A DNA stretch of 64,000 nt. It comes from Gnetum montanum. Lineage: Eukaryota; Plantae; Gnetophyta. The DNA lies in the NCBI GenBank assembly GCA_015680685.1, contig MNCI01000690.1, forward strand, positions 701,888-765,887, given 5' to 3'. The notes under the pieces were generated by a model. It was not told where the DNA came from. It did no database searches and saw nothing but the letters and a program-made list of their open reading frames with translations. Of the stretch, positions 1-64,000 are shown piece by piece (position 1 is the stretch's first letter; each line of letters begins with the position of its first letter). A program made the translations under genes and the position numbers.

Positions 1-245
1 TGGTGCGGTCGCACAAAACCCTTTGGAACACTTGGTGGCGATGTAGAAGGAGGTGAAGGATGAGAATTTTGAAATTGAGGAGAAGTGTAAGGTATCCAAG
101 GTGGTGGTTGTGTTGGAGAGGATATGGATTGATAGTATTAAGAAGAATAATAATAATGTGGTGAGATAAAGGATGTTGACCTGATTGGGGAAACAGGATG
201 TTGGACTTGATAAGCACTTAGGTTTGGATGATATGAATGATGTAA

Positions 246-1022
246 CTAGTTTGAGGGTGGCCTTCCCCACGACTGGGATTGTTGCCACTGTGATTGAACA
301 CAGTATCTCTGTATAAACTCTGGATGTAACACTCTTCCCCAATGCTCCTGTAAATGTGACAAGATTGGACATTGGCCCTTGGGGTGATCGTACAGGCAAA
401 TGTTGCACTGATATGTATGATTGGCAATTGAGCTCTTATTTTTTTCAACCCTTCTTTCTAATTGTCTAAGGGTATTTTTTCTTGCTTCTTGGCTCATCAT
501 GACTCTATCTCCAATAATGTTGGCATATTCTCCGCATTTTTTATGCATCCATTCCATCATCTCATTGATCTTTGCCTCAATTTCATCCGATGATTGTAGC
601 ATTGGCAAAGATGGTTCCACCTCCTTGAGGTGAGTTGATTTCTCTTCTTCATAATCATGGGCCCTTGATGATATTTGGGCCTGTTGAGATTTCTGAGCAT
701 TCTCCCATTTAGCCATTTCTCCTTCTTCTTTTGCTACCTGCTTAATAAGCTCTTGGAGTTGGTGGGTTTGTAGCTCATATAGTTGACCTCGGGCGTACAT
801 CCCTAGGGTCTCCCTTATTTCATTAAGGAGCCCATCAATAATGTGGTACATTAGCCTCTCCTTAGAGAACTCATGACCTGGGCAGTTGTTTAATAATGCA
901 TAATATCTTTCTAAGGCCATGTCCAAGGGTTCATGTTGTGCTTGTTTCCACTCTTGGATTTGTTTCCTCAAGGCTGACACTCTTGCATAGGTTTGATATC
1001 TTTTGTTGAAGAGCTCTACCAT
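246..1022 (-). pseudogene. gag: Retrotransposon Gag, C-terminal part still open (258 aa); N-terminal part to about 1330 disrupted
   Basis: ELFNKRYQTYARVSALRKQIQEWKQAQHEPLDMALERYYALLNNCPGHEF fits the Athila Retrotrans_gag pattern (F..Y...R..I..F.Q...E....WERY..LL..CP.H). Upstream KLKLFPMT motif. Confidence 0.85.
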
Positions 1023-1024
1023 TG

Positions 1025-1137
1025 TTGGCCAACATTAGATTGATTTTGGTTTTAATGACCTATACCATATTTTTGCTTGGCCAACGATAGATTGATTTTG
1101 GTTTTAATGACCTATACCATACTTTTGCTTGGCCAAC
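1025..1137. repeat. 52-bp tandem duplication inside gag
   Basis: TTGGCCAAC recurs at 1025, 1077 and 1129 with near-identical intervening sequence. The homologous gag near 16700-16760 lacks the duplication. Confidence 0.9.
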
Positions 1138-2326
1138 GAATGTCATAGGAAAGAGCTTAAGTTTTTACCATCCATTATCAATGTTGTTCCATGCACAGGC
1201 ATTGTGGAAGGCTTGCAAATGTTGTTATGGATCTAAATCGTAGGCTCCTGAAAACTTAGGAAAGTTGTTTAAGTCAAGCATGGGTAGATGGCTTTCCTTG
1301 CGATGTCTCTTGTATTTCCGTTAGGCTTGTAGTGGCCAGTAGGGATTCATTGTCATTGGGTAGATTATGCATTCGTGAGTTGGGATGATGTAGTCTTCAT
1401 TTATGTTTATAGGAAATCCCTACATCAGATTGGGTACTCCAAACTTCATCTTGATCATCGTATAATTCATTAGTTCTCCAATGAATTGCCTTACTAGTTA
1501 TTGTGTTATCATAGTCTTGTGAGAGAGACATGGTTGTAAATTTGTGTGTGACTTAACTGAAATTAATTTCTTTTCTAAAAGATGTACCGCAAATACTTTG
1601 TTACATTGATCTTGTATGATGTAACTAATCTAAATAACTAGCATCATCCCTGGTAATGGTGCCAATGATGAGTGGAGAGGTAACTCAACCATACGAATAC
1701 GAGTGTTTCATGAACAATCTGGTTGAACTCTGCAGATGGGCTAGTCGTGGTATCTAGATAGTTACTCGTTGATCACAGTTCACTGTCTTCCCACTTGGAC
1801 TAGTATATGCTTTGTCACGTATGGTTTAGTCCAGAGTGAGGTGTATGATGTGTTCCTAACTAATGCTACTCCTGGAGGCGATGGAAAATAATCTTAGCTA
1901 AGCTAGGAGGAAAAGGGGGAGAGAGTTATACTAAGAGGAGATAGGGAGAGAGAATCTAAACTAGCCTAAGTGCGATGAGCATCCATTCCTTAATCATCTA
2001 TACACATCTTGGACCTCATGCATGACTACTACTAGGANCACACTGTGGGCATGCATTGAGAAATAATTCTAACTCTAAGAAGGAAAAATTACAAGAGTTT
2101 GGGTAAGGGACTAAGAACTAATGTGGAAACCAAGGGTGCCGTCTCTTATTTATAGGCAAGGAGATAGGCCACGATATCATGTCAGGTCGTGATATTGGGT
2201 ATCTGATATCGAGGGTTCGATATTAGGACTCATCAGATAACAGGGGCCTGATATCGGGGGTCCGATAACGGGACTCATCATATAATAGGGGTCCGATAAT
2301 AGGACCTGAGAGACCATGACTCAATA

Positions 2327-2886
2327 CTATGGTACAAGCATGAAACACAATTCATATTTATTAACCAATATGACAAAAATCCTAGGAAACCTATCTTAAG
2401 ATCAACTAGAATATCCTATCCTATTTCCATTTTCCACCTTATTTTAGTTAGTTTCAAAATCTTGGAAATATCATTGCCTGTTCGAGTTGTCTCTAGCTTT
2501 TTCGAGATGTCTCGCTATAAAACTATTCATTAGGATGAGACATCTCACTTTTGGCTAAGACATCTTACATTGTAGCTAAGATGTCTCAACACTTCTTTAA
2601 AGATCTCAGTTGAGAGGTCTTCATACTTATGAAATGTCTCATGTGATATCTAAGATGTCTCATGCATTCTTGAGATGTCAAGTTTGAGACATCTATCAAA
2701 TTTCCCAGACATCTTGTGCAAGCTCTTAACTTGACCCAATCATCTCATGTCTCTTCTAAGATCCTAGATCTTGGAAAAGATGGCTCTAAGACCTCTAAGA
2801 TGTCTCCAAAAAGCCCACAACCTACAAAAACACATATTTAGGAAAAGAACAAGGGAATTGGAATAGGTGTCCCTACACCATTATCA
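2327..2886 (-). mobile_element. LTR fragment of the CRM-like family, interrupted by family A copy 1
   Basis: The reverse complement of 2327-2450 aligns with 12985-13100. It carries AGATGTCT/AGACATCT arrays as at 31915-32075 and starts TGATAATGG at 2886 on the minus strand. Confidence 0.65.
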
Positions 2887-4601
2887 TTGATTTTCAATTT
2901 TACCTAAGGTTTAGAGCTTACTTGAGATGTTTTAGTCACGCGAAGGCTTTCATCTATAGCATTGTCAATTGGATAGTGGAAATTTGGTACATTACTCTTG
3001 TTTTTGGGTTTTTGGTGCTTTGGTTATGTGCACATTCACTGTGGTCAATTTTTTTTGTTCATCAACTATTTCAAAAGTGTCTATATGTCAAATCTGATTA
3101 TTTTATGCATGTTTTTCAGGATATAGCATTTTTATAGTGATTTATTTTATTCATGGAATACTGAAAATTAGTTTGGCTTTGTTTTGATTTGTTTTAATTC
3201 CATTGTGATTTTGCCAATTTTTGGATAGTAGAATGAGGATTTTAAACCATAATTTATAGTTTTGGGCCTCAAGCAATAGTAGAATTAGGGTTTTAAGCCA
3301 TAATTTATAGTTTAGATTTGTAGTTTGAGCCATAATTTGTAGTTTGGATCTTGAAAATTGTGAAAGTGACTAAAAATATATCTTAAAGGGCTTCCCAGAA
3401 TTCTTGAAGGTCTAAAAACAACAATTGATCATCTTTTTAGGATTTATAGGCTTTTGTTGGGACTTTAGATTACCATTTTTGAGTTTTTGGAAATTTTTGT
3501 TATTGACTTAGAACCTTAATTTTCAATTCTAACAATTTCAAATCCCCATTTAGCAACAATTTCTTTTGCTTAGATTCTTTTCTTTGGTTTGCTAAGAAAT
3601 TTGGACACATTTTTGTTGGTGACCATTTGAAACTGCCAACACTAGCCTTCGAGATCTCGTGACTAGATCATGGATAACGAAGGTGTTCTTTCAAATAGGG
3701 TTTAGGTGGTTGTTGGTCTCTGGCAACACCAAGTCCTAAATACATTTAAATAAACTTAGTGGTTATAGAGCGAACTAAGCGTGAATGTGTAGTTACTGTT
3801 ATGATTGTTGAAATGGTTGGGTTTGCATATGAAACTATAACTGGCTATTGTAACAGAAATTCAACTAACTTCGTCAAACACTGTGAGTTATTAAAGATTC
3901 CTATTTTGTTAAGTCAATCTATATAGTCCCTATTGTACATTGCTTGAAACAAATAAAATTTCACAAAAATGCTTAAGCACAATTTTGCCAAAATCTACTC
4001 CTAATTGCCCTTAGAAAGAAAGTTTCACAAGAAAACTAGAAATAGAGTAAGATTCAATGGATTTAGAAAATGAAAAAAAAAGAAAGGCCGATTTGTGTGA
4101 AATCTCAAATATTTAAATAAGATAACTTGACATGAGGAAACACTTCGCAATAAAGCTATTTTAGTTCAATTTAAATATTATGAATTGTCCAAACCCTCTA
4201 AGCTCAACAAGCAATTTCATAAAAGATACTCTTATTTAACTACCAAAATGCTTTGTAAATGACAAAGTACAAGCTTTTATTTGGCTAGTTAATAGTTGTC
4301 AAGAATTGCAAACAATAGAGCTTTCAAATTTTTTTGACAATTTCAAGATTGAAATATTAAGGCAATAAACTTTTTTAAAAAATAAAGCTATTTCAATAAT
4401 CTCAAAGTATCAAAGATTTTTTTAGATCCTCTAGACTCAAATAGGCAATTTTTATAAGACATTACTATTAAATTGCTCAAGATGCTTTTCTAAGATAATA
4501 TAAGCTTTTATATGGCAAACCTAATAGAAGTCTAGTATTGCACAAAAACAGAGTGATAAGAGCAATGAGAAAATCCCAAAATTAAATGCCAAGCACGATA
4601 C

Positions 4602-7505
4602 TGTTGGCGACCGTTTGGGACACGACCGCCAACAAGTGTCCTCAAACAGGATTTAGGTGCTGTTGCGGCGTGTGGTTGTGAGAAATGTAACGATTGCGTT
4701 GCGTGTAAACTACAAATGACTTACTTTAAAGAGATTCAGCCAACTTTGCCAAGTACTGTGAGTTCTTGAAAATTTCCTATTTTGTTCAACTGCCTAGTCT
4801 ATGCGGTCCTTATAATACCTACTTGTAACAAATAAAATTTTGCAAAAACATTTGAGCACAACTCCGCAATCTACTCCTAATTTTCCCCAGAGAAAGAGAT
4901 AGTTCCACAAGAAAACTAGAAATAGAGCAAGATTCGATGGAAATAAGCAGAAAAGAAAAGAAAGCAGATTTGTGTAGACCTCAAATATTTAAACAAGGTA
5001 AAATGACACGAGTAAACACTTCGCAATAAAGCTATCCCAAATTCAATATCTACGAATTGTTCAAACTTCCAAGGCTCAAACAAGCAATATCTTCAAGACA
5101 ATCCTACTATGCTACCAAAAATTGCTGCGTAAACTACCACGTACGAGACTCCATTTTGACTAGATAATAGATGTCAACGATTGCATTCAAACAGAACCTT
5201 TAAAAGACTTGACAATTTCTGATTGAAATACCACGGGAATTCACTTTAAAGATAAAAAGAAGCTATTCTGGTCCCATCAAAATACCAAAGATTTTCTGAA
5301 CCCTCTCGACTACTGAATTGTTCAACGGCGTGACTACAAACAGAGGCTCTCTTACAACAATCCCAATAGCAGTTCCCATACGTTGCACAATAACAAAATT
5401 TACTACTAAAATGCTCTCAAGGCTTTTAAACACAAGCGCTTCTATGGCAAAATTTTAATAGAAATTTCTATCGGGCAACAAGAACAATAAGAGCAATCTA
5501 AAAATCCCAAAATTACTTGCCAAGGATGATACTATCTAAACCACTAGCTAAGCAATTTAAACAAAACAAAAAATGAAATGCATAACTCACAGGACCATGA
5601 CAAAGAGGCTGAAATCTTTATTCTAGCAAGCCATCTTGCAAGCAATCTTCTTTACAAATCTTCTTTGATGTGAGAAGTGATGATCCAATGTTCTTCCCTT
5701 CAATCCCCCTTTTTTTTTTACTTGACCCTTGAAGCCTTTTTATAGGGTTCAAAGGTAGGTAGGGAAGTTACATTTTAAAAATATCTCAAAAATATCTCAC
5801 CTAACTTTTCTCCCAAGTAATTGGACTATCCAATTAGAAAATTACTTGCCCAACAAGCTAGGAGATTTCTTGTCCAACAAGTTAGGTAAGTTACAACAAT
5901 TTTGGATGGTTGCAACCACCAAAGAGATAAAAAAGGCTATAATTTAGTTATATAAATAAAAGGGATAATAGCCAAATGTCTCCTTTCATATGAATATCTC
6001 ATAATTGTTCTGTTCTTTCCCTTTTAAATCATAAAAATATTTTATTTCATGTAGTGATAGGGTAGTAACCATGGATTTGATGCATGGGCTAATGTGTAAA
6101 TATAGGTATATATTCGAATGCATAAGTGGAGATGTGATCCATATGTTGATTTGTAGCATCCCTAATGTGATCTAATTTAATTTAATTGGGACATTACTTG
6201 TAAGTCTTGCTCAGCAAAATATTTGGTTAAAGATTAGAACTTAATCTAGCCTAATTTAATTTAAATTCCTAAGTGTCACTAAGCTCTAAGATTTTATAAA
6301 AAATCCAATATAATCTTCCCTTTTGATAGTAGCGGTGGTTAATTTTATCTTGCATCCGATAATTAGAATTCGGAATAACCAGAAATACGAGCCCAAAGGC
6401 GAAGCCGGTACTGATTCAAAATATCTTCTTTGATCGAAGACGTTCCAGCAACTGCCTTCAAGGGAGAAGACTCTGCCGCCGTATCAGGAAACGTCGCCGT
6501 GTGTTCGGTTTGGATCAGCAACTGCCTGCAAGTTTTGATGTTACGGTTTGAAAATTTTTGCTCTGCACTTTCGGTTGTCCTTCCGTCGCGGTGGCCTGCG
6601 CTCAGATCGGCGAGCAAAAAGGCAACGATTTCAACGGCAAAGGCCGGATTGGTTTGATGCCCGCGGAAGATGCAACGATATCGGCAGTAACAATGGTGGT
6701 CGTGAATGGTTCTCAGCGCTAAGGGTTTCGGGTCTCTATCCAGTGCCTGTTTTAAATTTCTGTCAGTTGGAGCCATAAAAATGTTGAATAATCGGATATA
6801 CTGCAAGGTCGTTTCAGGTTTTCAATCAGGGATAGGGCTTTCAGCTTGCGATAGCTCTTGATTCAACAACATCTCCATGATTGCTCGCACTTTTTTTTTG
6901 ATGCTGAGCTGGATGACTGATAATTTTTGGGGCAGACTGCTCATTTTCTTTTCTGCAAGATGCCGTTTTAGTTGCCCTTTTCGCTTGTGCACGCAAGTTT
7001 TTCACCGTCTCTGTTTTCTTCATGTGCGCTTGCCTTCGGATCTGATCCCTTGTGTTGAATTTTTCGCGTTATTCATTCTTGAAAACTGCATGTAGTTCGT
7101 TCCTGCTCTGGCGGTGGCCATTAATCACATTTTTTCTTTTTTTGCCTCCTCCATGTGCAGGGCTTTATCGCTAATACGATGGCCAGTCCAATCCTTTGAT
7201 AACCTGACCTTTTGATAATTTGATTTTTGAATAATCCGATAATGTATTATCCATGGTTTTCAATATTAATAGGGAGTATATCCTTTAGTAGTAAATAATC
7301 CCATCCTTAGATTTTTTTTTAAAAATTCCAATCTTTATAACTTGACATTCAAACACTTCAACATCAAGATTATTTATCATTGGCTTGCTCCCTATCAACT
7401 CACAATATTAAACTGCAATTTTGTAACCAGGGATTGTGCTATCTTTGAACAAAATANTAAACAAAATATTCCAACTGTTCCATGTAATGGCCAAATGTGC
7501 CAACA
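4602..7505 (-). mobile_element. 2904-bp solo LTR (inner copy) nested in a relative
   Basis: Termini TGTTGGC...GCCAACA form a 7-bp inverted repeat. Perfect 5-bp TSD GATAC at 4597-4601 and 7506-7510. No gag/pol, PBS or flanking PPT seen. Confidence 0.9.
5726..5755 (-). promoter_or_regulatory. Putative LTR TATA box inside an imperfect inverted repeat (inner copy)
   Basis: Minus strand reads CCTTTGAACCC-TATAAAAA-GGCTTCAAGGG. A homologous motif lies at 7663-7694. Confidence 0.55.
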
Positions 7506-7662
7506 GATACTATCTAAACCATTAGCTAAGCGACTAAAGACAAAATGAGAAGAAAAGAACTCACAGGATTAAAACAAAATAGCTGAATTGATGCCTTTAG
7601 CAAGCTATGCTTTATAATCAGTCTTCAATCTTTCCTTCTCTCCCCAAAATCCTTCATTTATA

Positions 7663-7694
7663 CCTTTGAAGCCCTTTCTATAGTGACTTCAGGG
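7663..7694 (-). promoter_or_regulatory. Putative LTR TATA region (outer copy)
   Basis: Minus strand reads CCCTGAAGTC-ACTATAGAAAG-GGCTTCAAAGG followed by TATAAA. It is the positional homologue of 5726-5755. Confidence 0.5.
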
Positions 7695-7889
7695 TAGTTA
7701 CAATCATAATGAGAACTTAAGGGGTGTTACAAATATCTAGGATACTAACTCATAACTATCATAAGAAATTACAATTTCTATGAGAAGTTACACCTTCTAT
7801 AGAAATCAAAGCTATAGTTACCAAGTGCCAAATTGGATAACCAACTTTCTTCTTAAATCATAACCCTCTTTTTTTAAAAAAATAAAAAA

Positions 7890-8090
7890 ATTCAATGGCA
7901 TTAACAAGACCAATATACATGTGTAAAAGCAAAAGCTTAAAACAAATAAATGGATCCGTAGTATAATCAACGGGCTTTTACTTCTGAACTTGTCCTCCTT
8001 CTGACTGTGATTCTGCTCTCACCAGCACCATCACTGCCGGGAATCGGGGTCCAATCCACGGGTTTAGGAAAGATAGCTGTAACTTTAGTT
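7890..8090 (-). other. Unidentified coding-like C-terminus plus 3' UTR-like tail
   Basis: Open reading KVTAIFPKPVDWTPIPGSDGAGESRITVRRRTSSEVKAR* followed by a T-rich tail. No family recognised. Confidence 0.3.
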
Positions 8091-8424
8091 AACAATACTT
8101 AAGGTGGGCCTCTTTGACTTTCCCACCTTCTTTATAACCACCAATGAGAGGCAAAAAGAGAGGCAGCTGCGTGAATGAAGATGCAAAGTACATGGACATG
8201 GCATGATCATATACAACCTTCTAAATCAGAAATGATCTCGGGGCGGTTATTTAACACTCTGCCGCTGGAAACATTCATATATCCCATTAATGAAGCCCTG
8301 CGGCCAGTGTTCTGTTTAGCGACCAAGTTGATACAAGATGAGCAGTAACAGCGGCAGCCACAGCAACAATGGCGGTTTATGACAGAGAATTGACTACCAC
8401 AGAGGCCAAGCCAAGTCCACTGAC

Positions 8425-8965
8425 TCTAACATCACATTCGATACCCCAGAACTGCAAATGATTCTAAATTTCAAAACCAATACGTTGGAGACGGTACAAG
8501 ACAGCTATTTCATGCAGTGGTATGCCTTGATCATTCACGAATTTAATGAATTTCACAATGGCAGTTGCCACACATAGCTCATTTCTGCAATCACATACAC
8601 TCATAACTGAGCCATGGGTTGATGATGTTCGTACAGTCTCTGGCACTCGGTTCCTCTTCTTGGAAATCAAGCTGGAATGCCAATGCTGCGAAAATTCTGC
8701 TGCAATTTCAGTGTCACTGCTGTGGGAAAAATTTTCCAAACATTTGAATATTGTGAAAACCGCTTGCGCCTCACCGGGAATATATTTGTTTGTCACCATC
8801 ACCTACAATTGTAATGCAATCATGGCCCTGCGGATATTATTCTTAGTAAATCATATTGGTCCATGTCTGTATCCTTTACAGTATGTCTGATAAAACCATT
8901 AAAGTTTATTCTGTTAGCCTCAAGAGTCCGTTGCTGACAGGTTTTGAATATCCAATCTGAAAATC
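8425..8965 (-). pseudogene. UvrD/Rep/PcrA (SF1A) helicase fragment, frameshifted, with internal deletions
   Basis: Across frames: QQRTLEANRINFNGFI, DTDMDQYDLLRII (after Walker B), CITIVGDGDKQIYSR*GA (motif III, VGD.DQ.IY..RGA), SLISKKRNRVPETVRT, GIPLHEIAVLYRLQRIGFEI*NHLQFWGI (motif IVa region). Confidence 0.85.
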
Positions 8966-9029
8966 CATGTCCAAATTGCTGGTTTTGGAGCCAAGAAGAA
9001 TCTTCAGGGAGGAGGATGTCAGTCTTGCC

Positions 9030-9125
9030 ATTAAGGTAGTTGGAAAGGCAGCCGATGCCGCTCATTTCGTAACCACTGAATGGTGCGTAGGTTTTAATAA
9101 TTATGAAACAGTTGATAGCCACGTT
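9030..9125 (-). pseudogene. Aldehyde dehydrogenase (ALDH2-like) C-terminal fragment
   Basis: INCFIIIKTYAPFSGYEMSGIG--CLSNYLNGK resembles the ALDH signature WINCF.....PFGGYKMSG.GRE....L.NYL..K with a short deletion. Confidence 0.75.
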
Positions 9126-9136
9126 TACGTCCTGGG

Positions 9137-9409
9137 TCATCCATATCCAGACTCAATTCTCTTTCTTTCAGCTAACATCATTCTGGGCATAGCATGCATT
9201 TCGTTAAAGTCATGTCCCGTGATGGGTAAAGTCGCTGGAGTGGGAGCCGGTGATGGTAATGGCGACCTTGACGCAGTCACTGTGATTGAAGCCATAAACA
9301 AGAAAAATGCCACAACAACTGCTGCAGGCCATCGTAACCTAAGAGAAGCCTCCAGACTGAGCTTATCCATTTCTTCCTTTGCTATGGATGCGAGGCACCG
9401 CTCCTCCAT
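9137..9409 (-). pseudogene. N-terminal fragment of a secreted Pro-rich protein
   Basis: Hydrophobic signal-peptide-like stretch WPAAVVVAFFLFMASITVTA followed by SRSPLPSPAPTPA. Family not recognised. Confidence 0.45.
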
Positions 9410-9529
9410 TATACTTCATTAAGCTTGTACAAGGAGGAAAGTCATCTCAGTCAAATCAGAACGTTGCCATCGAGGTCGGCACTGTAAATAAGTAAATAAC
9501 TAAACGCTGCTGCTGGGTGTCTCCATGGA

Positions 9530-9805
9530 GTTCAGCACATTTTCTTGTTGCAAAAGTCAAGTATGAATAATGTTGAGTAAACCCTGCAACTGTCCATCCA
9601 TCATCATCAGTTATGGCGTATCCCAACGATCTCGTCCAAGCCTCCCAAGGATAGAAAGACACACACATGTTGTGACTGTCTCTGTATATTAGTGCAGCAT
9701 AGTCCTTGCCGGTGAGATTGTTATAGCAACTGATCATGCTACCGGCGTCATGACTAAAGTAAATGCGGTCTATGTATATTTCCCAGATACCCGCAACCTC
9801 TGAAA
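9530..9805 (-). pseudogene. Serine carboxypeptidase-like (peptidase S10, SCPL20-like) C-terminal fragment, apparently intronless
   Basis: SEVAGIWEIYIDRIYFSHDAGSMISCYNNLTGKDYAALIYRDSHNMCVSF..EAWTRSLGY..VAGFTQHYSYLTFATRK parallels HDAGSMI..H.NLT..GYRALIYSGDHDMCVPF...EAWTRSLGY...QVAGYTQGY...LTF.TIK. Confidence 0.9.
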
Positions 9806-10939
9806 ACTACTTTTTGGTAAGCAGAGTTTTGCCAAGTCTTCTTCCATTACGGCAATAACATTGGCTTGGTTGATATAGAGGCAGCTGTATCCTCTAACAC
9901 GGCACACAGTCACGCACCATGCTTCAAAGTTTAAGCCAAGATCATGTTATCTGACTACATGCTGTGTTAATATTAAAATTTTTCTAGGATTGCATGATGC
10001 ATTATCTAAGTGTCTTGAACATGAAAGACATTATCCTCTTGCCTTTTAATGCTTTACCTTTTCTTATACTCCGTCAATCATTCTATTTAACACTGAATAA
10101 CTTCTAGAAAGCCCGTTTAAGCCCATTAAAGTGCCAGAAACCTTTGATCTCTTTTTCAAAAAATCATTTCTTTTTCGAATCAACTTAGACCAGGCAATAA
10201 ACGGAATCCCCTTTCAAAGCCTGCTCCATTAAACGGGTGAAATGTGCCAACCTTTTCTCATCACCCAGGAATTGTTTGGATACATACATACATGGTATTC
10301 ATTTTCATTTGGTTACATTTGTATTTCTTAGTGGGTATTCTAACATTTTGAGGTGCTTATGTAGGTTGCATTTCTTGGTAAGTATAATTTGTTTAGTTTT
10401 GGTTTTGTTTGGGTTAGGGGGTGATGATGGAATATTTCTATTAATTTTATTAATAGTTGAATTATTTAATTTAATTTAGTTACTTTTGTGATTTTGATAT
10501 CTTTAAAATTTTAAAGCTAACTTTTTGGATGTAGGTACCCCTATGCATGACTATCTAACTTTCCAATTCCTGATTTCAAAACTCATAAGGGAGTATTTAT
10601 AGTTTGTTTTCCCTACTCAATCTTAGGACTAATTTTCCTTTTATTTTTATGCCTTCTAGAAGATTCATTTAGTTATGAGAAAGATGAGATATATGTAGAA
10701 GTTGATGCTTACAATAATACTTTTTATGCATTATTGGAGTTGGATATAAGTGGCTACTGGTTATGTGTTTCTCCTAAGCTATGATGTTTAGCTGGTATTT
10801 GGTACTATGCAATGTTTGTTTTAATTTGTTGTGAGGATTTATACTTGCCTGTCTTTGGTGCAAACTTAAACTTTATTATAAATATTTATTATTGTAGTAT
10901 TGGATATTTTATTTAGTTTTTATTTAAATGATTATACTA

Positions 10940-11305
10940 AATTAGATCCAATAATTTTTAATGTTTTTATTAATCTTCATATTTGATAATTATTTCATTA
11001 TATCTTTGGTCCCTTGCATCGTACTAGTTATTATTAATGAATTGGTTAAGTTTCGTATGCATAGGACCATTTTCATTGTTTTCAATGTTTTTCTTTTCAT
11101 TGACATTTGTATTCAGATGATAGTACTACATTAGAGTCCAATAATTTTTTAATATTTTTATTAAGTTTCACATTTCATAATTATTTTGTTGGTTTTTTGG
11201 TCTCTTTCATCATGGCATTGTCCTATTTATTATTAATGAATGGGTTAGGTTTCATATGCATAGGATCATTATCATTATTTTTAATGTTTTTCTTTTCATT
11301 GATCA
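10940..11305. repeat. Diverged two-copy tandem repeat, about 190 bp unit
   Basis: ATTAGA(G)TCCAATAATTTTT...TATGCATAGGA...TTTTTCTTTTCATTGA occurs at about 10941 and 11130. Confidence 0.75.
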
Positions 11306-12029
11306 TATATATATTTGGCTATATGCACTTGTTTTTATGGATGCCTACTATTTTTGCCTATTACATTTTCTTTGGCATCCTATGTTTTTCTTAAGTTGTT
11401 ATTTATTTTATTTTTACCTTTTTATTTTTAATGTAATATCTATCTAGCCTAAGCCCTACTTGTGTTACACTAAGCTAGACATTCAAGACCTTTTTCTAGA
11501 AATTACCAAGGAAAGTGAACATGGAGTGATCAAATGGCAAAGAGTTCAATGCATCATGTACAATGAATGCATTATGTACAATGATACAAGGTGCAATTGC
11601 ATGTAAAATGCTTGGAGCGTCAAATAAAAAGACATTTTAGCATGTATTTCATTTACCAAGGAGATGTGTATGCAAAAATGTTTGTATGCAATGATCAAAA
11701 AATAGGAAAACACTTGGTTGTTGATGACAATTGAAAGCTGCAAGTTCTCAATTTGGATAGAACCACAAGAAGCACTCACTACCTCTTATGTGAAAAATCT
11801 AGGTGAGATGGAGGAGTTAAGATAATAAGTCTTCTAAGTAGAACATGCATAATAAGAAAACATTAATTAAGGGAAGTTGCAAGTTTCAAAGGAGTTGGTT
11901 CTAGAACCAATTAAGCTAAAGACATTAATAGAATTATTAGAATATGTTTTTCTCAAGAATGGAAAATTAGAAATTATTAATATTGAGCTATAGAAGAACA
12001 AAAGAAAAATCTATTAGAAGCAGTGATCA

Positions 12030-12930
12030 AGTGATTAATAATATTTTTGTGGCCCTATGATGAGATCACAGGCATTAATCCATGTATATGCTAACATCGC
12101 ATATACAAAAATCTTGCAATGAAGCCATAGCACCAACCATAGCACTATGATATCATTGGCATTCATCTAAGTCTTTATAAATGACTTCTTTACCAATGGA
12201 TTAAACTTTGAATAAGCACTAGAGCATCTAGAATAGGTACTCAACAAGTATGTGGAAATAAATTTGAAGCCTAACTAACAGAATAGCCACCCCATGGTCT
12301 AGGAAGGCATTGTCTGAGGACATTAATTTCCAAAAAAGGCATTTAGATGATTTTTGAAAAATAAATGTCATCTAAGAAATTACTAAAATGCCTCAAAGAG
12401 TAAAAAACATGAGGACATTCTTGGGAGCACATATGGTATTATAGGCTATTTATTGAAAATTTCTTAAAGATTTCCAAATCATTGGTAGAACTTATTAAGG
12501 CTATCAAGCTCCTTAAGAAAAGACTTGTAAAGAATCCAATTCAATGAATACTTGATTAATTAAGGCCCTTCCACATAATGACATATGTAATCAATTATGC
12601 CTTGGAAGTTGCATGTACATAGCTAGATGATTAGAAATGCCAATATTGCATCCACTATACAAATAGAAGCATTGTTAGTGTACAACTTAACTACTCCAAA
12701 ATGGAAAAGGAGTTGATGATGATGGTACACTTGAAAATTTTAGGAACTATGTATTTTGTTATCTAGTATTTATGTACATAAATCACAGTGCAATTTATTT
12801 CCTAATGAATAAACCAATGATGATTTTCTAATTCATTGGAGGGTTGGAAATCTGACAGAAATTCAATGTTGCAATGATTGATAAGAAGAGGATAGAAAAC
12901 ATTATTGTGAATGATTTATCCTAATTAATA
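12030..12930 (+). pseudogene. pol: Highly degenerate Athila-type pol (RT and RNase H)
   Basis: YDEITGINPCIC.HRI, FINDFF (FMDDF-like), EGIV.GH..SKKGI, GYYRLFIENF, PFHIM, QLNYSKMEKEL, with many stops and frameshifts. Confidence 0.75.
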
Positions 12931-12959
12931 AAAGATAACAAGATTGATGAAGAACCTTT

Positions 12960-15031
12960 ATCCAATTTGGGAAATAGTCAAGAGAAGGTGAAAAATATAG
13001 AAATAATGTGGGAACTCCAAGTTGAGCTTGAGAAAGGTTTCCTAGGGTTTTTGTCTTGTTTCTTAATAAATATGGTTTGTGTTTCATGCGGGTACCATAG
13101 AGAGATGGAATGAGATGTTAAAAAGATACATGTGAAGAGTGCATGAGTGTATTGTAGCTCTTGGTCAATAGAGTGAGTGTTGGCTTGGTGTCTCTTAAGT
13201 CTTGTGAGTTGAGATCTTAGTTCAAGGTTGTGGAAAAGAATTTCCATGAGTTATTTTTTGCATTGAGAATAACCATTGTGTGGTTGTAGAGCCTCATACA
13301 ATATTGCATTTTTTGAGTGTTTTAAGAAATTTTGGATCTTTTTTTAGGTTGTAAAATCCTATTGTAATCATTTCTTTGAATAATTAAAGATAGCTAATTT
13401 TCTTGTTTTTTAGAAAATTAATTATCTTTTTATAATATTTGGATTTAGTGTTGGAAAGTGAGTTAATATTAAAGTGAACTTGCTCTAGCTAAATATCAAT
13501 TTTGGAACCTTTATAAAGAGCTTGGCTTGATTTCTCCTCCACCTTCATGGTTTGCACATCTTTGCCCTTGACTACCATGTGAAGTGGACATTACCATTGC
13601 TTGTGTTCCCATTCTTCACATTTGAAGCATTGAATCTTGGATGAGCTATTGCCTAGATCATTTCCTCATTTACCTTGGTCTTTCTTAGCTTTGCCCTTCT
13701 CATCATCCTTCTTTGTCTTTTTGTCATGGCTACCATTCTTGTTTTCAGATTTGGATTTAGATTCCTTCTTAGATTTGGATGAATAGTTGCTACTAATTGT
13801 GATGATGTGTAGGTTGAACTTTCTACAAGTGTGCTAGACTTGAATGAGAAATATCCCAAGGTGTTTAAGGGGGAATTGGATGGATTGCCACCAATGAGAA
13901 ATGTACAACATTAGATTAATTTTATTCTGGGTGCTACCATTCCAAATGAGAGGGCTTACTAGATGGTACCAAATTATCATGTTGAATTGCATAGGTACGT
14001 AGAAGAGTTACTTACAAATGGTTTCATGAGGGAATCCATTTTACCTTATGTAGTTTTAGTAGTACTAGTTGCAAAATAGGATAGTGATGAATGGAGAAGG
14101 TGCATCAATTCTAGAGCAATGAATATGATAATAGTAAGTCACAAGTTTCCTATTCCAAGGATGGATGATATCCTTGATATTCTTACCAATGCGGAGCTTT
14201 TTAGCAAAATTGATTTGAAAAGTGATTAGCATCAAATTAGAATCAGACTTGATGATGAATGAAAGACATCTTTCAAGACATTGAATGGATTGTTTGAGTG
14301 GTTGGTGATGCCATTTGGTCTCATGAATGCACCTACTACATTCATGAGGTTGATGCATGATGTATTGAAGGACTTGATTGGTAAGCGTTGTATTATCTTT
14401 TTTGATGATATTTTGGTGTATAGCTCTAATGAGGAAGAGCACTTGGATCATTATGGATGGTGTTTCTTAAGTTGAAGGAGGCTAAGTTAGTGATCAAGGT
14501 GAAGAAATGCTATTTCTTCAAGAGGAAAATTACATGGAGCATGTGGTTTCTAGAAATTAGATTCAGATGGAAGCTACCAAGGTGAAGGCTATTAGGGATT
14601 GGCCAACTCCTAAGAATGTTGGGGAGGTATGATCATTCCTTAGTTTTGCAAGTTTCTATAGAAGGTTCATAAAAAATTTTAGCAGAATTTTGTAGACTAT
14701 GTTTGCTTTGTTGAAGAAAAATAAAGATTTCAAGTGGGATAAGAAAATCCAAAGGAGCTTTGACTTATTGAAAACAAAGATTATTAGTGAACCAGTACTT
14801 GTAATTATAGATTTTTAAAAAAATTTTTAGGTGAAGGTGGATGCAAGTGAACTTGCCATTGGTGAGGTCCTTTCACAAGAAGTTACACCTATTACTTTCT
14901 TTTTATAAAAATTGAATGAGTCAAGATAGAAATATAGCATATATGAGAAGGAGCTATACATAATTCTTCAAGGAATCAAGCATTGAAGGCATTACTTGTT
15001 GTTCAAAGAGTTCACTTTGATGATGGATCAC
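12960..15031 (+). mobile_element. Rearranged CRM-like chromovirus: LTR part, inverted gag fragment, RT-RNase H
   Basis: LTR part aligns with 2327-2450 and 31440-31600 (both reverse complement). Pol motifs [76 protein letters not shown]. Confidence 0.85.
13510..13810 (-). pseudogene. gag: Gag zinc-knuckle fragment in inverted orientation
   Basis: Minus strand SSKIQCFKCEEWEHKQW*CPLH (CX2CX4HX4C), homologous to 30225-30300. Confidence 0.75.
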
Positions 15032-18000
15032 TAATGAGTCATGATTTGCTTGGCTCCGATATTGGGGGTATGGATTGACCTATAAATATAGCGCTTGGGC
15101 ACATGATTTGGGCAATAGTTTTGCATTAGTTTTTCATAGTTTTGTCAATAGAGTAGCTAAACTCTTGAAATTTTATTCCATAATCTTACAAAATAGTCAA
15201 TGAGTGCCCACAGAGTGGATCTGAGTCAGTTGTATGGAGTCTTATCTGAGTGGCAATGTACCTGGACATATTCCATGAACAGTAATAAGATCGAGATTGA
15301 TTCTTATTCATTGCAGCACTTTGACCTAAATTAGATTTACTTTCCATGTAATTTAATTTTCATGTACTTAGTTAGTGTTTACATTTTCATGCATGTTAAT
15401 TAATTAGGCACATAAGTACAATTGCTTCAAGCATGCATATGACTCTTGGTAATCCTAGCAAAACTTAACGTTTGGTAACCCAGTAGCGTTATATGTGTTT
15501 AGGATGTGCATGGGAAGTGGGATCAGATATTTATGTTAGGGTAGTTGATTATTAATTAGCAATTAGATTAGTTGAATTGATTATAAATTGAGTTTCAACC
15601 TATTCTTAATCGTAGAACAATAAAATATAAAATAATAAAAATCATATGCCTCACTTTGGACTAAACCATACGTGACAAAGCTACTAGTAGTCCAAGTGAG
15701 AAGACAATGAATTGTGATCAAAGCATAGTGATCTAGATGCCACAACTAGTCCCATCCATGGAATTCAACTAGATCGTGCGTGAATGCTTGTGATTCGTAT
15801 GATTGGGCATAGGGGTACCTCACCACTTATCATTGGTGCCATTGTCAAGGATGATGCTAGTTATCTAGATTAGTTATATTATACGTGTTTGCTGTAAAGG
15901 TATTAATGATCTATCTTTTAGAAAACATTAATATTTTAAGTCACACACATTATCAAACAAAACCATGTCTTCTTCACATAGGACCAATAATGCATTGTAT
16001 GATGAAAGTAGTCATAGGAGAAATGATAGGATCTACACTGAAGAAAATTGGAGTGAATAACCTCAAACAGGTGTTTCCTATACTCATTTAGATCCTTACT
16101 ACACTCAAAGACTATATTCAATTGGTGCAAATAATCCTAGAGGAGATGGAGTAAGTCATAGATCAAGGAGGGCCTTAAGGCCTAGGGCCTCCTCTAAACC
16201 TAAACAAGATAAATCAAGGAACCATGGGGAGAACTATAGAAGCCATGGTGATTCTCCTAGTTCCGCATCTTCCTCTTCCTCTTCAATGTCTAGTTTTGAT
16301 GAAGATGAATGTAGGTATAGAGATAGAGCTCCACTATGGGGTGAAGATAATGATAGAAATTGGAGCGAAGGGAAAAATCAAAGATATCACAATGAACATA
16401 GACAAGATCGTCACAATCAAATGAATAGAAATAGAAATTTTCATTACAACATGTTTGATGACGATGAACCCTTGTTGGCCACTAAGAGCCTGATGTAGAT
16501 CACGCAGGCAGTTAAGATACCTCATAAGCATTGCAAGGATAGTCGCTTACCTAGGCTTGATATAAACAATATTCCTAAATTTTCGGGAGGCTACAACTTG
16601 AATCCACAACATCATATACAAGCCTTCCATGATGCTTGTGCCTCAGACAACATTGAGAATGGATGGCAAAAGCTCAAGCTCTTTCCTAGGACACTAATCA
16701 ATAGAGCCAAAGTGTGGTATCGATTGTTGAAACCAAATTCAATCCAACAATGGTCCACAATGTTGGAACTCTTCAATGAAAAATACCAAACCTATGCGAG
16801 GGTGTCCAACCTGAGGAGACAAAATCCAAGAGTGGAAGTAAGAAAATCATGAACCCTTGGATGTGGCCTTGGATAGATACTATTTGGTACTACATAGATG
16901 CCTAGGCCATGGTTTCTCTAAGGAAAGGAAACTTTTTCACATCATAGATGGGATTCATAATGAAACAAGGGAGACCCTTGGAATGTATGCTCCATGTCAA
17001 TTATAGAAGCTATGAACCCATCAGATCCAAGAGTTGATTGAGTGTATGGAAAAGGAAGAAGTAGAGCTATGCAAATGGGAGAATGTAGAGGAAAATAATT
17101 GGGACCCAACTCTTCAAAAGAAAAGTGTCCATATTTATGATAAGGAAAAAGAGGTAGCTATCATAGAGGAGAGAGTAGCGTAAAATGAATTAAGTAATCA
17201 CAATAAATGAAGGAAGCATAATCAAGAAATAGCTAGGAATGCTTTTCGACAAATAGAAAAAATAGCTGAAGGAAGTGAGGTTATAGACTCAACCACAGAT
17301 GAAGATAATGGATGTGATATTTGCATATATGACCATCTGAAGGGCCATTTCCTGGCCTTGTTGCATTTACATGAGTATTAGGCAAGGGCATTAAATCTAA
17401 AGTTTGTATAGAAGCACATGCCTAAGAGTTTTTCTTTTCCACAAGGTAATTGTAGACAGTCCTACGACCAACTATACTATCCTAGTGGGACTTATTACCA
17501 GCCTCAACATTGGCATCAACTACAATGGCAACAACCAAAGTTGTGGGGGAGCCCACCACCAAACTAGCCCTATCCTTTCTACCAATCGAACCCACACAGA
17601 TATTATGTTGAACACCCTATTTCACCAACTAGTTTTGCTTCCTCTACTTCAAATCACTACTACCACTTTCCTGAATATCATTATCCCGCAACATCTTATA
17701 TGAGATCACCACCTCACACCTCTCACCCTGCATCATATCCTCAATATTCTCATACTCACCTCCACCATATGTCACCTCTAACAACACAGAAAGATTCATC
17801 ATCACAACATCAATGAGAGAATGCCACTTGTGTTGCAAACATACATGTAAATGATTATGCTAGTAGATCTCAACCAAAGTCTTAAAAACATCCCTTCTAA
17901 AGGAAAGGTTCTAAGTTGAAGAAAAAAACTCATGGACCTACTACATCACCTAAACTAGCATAAGGCCAATCTGATGCAACAACCTTCTTCATAGAAATGA

Positions 18001-20819
18001 TGTCTCCTAATCATATGAAAAAGCCAACAACCATCACCACTCCAACACAAGACATAAATAATAAACTTATCATTGTGAAGTGACAGAAGAATCCATGCAT
18101 CACTAGTAATGATAAAGGGTGCAGTTGTGGGCTAGAAGTTCAAAATATTAACACAACCCCTATACTAGCCTATCATAAAGTTTAGGAGCAAGTGGGTGAG
18201 CAAAAGCCAATCAACGCAGTAGCTGCTAAACCAGAAGACACCCAATGGCTTGAAAATGAGAATATAAAACTGTTTCAAAGATGCATGGAAGTAACTGATT
18301 TGCTTATCAGTTCTAGAATTTTTTTATTCTTCATATGTTTTCCATTTCTTAATATTTTTCTTTTCTTTATATTTTTCTCTTTTCTTGAGTCATTCTCTTT
18401 ATGTTTTATGAATGTATTTTATGTTTTTATTAATAAAATTTCCAAGTCATGATGTAGAAGTCAATGCTATGTGTTGGGTTTTTTGTTCTATGCTATCAAG
18501 ATGATTGGGTAAGTGATTGTGTAAAGCAGTGAGACCACCTCATCCATCCCTCCAGTTCTTTGAATAAAAGGTCTTTTTCATGGAAACAATTTGGTTCTTC
18601 TTTTATGAAACTAAAATTAATCAATGATCATTGTACCTTAAAGAAAAAGGAAACGACCAAGAGGGAATGGTAAGGGTGTGACCTCAAGCGGACTTGTTGG
18701 GTTTTCTTCTTGACTTTCTTCATGTGGTTTATGACTCTTCTTGAAATGTATCATTACTCCTTTGTCGACTAATAAAAAGGAAGCTCTATCTTTGCATGGT
18801 GTGGTTCCCATCCCAAAAAAATAAAAATAAAAAAAAATAAAAAAAATGAAGAAAAAAAAAGAATAATGGGAATTCAAGGAACCCCCCTTAGACAAAATAA
18901 TGGGCTACAAGCACTGGTTATGGGGTTGGAAAGACATGTTACCCATGCTTCAAGGCACCCCTCTAACTAAGGCCCCTTTTTCCTTCTTCTCTTTTCTTCT
19001 CTTTTTAGAGTGATGATTGTTCTTTTAGGTGGATGTGGACTCATGGTGGTTGGTAGGATGGAACACATTAATGCAAGGTCATTGTTCATGGTATGGACTT
19101 GGTCTAAACTTGGACGGATAAGTATGTTGATCATTTTGATCACACTTGTTACAAGAACCTATTGTGGACATGGTCAAGTACCTTACATCCTGATCTCTGA
19201 AATAGCTTCTCATTCCATTATTCACCTCACTACTACATGCAATTATGAGCCTTTTGGTTTTGTATAGTATAGTGCAACATCCCAACGATGGCAATTGTGT
19301 GTTGTTTGGAACAAAGGTATGGTCTACATTTAACTTCTTGGGTGCCCATAGACATCTATAGAAGTGGGTATGTGAGGCATTATGGTAGGAGCTTGCTTTG
19401 GAAAGGACCCACTTACATAACTTTTGTTGATCATGGCTTTGAATTAATATTTAAATCTTCTAGAATATTAATGATGATTTCTTTGAATTTATGCATGGTT
19501 TTGGGACTACTTCTCATTTGTTTCATTAATTTTTCTACTTTTCTATTTTCATATCCATTAATATTTCTTGGCCATCTTTTGAATTAGACCTTTGGTTTCA
19601 ACTATTCAAAAACCTATGTGCTTCTGGAGTTATGCTTATTAGTCATGGGGGCTAGGGATGCTTGCTTTAAAATTTTCCAACATCCTATTTTTGAACATCA
19701 TGGTAAATAATAGTAATTGACCAAAATAATGTAAAAAACTTGATGAGTTTAGTTACCTCATAGCCTTGGGCATAGTATGTTGTATTCACCTTGTGCTTAA
19801 AAGAAAACTAAGGGATCTGAAAAGGGTTAATTATTAAGGAAAATTTACCACAACTAATGTTGATCCTTTGGTGACTACAGGTGATGCTAAAAGAAACACC
19901 TAAGGAAGAAGGTCATTTGCCAAGCATGAAAAAAAAGCCAAGAGAGGGACAATGGAGGATATGACCATGGGAAAATTGTAGCACATACAAGATAGTAGCT
20001 CAAAATTTTCATGCTTTCTAGATCCATGGGGTGATGAGAAGAAATTTTAGTCCACCCTTCAAGAATGTTCAGCATAACTAGAAAAGCATCAACATAATAA
20101 TCAAGGTTAAAATTTTACCACCACTAGCGAGAATAAGAAGAATCATCTTCAGTAGATTTTTAAAGACCTTTGTAAATTGTGTAATCTTCAATGTCTATCC
20201 AGTCTTTTTGTCACTCTGCCATTTTGTATGCATCCACTTGAATAAAATTTTATAATGCAACACTTAGAGTTAGTCAGTAGTTTGCATATTAGTTAATAAT
20301 CCCATACATTCCCAATATTTTGTAAGAAACTTGTCCCTCATTTTGTTTAACTCAAGGATGAGTTTTCATTCAGTTGTGGGGGTATGATGAGTCATGATTT
20401 TCTTGGCTCCGATATCAAATATCTGATATTGGGGTGTATGGATCAGCCTATAAATATAGCGCTTGGGCACACGGTTTGGGCAATAGTTTTGCATTAGTTT
20501 TTCATAGTTTGGTCAATAGATTAGTTGAAGTATTGCAATTTTATTCCGTAATCTTATAGAATAGTCAATGAGTTCCCATAGAGTGGATCTGAGTTAATTG
20601 TATGGAGTCTTATTTGAGTGGTAATTTACCTGGACATATTCCATAAATGATAATAAGGTCGAGATTAATTCTTATTCATTGCATCACTTTGACCTAGATT
20701 AGATTTACTTTCCATACAATTTACTTTTCATGTACTTAGTTAATATTTACATTTTCATGCATGTTAATTAATTAGGAACATTAGTACGGTTTCTTCAAGC
20801 ATGCGTATGACTCTTGGTA
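15032..20819 (+). mobile_element. Athila-like family A copy 2, gag-only (5' LTR 15032-15832, PBS 15834-15851, PPT about 20374-20384, truncated 3' LTR 20385-20819)
   Basis: The two LTRs align directly. PBS TGGTGCCATTGTCAAGGA. Athila-type 3' end CTCAAGGATGAG..GTTGTGGGGGTA-TG. It interrupts the CRM RNase H after ATCAC. No RT or integrase motifs found internally. Confidence 0.85.
16450..17400 (+). pseudogene. gag: Degenerate Gag of family A copy 2
   Basis: IPKFSGG, PQHHIQAFHDAC, KLKLFPRTLINRAKVWY, ELFNEKYQTYARV, CDICIYDH. Paralogous to 246-1330. Confidence 0.85.
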
Positions 20820-23800
20820 GACATCTTAGAGAAACAGTAGACATCTTTCCACAGGTAGAGATTTCTTCCATCAGGCGAAGACGTCTTTATAGAATGAAGG
20901 AAAGTTCCAAAAAGAAATCTTCCATTAGACAAAGATGTCTCCTAGAGTGGAGATTTGAAAAAGACATCATTCCCAAACAAAGATGTCTTTCCAAAATTGA
21001 AGGCAAATACAGAAAGACATTTTAGGTATGAAGAAGATGTCTTTCATGACCATTAGTGACCATTTCCTTGACATTACATGAGTTGTAAGATGGATTTATA
21101 AATATGGTAGGTATAAGAAGACATTGTATGCATTGGGAAATGTGTAAGTAATTGTATAATCATTGTGAAATCATTTGTTTATCATTATAATCTTTGTAGC
21201 TCTTCATTGTATCATCATTTGTTCACTGTAAAGTGTGCCATACCTTATTGTACAAGGATTAGCAAACTAAGTTGCATCTATTCCTTGTAATTATTCTCTC
21301 TCTTGTTGCCCTATGGGGTTGATCTTGCTTGAGCTTGTCAGGATCTTATGGGATTGAGTTGTTGGTGCTGTTGTATAACACTCCTGAGTGGAGCTCAAGA
21401 TTGTAATAGTTTTGGAAGCCTAGAAACCACATTCCAAGCTTGATGGGACCTTTGGAGTGGCTAGTGTTGTGGCATAGAACTTTGGAGTGGGGATTGAAGA
21501 TTGTATAGGGTTTGGACCCTTCAACCACAATTTGGAAGGAATAAAGTTTAGAGGTGTGCTTGTGAAATACCCTCCAAGTGTGGACTACCCAAGTTGTGGA
21601 ACCACATTAAAATTAGTATGCTCTTGGTGTTAAGGAATTAAAATTTTGTGAACTTATTCATCCCCCCTTTTTCTAAGTTCAACAATCCACAAGTGGTATT
21701 AGAGCCTAGTACTCTATGCCAATCTTCAAGAGTGAACATGGAAGGCATACTCAATATCAGACACATATGGACAAGGAGCATAATGCACATCATAAATTGG
21801 TGTGCTCAATTCATTTGTGACATTTGGTATCAAGGTAAGTATCTCATTTCCTTCCTTACTTAAAGAAAGATAGAAAAAGATGCATGGAAAGTTGATAATT
21901 CTTGTGAATATCAAAATGGTGTCTCTTTTGAAGATATGTAAGAGATATGTTTCCATAACATTATTTCTTTCCAAAATTTTTGCATTGAAATAAAAGATTC
22001 TTTACATGCCAAGGAAATAAAAATCAAAGTGCTTAATGATGAATGCTCTCATCTCAAAAAGGAAAACTCAGACCTTAGGGATGAGGTTCAAAAATTGACA
22101 AAAATGGTTGAGTAGGTGAAGAAGAGCTCTATGGCGAAATCCAAAAATCAAAAACAATATTTATTTAGGTTTGGCAAAGCTCCTAAAAATTTAAAATGAT
22201 TCTTTTGTGGTAAACACGGTCATATTCAAGCTTTTTATTATCTTAGAATGCATCACCACTCTTGGTCTTTGCAAAACTAGCTTAGAAAGCAAACCATGCA
22301 GGTTTGGAGAGAAAAAGAAGGAAAGATAGAAAAAAATTGGTGGCTCAAGTTACTCTCTCAAATGATAATGCTAGTACATGGTACATTGATAGTGGGTGTT
22401 CAAGGCACATGATAGGTGACAAATCCCACTTCACCCATTTTAAGGAACAAAATTGTGGTATAGTCACTTTTAGAGATCATATGGAAGCCTCCATAACCAG
22501 TATTGGTTTCATAGGAGGAAAAGGTAAGGGATTAGCAATTGTGAAAAAAGTGTTTTTCATTAATGGATTAAAACATAATCTTCTTAGTGTCAGTGAACTT
22601 TGTGATTCAAATTTTGATTTTATTTCTTCAAAAGAAAGTTGTAGAATACAAGATTTATCTATTGGAAATGTTGTGATTGAAGGATCTAGAAAAGGAAATG
22701 TGTATACCACTATTTTTAAAAATTCTACTAACCTTGAATCTAAGTGTCTGGTAAGTTGTGTAGATGATACACGTCTTTGGCATAGGAAGCTAGGCCACAT
22801 AAATAAGGAAATTTTCTAGACCTTGGTATCTAAAGAAATGGTTCATGGTCTCCCTAAGCTTAAGGATTTCAATTTAAATACTTGAAAAGCCTTTCAAAAA
22901 GGGAAACAAATGAGGGTAAGATTTGGTAAGAAAAAAATTGTATTTTTATTGCTCATCTATTAGATCTACTTCATATGGATGTGATTGGTCCAATTCAAAC
23001 TCTAGCTTAGGAAAGAAAATACATCTTTTGATCATTATTAATGATTACTCTCACTTTACTTGGGTTGATTTTTTGTATCACAAAGATGAAGTGTTTGACC
23101 ATTTTTTAAGAATTAATAATCATATCTAGAAAGTAAAAGGATATGGTATTAAGGTTATCAGAAGTGACAATGGAGGTGAGTTCAAAAATGCAAAATTTGA
23201 ACAATTTTGTCAAATGAACAACATTCCAGATCAATTCTCTATTGCAAGAACTCAACAAAATAGTGTAGTTGAATAGAAGAAATAAATCCTAAACAAGATG
23301 GGAAGGACAATATTAAATGATTGAAGCCTTCCTGATCACTTTTGGGTTGAAGCCATCAACATTGCTTGTTATGTATCCAATAGAGTTCTGGTAAGAAGAT
23401 TCACCTCTAAAATTCCTTATGAATTTTGAACTGGCAAAAAATCTTCAGTAGCTTATTTTCATGTTTTTTGTTCAAAATGCTATATTCTAAATGATAAGGA
23501 TAACTTGAGAAAGTTTGATGCAAAAATTGATGAAGGAATCTTCCTAGGATATTCTCTAGTTAGTAGAGCATACAAAGTGTTTAATAAAAGAAGAAATATG
23601 GTAGAGGAAACTATAAATGTCAAAACATATGATTATGACATTACTTGTCCTGAACCTAATGATGAAGTTATTCCTATTCAAAAATTATCTAGGTCAACTT
23701 TAGTACAAGATGATAAACATTTAGAAACTAGTAGTGATCATGAAGAGGAAGAAAATAATGATGTTTAAGAGATATCTCCCACTTTTCCAAAAATGCCTAG

Positions 23801-24789
23801 ACTTTGCAAAATTCACTCTCTTAATGATGCAATTGGGAAAGTTCAAGATGGTGTCCATACTAGAAGCTATATCAAGGAAATGTGTGCCTTTTCCACATAT
23901 CTCTCTCAACTTGAACTTAAAACCTTTAAGGAAGTTGAAAAAGAGGAAGGATGGATTTTTGCTATGCAACATGAACTTATTCAATTTGCTAGAAATGATG
24001 TATGGGAGTTAACAAATAGGTCCACCAATAAACCTATCATTGGAACAAAATGGGTCTTTAGAAACAAGACTGATGAGAATGGAAACATCATTAAAAAAAA
24101 GGCTAGATTGGTTTCCAAAGGATACAACTAATAAGAAGGGATAGATTTTGATGAAACATTTGCTTCTGTTTCTAGGCTAGATTCTATTAGACTTCTTCTT
24201 GCCTATGCTAGTATTAAAAACATCAAGCTATATCAAATGGATGTCAAAAGTGCCTTATTAAATGGAATCATACAAGAAGAAGTTTACATTGAACAACCTA
24301 AAGGAATTGTTGATTCCATCAAGACCAATCATGTCTACAAGCTTAAGAAAGCACTCTATGATCTTAAATAAGCTCTAAGAGCTTTGTATGAAAGGCTTTT
24401 TCAACACCTCACATCAAATGGATTTGAAAGAGGTAAAGTTGATGTTACATTATTTCTTAAAAGAGAAGGTAAAGATCTTCTAATTGTTCAAATCTATGTT
24501 GATGATATTATTTTTGGTGCCATTAATGAAATTCTTTGTAAGAAATTTTTTGATCTCATGTAGTCTAAATTTGAAATGAGCATGATGGGAGAACTTAAGC
24601 ACTTTCTTGGATTTCAAGTCTATCAAACAACTGATGGCATATTCTTCTGTCAACTAAATATGTAAAAGATCTTCTTCTCAAATATGGCTTGGTTGAAGGT
24701 AAATTTAAAGGTGCTCTAATGGCTACAAATTCTAAACTTGTTAAGGATGATCAAGGTAAGCTAGTTGATCCCAAGCTTTATAGAGGTAT
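20820..24789 (+). mobile_element. SIRE-like Copia element, truncated at both ends (partial LTR to 21691, iMet PBS 21694-21705, degenerate gag-pol)
   Basis: C-rich LTR end ATTCATCCCCCCTTT, PBS TGGTATTAGAGC, protease WYIDSGCSRHMIGDK, LWHRKLGH, integrase IRSDNGGEF, KFDAKIDEGIFLGYS, RT IIGTKWVFRNK, YQMDVKSA, VQIYVDDIIFG. Confidence 0.9.
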
Positions 24790-26325
24790 AGAGGTCATGC
24801 CAAGCAGGGAGTGGCAGAGCCTAGAATGGCAAGTCACAGGAGCTAGGTGAAGTGGGACAAGAAGATAACTGGCCATCCCTTCTAGTTGATAATAGGCCTA
24901 ACCATGGTGGCAATGTTGGATTTCCACTAAGGGATAGATGCTGAAGGAAGAAAATCTCAAGGAACACTCTTAGAGCATGATCCAGATACTCTATTCCAAA
25001 TCAATAAAGCATTTTTTTCTTTTTTTTCATGCATTTTTCCTATTATTTCCTTTATGCATAATTCTAAATGTTACATACATTTAATGTTTGGTATATTTTC
25101 TTCTTACACACAATGTCTAATATAATGTATATTTGACATTTTTCCATGACATATGGGAATGGGATGTCACAATTGGTATCAGAGAAAACCATGACCCAAG
25201 GGCCATTCAGAACCATGGGTTGACTACAACATGAATTTGATGAGGAACCATGAAGCCACGACCTAGGGAAAATCATTGATCATCACCAGATGCACCATAT
25301 GTTTGAGATATTCCACCAACCAACAAAATTCTTTCATGGATATCATTGACTGATGAAGATCTGATTACGCCTCGTCAAGATTCATCAATTACAAGAGATG
25401 TTGGTAAGACAAGGACACACCAATCTAGGTAACTCTTATCCATCTTAATACAATAAATATTAATTAATCAAGGTCATTATTTATTTTCTTCCAAAATGTT
25501 AGTAACTATGACCTAAATTGATTATTTTTTTGTTGAGACTCATTATCCAAATAATCTAGAACACCTTAAGTTACCATATATCAACCTACAAATTTTAGTT
25601 CAACAAAATAGGCTATTTTGGTCCTTTTAATTTATGAAAATCCAACTTCATTTTTGAACTCTAAGACTATCTCTAATGCATAGTATGTGTCAAGACAATT
25701 CCAATGGTATAAATTTTGTCTTAATTGGACATACAACTTGAAAGATATTGATGTTTAATGTTTCTCATTTTGCATGCATTAAAGAATATTAGATTATTAT
25801 TTTATTATTTTAAAAAAAATGAACGAGAGGTCATGGGTTCAAATCTAGGAACTCCTACCTAGTAAAAAAAATAATAACAATAAAATTAAAATATATATAA
25901 TTAAAAAAAAGAAAATTTTTCATGGGCCACATTGGCTTGCAAGAGATGTGCAAGCCCGACAGGCCACGTTGTTCTTACAAAGGCCACGTAGGCCCTACAG
26001 GCCTCACCAACCTTGCAAGGGCCATGTAGGCCCTATTAAGGCAACACAACCCTTAAGGGAGGGCTATTGCCCTCTAAACAAGGTGACCGTGCATAGGTTG
26101 CCGTAGCACATCACACACTGCCACATAGTTCATGCAGTTTCTTACTAGGTTTGCCATTGTTGGAAATTCTTGCATCACATCATGGCTACTTGTTTTGCTA
26201 GAAACCCTTGCTTTGTGGCTACTACTACCACCGCGCTACCTTAATTGCTGCAACACACTACCTTGGTCATGCCCCATGCTGCTGTTGTTGTTTAATCATG
26301 CTACCCTCCATTGAAGGATGCTGTC

Positions 26326-26700
26326 CATAATGGCCTGTTTTGGCACTTTGTGGGCATCAATAGTGCCATACATAATGGCCTGTTCTAGTGCCCTATGAAC
26401 ATCAATAGTGCTATCCATACTGATCCATTTTGGCACTTTGTGGGCACCAGTAGTGCCATTCATAACAACCTATTCTAGCACTCCATGGGAACCAATAGTG
26501 CTATCCATAATGGCCCATTTTGATGCCCCACAAACATTGACAATGCCATTCATAATGGTCCATTCTGGTTCTTTGCGAGCACTAACGGTGTCATCTATAA
26601 TGGCTCATTTCGGCGCTTCGCAGACACCAATGGTACCATTCATAATGACATGTTTTGGTAGCTTGTAAGCATCGATGGTGTTGCTCATAATAGCTTGTTT
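26326..26700. repeat. Diverged 45-bp tandem array, about 8 copies
   Basis: CATAATGGCC(T/C)..TT..G...CAATAGTGCCAT recurs every 45 bp, with alternating variants. Confidence 0.85.
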
Positions 26701-27387
26701 TGACATCAAAACCCCAAAAATCACATGCAGCATTACCTTTTGCATGGGCCATGCCAGCTCTTGTGAGGGTTGCATGGACCCTTGCATAGGCCACATAGGT
26801 GTTGCTTAGGTTGTGCCGACCCAAAGTTGGGCATGCAAGCCCCGTTTGGGACCATGTAGATCTAGTTTAGGGTCATGTAGGCCCCCTTTGAGGGTTGTGT
26901 AGGCTCATGTGAGGGCTGTGCTAGCCTTGTGCAAGCCTCATTGGCCATGCGTGGGCCACGCTAACCTTGTGTAGGCTGCACCATCCTTTTTCCCCTTGCA
27001 CATAAGTCAAATCAACCTCCATGCGCTATAGAAAAATGTCATGAAAAGGATGCCTTCATCACCATTGTTGCTCAACAGTCCTTTCCTATAACTACTACCT
27101 CCAAGACATGTTGTTGTCCTCTACCTTGGCCGTTGATGTGCTCATGACGTTGCCCGCTCTACCTTAGATCCCACTACCAATGCACCATTGCAGGGATTAT
27201 TGCCACCATCTTTGCCTTCCATGTGACATGAAAGTTCTTTGTCAATAGACAGAAGATTCAAATTTTCCATCAATTAATAGAAAATTCAAAATTCTTGTTG
27301 TCATGTTAGTTTAAATTGAGAATGCCTAGAAATAATTTTTTAAAAGAACTTGACACCTTGGTTGAAACTAGGATACAAATTTCGTAA

Positions 27388-27443
27388 TTAAGCATGCTCA
27401 TCTTGCAATAGAATTAGGATGGGTGACCTCTTGGGAAGTCTTG
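27388..27443 (+). pseudogene. 5S rRNA-derived segment (A-box to C-box region)
   Basis: TTAAGCATGCT...TAGGATGGGTGACCTCTTGGGAAGTCTT versus plant 5S GTTAAGCGTGCT...TAGGATGGGTGACCTCCTGGGAAGTCCT. The 5' half of 5S is absent. Confidence 0.8.
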
Positions 27444-28067
27444 TTTTTTGTGCCAAAAAGTTTTAGACATTAGAAGCCATAAATTTTGATTTCGAAAGTC
27501 TTTTTTAGTGAACAAAGAGTTGTTTCCTACAAATTTCAATCTTCCAAACTCAATGGTGAAGTCAGATCTATCCCAAGGTACCCCAAAACTTAGTTTTTTT
27601 TTCACCCCTTGCCCGACATAGTGCATCAACACCCTCAAAGCTTAATTTTAGTAGAACTTGAGCATGCGATGTCCTTTTTTAACATATGAATAGTCATTTT
27701 CAACATTTTTCATCCTTCTGAACTCAATGGTAAGGTTAGCTTTAACATCTAAGTACCTGATAATTTGATGATATCATGAACCATGCCTTAAAATTTGACA
27801 ACGTAAGGATAACTAATCATGTCTTGTTGGAAAAATAACCTTTGCAGGTAGTCTTGAGATCCCTATGGCATGTCATTAGTTACACTGTTGGAGTTAGTGT
27901 CTTAAAGGGGGTAGAAAGGTTGTTAAGATTTTGCTAATGTCATTAAATATTACTAAAATTAGATAATGTAGTAAATCAATTAATTAGTTGATTAAATAGA
28001 ATGATCTTCAATGATCAAGAAAAGGCATATTAATTCATTTTTTAACCAAATCATATAGTAGAACAAC

Positions 28068-28966
28068 ATGCAGACTCAAAATATTGTTTCAACAAGGTGT
28101 ATGATACCCAGGAAGAGAAATGATCTAGAAAAAAAATTCAAGAATGAGAATGAAAGTTGCAACATACAATGTGCTTGCAAGATCCTTAGTGAGTGAGGAA
28201 CAACATCCATTATGTTCATCATGGGCCTTGGATTGACATGAATATTGATACCCATGCATCTTAGCAGAGTTACAAGATTTGGATGTTGATGTTTTATGCC
28301 TACAAGAAATTTTGCCATGGGAATTCCTATATCAATTCCAATGATATTTGGGAAAGATGGGATATAGAGGTATTTACAAGCAAANNNNNNNNNNNNNNNN
28401 NNNNNNNNNNNNNNNNNNNNNNNNNNNNNNNNNNNNNNNNNNNNNNNNNNNNNNNNNNNNNNNNNNNNNNNNNNNNNNNNNNNNNNNNNNNNNNNNNNNN
28501 NNNNNNNNNNNNNNNNNNNNNNNNNNNNNNNNNNNNNNNNNNNNNNNNNNNNNNNNNNNNNNNNNNNNNNNNNNNNNNNNNNNNNNNNNNNNNNNNNNNN
28601 NNNNNNNNNNNNNNNNNNNNNNNNNNNNNNNNNNNNNNNNNNNNNNNNNNNNNNNNNNNNNNNNNNNNNNNNNNNNNNNNNNNNNNNNNNNNNNNNNNNN
28701 NNNNNNNNNNNNNTCAAGAACCATAGTTTACCAATTACTCTACTATGATTAATGAGGATGGGTCAAAAACATTCTTCATTGAGACTATGGATTATATTTG
28801 GTATGATGTCTGATTCTTCCAAGTTACCAAGTTACTAGAGTTGATTTCTAAGGAAGAAGTGGAGAAGAATCAAGATCAAGGTTTGCCATTAGAAACAAGA
28901 CCATCCAATCATATACCACTTATGGCAGAATTACAATTACTTCCATCAATTCATAAGGTTGATTAA
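28068..28966 (+). pseudogene. CCR4/nocturnin/Angel-type EEP nuclease ORF, copy 1 (spans an N gap)
   Basis: MKVATYNVLARSL..HPLCSSWALD*..Y*..ILAELQDLDVDVLCLQE..LGKMGYRGIYK, then after the gap EP*FTNY..FIETMDYIWY..QVTKLLE..GLP..PSNHIPLMAEL. These match CCR4-family motifs YNVLA, LCLQE, DYIWY and PSDH. Confidence 0.9.
28385..28713. other. Assembly gap (329 N)
   Basis: Run of N. Confidence 1.
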
Positions 28967-30029
28967 GATCAAGAAGTATCTTACCCTTACTTTTATTTAC
29001 AATCTTATTTTTTTAATGTTTAATTTATATTTTAATTAGATAAGTGAAATATCTAAGGTAATGTAAGTTGGGAATAAAGGATTTGCCCTACCTTCACTTG
29101 TGTAACCAGATACAAGTTGCAGTTTGTGTGACCCTGGTTAAGTTTGGTGATTGGTGGTTGGTAGATCTTTAATTCACCTCTTATCATTATCTTAGGAAAT
29201 GGGTAACTATTAATAAAATAATATTTGAACTTTCATATATTTTTCTCCCATATATTTTTTGTTTACAAAATAAGCAAGAAACAACTTCAATCTCAAAGGA
29301 GAAATCAAATTATTGGAGGATAGGATTATAATAGAAGCATTGGAGCTAGAAAAAATTTATGAACGTGGACTCATTCAAGGATGAATGAAACCTAAGGATG
29401 GTAGATTGTCACATCCCCATTTCCAAATGATGATGCTACATAATGAAGATGGTGCCTCTTCATAACAAGTGTTATTGTTATCGTAACAAGATCCAAAAGG
29501 GCAGTTGTGATTAAGACCTAAAAGGGAATGTTGTAATAATGGATGTGTCTCTTGAGGTAACTTGTGGGGGCTTGGCCTAAGGCATTTATACTTAGGCTTA
29601 GAGGTTGCGAAAAGCAGGGAGTGGCAGAGCTTGGAATGAAAAGTCATAGGAGTTGGGTGAAGTAGGATAAGAAGAGGACTGGCCATCCCTTTTGGCCAAT
29701 AATAGGCCTAACTATGGTGGTAGTGTTGGATTACCTCTAAGGGATAGATGTCAAAGGAAGAAAACCCCAATGAACACTCTCAGAGCATGATCTAGATACT
29801 CTATTCTAAATCAATAAAGCATTCTTTTCTTTCTCTTTCTGCATTTTTCCTGTTATTTCCTTGACACATAATGTTGAATGTTACATATATTTGATGTTTC
29901 GTATATTTTCTTCTTACACACAATGTCTAATATAATGTATATTTGATGTTTTCCATGACATTTAGGAATGAGATGTCACAATAAATTTTTTTGGAATGCC
30001 CTATCAATTAAAATATGAATTTAGTTTTC

Positions 30030-32330
30030 ACTAATCAAACATTTAACCCTAGTCCTAAATAAAAATTTTCTTGTTGAATAATCTCCTCTATTAACATTTC
30101 CATAAAGATGTATGAATTCAATTTAGAAGCTTTCTCAATTTTGGGAGTAGTAGGATTACCTTTTTGAAGAGCTTGACTTATGAAATTTTCTTCTCCAAGT
30201 TTTATACATCCTTTTCCTTAGCTACCTTGTGAAGTGGAAATTCCCATTTTTTGTATCCTCACTCTCCACATTTGAAGAATTGAGTCTTGGATGAGTTTTT
30301 ACCTTGATCCTTACCTTCTTTTCCTTGTTCCTTCTTCGCCTTGCCCTTCTTAGCACCTTCTATTTCTTTTTGTCATGGATACTCTCTTTGTCTTTAGATT
30401 TTTATTTTGATATCTTCTTAGATTTGGATCCCTTGTCTTTTCTCTTTGAAGCTTATTTGATTCTATTCCAAAATCCACTAAATTACTTTTCTATCTTGAG
30501 TGCCAAATCATAATTCTCATCAAGGATTTGAGACTCATAAAATACCAAATCTCATTGATCAGTCATATTAAGATCTCCAAGAAATATTCAAGCCTATGCA
30601 TATCCCTTCCAAATAATCTTAGCTTGATAAAAATGTTCCTAAAATTAAATATAAAACTCCTTAACATACTTGTTACCTTTTCAAATTGATTTGAGCTTCA
30701 TGATCATCTATTGCCTCTACCTAGGTTGTTCAATTTTTTGTTTTAATCTATACTTTATCAAATACCAATCCTTATTAGATTCTCCATTTTTCCTTACATA
30801 GCTTTAAGACTCTTTTTTCCAGTAAGTTGAAGCCATAACTTCTAATATGAATTTAGAAATTGATATCCTTAAATGATTTAGTATCTTGTCAAGCTTAAAA
30901 CATTTGTCAAGTATCTTTAGCTAGCTTGCCAAGGCATTGGTCCCATCTACACCATTGAAACTCTTCAATTCTGTGTAAGGAAGTCTTATCAAATTTCTAA
31001 AATATCTAGCAATTTTTTCTTTTTCTTCATCATTTAATTTACCATGAGAGCAAGATAATATCCATGATGGATTTCCTGGGATTCTGACATGAGAAATTGG
31101 ATTGCTCCCTCTTGAAAACCTTGGATTATGTGATCTAACACTCTCATAACTAGAATTCTCTTTCTTCTCATTTTCTTTCACTTCATCAAGTTGAAAAACT
31201 TATTTTCCTTCATTTGAATGGATTTGCTCATCATCATCATGAGATGAAATACAATTACAACCTGCAATTTTATCAACCTTAGAATTGATTTTATCTAGTC
31301 AATCAACCATTAGCTAAAAAGTAGATTTCATGCTTTTTACATCTTTATTAAAGGTTTGAATATTTTTCTTCTTAGGAGTCATTTAAAATAGATTTAAAAA
31401 TTTATCCCCCCAAAAAAATTATTGGCTTTGATACCAATCCTAGAGTAGGATCACTTGAATGTAATTACCCCTTAAAACATACCAAATCTAGATTATATGA
31501 AAGGTAAATTACTACTACAAAGGAGAAAAACTAGCTATCTTCATTAAATTGAAAAAAGATTACAATTATAATGGAACAATAATCCTAGAAAACATACACA
31601 ACAATACATATACACTAAATAATATAGTTAAGCAAGGGGCTCTATAATCACACATGATTATTCTTGATGTAAACATCAATTAACCTAGATCTCTCCCCTA
31701 TTATATAGGATTGGCATACAATAAGTAAGATTCCACACAATGACCAAATCCATACACTCTTTAACCACACAACCTCTCATATCAAAGCATATAACATAGA
31801 TAAATATTTAACTTCAAAAAAATATAATACTTTAAGGATAATTTTTTCTACTTAAATTGATATTCCTAACTATTTTCCATCTTGGAACTATTACATTGGA
31901 AATTTTCACACCTAATAGAGATGTTTAAGATGTTGGAAAGATGTCTCTATATCAATTATTCAATGCTAGGAAGACATCTATGGGATAGGCAAGACACATC
32001 CTCTTAGTGGCAAGACATCTTCTAGGATGATGGGACATCTTGTACAACTATCTAGCTCTTAGGAAAGACATGTTTTAAGTTGTCAAAATCTTGATTCCTC
32101 TACTTGTAGGGATGACAGTAGTTTTAGAAAATATGTTCTTACACCAGGTATACATGGAAGTTATTGAGAATGTATCTTCTTGGTTGCATGATTCATCTTG
32201 AGTATGCTGTATATCTCGTAATGGTATGTCATTCTCCCTAGATCATGGCTCATGGTTTTTCTTAGATCATAACTTGTAATTCATCATTGGATTGTGCTAG
32301 TCATTGATTCTAATTGACCTTGGGTTGTGG
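30030..32330 (-). mobile_element. CRM-like element, 5' part (LTR about 31440-32330, iMet PBS 31424-31436, degenerate gag)
   Basis: PBS TGGTATCAAAGCC on the minus strand, LPYTELKSFNG, degenerate knuckle QFFKCGE*GYKKWEFP. LTR similar to 13360-13495. Confidence 0.75.
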
Positions 32331-32399
32331 TTTATTCCAATACTAATTGTAATATCCTATTCTTGAATTTCATGAAAAATGTCAAATATATATAACATT

Positions 32400-35300
32400 T
32401 GATACTATGCTTAATGAATTGGAGAATGCATGACTATGTTGGGCCAATGTATTCACTAGTAGGACCCAACGTAGTCACAAGAAAAAGTGCCAAATTTTTC
32501 TCAAAACAACCTTGGAATGACCGACCTCGTCCAAACTCCCTCGGCAAATCTATAGCTTCATACCATGGCTTGCTAAGGCCTAAAAGTGATAAAATCTAAT
32601 ATTGTTTGACTAGTATTGTCCAAGGTTTATCAAATGTATTCCATTTTGATGGATTTGGCCTTATTTCATGGAGTTTTGACTTGTTTTGACCCTGTTTTGC
32701 ATTTTTGGTTCTTATCATCATCAACTAACCTCATCTAGTATTTAGTTTCATCACGTTCATCTTTGTTTTCACTATTATAGCCTATGTTGCCTTCTATCTA
32801 GCTATTTATTGGTGTTAAGTAATGGGGTTTGATCAGGTTTGACCATCATTTGACACCATGTAACCATGACCTAGCAAGGCATTAAACTAGCAACATGGCC
32901 TACCAAGGCCTTAAACTAGAAACATGGCCTACTAAGGCCTAAAACTAGTAAAATTATAATCATAGTTGATCATGTTTGACCTTATACTACCCCTAGTGAC
33001 CTTCATTGATCATGTTTTGTCATATTTTGACATTAATTTAATTTTTTGATCCACTTTTACATTATTACTAAATTATTTTACAATATATTTTTTATGTTAT
33101 TTAACAATTTTATTATACAGATGTTACTTGATGGGCATATGTTGTCATGCGGGACTAAGTAATGAGGATAAGAGAGCAAATTGGACTAGCCTCAAAGCCT
33201 AAATAGACCCATCTCATGATGATGTTAGGCCAAGATATCCTAAGCCTTTGGAACCATTTTACTATACAACATTAACATCCTAAAGAAGCTTGATGATCAT
33301 TAACCTTGGAGCCAAAAACATCACAGAGGGTTCCGTAGTCAGTGTTCCCATTTAAGACCATGATGGTGATGAGAAAACACATAGGACCAAGTTCCTCATC
33401 ATAACTTAAGCCTACTCATGGCCTCATCAAACCCCTACAATGCAACATTAAAGCCATCACATAGCCCTGATTACATCTAACACTCACATGTTTACTTGCA
33501 GTGTTGTTTACCATTGTTAATAGGTTGCAATGACTAACTGATGATTAATGATTTTGATGGTCTACAACAAGCAAGCCTACATGACATCTTTTTCATGATA
33601 AAGGAACATCTTTCCATGACTTTCTAAGGCCTTAAACTTGCAACATGACCTTCCAAGCCTTAAATTGGCAACATGGTTCACTAAGACCTTAGACTGGCAC
33701 CACAGCCTACCAAGGCCTTAAACTGGCAACACATGTAACCTTTGGTAGCCAGCTGTACTAAATTATTCTACATGGCCTTATGTATTTCATTGTAACAACG
33801 TGGTTTCTTTGCTTGGTTTTCTTATCCTCTTGGAGTTGTGTTTGTAGGATGAAGCTTGGAGTCATCATGGAGGTGCAACTCATCATAGCGACAGGTCACC
33901 ACGTGATCTTGATGTGCAAGACTCAGTGAATTTTTCCTATAGTGCCAAGAGTGTTTGTTCCACATCATTTCCATTATCATTCACTTGAGCCCAATCCCAT
34001 AGCCTAATTATAACCTTACTTACCTTGGATGATAATTTTAATTGATGCTTAACACTCATGCACTATGGTTGTATGACAATCCTTCATCATGCTTCACCTT
34101 CAAGTTCATTGAATGTAACACACCCCATTCAATGGGAAACCATCTATTCCACTGAGTGTAACACATCTCACTTGATGAGAAAACTAAATCAAAATTGGGT
34201 TTGGAAAAGAAACCCAATGGAGGTCTCACCCCTCAGAATAAGGAAAAAAAAAACAATGGGAAAGTAAACTACCAAGAAGCCAAATGGCCAATGTCTCCAA
34301 ACATACAAAGGGAGGAGCCTAATGGTCATAGAAACCTTGGAGCTAAGTATTGGATCCTCAAACACATTTGCTGAGTGACCAACACTTCTAAAGATGAAGT
34401 GTCAAAAACACTGATAGACCAACATGTTTGTGATGTAGCCATGATGTCAATAACTAGGATGCATTGTTAACCTTCATGAGAATTTTCCTATGACATCACT
34501 GCCATTTTACCATCATAGCCTTATCCTGTCATCACAAGTACTCTTGAGCATGATTTGACACTACTGGATCAAGTATGGAGAGGAAACATTGATGATGGAC
34601 CTATAGTGGTGTTTTTTATTGTTTGTTGATATCTATTGGCTCAATCCTCCAAACACCAACAAAGAGGGGTTAATGAAACACCATCAAATTTCATGTTTCA
34701 ACCTTTATTTCCCAACTTGGGGTAAGAATTCTTTATAAATGTGGGATATGCAAACCAAGAGTTGCAATCTTACATACTTCAGTTTTTTGGAGCCAAAAAA
34801 ATGCTTCAAAAGTTATTTTCTTACTTCCCAAGTAAAAATGGTATCCCATGTCCATATTTTAGCTTGAAAAGCCCAAAAACACCTCTAGAATGACTAAAAT
34901 TGGCATTTTCATGGGTTTTTGTAGGGGTGTAGCCCTAACTACGTTAGAGCCATTTTCAGTAGACACAATAGCTACAATAGACATAGTAACTATAGTAGAC
35001 AGTGGTGTTTTAGTAGCTAGCATAGTTACTACCAAGACCTGGTAGAAGTGCAATGTTGGGATTATTGGAATTTCCATTTTTTCTGACAATGGCCAATGTA
35101 GTCATCTCAAGTCTTCAATAGCTAGTGTAGATAGCATTCTTCACTAGGCACAACACTTTCTAACGGATTCTACCATTTTTGTAGTTTAAAACTTTTTCTA
35201 GATTTTCCACCACTTTTTCCATTTTTCATTAACCTTAGCGTAGTCTACCAATGCTAACATAGTAGGAATGGTATAAGCATAGTCACAACAGTTTTTTTTT

Positions 35301-36282
35301 ACTATTTATAGTAAATAGATGAATTTTGTGATCATAGTCCATTCCAAACTTACCACAGCTAGTAACTATGCTGGGAGAAGATGACCATTATAAGTTGCAC
35401 ATTGACACCAATTTATCAACAATCATGGTAGTTATGCAAAAGTTTGAAAATAGCAACCCTACCATATAAAAAACCCAACATCAATACCATTTTTAGGGTT
35501 CCCAACTTTGGACAGTTCTGAACACTTTTGCATTTCCAACACTTTGGCATTTTGGAACCTTCATAGTAGTTACAAACATCCATAATCATCAAAGCCCATT
35601 ACAACGCTTGTAACCTTTCTTACACTTTTAGCAATATAAACGAGTACTATACTAGGCACAAAGAGTTCCACATAGCAGCCATTGCACCAAAACTATAATC
35701 CCATTTCCATTACCCGATTGCAAATCTTGGTGGAAGTCAATAGAGGGTTGTTGAGAACTAGAGCTAGGAAGAAGCCAAATCATGGATTTGTAGTAGGATG
35801 TAGCCTACCTTCTTCAATGGACTTCAAGCTTCCATCAACAACCTCTTGTGCTTTTGGCAAAGAACTTGTACTTTGTGAACCTTCATTCTTTATTTTTTAT
35901 AAAGTTTATTATTCATGTTGTAAAAGTTTTAGTTTAAATTTTTGTTTCTACACTTATTTTTCTTTGGATCTACAGCATAAATACCATTTCTATTTCATTT
36001 TTAAAGCCATTTATGTTTCCATTTGACCAATTCCATCTATGTTTTATATTTTCATTTGACTAGTTCCATCTACATTTTATGTTTTCATTTTTGTTTTCAC
36101 TTTCAATTTTATCTATGATTATGTTTACATTTTCACAACTATTTCTATTCACCTTCTATAAGTCCCTGGGTGATTGGCAAGACCATACAAGGTACCCTAA
36201 GTTCTATTTTCTAGAGTCCCTTGGGATTTAGGTTTAAAATTGTTCTAGTGCTCAGATCTTTCAATTTTTCCATTGTAGCAAC
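32400..36282 (+). mobile_element. Tat-type element deletion derivative (non-coding internal region, PPT, 3' LTR 34674-36282)
   Basis: 33760-36282 aligns in reverse complement with 52789-54930. PPT AAAGAGGGG then TGAAACACC. Short GGCCTTAAACT.GCAACA repeats at 32870-32950 and 33625-33730. No pol. Confidence 0.75.
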
Positions 36283-36303
36283 CAAGATTTCCAACTCCAA
36301 CAT

Positions 36304-37157
36304 TATGAAAGATCATAATCTTGTTCCAACAAGGTGTATGATACTCATGAGGATAAATAACTTAGAAGAGAATCTAAGAATAAGAATGAGCCATGTGCCA
36401 TAAGAATGAATAAAATATGATCTTTGAGATTTTAGAACTTTAAATCATGGATAAGAAAGAATGATCAAGATTCCAAGGAAACCACATAACCTTGGAATTA
36501 ATATTTAAAATTCAATATAAGAGAGATGTGTATGTGTGGTCAACCAAAATTTAATGGTTAAATTATCATGTTCAAATATTCAACTTTATTAAGTGGAAAA
36601 CTTGATTAATGAAAAATAGGAATGTTTAAAGAATAGGTTTTTCCTAACCTAAATTGATATTAATGCAGTATCATTCATCCTTTGTAAGACTTCAATGCAA
36701 AATTTGGAAGTGTTGTTTATTACTTCTTAAAATATGAATGTGTAAAAGAACCCATGGAAGATGAACCTAATTTGAAGAATATGTTTCCATGAATTCAACA
36801 TGAAATTTCATTGGCAAGTATATATTCTACTGACTTCGAATCTTCAATTGCTAAGTCAAATATTAGTATTTAAGAATAGATAATGTTGATGGATGGTGGT
36901 ACTTATCAAGAACCATAGTTCATTAATTACAATGCCATGACTAATGAAGATGGGTCAACATCATTCTTCATTAAGATCACAGACTATATTTGGTATGATA
37001 TTTGATTCTTTCAAGTCACAAAGTTACTAGATTTAATTTTTAGATAAGAAGTTAAAAAGAAGAAAGATCAAGCCTTGCCATCCTAAACAAGGCCATTCAA
37101 TCATATACCACTTATGGAAGAACTATTATTAATTTCATTAATCCCCTAGGTTGATCA
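36304..37157 (+). pseudogene. CCR4-type EEP nuclease ORF, copy 2 (N-terminal deletion; supplies the middle region hidden by the gap in copy 1)
   Basis: VPTRCMI, FILC.DFNAKFGSVVYY (CGDFN motif), QEP*FINY, DYIWY, NHIPLMEEL. Confidence 0.85.
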
Positions 37158-37329
37158 AGATCAAGAAGTATCTTGACCTTACTTCTATCTATAGTCTTCC
37201 TATTTTCTTAATTTATATTTTAAGTAGATAAGTAAAATATTTTAAGGTAATGAAAGTTGGAAATAATGATTTTCCCTACCTTCACTTGGATAACTAAATA
37301 TGACTTGCTCTGTGTGTGACCCTAGTTAG

Positions 37330-37645
37330 GATACTAAATATGATACTAATTATTGTAATAATTATGAATTGCTCTGTGTGTGGTTCATAGATACTAATTA
37401 TTGCAACAATATGATACTAATTATTAGTAATAATTATGATATTGTAATAATTATATTGCAACTAATTATGTGTTGGTTCATTAAACCTTTCAATAAATAT
37501 GTGTTGGTTCATTAGATACTAATTATTGTAATAAATATTGTAATAATTATATTGCAACTAATTATTAGATACTAATTATGATATTGTAATAATTATGATA
37601 CATATTGTTCCAACAAGGTTTAAATATGACTTGCTCTGTGTGTGG
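37330..37645. repeat. Patchwork low-complexity insertion
   Basis: Shuffled GATACTAATTAT, ATTGTAATAATTAT and GTGT(T)GGTTCAT modules. Absent from copy 1 near 29130-29160. Confidence 0.85.
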
Positions 37646-38589
37646 TTCATAGATCTTTAATTCACTTTTTATAATTATCTTAGACAATGAGGTAAGTAAT
37701 GATAAAAATATTTAACTAATTTAATTTTTACATATTCTTCTCACTTATATTTTATTTGTAGAATAAGAAAGAGAATGTTATGATATATAACTTCAAGTCA
37801 AAAGGAGATATCATAGTATTAGAGCATAGGAGCATGGAAGGAGCATTGGAGCTAGAAAAAGATTATGAAAATGGACTAATTTGAGAATGAAAGAAACCTA
37901 AGGGGGATAGATTATCACATTCCCATTCCTGAATGGTGCTGTTGCATAAGGAAGATTGTATTTCTTCATAACAAGTGTCAAAATTATTGTAATAAGATCT
38001 AAAAGATCATATTGTAGTTAAGACATGAAAGGATATGTTCTAATAACAAGCATATCTCTTGAGGTGACCTTTGGGGATATGACCTAAGGTATTTATACTT
38101 GGGCATTAAAGGTCATATCAGCATGGAGTTGTGGAGCTAGTAAACACAAGTAACAAGTGCTAGGTGAACTAGAATAGGAAGAGGATTGGCCATCCCTTCT
38201 AGCTGGTGATAGGCCTAATCATGATGATAGTGCTGGATTACCTCTAGGGAATAGATGTTGAAGGAAGATAACCCTAAGAAACACTCAGAGCATAATCTAG
38301 ATACACTATTTTACATCAATAAAGAATTCTTTTCTTTTTCATTATATATTTTCCTTATTACTTTCTTTGCACATAATGTAAAATGTTACATATATTCGAC
38401 ATTTGCAATGACATAGGGGAATGAGATGTCATACCTAATGATAAAAAAACCTTTAAAAAATTATATATATATATATATATATGGATTAGGGTAAAATAAT
38501 ATTACAATTACCCATAAATCTAGAAATTTTCTATATTTTATTAAAATAAAATCTTATTATATAATAAAAGTACAAAAGTATTATCTTCT

Positions 38590-41500
38590 ACTTTAGAAAA
38601 AACCAACATGAGTTGTCAAGAATACTCAAGTTCAAGAAATATAAGGGAGAATATAATACACATGATACAAATTAAACCCGTGTTACCATGATGACAAATA
38701 GAAAGAATATTTATAATTTTATGGATCTTATGATTATGAGAAATATAATAATAATAAACTCATATGCATTGTAATCCNCTAGGTGAACTAGAATAGGAAG
38801 AGGATTGGCCATCCCTTCTAGCTGGTGATAGGCCTAATCATGATGATAGTGCTGGATTACCTCTAGGGAATAGATGTTGAAGGAAGATAACCCTAAGAAA
38901 CACTCAGAGCATAATCTAGATACACTATTTTACATCAATAAAGAATTCTTTTCTTTTTCATTATATATTTTCCTTATTACTTTCTTTGCACATAATGTAA
39001 AATGTTACATATATTCGACATTTGCAATGACATAGGGGAATGAGATGTCATACCTAATGATAAAAAAACCTTTAAAAAATNCCTCTTGGGAATAATTGCA
39101 ATTCTTGTGTTACAATCCCTCTTGTGAAAAAGTGAAAAACCATATATGAAATGCATTAAAAATGGCTATTAGTCACAACCTTGACAACCCAAGATCATGC
39201 CATATAGTTATGACCTTCTTAGATAAGGAACAAATCATGATAGCCTAATGAAATAGAAATCAAATAAATATTTTTATTATTTTTAATGTTTAAGTCATCA
39301 ATGATAGAATAAGGAAAAATCATGAGCTTTATTTACCATGCAAACATTGGAATTCACATTAACTGAATGATTCTAAACTTTATAAGTAAGATAGTATTCT
39401 AACAGAGTCTAGCCACACTTGTTAAATTAATGACTTAAAACACGCATTAGATAAAGAAGAAAATCAACTTACCCAAGGGAGGAAGAGCTTTTCATATAAA
39501 ACTAGATGTGAAAAGCCAAATAGAAATGCTATGAATGAATTGTTAAGTGTTAGAGCTTATCCTAGGTATTTACAATTTTTATAACATAACAACAGATGTT
39601 TTCTAGTGCTCAAGTAAAGATTGAGAACTTAGAAGGAGGGTTGAATAAGTTACACCAATTTGAATATAAAATTGCACATAAATGTACATGGTTCTGTAAC
39701 TTGGGTATGTCCATGCTTGGTGGGTAGAATCCTTGCAAACCTCTAGACTTTTTTTCTTCAAAAATGTGGTTTCAGAGACATCTTAACCTTTACAAAGTTT
39801 GAGCTCCACTAGGAGTGTTTTTTCTCAAGAAACACACTTAATCCTACAAGATCCCGACAAGCTCAAAATGTGGTTTCAAGGATCTCACAACCTTTGCAAT
39901 GACTTAAGCTTCACATAGAGTGTTTTCTCAAGAAAAATACTCAACCTTGTAAGGTCCTAACAAGCTCAAGGGATTCCTTCTCACAAGAAGCATATCAAAC
40001 ACATAGGACTTACAAATGGAGAATAAAAAATTGAGGTAATGTAACTACTGATTCCTTGCTATGAGGCTTTTGACAATTATAATATAACTCACAAAGATAG
40101 ATAATTAAAGAACAAATCAATTTACAAGATGTATAAAATGAAGGAATATTCGTGTTAATAGTGCTTCTTTTTTTCATAAAGATATTCTTTCTTTTATAGC
40201 CTCTATCTTTATCAAATGACCATTGGTGTTCATATAATAACTAGAAAATGGCTAGTTGGAATGTCTCATTCAAGCATGGGATGTTTTCCTAAGTTTTTAT
40301 TACTTGTAGGTAGGATGTCTCACTTTTTTTGGGACGTCTGCTATTTTTTTGGAATGTCTTTCTTGAAATTGAGCTTTTGCCACTAGGACATCTACTATTC
40401 TTTTGGGATGTCTTGGAAAAAACTAGAACATCTTCTTTTAAATTGTATATATCTTCAATTCTTACATTGTTTGTTGAAACTTTGATAATCAAATTGACAA
40501 CTCAGCTCTCATCTTGGTTTGAACATATCTTAGTATTCACCATGATTCTATCTTGCTCTCATCATACTCTTGTCAAGATCTTGCTTGTATCTTATCTTGT
40601 TCTTGTTTTGATTACATTATCCTATTATCTTTTTCAAGTCCTACAAAATTCCACATGTCCATTTCCCACATTCTCCATTTTCCAAGATTTTGACATACCA
40701 AAAGATTAACAAAAGCTCCCTTTTGATGATGTCCAAAACTTGAGAAAATGGATTAGCATAACATAACATCATATGAAATAATTATAGCACAAACATTTGT
40801 ATGTATATATAGCTAAGGATGAAAACAAGATGGATAGTGGTTAATAAATACAAATCCTTTAGTATCAATCTCATAGGGCTAATTTAGAGCTACTCATATC
40901 TATTCACAAAGTAAGTCAACATATAATTCATTTAGCACAAAGATACCTAATCAAAGTCTTTCAAATTTTGGTCTAAAATATTTCCATTTAGAACAAAATG
41001 CTGAACATCAAATGCTGAGCACTGATGATCAAGTATTTTGTCTCTAAAAAAACTATGATAAACAAAAAATGTGTGGCCAAGAATATATCATGAATAATAG
41101 GCACTAGTAACCAAAGCACAATCTATTGTATATGCCTAGAAATCTCAAATCTACATTAGTATGAACACTATATTCACAAAGATAATAATCATAACCAAGT
41201 CTCAACAAATATTCTTCATCATGTACAAACTATGACCAATAACTTAAGATAACATCATGAACTTATCATAAAACTTTCTTTCCCTTTTTGGACATCAGCA
41301 AAACGATAACACAAATGGATTCCATTGGAAGGAGAGAGAAATAACACATACATCTCAAAAATACTAGGAGAAAAATCTTGAAATATACTTAAGTCAAAGT
41401 CTCAAAAGGATCCAACATTCATAAGAAAGAATAGCTCCATAACCTATCAAGTCTAATATCTCAACAAGATTCCTTATCATATCAAGTATATATATCTAAA

Positions 41501-44500
41501 GTACAAAATCAAAGAGAACTTCTCAAGGTAATATATATATATCTAAAAAATATATTTATCCAACATAATCTTATACTTACATATTTTTATCTTTGATTCA
41601 TTGCTAGAATCAGACATAGTTAGAGCAGGCTTGTAAGACTCTACGTTCTTATTTTTTTATGAGTGCTAAAGTGGAAAGTATTGCTACTTGAATGTCTGTG
41701 AGAGTCTTAGAAAAACCCCCCTACATATGTGCTAGATTTCCTCCCCCTTTCTCTAAATACAATGCCTCTGTTGCAAAATAGTATCCTCTTCTTAAGTCAT
41801 CTTGCTCCTTGTAGAGATGCATTCTTGATTCCAAAATGATAATATAGAACTAGGAGTAAATTATGCATCAATAGTAATCATAGTACTAAATTTTTATTGC
41901 AAGGTCAAGATCAAGTATGGGAACATTAGGAAACCAAAATCTCCCATCAATAGTACCTTTCAATGAATTTCACAATTCAAATATCTTCAAGAAAAAAAAA
42001 ACATAGATAACATAGATATAAGATCAAAAAGCATGGATGCAACAATGATTTTCAATAAATAAAATCTTCTAAATAAGCTACAAATTCATCCCTTGTCAAA
42101 CTAAATATTCAAGTAATAGTTGTTGAAAAAATTTCCAAATATTCATCAATTTATCCTTTTATAAATTGATAGGATTTTATGAATATATAAAGAAGGTAGA
42201 AACATTTTACTCCTAGTGTTAAGTCTAAAAATTAATATTGATACTATAATCAACCATGTAAAATATAACAAAATGAGATTATCCTACTAAAAAGAGAATG
42301 AAGTAGATAGTGATACCATGTGTGTTTTCAGTTATAGATTCTTCATTAGTCAATAGCCAATTTAATGCTTGCTAGAGACTTGATGGTCATTTTCCTTTAT
42401 TTGCAACTTAACAACTTGTAAGATCAAGTGAGGATTTCTTGGGATTTGCCAAGATTTCCAATTAGTATCATCAATTTAATAGATTTTCATACCACTAGTA
42501 TTTCTAAAAATAAACTAATAAAAGCTAAGTCTAGCAAGTCAAGGAATAGAGATTATAATCATACTTGTCATTACTTATCTTACTTGCTCCTCAACATTGA
42601 CACAATTAAGTATGTTTAGCATGACGTCCTTTATTATAAAGTCTCTTATTTACTTGCATATGATCTTTATCGTTTTTGATATCAATGTATTTGTTTGAAT
42701 CTCTTATTTCCTTGGAGGCTACTACTACTTCAAGATTGTGTTTTTCTTTTAACTGAGAGGACTAATAATCTCCTCTAGTTAAGTGTTTTGATCCTCCAAT
42801 ATCATTGGTTCTTTTATCAATATGTGTAGTTATCTCTTCCTCTCATTTTTTCTCTTCATGTCTCCAAACTTTCTTACCCTACAAGTTATACTTTCTAGAC
42901 TTATTTTAATAAAATCATGTAGTTAATTTATAATGCTTTAACTATAAATAACAATGAGATTTCTTACAGTTAAAATTACCATAGTAAAAACACATAGTAT
43001 TTCTCATTTGAGTTGCATATGCAGACTTGGGTGTATACCTCCGATTTGGTGAACTACTTGTAGATGTCTTATAATGGAAATGATTTCTTAGTTCTCTTCT
43101 ATTGTTTGGGTCTCCAAATTGTCCCATCATGATTTGTAGAGTCTCCTTCCCTCGTAGAGTCTTCTTTTCTTTTGTTACCCTATCATTGATAAGCTTCAAA
43201 TCTACAAGATCCTTGTTAATCTTCTCATGGGAAAGAGTTAGCTTTTGTGCGTCAACCCTTATGTCTAAGTATTCCTTTTCAAGATTTGAACACTTCATAT
43301 TAAGTTGAGCTATCTATAGTTATTTACTATGCAAGGCTTTTTTTATACATAATTTCTAAAAGGAGATAATTTTATTACAAAGTAGATCATACCTTTCTTC
43401 AATGGTACTTTCACATTCTTCAGTTTCTTCTAGATTATTGGAAATGAGAGCTTGATGTGCAAGAGCCATATAGATAAAATGTGAGTTTGATGATGCATAA
43501 ACCATTTCTTCTTCATTGAACTCATCATCCCTTCTAGTGTAGAGATTTTTAGTCTTCTAATCTTATTCACATTCATCACTAGAGATTGGATCATTGAAGA
43601 GTTCTTGATAAGCCAAGGCTATGCACAAAATATGTGAATCTTTAGGTATATCATTTGTTTCTTCTTCATGATTCCAACTTGTATAGATGTTTCTTATTCT
43701 CCTTTCTTCACTAGACTCTTTCTCTTATAAATTTTAAGCATTGGGGTATTTGGAGGCCATATGGCCTCTTTCATCACATATCTAGCATTCCATAGAAGAG
43801 GTATCAAAATTTGAATTTTAGATTACCTCTTTTCGTACCTTTTCTACCCAATATGTTGCTAATGAGTTGAGTGCATCCATCTAGGATGAATAACCATACT
43901 ATGAACCTCATGCACTTAAATAACCCATGCATTAAAGCCTTCTAGTATGTGAAGTTGATCCCATTGAACATTGGTGGCTTGGTGTATGATGTTTCTTCCA
44001 TCATTCACTCTTGAGTTGTTACGCTCAAAATCAGTAGTACTAGGCTCTAATACCACTTGAAGATTGAAAAATTAAAAAAGGGGTTGAATTAATTCCACCA
44101 ATTCAAACATAAAATTGCACATAAATATACATGGTTCCCAAACTTAGGTATGTCCACACTCAGAAGGTAGAATCCTTACATACCTTTAGACATTATTTTT
44201 TTTAAAAAATATGGTTTCAAGAATATCACAACCTTTATAAAGTTTGAGCTCCATAAGGAGTGTTTTCTCTCAAGAAACACATTCAATCCTACAAGCTCCC
44301 AACAAGCTCAAAATGTGGTTTTAAAGATTCCACAATATTTACAATGACTTGAGCTTTGCATGGAGTGTTTTCTCTAATGAAACACACTCAACCCTATAAG
44401 GTCCTAACAAGCTTAAGGGATGCCTTCTTGCAAGAAGTATATCAACTCTACAAAGCTTACAAAAGGAGAATAAAGAGTCAATGAAAGAATGTAACTACAA

Positions 44501-47500
44501 TTACTAATTCCTTGCTATGATACTCTTGATAATTAAAATACAACTCATAAAGATAGAGGATTGAAGAACAAATCAATTAATACTATGTACACAATTAAGG
44601 AATATTCATGTGAATAGTACTTCTTTTTTTCATAAAGATATTATTTCTTTTATAGACTCTATCCTTACCAGATAATTTTTGGTGCTGGTAGTATGGTATA
44701 AAATGGCTAGTTGGGATATCTCATTTGATCTTGGGATATCTCCCTAAGTTTCTATTACTTGTAGGTGGGATGTCTCACTTTGGATGTTTCAACTATACTT
44801 GGGACATCTCCTATTTTTATGGGATGTCTTGCATGAGATTGAGCTTGTGCCACTAGGACATCTACTATTCTTATGGGACATATTGATAGATAGTAGAATA
44901 CCTTCTTTTTTCTTATATAAATCTTCCATTCTTGCATTATTTCATGAGACTTTGATAATCAAATTGATAATTCAACTCTCATATTGGTCTCAACATGTCT
45001 TGGTCTTCACCATGCTTCTATCTTGATCTGATCATACTCTTATCAAGCTCTTGTCTTTATCTTATCATGTTCTTGTCTAGATTACATTATTCTCTTACCT
45101 TTTATAGGTCCTACAAATTTCACAAGAACATTTTCCACATTCTCCACTTTCCAAGGTTTTGACATATCAAGAGGTCAACTTTAAGTGTTAATGAAGGTCT
45201 ATTAGTATAACCTAGATAACTCAAAATTAAATTGAATGCAACCTATGAGCAAAAGGACTAAACTAGGTCTACTAGAAGGGTGTGACAGTGCCCCTATGTT
45301 GATTCAATGGGTGCACTAATGTAGGGTATTTAGCACATCCCCTCCTAGTACATTTTGTTCATCAAGTGTAGATAAGAGCCAGAACACTAGGGAATATGTC
45401 ACAGGGTTTCTAGGATGTTTGAATGAAGCTGGAGACATCCTAAGAAGATTAAAACATGCATGAACCTTGAAAGTATGATATAGAAGCCTAGGATGCAAGC
45501 CTAAAAGATAGAAACCTCAACGAGACATGCGAAAAACACAAACATAGGATATGAAATACTTCCCAAGTCTAGGGCTTATAGTCAACTTACAAAATGTCAC
45601 TATATAACTCATCATTATTCTTCCAACCTAAGGGCATAGCCTAGGAAAACTTAATATGATCTTAAATTTTAAAAATAAAAAAATATAGCTTATTTATATT
45701 AGTATTAAGGTTTAGTATATTTGTAGCATGTTTAACATTGCTAAAATTAGATCTCTTTAAACATCATCATAAAACAATACAACATCATTATAATTATATA
45801 GTATGTTATTACCATGTAAGCATTATCTATAATACCCATTAATAGAGGTCATGCTAGTTTTGACTAATGGATTATATTATATGGAATGCAATCTAATCTA
45901 GTCCTAAGCTTTAAAGATAATGTTGAGCAGATTGCCAAGAACACCTATGTATATCATTGTGTTCAATAAATATAAAAGAGATTATAATATGCATGATACA
46001 ATGAATACACATATTTTCATGATGCTAGTAGAATAAATATTTATAATTTTATGTTTTATAATTTTTATATATTCTATGAATATAGAAATAAAATGATAAT
46101 AAGCATAAGCATACATGCATCGTAATTCCTTATGGAAATAGGCACAATGTTCATGTTGCATTCCCTCTTAGGGACAGGTACAACACCACATATGAAATGC
46201 AACAAAATGACTCTTAGTCATATCTTTAATGATTCAATGACATGCCATATAGTTATAACATTATTGGATAAAGAAAGAATTATCATAGCTTGATAATATA
46301 AAAAACTAAATAAATATTTTTAGTGTTTTAGTATTGAAGGCATCAATAGTAGAATGAGCAAAAATCATGAGCTTTAATCATTGTGTAAACACTAGACATT
46401 GCATTGATTAAACAATTTTGGACTATATAATCAAGGCAACACTTTAATAGAGTCTAGTTTCACTTGTAAAAGTGATGACTCAAAATACACATAAATAAAG
46501 AAGAAATTCAACTTATTCATGTGAGAAAAATCTCTTTATAGAAACTGGATAGTAAAAGTAAAATAAAAATAAAAGTTATATATATGATATGTGTGAGAAC
46601 TAATCAAAAGCATATACAATTTTCACTATGCAATAGTGGATGTTTGACAATGCCTAGGGGTTAACAGAAGTTTATCAACATATCCTTAGCTAATCAAAAC
46701 ATACTTTCATCACTTGAACCCAAACCTAGGCAAGTAGGGGATGAGTTGACATAGGAAAGTTAGTACATCCCCCTTCTAGAATTCTAAGTATTGATCTTGG
46801 ATGAAGTTCAAAATCCAAGGAAACATGCCAGAAGGACCTCAAGACATCCAAATGAGATTAGAAATGTATTAAGGAACTTGAGCCATGCAAAAAATACAAA
46901 AAGTATGATACAATAGATAAGGGGTCATACTTGGGAAACATAAAGCATAGCTAAACATGCTAGGACTAAATCATAGAACCTGAAATACTTCCCAAGTCTA
47001 GGGCTTATAATAAACTTACAAATTGCTACTTGACACCTCATCATTCATCCATGATTGAGTAAAGTTAGTTCCATAGCTTTAAAACTCAAGAAACAAAAAT
47101 AGGGACTTGACATATAACAAGATCAATTTGGATGAATTACAAATGCATAATACAAACCATGACTATGTTACAATGCAAGCCACCTCACAAAGATGTGCTA
47201 GGAAGTTGTGGCTAAGTATAGAATTCCCCTAGCATGTCTGCATGAAATGAAAAGATGTCAGAAGTGCATGGTGTAGACATGTGAAATTTCTACAAGGACA
47301 TCTTAAGTTCTGCCACCTTGGCCTCATAGATGGGTTAATACTACATATCATTTATTCCTTCATCTTCTTCCATGTTATTCATCTTCAAATCATCTTCTAT
47401 CAACTTCTTTGGCACTCATTTGAGAGATCTTATTGGACATGTGTTCAACCTAAAGATCAAGAGCATGACTAGCTACCTCTAGATCTCTCTCTTAAGAGAG

Positions 47501-50500
47501 GTCTCTCAAGTATGAGTATTGGATCTAGTGATTGATGTTATTTCTTCTCTTCTTCTGGAATTAGTCATTCTCTTGTAGGACCATAGACTAAGGAGTAAGA
47601 TCTCTTAATCTCATCCCAAATAGGTCTACATAATCCTAAGCATAATCTCATAAACATGATGAACTCTAAAAATGCTAAAAATAAAGTGAGATTGTCAAGG
47701 CATTATACTACCATTGCAAAAAATGGCCATAGGAACAATGATAAGTATAATCTTTGAGGGCACGAGAGAATCATATTTATTACTATGGAATTAATACATG
47801 CATGGGTAAGTAAAATAAGTAAAAAAAAATTTAAATAACCACCAAAATTATAAAGTACATACTTGAATTAGTGCCTCTTCCCCCATGACTAAGTTATAAG
47901 ACACTTGGCCTGAACCACATGAACAATACAAATAGAAAAAATAATAAGAAAAAATGCTCATAAAAATCCTAAAAATTCAACAAAGGATCAAACTAAACAA
48001 GCAACAAAAAAGAGCAAGAATAACAAAATATTAAAATGTTATCTTGGATAACATCAAAACTTATGATATTCATAATGTTGAATCTACTTATTCTCGTGAA
48101 CTAAGGACTAGGAAAAATATGGATTTTAAAAATAGTATATAAATAAAATACCTAAAAGTAAAATAAATAAATGTAAGTGAAATGAGGTGAAAAGGAATTA
48201 TCATGATCAAACCTTAAAGCTCATAGAATTGATACTCACATAAGTGGAAGACCAATTAAGTGCTCTATATCATGCAATTACTAACATCAATAGGAAATAA
48301 GCTTAACCTTAATTGCTCATAATTCCAAGTCACCAAGGATTTATAAGTGGATTCTTTCCATAGTAGGAAATTTTCTTTCTTGTTCTTATGAAACTCATTG
48401 ATGGAACACGTGTGAGTTCTTAATAGCTAGTAAGAGATTAGCATCAAATGTAAGTTCATCCTCTTGAATGGTCAAATTTCATCCATTACTTTGCCTAGTT
48501 AACTTCTTATTACATACAATAATTGATAAGATTATAATGAAGAAATGAAGAATGAATGATGGGAAAAAAGAGTAGATGAGAGTGCAACATCATTAGATTT
48601 ATAGAGAATCATTCAATTAGCTCATGAAAGCATGTAAGCATATCCTACATCCTATAAGAGATCCATTATTACATCCCTTAATTACTACTTATCTAAAAAG
48701 TGAGGATAGATCTTTAAGTGAACTTTCTTAGTGCAAGGCCATACATCCTACTAATAGTGTCATCTAGTCTTGATTGATGAAATTGAATCAAGACAATGTA
48801 CCATACATCATCTAGAAGTCAAGATTTTGGTTTGATTTTCCTTCATACATGCATGTATGCATAGCAAGTTCCTTGAATTTGATTTTATAGAAAACCTCAT
48901 TGATTCTTCTGACTACACAAAATGGTCTTAATTCTAATAGCAATTATACCTAGGAATAAATGGATTCAAGAAATAGGTGAAAGTAGGATTTGACATTACC
49001 AAAGTTTACTAAGAGAAAGACTTCTAGGCCTTCATGGTCATTGGTAAGGATGAATAAGAAATTATCTTAGACTATTACATTTCAAAGCCAAGTAATCTAG
49101 GTAGCAGATTGAACATAAGATAAACTTTACATGGTTATTGATCCAACCACTCATTTTAATCTTGCTTGAGTAATTACATGATTAGTTCAAGATGGTGGAA
49201 ATAGAAATTTGTGTAAACTAAAGAGTTTGGAATAGCATTACTCTTCCCATTACCTCATTATCATTATTTATATTTTTAAGATTTTTCTTATATGTGTGTG
49301 TGTGGTTTTTTAGCCACCAATGCTACTAAATCAGAAATCAGCAATGTAAGTTCTCATAACAACTATAAAGTATTCTTTATATATATATAAATTTATCTTT
49401 TCATTCATGAGAAGAGGATTTTTGAATGGTGCATGAGAAGTATAAGAATGATTAAAGTATTAGATCACCACTTGGAATCTTTGACTTGCATGAATATGAG
49501 AAATCATCCATTAACTTAATGTATGCATAGGTTCATAAGATCATAAACCTCTTTTGATCAAGGTAGTTAGGCATGATAAGCATGTGCACATTATGCAATT
49601 ACATTGATTAGATCCATCCAAAGATCATAAGAATTATCAATGAAACCACCTTCCTCTATAGTAATTAAGCATTTTTCTAAGAGTTCAAAGCTTATACCCT
49701 AAGTTATGGATCCTTCACTTACCCACAGTTCTAGTAACAATAGCTTTAATAACTTATGGTATGAGTCCTAGCTCTCTCCTGAATTTAAGCACGGTTCACT
49801 AATGATGGATAGTGGAAATGTGGGTGGATGAATTCAGTGTTATGGGCATTCCATTAATTAAGGCTCCACTTTGGATACTCTTGCATCATCATCATATTTG
49901 TAATTCACCCATATATCATTGGCTTATCAGGTGAGCATCTATAAAGCACATTAATTAATTTTCTCGTGTTTACAAAAAACAAACTCAAAAGAATATGAAT
50001 ATTAAAATTGATTAGTTGTTAATATCAAAAATAGATACACATAAAAATCACACTCAAGAAATAAAAAACCAAAATTGATAGATCTATATGCTCAAAAACA
50101 TGCATACAAAGTTACACCAAATCAAAAGAGTAAGAAAATTGAAGAATGATATATTATTAGTTTCAAAAAATCTATACACAAAATATACATGAAACAAACA
50201 AACCATACTATACTATTAAAGCCATTACGTGGAGGACTATTCCCCTACAAGTAAGTTCAAGGCTGGCATCTAACAACATCCTCTTTGATCAACATTACCA
50301 AATGATTGAGGAGGTGATTGGCACACTTCATAACATTTCAAGTATTGAACTTGGTCTTTAGAAGCATACTCTTATTGGTTTTGTTTCTTTAAATATAATT
50401 TTGAAGAAGGTGATGAGCATGAGTCTTCATAGATAATTATGTTCTTCTTTTTATTATGAAAATGCTTTTGTTTTTTAGGTGAGAAATTTCATATTATGGA

Positions 50501-52788
50501 AGGAACATGATTATTACGGTACTACCCAATAGTATATGATGATGAAAAATGAGGATAGTACCTTGCATTAAGGAACTAGACATGTTTCCATTGTGGTTGA
50601 TTTAAAATTCCCTTCTATAATGATATATAGAATCATAATAGATAGTTTTTAACTTGCAACTATTGAGATATTTGTAGTGGATATGACCAATATTAATGGA
50701 GCATAGCATGAGGTCTTTGATTCATAGCCTACTAAGTTTCATGGTACAAAGGAGGATGAAATGAGGGAGATTGGTGTAATGTAGAGGAAATACTCCTAGG
50801 ATTATATTCCATTCCTTGTTGAAGTTGTGGCTAAAAAATGGATTACAAGGATAAGAAATTTGATCATGGTAAGGCCTGTTATCATTTATTTGACTTTGAC
50901 AACTTCTGTATTTTTATGTAATTACCTTCATCATAGCTACTTCAATAACTTTTTTAAAATCCTTAATACATGATGTCATATAATAATTTAATACACCCAA
51001 ACCTTATCAACAAAATTGACAAGGTCTATCAAAGTCTTTTTCTTTCTCATGAGTTTCTAAATAAAGGCTTTAATAGTATTAGAACGTTGAATCTTATACT
51101 TAATGTTCTTTACATCCTTCTAACATTGAGAATTTATGTTGAATTCCTCTACATTGACATGCTTATGACATTTACCTTCCAATATAGCTATAATGTCTAA
51201 CACAATAGCAGGTTGAGTCATTGACCTCTAGTAGAGATTACCCATGATATACTTATCCACCTTTTCATGAATTTGTGATTATAGTCCTACTACTAGATGC
51301 ATTAATTGATCATGTTTGCTAAGACCATGATTTGAATATTAACTGAACATGAAATTGTATTATTATATGGCCACATCCAATGATTCATTGATATCCTACT
51401 TTCATCCTACTCTCTTCCTTCTAAGGTTTGAAACTTAAGGATAATATTAAAACTTGACATTAAAAAATTTTAACATGTCTATCTAAGTAGAGATGGAGCT
51501 AGGTGAAACATATTAATAACATGCTTTAGCAAGATTATTAAGTGTGTGGGAAGAATTATAGAGTTTTTTCCACTCAAGATTTAATCCTTATATCTTAGAA
51601 GAGATGATAAATGTTCAAACATGAAGTTATAGATCATTATTTTATTGTCTAATGAATGTGAAAATGTCAATCATATGAAATTTTTTAATTCTACTCTTCT
51701 CAATTCTTTTAGATGGAATGCAAATTGCTTCATTAATTTGACCCTCATAGGTCCATGGGAACAATGACTTATTCAAGCCATCAACACCTCCATCCAAATG
51801 AAGGTAACACAAATGCGAGATGATGGACTACTACTTAAGTCTATTTCCTAAAATATATGTGCTCATACTCCTACTTTGAAATCATAACATGAAGATCTTA
51901 CTTTTCATGAGTAGCATAGTCTAATTGTTAGGATGATAAGGGTTTTTAATCAACCATATTCCTAATGAATTCTTAATTAGAAAAAGCCTCCTCAAAGGTA
52001 GTAGATGCAACTTCTATAGGTTCTTTGCAAATACTTCCATGTGCATTACACCATTATCCAAATTTGTCTTGATGAAATTTCACCATTATAGGAGATGCTA
52101 CATCATTAACCATGTTTTTGAAATTGATTTGAACCAATTGATATTTTTACCTTTATCTATCTTCATTGTTTAATTCATCCTTGACTTCTTTAGCTATTTA
52201 TTTCCTACACAATAATTTTAAAAAATAAAAATTATGAATATATAAGTATTTCAATGGTGCCAATGATAGGAGTCCTACTAGTTTTAACCATTGGGATATA
52301 TGATATAGAATGTGATGCAATTTGGTCATAAGCTTTGAAGATGATGCTAAGTGGATTTTCAAGAATACTCATATATATAGTTTCATTCAACAAATATAAA
52401 ACAGATTATAATATATGTGATATAATAAATATCTAAGTTATTATGGTATAGGTAGAATGAATATTTATAACTTTGTGTTTTATAATTTTTATGTATTTTA
52501 TGAATATAGGAATAAAATGATAATAAATATAAACATACATGCATTGTAAAAAATCATGGAAATAGGTGCAATACTCATGTTATAATTCCTCTTAGGGATA
52601 GATGCAACACCACATATAAAATATAGTAGAATAGCTCTTACTCATAACCTTAATGACCAAACGCCATGACATACAATTATGACCTCCTTGAATAAGGCAT
52701 GAATTATTAAAAATTAATAAAATAAAAATGAAATAAATATTTTTAGTGTTTTAGTATTTAAGAAATCAATTGTAGAACAAGGAAAAAT
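38590..52788 (-). mobile_element. Old Athila-like family B complex with three LTR copies (about 38590-45618 interrupted, 45840-47043, 52264-52788 truncated) and degenerate gag-pol
   Basis: A shared block GAATATTTATAATTTT..CATATGCATTGTAA occurs at about 38705, 46035 and 52460. PBS TGGCACCATTG at 52252-52262 (minus). RT remnant KLMDDFSY near 49500 and RNase H remnant ALRKF near 48730. Confidence 0.65.
39615..45180 (-). mobile_element. Complete two-LTR SIRE-like Copia derivative, gag with little or no pol (LTRs 39615-40711 and 44058-45180)
   Basis: The LTRs align. PBS TGGTATTAGAGCC at 44043-44055 (minus). Gag start KPPMFNGINF and knuckle remnant near 43760. Repeated PPT-like tracts at about 40716, 41281 and 41741. 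TSD TCAAG/TTAAG. Confidence 0.85.
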
Positions 52789-54149
52789 TGTTGCACCAGA
52801 AATATTTAGTACTAGAAAAATCAAAGATCTCTGATGGAAACAGTTTAACCTTGGATCCCAAGGGCCTCCAAGAAAGAGGATCCAATGTACCTTGGAAAGT
52901 CTTGTCGATCACCCAGGGACTTGAGAAGTATAAACACATGTAAATAATTTAAATAAAAATTTAGATCCAATTTAATAAAAAATACATAAATTAATCGTAG
53001 AGTAAACTTGCACACCAACTGAACTATAAACTTTATTACAATGATAAAATGTTGAGAGTATAGAGTTCATATGTGTATAAATTATATTTCCATATGCATA
53101 GGGAGTTGCACAGATGAAGCTTAAAGTTTGTTGAAGTTGGTAGGTTGGGTTCTGTAGTCAGCCTCATGATCTAGGTGCTTCCAAGCTTCAATTGTTAAAA
53201 ATTCTTGCTAGTTCTTAGGTTGGATCTACACCATTGGTTGTGGAAGTGGTGAATGATGTGCTAGAATTTTTGTTGCTATGGAACCATGCTAAAAGTCTCC
53301 AATACTCAACCAATTACTAATTTGCTCCAATGTCTCAAAGGTTCAAGTGCCAAAGGTTGCAAAAGTTGAAGAGATGAAGGACCTATTCAATGTGTTCAAA
53401 TTTTATTTTTGTAGGTCATACAATCACTAATTTGGTGCTACAAATTTCTACCATGATTATTGACAAAATAATGTAATTTGTAGATGTGGAAGGCCATCAA
53501 TTATATTGTAATTTTTCACTTATGGTAAGTTTGATGCACCAAGGACTTCATAATTATGCTGAGTGCCCTACAAAATAAATAGACTTTGAAAATTATGCTA
53601 GCTTTGGAAAACTATGCTAGTCTCATAAAAACTATGTTGGCCTTATAGGAATCATGCTGGTCTTGTTGGAACCACATTGGCCTAATGGAAATCACATTGG
53701 CCTTGTTGGAAAAATGAAAGCTTAATAATTCCAATGTTGGGTGTAGGTGGTTCCAGCATAGTTTTGGCTATGACTAATATAAAACCCATGAAAAATCCAA
53801 ATTTAGTAGTTCCTAAGGCATTTTAGCCTTCCCAATCCCAAATATAGACATGACATGAAGGAAGTGAGGCCACAACAACTTAGGAGGTATTTTTCAAGCC
53901 CACAAAGTTAAGGTATATGAGATTAAAACTCATGGACTACAAACCTCACATTTTACCATAAAGTTTAGTCTCAAGTTATAATGGTAAAGGTTACAATGAC
54001 AAAAAGTTGCAACATGAATATTCTTGGTGGTGTTTCATTGACCCCTCTTTGTTGATGTTTTAAGGATTGACCCAAAAAACATCAATAAAGAATACAAAAA
54101 ATCACTATATGTCTAGCACCAATGTTTCCTTTTCATGCTTGATTTCATA

Positions 54150-55963
54150 GCTATTGAACCATGTCGAAGAGTGCTTGTAATGATGAGATAAGGTTATGAT
54201 GAAATGATATGGGATAAAGGCTATATTTGGTTACAAGGAAGTGGTCACAGTGGGTTAACAATGAGTTCCACATATTAACATCATGGTCATGGTATGTTAG
54301 TGATACTTTGGCTAATAGATGTGGTCTTTGTGCTTCACACTTCAAAGCGTTGATCACTTGGTAATGTTTTTAAGGAACCAACACTCCACTCTAATGTTTC
54401 TTTGGCCTCTATGCTCTCCCTTTACCTCTTTAAAGTTGTTGATCTATCTTTTAGGCTTCATTGGCCTTTCAACTCTTTGGTAATTTACTTTACCATTTTT
54501 GTGTGGAGTGAAACCTTCTTTGGATTTTGTTGCCAAGGCCAAATTTGGTTTTCTTATTGAATGAGATGTGTTACATCCAATGAACGTTATAGTGGAGCAT
54601 GACAAAGGAGATGTTAAATGATCATGATGCATGAATGTCAAACATAGATCACCATTGTTGTTTAGGGTAAGGAAGGCTATAATTAGGCTATGGGATTAGG
54701 CTTAAAGGGATGGTAATGAAAATTATGTGAAAAATGCACTTTTGGTACAATAGGACAAGCTAAAAAAATCTTACACATTAAGGTCACATGGTAACTTGCT
54801 GCCATCATGAGTTGCATCTTTGTGATGATTTCTAGGCTTCATCCTATAAGCATAACTCAAAGAGAATAAGAAAACAAGACAAAGAAAATGTGTTGTTATA
54901 AGATAACGCACAAGACCACAAGAAACCTCCAAAAAACTAGGTCACAATAGGTTACCATTGTCATAGGATAGAGAGAACTATGTAATATGCATTAGATTTA
55001 CAAAGTTTTGTAGTTCATTCATTGTGCTAAATGGAGAGAGATAAGTAGATATTGTAGCTATTGAACCATGCCAAAGAGTACTTCTAATGATGAGATAAGG
55101 TTATGACAAAATGATATGGAGTAAAGGCTATATTTGGTTACAAGGGAGTGGTCACAAGGGGTTAACAATGAGTTCCACATGTTGACATCTTGGTCATGGT
55201 ATGATGGTGACACTTTGGCTAATAGGTGTGGTGTTTTTGCTTTATGCATCAAACTATTGGTCACTTGGTAATGTTTTTAAGAAACCAACACTTTATTCTA
55301 AGGCTTCTTTGGCCTCCAGGCTCCTCCCTTTACCTCTTTGGAGCTATTGATCTATCTTTTAGGCTTTATTGGCCTTTCAACTCTTTGGTAATTTTCTTTA
55401 TCATTTTTTTTGTGGGGTGAAACCTTCATTGGGTTTCATTACCAATGTTAAGTTTCATTTAGTTTTCTCATTGAATAAGATGTGTTACATCCAATGAAAT
55501 TTATAGTGGAGTCTGATGAAGGAGATGCCAAATGGCCATGATGCATGAATGTCAAACATAAATCATCATTGTTGTTTAGGGTAATGAAATCTATAATTAG
55601 GCTATGGGATTAGGCTTAAAGGGATGGTAATGGAAATGATGTGAAACATGCACTCTTGGTACAAAAAGAAAAGCTTACCAAATCCTACACATCAAGGTCA
55701 CATGGTAACTTGCTATCATGATGAGTTGTACCTTCATGATGACTTCCAGGATTCATCCTACAAGCACAACTCCAAGAGAACAAGAAAACAAGACAAAGAA
55801 AACATGTTGTTACAAGATAATGCATAGGACCACACGAGACTATTGGCAAACTAGATCACAATAGGTTATCATTATCACAACATAGAGGGATTTGTGCAAT
55901 GTGCATAAAATTTACAAAGTTTTGAAATTCATTTATTGTGCCAAATAGAAAAAGATAGAGAGA
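54150..55963. repeat. 907-bp diverged tandem duplication in the Tat 3' UTR
   Basis: GCTATTGAACCATG starts units at 54150 and 55057, which stay colinear throughout. Confidence 0.9.
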
Positions 55964-56039
55964 GATAAGTATAGATCATATAGGCTTGCTTGTTGTAAAG
56001 GTCATTGATATCAGTAGTTAATTTGTACCTATAAAGAAG

Positions 56040-59000
56040 ATCATGTCAGATGTAATAAGGCTTAAAAGTGAAATGGTTGACTTGAATGGCCAATCTAGTT
56101 CCATCCATGTCTATCACTTTGAAGGCTTCATTTCCATAACCCTTAATGACCAAGAAAAGTCCCTCCTAGTTGGCTGAGAACTTTTTCGCATGCTCATGAA
56201 TTGTCTTAAGGACTAGGTCTCCCTCCTTGATCTTTCATTTATTCAAGTCATGGTGATGCTATCGTTTCTACCTCTCTTGGTATCGTTTGATGTGAGAAAT
56301 CATTTATACCCACTACTCCTCCACTAAATTCAGGTCAATGGTACAAAGCTCCTTATTCTGCTCATCATTGATGAAGTTAGATAAGGCCACTCTTAGCAAT
56401 GGAACCTTTAATTCAAGAAGAAAAATATCTTTAGATCCGTAAACTAGGCTATATGGGGTTACATTAGTTATGGTTTGGTAGGTAGTTCAATAGGCCCAAA
56501 GTGCATGGACAAGTCACTTGTGTTACTTGAGTCTACTATTATTTAGCATCTTTTTTATCAAGTTTATGATGACATTGTTGCTAACTTAGTTTGTCCATTG
56601 GCTTGAGGGTAATATGGTGACAAGAAGGAATGTTTAACACCTAAGTCTTGATAAAATACTTATGTCTCTTGGCTACTACACTATGGTTCATTATCTATGA
56701 CTATGATCAAACATATGCAAAAATGGACTACTATGTTATCCAATATGAATCTATAGACTTGTTAAAACATTTTTTCCTTAGGGAAATAGCTTTAACAAAC
56801 TTTGTAAAGTATTCGATTGCAGTGATAATAAAGCTATGCCTTGCACAAGACTTAGGTGTTATAGGTCCAATAATGTCAAGGCCCCACTATTGAAATGACC
56901 AAGTTATCTGAGTAGCGTGTAACTCATTTGGTGGAACATGTATTAAGTTGTTGTGCCATTGATAGGTGTCACAAGTTTTAACCTTCTGTAGGTAGTTACT
57001 TTCCATATATGACCAATAATAGTCTAGTCATCTAATCTTGGTAGCCATGGCTTTGGGTTCTATATGTCCCCCATATATACCTTTGTGAACTTGCTTAAAA
57101 ACTATGAGGGCTTTGATTTTATGCAAGCACACTAATAATATGCCATCATAGGACCTTCGACATAGCATGTTATCACCTATAATGACATACTATTTTTATC
57201 TTTTATGTACAACATCATTTTGAGAAGTAGTCAAGCCCTATGCAGATTCACCATGCATCAAGTAAGACTTGATATCATCATACCACTCCTTTTGAAGAGA
57301 GGTATTAATAGAGGCTATAAAGGTACCTTCAGTGTTCTGTGTAATGGGAATAGCATAGCTCATAATTAAAGAAGGCAACTTGCTAAACAAATCTGGTGTC
57401 ACACTTAGGGCTAAGGTTGTGATGGCATTAGCTAAGGTATTCTCATTGTAGGGTATATGTTAAATACCAATGTCTACAAATTGTTGCATTAGTTTCTTAC
57501 CTATATCATAATAAGGTTGAAAATGTTTGACTTTACAGGTGTAAAACTCTATTACTTGGTTAACCATAACTTATGAATCTCCCTTTATCATTAGGTGTTT
57601 TATTCCTTCGTCATGAGCTACCATCATTCCCCTAATTAGTCCTTCATACTTTGTCATATTTTTGGTGCATGGAAACTAAAAATGGTAAGTGAAGTATTGG
57701 ATTATACTAGATAGGGATGTTATAATGGTAGTAGCACTAGCCCCATGGGTAGTTTAGGCTTCATCAAAGTGCATAATTACCTCATAGCCCTTGGATACTT
57801 CACTAACAATCTTAACATATTCATCAGGGGATTTAGGGTTAATGACTACATGGTCTTCCATTGGAGAGGTTGTCAGTTATGTAGCTATAGGTTGACCTTT
57901 GGTTGAGGCTTGAGAGATGTAATTTAGGTTAAACTTAGCTATTATGTCCTTATAATGGGCTATACTACTACTTTCATAAATATTAGTGATTATGACTCTA
58001 AGCATGTTATCCTTGCAAATGACATTAACTTGGATCCTAAAGAGGTAGGATCTTAATTTCTTGAATGAGAAGACTAGGGCTAGATAATAATTCTCCACTT
58101 CATTGTATCGAGTCTTATAGGTGATTAATGCATGGATTAGGTAGTATACTAGTAAATTTTCTCCATCATTTCATTTTTGATAGAGTAGAAAGAAAATGGA
58201 CATGTTAGAGATAGCAAGGTAGATGTAAAAAGATCTATCCTTTTGTGGTGAATAGACTATGGGTATTTGTGCCAACTCTTGCTTAATGTTTTTAAAGGCT
58301 TCATGTCATTGAGTTGTCCACTCGTAGTAAGCTCCTTCCTTAAGTAAGTGTTGCATGGATTGTAACTTCTTTGTAAGCCTAGTGATGAAATATAGATAAA
58401 TTGTAATCTACCTTGTAATCTCTAAAGCTCCTTAAGATTAGCTGGTTTTTCCAAGTTGGATATGACCCTAATGTTATTAGGATCAACATGTATCCTTACT
58501 TTGAATACTATAAAGCTAAGAATCTTACTAGTCTTGACATCAAAGGAACACCTCTTGGGATTAAGAATAAGCTCATATTTGAGACATAATTTTAGCACAA
58601 GGTCAAGGTCATGCACATGATTGTTGGACATTTTGGATTTAACGGTTATGTTGTCCACATAGTCATTAAGTAACCCTATCATATAAGCACTAAAGAGATG
58701 TGTCATTTCTTATTGAGAGGTTTCACCTGCATTTTTGAAGGGCATCATGGTGTAGCAAAAGATTCCCCAAGGGATCATGAAGGTCATACAAGGTGAATGC
58801 TCTAGGTTAATCCTAACTTGGTTGTATTCTAAGAATCCATCCATGAAGGATAATAAGGCATGTCCAGCCATAGTATAGATAAGTTGGTCAATACTAGGAA
58901 AAATAAAATAATCTTTAATAGTCACCTTATTTAGGTCTTGAAAATAAATACTGATATTTATACTCCCATTTTTCTTAGGGACTACCATTATGTTAGACAC

Positions 59001-59520
59001 CCAATTTGTGTAATTGATAGCTTGAATGAAACTAGCTTGATATAGTTTCATGATCTTATCACAAACTGCCAAGGCTAACTTTGGTCTACTCTTGAAAAAT
59101 GTTTGCTTAACTAGCCTAATACTATGATCAAGTATGATGTTATGTTGTACTAAGCATGGGTCAAGGCCTATCATATCTTCATATGACCAGGCAAAGATCT
59201 TAATGTCATCTTGGAGGACCTTGGTGATGTCTTGATCCTATTGAGGTTCCAATGAAGAACTTAGTTTTCTTGTTTTCTCCTCACCACTGTGTCATGATAA
59301 GAATCTCAACTAGAAAGTCTTCAGTAATGTCACTAGACTCAAGGTCAAGAGTATTAACTAGGTGTTCTAGCCACTCAAGAGGTTTCTCTATCAGGGCTAT
59401 GTGGTTGACTTGGCTCTTAGGCTTAAGATCCAAGTAATTAAGGTTAATGAATTGTTCAACATTAGCATGAGGTCTACTTAGGCTTAAAGGCAAACTGATT
59501 TTCTTCCAGGTGTCCATCCT
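56040..59520 (-). pseudogene. pol: Degenerate pol in the order RT - RNase H - archaeal-type RNase H - integrase
   Basis: IFAWSYEDMIGLDP, LLSFMDGFLEYNQV, YVDNITVKS, LALVFSFKKLRSYL, aRH MHFDEA..FPCTKNMTKYEGLI..IKGDS*VMVNQV, integrase VHKGIYGGH..WGLDIIGPI. Confidence 0.9.
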
Positions 59521-62500
59521 CTAGTCTTGCATATCAAACATAAGCACATTAAATGATACCTGTGTGATAAAATAAGCAAATAATGCCAAAATAATATAAA
59601 GTTCTTTAGTAATAATGCATAGATAAGCCAAAACACATTACTTTAGTGGTCAAACAAGGTTCAAACAAGATCAAAAAAGATTATAAAAGGTAGGTCAAAA
59701 CCAATAGGGTGAAACAAAGGTTGAATAGTATGAAATAAGGTCACATGAATGTCAAATGATGGTTGAACTCCATACAATAAAGTCAAGAAAGATTAAAACA
59801 TGGTCAAATGAGGCCATAATAGAAATGTTAAGGTAAATAGGATGAGTAGATAACCCAAAAATGAAGCCAAATGATGGCCAAATGATGATTAGATGAGGCA
59901 AAATGATGACATAATGATGATCATGCCCCATCAGATGATGTCAAACAAGGTTGAAGCATGGTCAAAAAAGATCATAGGAAGAAGGATAAGGTAAGTGGTC
60001 TAAATCAAAGGCCAACTAACATGAAATGAATCCAAGTGATAGCCAAATGATGACAAATGGATCCAAACAAAGATCAAATGGAGGTCTAACCCCATCAAAT
60101 GATTTCCTAGATGGTCAAACAAGGTCATACTAATGTCCAATGGTATTAATTGATGTCAAAGCAAGTCAACTAAGGTTAAATGATGCCAAATGATAGAAAA
60201 ATTTATTGAAACAAGGTCAAATAATGAGAAAACGATGAAAATAAAGTCAAATGACATCAAATGATATGACACTAGAGGTCGATGATGCATAACAGGGTCA
60301 AACCTAGTTAAAGAACAATGGGATAATAATTCCAAAGAAGTTAAGGTGGAAATGATGTGGTATCTAGTTTTAAGATTCAAGATAAAATGATATCTAGTTT
60401 TAAGATTCAAGGTTTTAGACTTCTTCATACTTCCCTAGATAAATTTCAGGCCATTCAGAATGTGTTTGGGTTATTAAAACTACCTTTGGAATCAAAAATA
60501 CATTGGCTAGCATAGGTTTGATCTTCCCTATCATCATTTTTAAGGAATATTAATTTTTAGATAGTTTTGAAGGTCAATCGACTAAGGTTTTGTGCTCCTA
60601 GGATCACTAGGATCCATGGCCAAAGTTTAGGGTCAAAACTATTGGTCTCAAATGCCATTAGATCATTGGTAGGATCCTCTCCTACTTAAAATATAGTAGC
60701 CAATGTACTTTTGGGAGGAATCATTGTAGTTTTGAAAAATATGATCAAATTTTACCATTTTCTATTTAGTTTTCAAGGTTTGGTAATCTTTAAAGGCTCC
60801 AGCAGGGTTCTAGGATTAGTTTGACATATTTTGAGGTTGTTTTGACTAGTCAATGGTCCATTCTTAAGTTTTCATAGAAAAACTACACTGGCCAATGTAG
60901 TTTTGACCTTTTCCAACATAGTTTTAATGTTGAGATGAGTTTTGACTCATTTTTTCTTCATTATTTGGCATCCCAAGGTTACCAGAGGCTTTGAGAGGTC
61001 TAAAGGTTAAGGTTTGTATCTTTGAAGGATTTTAGAGGTTCCTTTGATTCCCATGATGCCAGAAATTTAGGAAACTATGCTAGCTAGCATAGTTTTGGGG
61101 CCCTTTAATGTGTTTTCTCAAGAATCATTAGTTTTAACATCTTTTGGTAGCTTTTAGGAGGTTTCAGAGCTATTGGAGGCTCTAGCTAGGGTTTTAGGCT
61201 TGGTGTGATCATTTTGGTGTTGATCAAAAGTTTGATCAATGTTAATGATTTCCATGTTTGATGAAACTATGCTAGCTAGTGTATTTTTAGTCATGGCCAA
61301 TGTAATTTTCTAAAAATGTTTGATTTCATATGAATTTTTGCCATTCCTAGTGCTTAGGATCCTCTAGTTGTGATAGTTGTTTACTAGTTTTGGTTGTGCT
61401 TTTCTAACTTTTTACTACTTTTGTTTCACTATAAACTAGGATTTCTAGTCAAAATCTCATCTAATTCAAGTTGGAATTTTATAAATATTGTTTTGGGTTA
61501 AATTTTAATATAGGCTAGTTCTCATAATTTTAATATTTTTTACATAAAAATTTCTATAATTTTTATGTGTATTTCCACTATGAGACTACCATTGATGCTA
61601 ATAAGCTACTTAGTCTTGTCTATTTTTTGTGTGAAAAGTGTCCATAATTTGGGTTTTAGATTTTTATTATTATGGTTTGGTATTTGGTTATCTTGATTTA
61701 GTATGATAATGTTGACTTTATATTTGTTGTTTTCTTATTAAAAGTTGAATTTGGCTTATTGTTAAGTAAGGTTATAATGGTCATCATTTGGTTGTGTAGG
61801 GCCTTTTTGAAGTCCATGTTGGTGGTGGTTAAGCTGGCTAGCTTGTTGTGAGGCATAAACACACTAGGATCCAATACACTATCTTCCAATATAGTCTTGG
61901 ACAATGGTTCTCTCTAGTTTAGGCCAAGGGCCAAGGAGTTCTTAGCCTTTTTCCTTTAAAAAATCAATGTGATCTTATGATCACACATGACATCAAACAC
62001 CACATCTATCATTATGGAGACCCTACTACCCTATTCCACTAGCCTTATCATCAAATTCATAGTTGACAACCCTGACACTCATGTGGAAGATGATTGTTAT
62101 GATGGCATGTACACCATAGGCACATGGAAGTTGTCCAAAATTTGGAATATGCTTGAGTTTATTTAGTAAAATGCCATTAATACATTGATGATAGGTCATT
62201 GTGTTCATACCTTATTTCAAAACCCTCCTAGAACTTTCTATTTTTTGGAAGGGTAAGTGTAATTCTAAGTTTTTTTATTGATATTTTACTTTCACTAGTC
62301 AACTTAGGTTTAACAATTTTTGTTTAGGTTTAAATGCTTGTAGGTATAGGGTATATGACCAAGCATTGATCAAGTGACCAAATATTATCCTTGGCCCACA
62401 TAACATTGGAGGTCTTTGCCAAAAGCCAACTAGTGAGGCTTATAATGATGAAGAAGTTAAAGGATGACTTTGGTAGGTATACCTCATGTCATTCTCAGGC

Positions 62501-62814
62501 CTACTATAGGTGCTTAGCTAATGGTATGGCTCATAGTTAGTGGGGTATCCTATATTTTGATGCACATACATGTATACCCCTTAGGGTTCCCACATTGCCT
62601 TCATAAGGTAAGTAAAGTTATACTTTTAATTTAATTATTTTATTTTTTATATAATGTCAGTGTTTTTGAGTTATGCAGTTGTTTGGTTATCTAGGCTTTA
62701 ATTTTTTGACTGATTTTATCAGTGTGGCTGTAAGTTTTATTTTAATTTGTTATATTTTTTGGTTTTTTATGATGTGCCTATGCCAAAGCTCATGGGCTAT
62801 TTTCATTGTGTTGT

Positions 62815-63490
62815 AGGGGTTGCACCAACATCCATCATTGCCATGATCCCTTTAGGACATGTAAAGGAGACACTTATCCTTAAGTTTGGTGAAGTGGATT
62901 TAGCACAAAATTTGTTGGCTAGCCAAGCACCTAGAGAAATCTAAGCAAGGATTTCCGGTGCAAGTTTTATTGATTTATTTATGGCTCCTAGCCCAACCAT
63001 ACCTATTCCAGAGATGATGAATTTCATTGACACCTTTGACAAAGGAGTTAGGAAATTCATCACTCATGTTCACGGTGTTCTTCTCACTCTGGTTGTCAAT
63101 GAATCTACCTTCAGTGACCTCTTTGTAATTTCTTATGAGGGCATGAAGTTTGCAAACAAAGTAGGGAAAGAGGTGGGCCATAGGGAGGAGGTGGAAGCAT
63201 GGCTAAACACTTGGTGTGGTCATGCTAGATTGCCTCTAGACTAGTGCCTAATCATAGAGGTTAATGAGATGCACCAATTATTTTGATCCTGAGTGTTCCT
63301 CAAAGTATTATTACTGAAGAAGATCCTAGCCATTTGATAAGCATGGACCATGAAGAAGGTCTTTACCATGGGTTTTCAATTCAATTGGGCTGTTCACTTA
63401 GCCTCCAAGCTACAAGAGGAGATTGTAAAACTTCAAAATAACCCTAAGATGATATGCCATATGTATTTTACATTTTTATGGTATATCTAA
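62815..63490 (+). pseudogene. Degenerate retroelement accessory ORF (putative plant transposon protein-like)
   Basis: About 220 codons with few stops, ending FNWAVHLASKLQEEIVKL...YFTFLWY. Preceded by intron-like GGTAAGT (about 62608) and TGTAG (about 62816). The family call is tentative. Confidence 0.4.
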
Positions 63491-63556
63491 GGAGGTTCAT
63501 AGAGTTCCTAGTGCTGAAGAAGGATGAAAGATGGGTAATTCATGATCCATCATAAT

Positions 63557-64000
63557 TGATGAGTGGCGAGGTACCCCTACACTCAACCATATGAAACGAG
63601 CGTCGCACGCGCGATCCGGTCGAACTCCGCAGATGGACTAGTTGTGGCACCTAGATAGTTAGCCTTAGGTCGCAGTTCACTGTCTTCCCATCTAGACTAG
63701 TTTTGCATATGTCACGTATGGTTTAGTCTAGATGAGGTGTATGATGTGTCCTAATCTAATGCTACTCCTGAAGGTAGTGGAAAATAATATTAACTAAGCT
63801 AAGCTAAGAGGAAAAGGGTAAGAAAATCTAATCTAGCCTAAGTGCGACAAGCAACCGATTTCTTGATCAACCGTACACATCTTGGACTTCATGCATGACT
63901 TCCACTGGGACTACCAAGCATAGGCCTAGGTACGCCACTGGGATTACCAAGCGCAGACCCCAAATACGCCACTGGGTTACCAAGCGTAGATCCCCCTAGC
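63557..64000 (-). mobile_element. Young family A LTR (3' LTR or solo; runs off the right edge), with about 33-bp internal repeats
   Basis: TGATGAGTGGCGAGG aligns with 1666 onward. CpGs are intact and no PBS is adjacent. CCACTGGG(A)TTACCAAGC occurs three times at 63902-63986. Confidence 0.9.

Follow-up and report, generated by a model that had tools for sequence, protein, structure and literature searches.

Host-gene pieces chained in the U3 position of an LTR from an abundant Gnetum montanum family, with capture through RNA as the probable origin

How did pieces of unrelated host genes come to be chained inside an LTR, and did they enter it as RNA or as DNA? The question is raised by a 64,000-nucleotide stretch of Gnetum montanum DNA (GenBank assembly GCA_015680685.1, contig MNCI01000690.1, positions 701,888 to 765,887 of the forward strand), hereafter called the window, in which a first-pass annotation had placed spliced mRNA fragments of at least four unrelated genes in the U3 region of an LTR. 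The data are best explained if 2.2 kb of this region consists of pieces derived from host genes, joined end to end in the element's sense, and RNA is their most likely route of entry. The units of the LTR are as follows, with the evidence for each in brackets.

10051..10252, minus strand: 5' terminal module of LTR-1 (start match to LTR-2, summed word depth 2276)
7887..10050, minus strand: variable cassette in the U3 position (low depth, GC, no bounding TIRs or Helitron end)
7506..7886, minus strand: constant part of LTR-1 covering promoter and R; TATA-like site near 7663-7694 (LTR-2 alignment, depth)
4602..7505, minus strand: LTR-2, a nested solo LTR, TGTTGG...CGCCAACA, with its own unrelated U3 (termini, GTATC duplication)
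3614..4596, minus strand: remainder of LTR-1 (U5 half), ending in CACCAACA at 3614 (LTR-2 alignment)

The minus-strand segments 10252..7506 and 4596..3614 together make up one LTR of 3.7 kb (LTR-1), which is interrupted by a related solo LTR of 2.9 kb on the same strand (LTR-2, 7505..4602), flanked by a perfect 5-bp duplication, GTATC (7510-7506 and 4601-4597). When LTR-2 is excised in silico, a single alignment block between LTR-1 and LTR-2 spans the insertion site; the U5 half of LTR-1 matches LTR-2 5311-4707 at 73% over 623 nt, and 7506..7886 aligns with LTR-2 5634-5528. Read joints from 4596 to 7506-7511, which skip exactly 2909-2914 nt, were found in three DNA runs, indicating that uninterrupted LTR-1-type copies exist elsewhere. 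The 5' end of LTR-1 is GGTTGGCACATTT at 10252, with 12 of 13 bases equal to the start of LTR-2, TGTTGGCACATTT; these two are the only sites in the window with at most one mismatch to the shared 13-base start, past which the terminal similarity extends to about 32 nt. The two LTRs agree over their initial ~32 nt and again over the half that holds promoter, R and U5, and their middles are unrelated.

The ends of LTR-2, TGTTGGCA...CGCCAACA, are of the TG...CA type with TGTTGG/CCAACA inverted ends. Those of LTR-1 are GGTTGGCA...CACCAACA, in which the first base is altered (G instead of T), and its candidate duplication is limited to GAAAA/AAAAT, which is of low complexity and imperfect. No full-length element of the LTR-1 family was found in the window, nor were a PBS, PPT, gag-pol, a second LTR with matching cargo or further copies of the LTR-1/LTR-2 family. 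With TG...CA ends bearing short inverted repeats, many dispersed copies with the same termini, as judged from read depth, and the 5-bp target-site duplication around LTR-2, the best explanation of LTR-1 is that it is a ~3.7-kb solo LTR belonging to a plant LTR-retrotransposon family of very high abundance. A purine-rich stretch, GGGTGATGAGAAAAGG, lies directly upstream of 10252, and no internal region follows it.

Copy number along LTR-1 was judged by summed word depth together with contigs and loose ends in public reads. The U5 half reaches a summed depth of about 1.5-2 million, with thousands of contigs in three runs, the promoter part 7506..7886 a depth of 5,000-57,000, and the 5' module 10051..10252 a summed depth of 2276, compared with 77 in the outside flank. 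Depth falls sharply at about 10250 and also steps at the nested junctions. The cassette at 7887-10050 has a summed depth of 30-100, and its exact contigs have a depth of 10-17 each, which makes it about single-copy; its relatives in the reads are a few partial paralogues of 80-90% identity. With the exact cargo about single-copy, any amplification of this particular mosaic is conjectural. The GC content of the cassette is 42%, which is exon-like, versus 30-31% for the constant stretches of the LTR. From DNA loose ends at 7463 it is evident that copies of the family part ways about 43 nt into the LTR, and an RNA loose end at 7886 reveals another expressed copy in which other sequence is joined to the same constant point. 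The family therefore has a fixed 5' tip and a fixed promoter/R/U5 half, between which the middle of U3 is a free cassette, and the mosaic lies inside an LTR-type unit, as had been proposed.

It is very unlikely that the locus is no unit at all, and that decayed host pseudogenes happen to lie between two unrelated repeat fragments. The imperfect duplication of LTR-1, its first base of G and a 5' tip tied to the family by only about 32 nt would agree with such a coincidence. However, the tip, promoter and U5 follow one another in the correct order and orientation, with the architecture of LTR-2, depth falls sharply at 10250, and truncated pieces of unrelated genes adjoin in the cassette with no intergenic DNA in between. 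The pieces are listed below, again with their evidence.

8440..8836, minus strand: piece of a UvrD-type helicase, about 130-150 collinear residues broken by frameshifts and stops (NCBIfam, PDB, atlas)
8988..9125, minus strand: probable aldehyde dehydrogenase (ALDH) C-terminus, weak (PDB and Pfam, neither significant)
9137..9409, minus strand: 90-aa ORF, earlier called a secreted Pro-rich protein (ORF only)
9483..9806, minus strand: SCPL20-type serine carboxypeptidase C-terminal piece, degenerate (phmmer, own profile, intron sites)
9959..10042, minus strand: 84-nt exon-like piece of an expressed gene (RNA reads, AG/GT flanks)

The four gene identities first suggested for the cassette fared differently. 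The SCPL assignment is the strongest, with a best E-value of 1.8e-26 and 19 matches at or below 1e-10 in a phmmer search of 1.84 billion proteins, and an E-value of 1.2e-27 with a profile built from these matches; its closest named relatives are 'serine carboxypeptidase-like 20', and on this ground it is termed SCPL20-like here, where the first-pass annotation had spoken of clade I. The UvrD assignment also holds, through NCBIfam model TIGR01075 (uvrD, E 2.9e-5, model positions 290-350), the further models PRK11773 (E 2.5e-4) and pcrA (E 0.009), a PDB match to residues 294-356 of E. coli UvrD, and top named matches in a protein atlas to UvrD_C (n=12, 0.91-0.92). VGDxxQxIY and QNFRS motifs could be recognized by eye upstream in other frames, and two short UvrD sub-pieces had no PDB match. 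In the reads, the similarity of a paralogous contig to this piece is confined to the 449 nt of 8376-8824. The ALDH assignment is weaker; the similarity to residues 467-508 of maize RF2C (PDB, E 0.065) and to positions 419-444 of 461 in Pfam Aldedh (E 0.11) is not significant, 12 further ALDH chains in PDB match at the same position, and the protein atlas gave no usable match for the ORF. The Pro-rich protein could not be upheld, as the 90-aa ORF has no relative in Pfam, NCBIfam or a word-indexed protein search, whose index sees proteins of similar length only. In the same search the UvrD ORF and a 147-aa ORF of the LTR-2 U3 were blank; given this length restriction all three blanks say little, and Pfam returned nothing for the remainder of the cassette or the LTR-2 U3. 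About half of the cassette is without assigned identity, and the cargo copy is decaying, with stops and frameshifts.

All identified pieces are in the sense of the LTR, on the minus strand, and are bounded on one side by the terminus at 10252 and on the other by the TATA-like site close to 7690, in agreement with the first-pass annotation. This shared orientation can be counted as support for RNA-mediated capture, since retrotransposons usually carry transduced sequence in their own sense (PMC7264820).

The SCPL piece bears on the route of entry. No inserted bases are present at three residue positions, ALIY/S, VAG/F and TxK/G (the slash marks the intron site), the first two of which had been noticed from the sequence at the outset. 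Introns had been expected at those two, and genomic SCPL20-type genes on six contigs of other plants do carry introns at exactly these three residues; in nine truncated gene models, ALI[YF]R at the first site is followed by junk. That three conserved introns are absent points to passage through RNA. Host RNA reads are collinear with the SCPL piece over 9801-9604, and the preceding SCPL exon (..VREALHAEK) appears in them as a loose end. The ALIY/S site is crossed without an intron by one or more further DNA contigs. The same picture would result from a parent gene whose 3' introns were already gone. Three extensions of the SCPL assignment were rejected. A continuation above ~9803 into the VRKAIHAE exon was dropped because the C-terminal profile starts at 9803 and the full-length profile reaches 9842 in low-confidence columns only, and weak tblastn matches, one at 8095-7958 suggesting an N-terminal piece and one at 10207-10079 suggesting another SCPL-like stretch, were unsupported by the full-length SCPL profile.

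Other edges in the cassette give a different impression. The beginning of the SCPL piece falls no more than about 5 nt from where an exon starts and is preceded by TTTTCAG, an acceptor-like sequence, with which the 157 nt upstream, of 42% GC and possibly a retained intron, come to an end. Furthermore, RNA reads match 9959..10042 only, with 18 loose ends per side, and on the minus strand AG stands directly before 10042 and GT directly after 9959; the 84-nt piece could either have been captured as an exon together with flanking intron sequence, or stem from a sibling LTR, part of which serves some host gene as an exon. The TTTTCAG edge and the AG/GT-flanked piece fit an unspliced or genomic origin for some parts of the cassette. 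The original proposal of spliced-mRNA capture is supported by the three introns missing from the SCPL piece; in view of these two splice-site-like edges, it need not have been fully spliced mRNA alone that was captured.

Such edges are accommodated if genomic DNA or unspliced read-through RNA was captured and the introns were spliced later from the element's RNA before reverse transcription, spliced host mRNA never having been a template. This account covers both the loss of complete introns from the SCPL piece and the acceptor- or donor-like ends at edges that would lack a partner splice site, and it requires the sense orientation that is observed. It is nevertheless quite improbable, as the 157 nt that precede the SCPL piece have an exon-like rather than intron-like GC content, genomic DNA has no evident route into U3, and both the ALDH and the SCPL piece come from the 3' end of a coding sequence, which is what cDNA begun on mRNAs should yield.

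A further alternative is that the cargo is not inherited with the element and entered as DNA at this single locus after integration of the LTR, either as break-repair filler composed of cDNA and genomic scraps or by insertion of a gene-fragment carrier. The contrast between a cargo that is about single-copy and flanks that are both high-copy could be explained in this way, as could the splice-site-like edges (TTTTCAG before about 9801 and AG/GT around 9959-10042), which fit genomic pieces, and no duplicate of the cargo in a second LTR is seen in the window. In addition, the available text of a mouse study describes break repair that captures reverse-transcribed spliced mRNA and retrotransposon sequence (PMC4516963). 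On the other side stand the cassette edges, the right one of which is known to about 100 nt only. No TIRs were found there, the inverted repeats of 10-19 nt being at chance level, and no duplication bounds the cassette; a Helitron 3' end (CTRR-T with an upstream stem of at least 6 bp) was absent from both strands of 7780-8000 and 9950-10270. Moreover, the identified pieces are all in the LTR sense, the cassette occupies exactly the place where LTR-2 too has unrelated sequence, and the expressed copy elsewhere joins other sequence at the same point, 7886. On balance, we consider entry as DNA after integration unlikely. As to poly(A) remnants, no A-run was found at the piece ends, and the A7 run at 7875-7869 belongs to the constant part of the LTR.

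RNA-mediated capture of host-gene pieces into the U3 of the LTR is thus the reading we favor, and we give it somewhat better than an even chance. While reverse-transcribing the 3' U3, the enzyme would switch onto co-packaged host transcripts, some of them possibly incompletely spliced, and then back; an equivalent course would be that captured sequence sheds complete introns while travelling in the element's own transcript. The mosaic may have been assembled stepwise by such events. The cargo could conceivably serve as a source of small RNAs or as camouflage.

A broader proposal, which is tentative and in our view less likely than not, is that in this abundant LTR family the middle of U3, being dispensable, serves as an open cassette that reverse transcriptase refills repeatedly with pieces of host transcripts, giving rise to many 'Pack-LTRs'. 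Each transposition would double their cargo, which would survive in solo LTRs and there stand beside a promoter; collectively they would form a genome-wide archive of the transcriptome present at the sites where the element replicates, and possibly a source of small RNAs against host genes. Such a family would bear on the spread of gene fragments and on cross-silencing between transposons and genes, and its cargo-bearing LTRs would seed false gene models in annotation. The present locus is a clean nested case backed by reads, and the mechanism is not proven by this locus alone.

Cargo placed in the 3' U3 is tolerated in engineered 'double-copy' retroviral vectors and in cargo-bearing plant retrotransposon vectors, and would be copied into both LTRs. 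Those vectors are engineered, whereas doubling of a natural cargo into two LTRs was not observed here. Among natural elements, chimeric LTRs produced by aberrant template switching are known from BARE-2, with an LTR containing Wis-2 sequence, and from long Veju TRIMs (reviewed in PMC13317346). They resemble LTR-1 in that foreign sequence enters the LTR by switching between co-packaged RNAs, a step that is conjectural for LTR-1, and generates new U3 variants; their donors, however, are other retrotransposons or unknown DNA, and here the insert is a chain of host protein-coding pieces.

Capture of genes by plant LTR retrotransposons is already known, usually in the internal region and with one gene each. 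Transduction and retroduplication are represented by maize Bs1 and by surveys in rice, sorghum and pepper (PMC2774510, PMC3726574, PMC5664825), and in the available parts of these reports host gene sequence resides in an LTR element, as here, and has lost introns relative to the source gene, as the SCPL piece probably has. The cargo described there lies inside the element between the LTRs, whereas here it is inside the LTR at the U3 position; the available part of the maize survey also states that, under its conditions, no LTR element carried fragments of more than one gene, and here several unrelated genes are chained. Our literature search, of incomplete coverage and therefore no proof of novelty, did not turn up any account of plant LTRs that carry cargo from several genes. 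The multi-gene mosaic is more reminiscent of Pack-MULE, Pack-CACTA and Helitron carriers, in which fragments of several genes are likewise held between constant element ends and the cargo varies by copy. These carriers operate at the DNA level, retain introns and have TIRs or Helitron ends at their borders, neither of which was found here, whereas the present family has TG..CA ends, a 5-bp duplication (LTR-2) and one piece that lacks three introns. If the proposal is true, a cargo-in-LTR family would be the retro-element counterpart of Pack-MULEs and Helitrons.

The mosaic of host-gene pieces that forms the variable middle (~7887-10050, hereafter the cassette) of the outer LTR (LTR-1) is best explained by RNA-mediated capture into the U3 of an LTR family. 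The outer unit opens on the minus strand with GGTTGGCACATTT at 10252, and a near-identical TGTTGGCACATTT recurs at 7505, where an inner unit (LTR-2) begins; these are the sole sites in the window with that start motif at one mismatch or fewer. The inner unit is bordered on both sides by perfect GTATC (7510-7506 and 4601-4597), giving the following arrangement.

10252..7506, minus strand: outer unit, first part
7505..4602, minus strand: inner unit, 2904 nt, ending CGCCAACA
4596..3614, minus strand: outer unit, remaining part, ending CACCAACA

With the inner unit cut out in silico, the outer unit measures 3730 nt, and its alignment to the inner unit gave one block spanning the insertion site (window 7608..4462 against 5634..5400, 71%) and a second of 73% over 623 nt. 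These alignments indicate that the first ~32 nt and a ~1.1-kb promoter/R/U5 half are common to both units; a conserved CTATA(A/G)AAAGGCTTCAA motif lies in this half of each, and the middles are unrelated to each other. No further sequence resembling either unit was found elsewhere in the 64-kb window, nor were retro-element ORFs found in the AT-rich flank above 10252, and a solo LTR is the best reading of the outer unit. The GAAAA/AAAAT flanking it was not counted as a duplication because it is imperfect and too A-rich. A small hairpin closes both LTRs (3614-3645 and 4602-4640): some 15-20 nt before its last CCAACA, each repeats the terminal TGTTGG(C) in inverted form. The purine-rich, polypurine tract-like GGGTGATGAGAAAAGG at 10253-10268 immediately precedes the first base of the outer LTR; it may be due to chance, since no internal retro-element sequence follows it.

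Two cassette pieces named by the first-pass annotation were recovered by homology, the stronger being a serine carboxypeptidase-like (SCPL) piece.

9806-9483, minus strand: SCPL piece, carboxypeptidase matches (E 1.8e-26, 79 matches)

Among named relatives, 'serine carboxypeptidase-like 20' is the nearest, and a profile built from the matches gave E 1.2e-27, beginning at 9803. The UvrD helicase piece matches the NCBIfam uvrD equivalog (E 2.9e-5, positions 290-350) and E. coli UvrD at an agreeing position, and its top named protein-atlas matches are UvrD_C (n=12, 0.91-0.92); VGDxxQxIY and QNFRS were located upstream by eye, in other frames and correctly spaced. The proposed aldehyde dehydrogenase (ALDH) piece fared less well, its C-terminal match being only suggestive (E 0.065 and 0.11), and the 'secreted Pro-rich protein' is a 90-aa ORF within the roughly half of the cassette that has no detectable relative in Pfam, NCBIfam or protein searches. 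The cassette has 42% GC, compared to 30-31% in the constant LTR parts and 28% in the flank, suggesting that it is exon-like. Every identified piece is sense with the LTR, as had been claimed. A chance juxtaposition is an unlikely alternative.

The SCPL piece aligns through ALIY|S(GDHD), (Q)VAG|F and T(x)K|G with zero inserted bases. Among its matches, nine truncated or mis-predicted gene models read ALI[YF]R and then junk, the signature of an AG|GT read through, and three diverge after QVAG and three after TVK. Plant-like genomic SCPL20-type contigs from a scan of metagenome contigs served as the intron reference. In four of these (L051, L056, L061 and L071), the exon stops at ...ALI(Y/F), after which comes ag|gt, and hundreds of bases separate it from the next exon; L056 and L061 have two further introns, one behind VAG and one ahead of G(A/S)GH, and in L059/L060 the intron at the first site measures 84 nt. 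The intron sites given earlier, ALIY|x and VAG|F, are thus borne out by gene models and genomic contigs, and the uninterrupted alignment indicates that the piece is without three introns conserved in the reference, which consists of other plants' genes. One or more other DNA contigs span the first site without an intron, and may represent a sibling copy or a parent gene that does not have it.

A rival explanation is that genomic sequence was captured and then spliced within the element's own RNA. The SCPL homology begins within ~5 nt of an exon start, where the window reads TTTTCAG; the composition of the 157 nt upstream resembles that of exons rather than introns. An RNA-matched 84-nt stretch (10042-9959) has AG and GT on its sides in the window; candidates are a captured exon that kept stubs of its introns, or a sibling LTR piece serving as an exon in some host gene. 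Because of this acceptor-like TTTTCAG, the AG/GT-flanked stretch and the intronless contig, the term 'spliced mRNA' would apply to the SCPL interior and may not extend to the whole mosaic. Host SCPL-gene RNA reads are ~85-95% similar to the piece, as estimated from per-read mismatch counts, and collinear with it over 9801-9604. Their loose ends comprise an upstream exon (..VREALHAEK) and a WRPWLVDRQ segment, at whose position the fragment has a small deletion. Within 9646-9780, the window has T or A where the host SCPL RNA has C or G at 8 of 16 listed differing sites, consistent with C-to-T decay in a repeat copy that was methylated.

Logan contigs from three DNA runs (organisms A, C and D) were mapped on 4451-10450 together with raw RNA reads, the latter from organism A, and word depth was summed in run X1.

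Summed word depth in run X1, which does not equal copy number
4651-5650: U5 half, 1.5-2 million
6051-7450: inner unit's U3, 2,000-6,000
7451-7850: promoter/R, 5,000-57,000
7851-10050: cassette, 30-100
10051-10250: outer unit's 5′ module, 2,276
10251-10450: outside flank, 77

The contrasts are robust, at 20-fold for the cassette against the 5′ module and up to ~10,000-fold against the U5 half. The LTR ends are high-copy, and the cassette is about single-copy, with a few partial paralogues of 80-90% identity. Exact cassette contigs show 0 differences over 238-402 nt at a depth of 10-17 each; their occurrence also in organisms C and D indicates a locus common to these close relatives. A single-copy mosaic with bounds of its own had been set against LTR capture; the copy number agrees with it, and the bounds do not, as no TIRs bounding the cassette and no Helitron-type end near its edges were found. 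Filler acquired at the DNA level at one locus only would be a further alternative. All three DNA runs contain joints 4596>7506..7511, which reveal outer-type copies elsewhere without the nested insertion, and DNA loose ends at 7463 indicate that family copies part ways ~43 nt into the LTR. In addition, 17 RNA reads on the constant part continue past 7886 in another, uniform sequence, indicating an expressed copy elsewhere with different cargo at the same junction. Collectively, the same-sense pieces, intron loss, 3′-terminal coding parts (SCPL, probably ALDH) and other cargo at the same junction elsewhere argue for RNA-mediated capture, in which template-switching steps would be involved and the LTR family would tolerate whatever sequence lies between its 5′ tip (~43 nt) and the promoter.

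The inner LTR's own U3 (~5830-7460) is moderately repeated and unrelated to the outer cassette, and contains a GC-richer block (6360-7100), for whose 147-aa minus-strand ORF no relative was detected. Elsewhere, a tandem array at 26319-26723 (45-nt period, at least 8 units, 60-77% alike) falls within the kilobase of highest GC content in the window (48%), and a 329-N gap occupies 28385-28713. A 300-nt direct repeat (38160-38459/38779-39078, 100% identity, spaced by 619 nt) is edged by single Ns (38778 and 39081) and may be an assembly join instead of biology. Five direct-repeat pairs (15064/20432, 24784/29594, 40322/44792, 28714/36906 and 45836/52260) of at least ~300 nt, with 76-89% identity and 4.4-8.2 kb spacing, are likely the paired LTRs of further, older elements that sit inside one another.

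The literature searched, whose coverage is incomplete, yielded no account of plant LTRs with cargo from several genes inside them. A maize survey reported that no element combined fragments from two or more genes under the conditions used (PMC2774510), and BARE-2 and Veju are described as having chimeric LTRs formed by template switching (PMC13317346). LTR-mediated gene capture is described in the papers searched for the internal region (PMC5664825, PMC3726574), whereas the cargo here lies inside the LTR.
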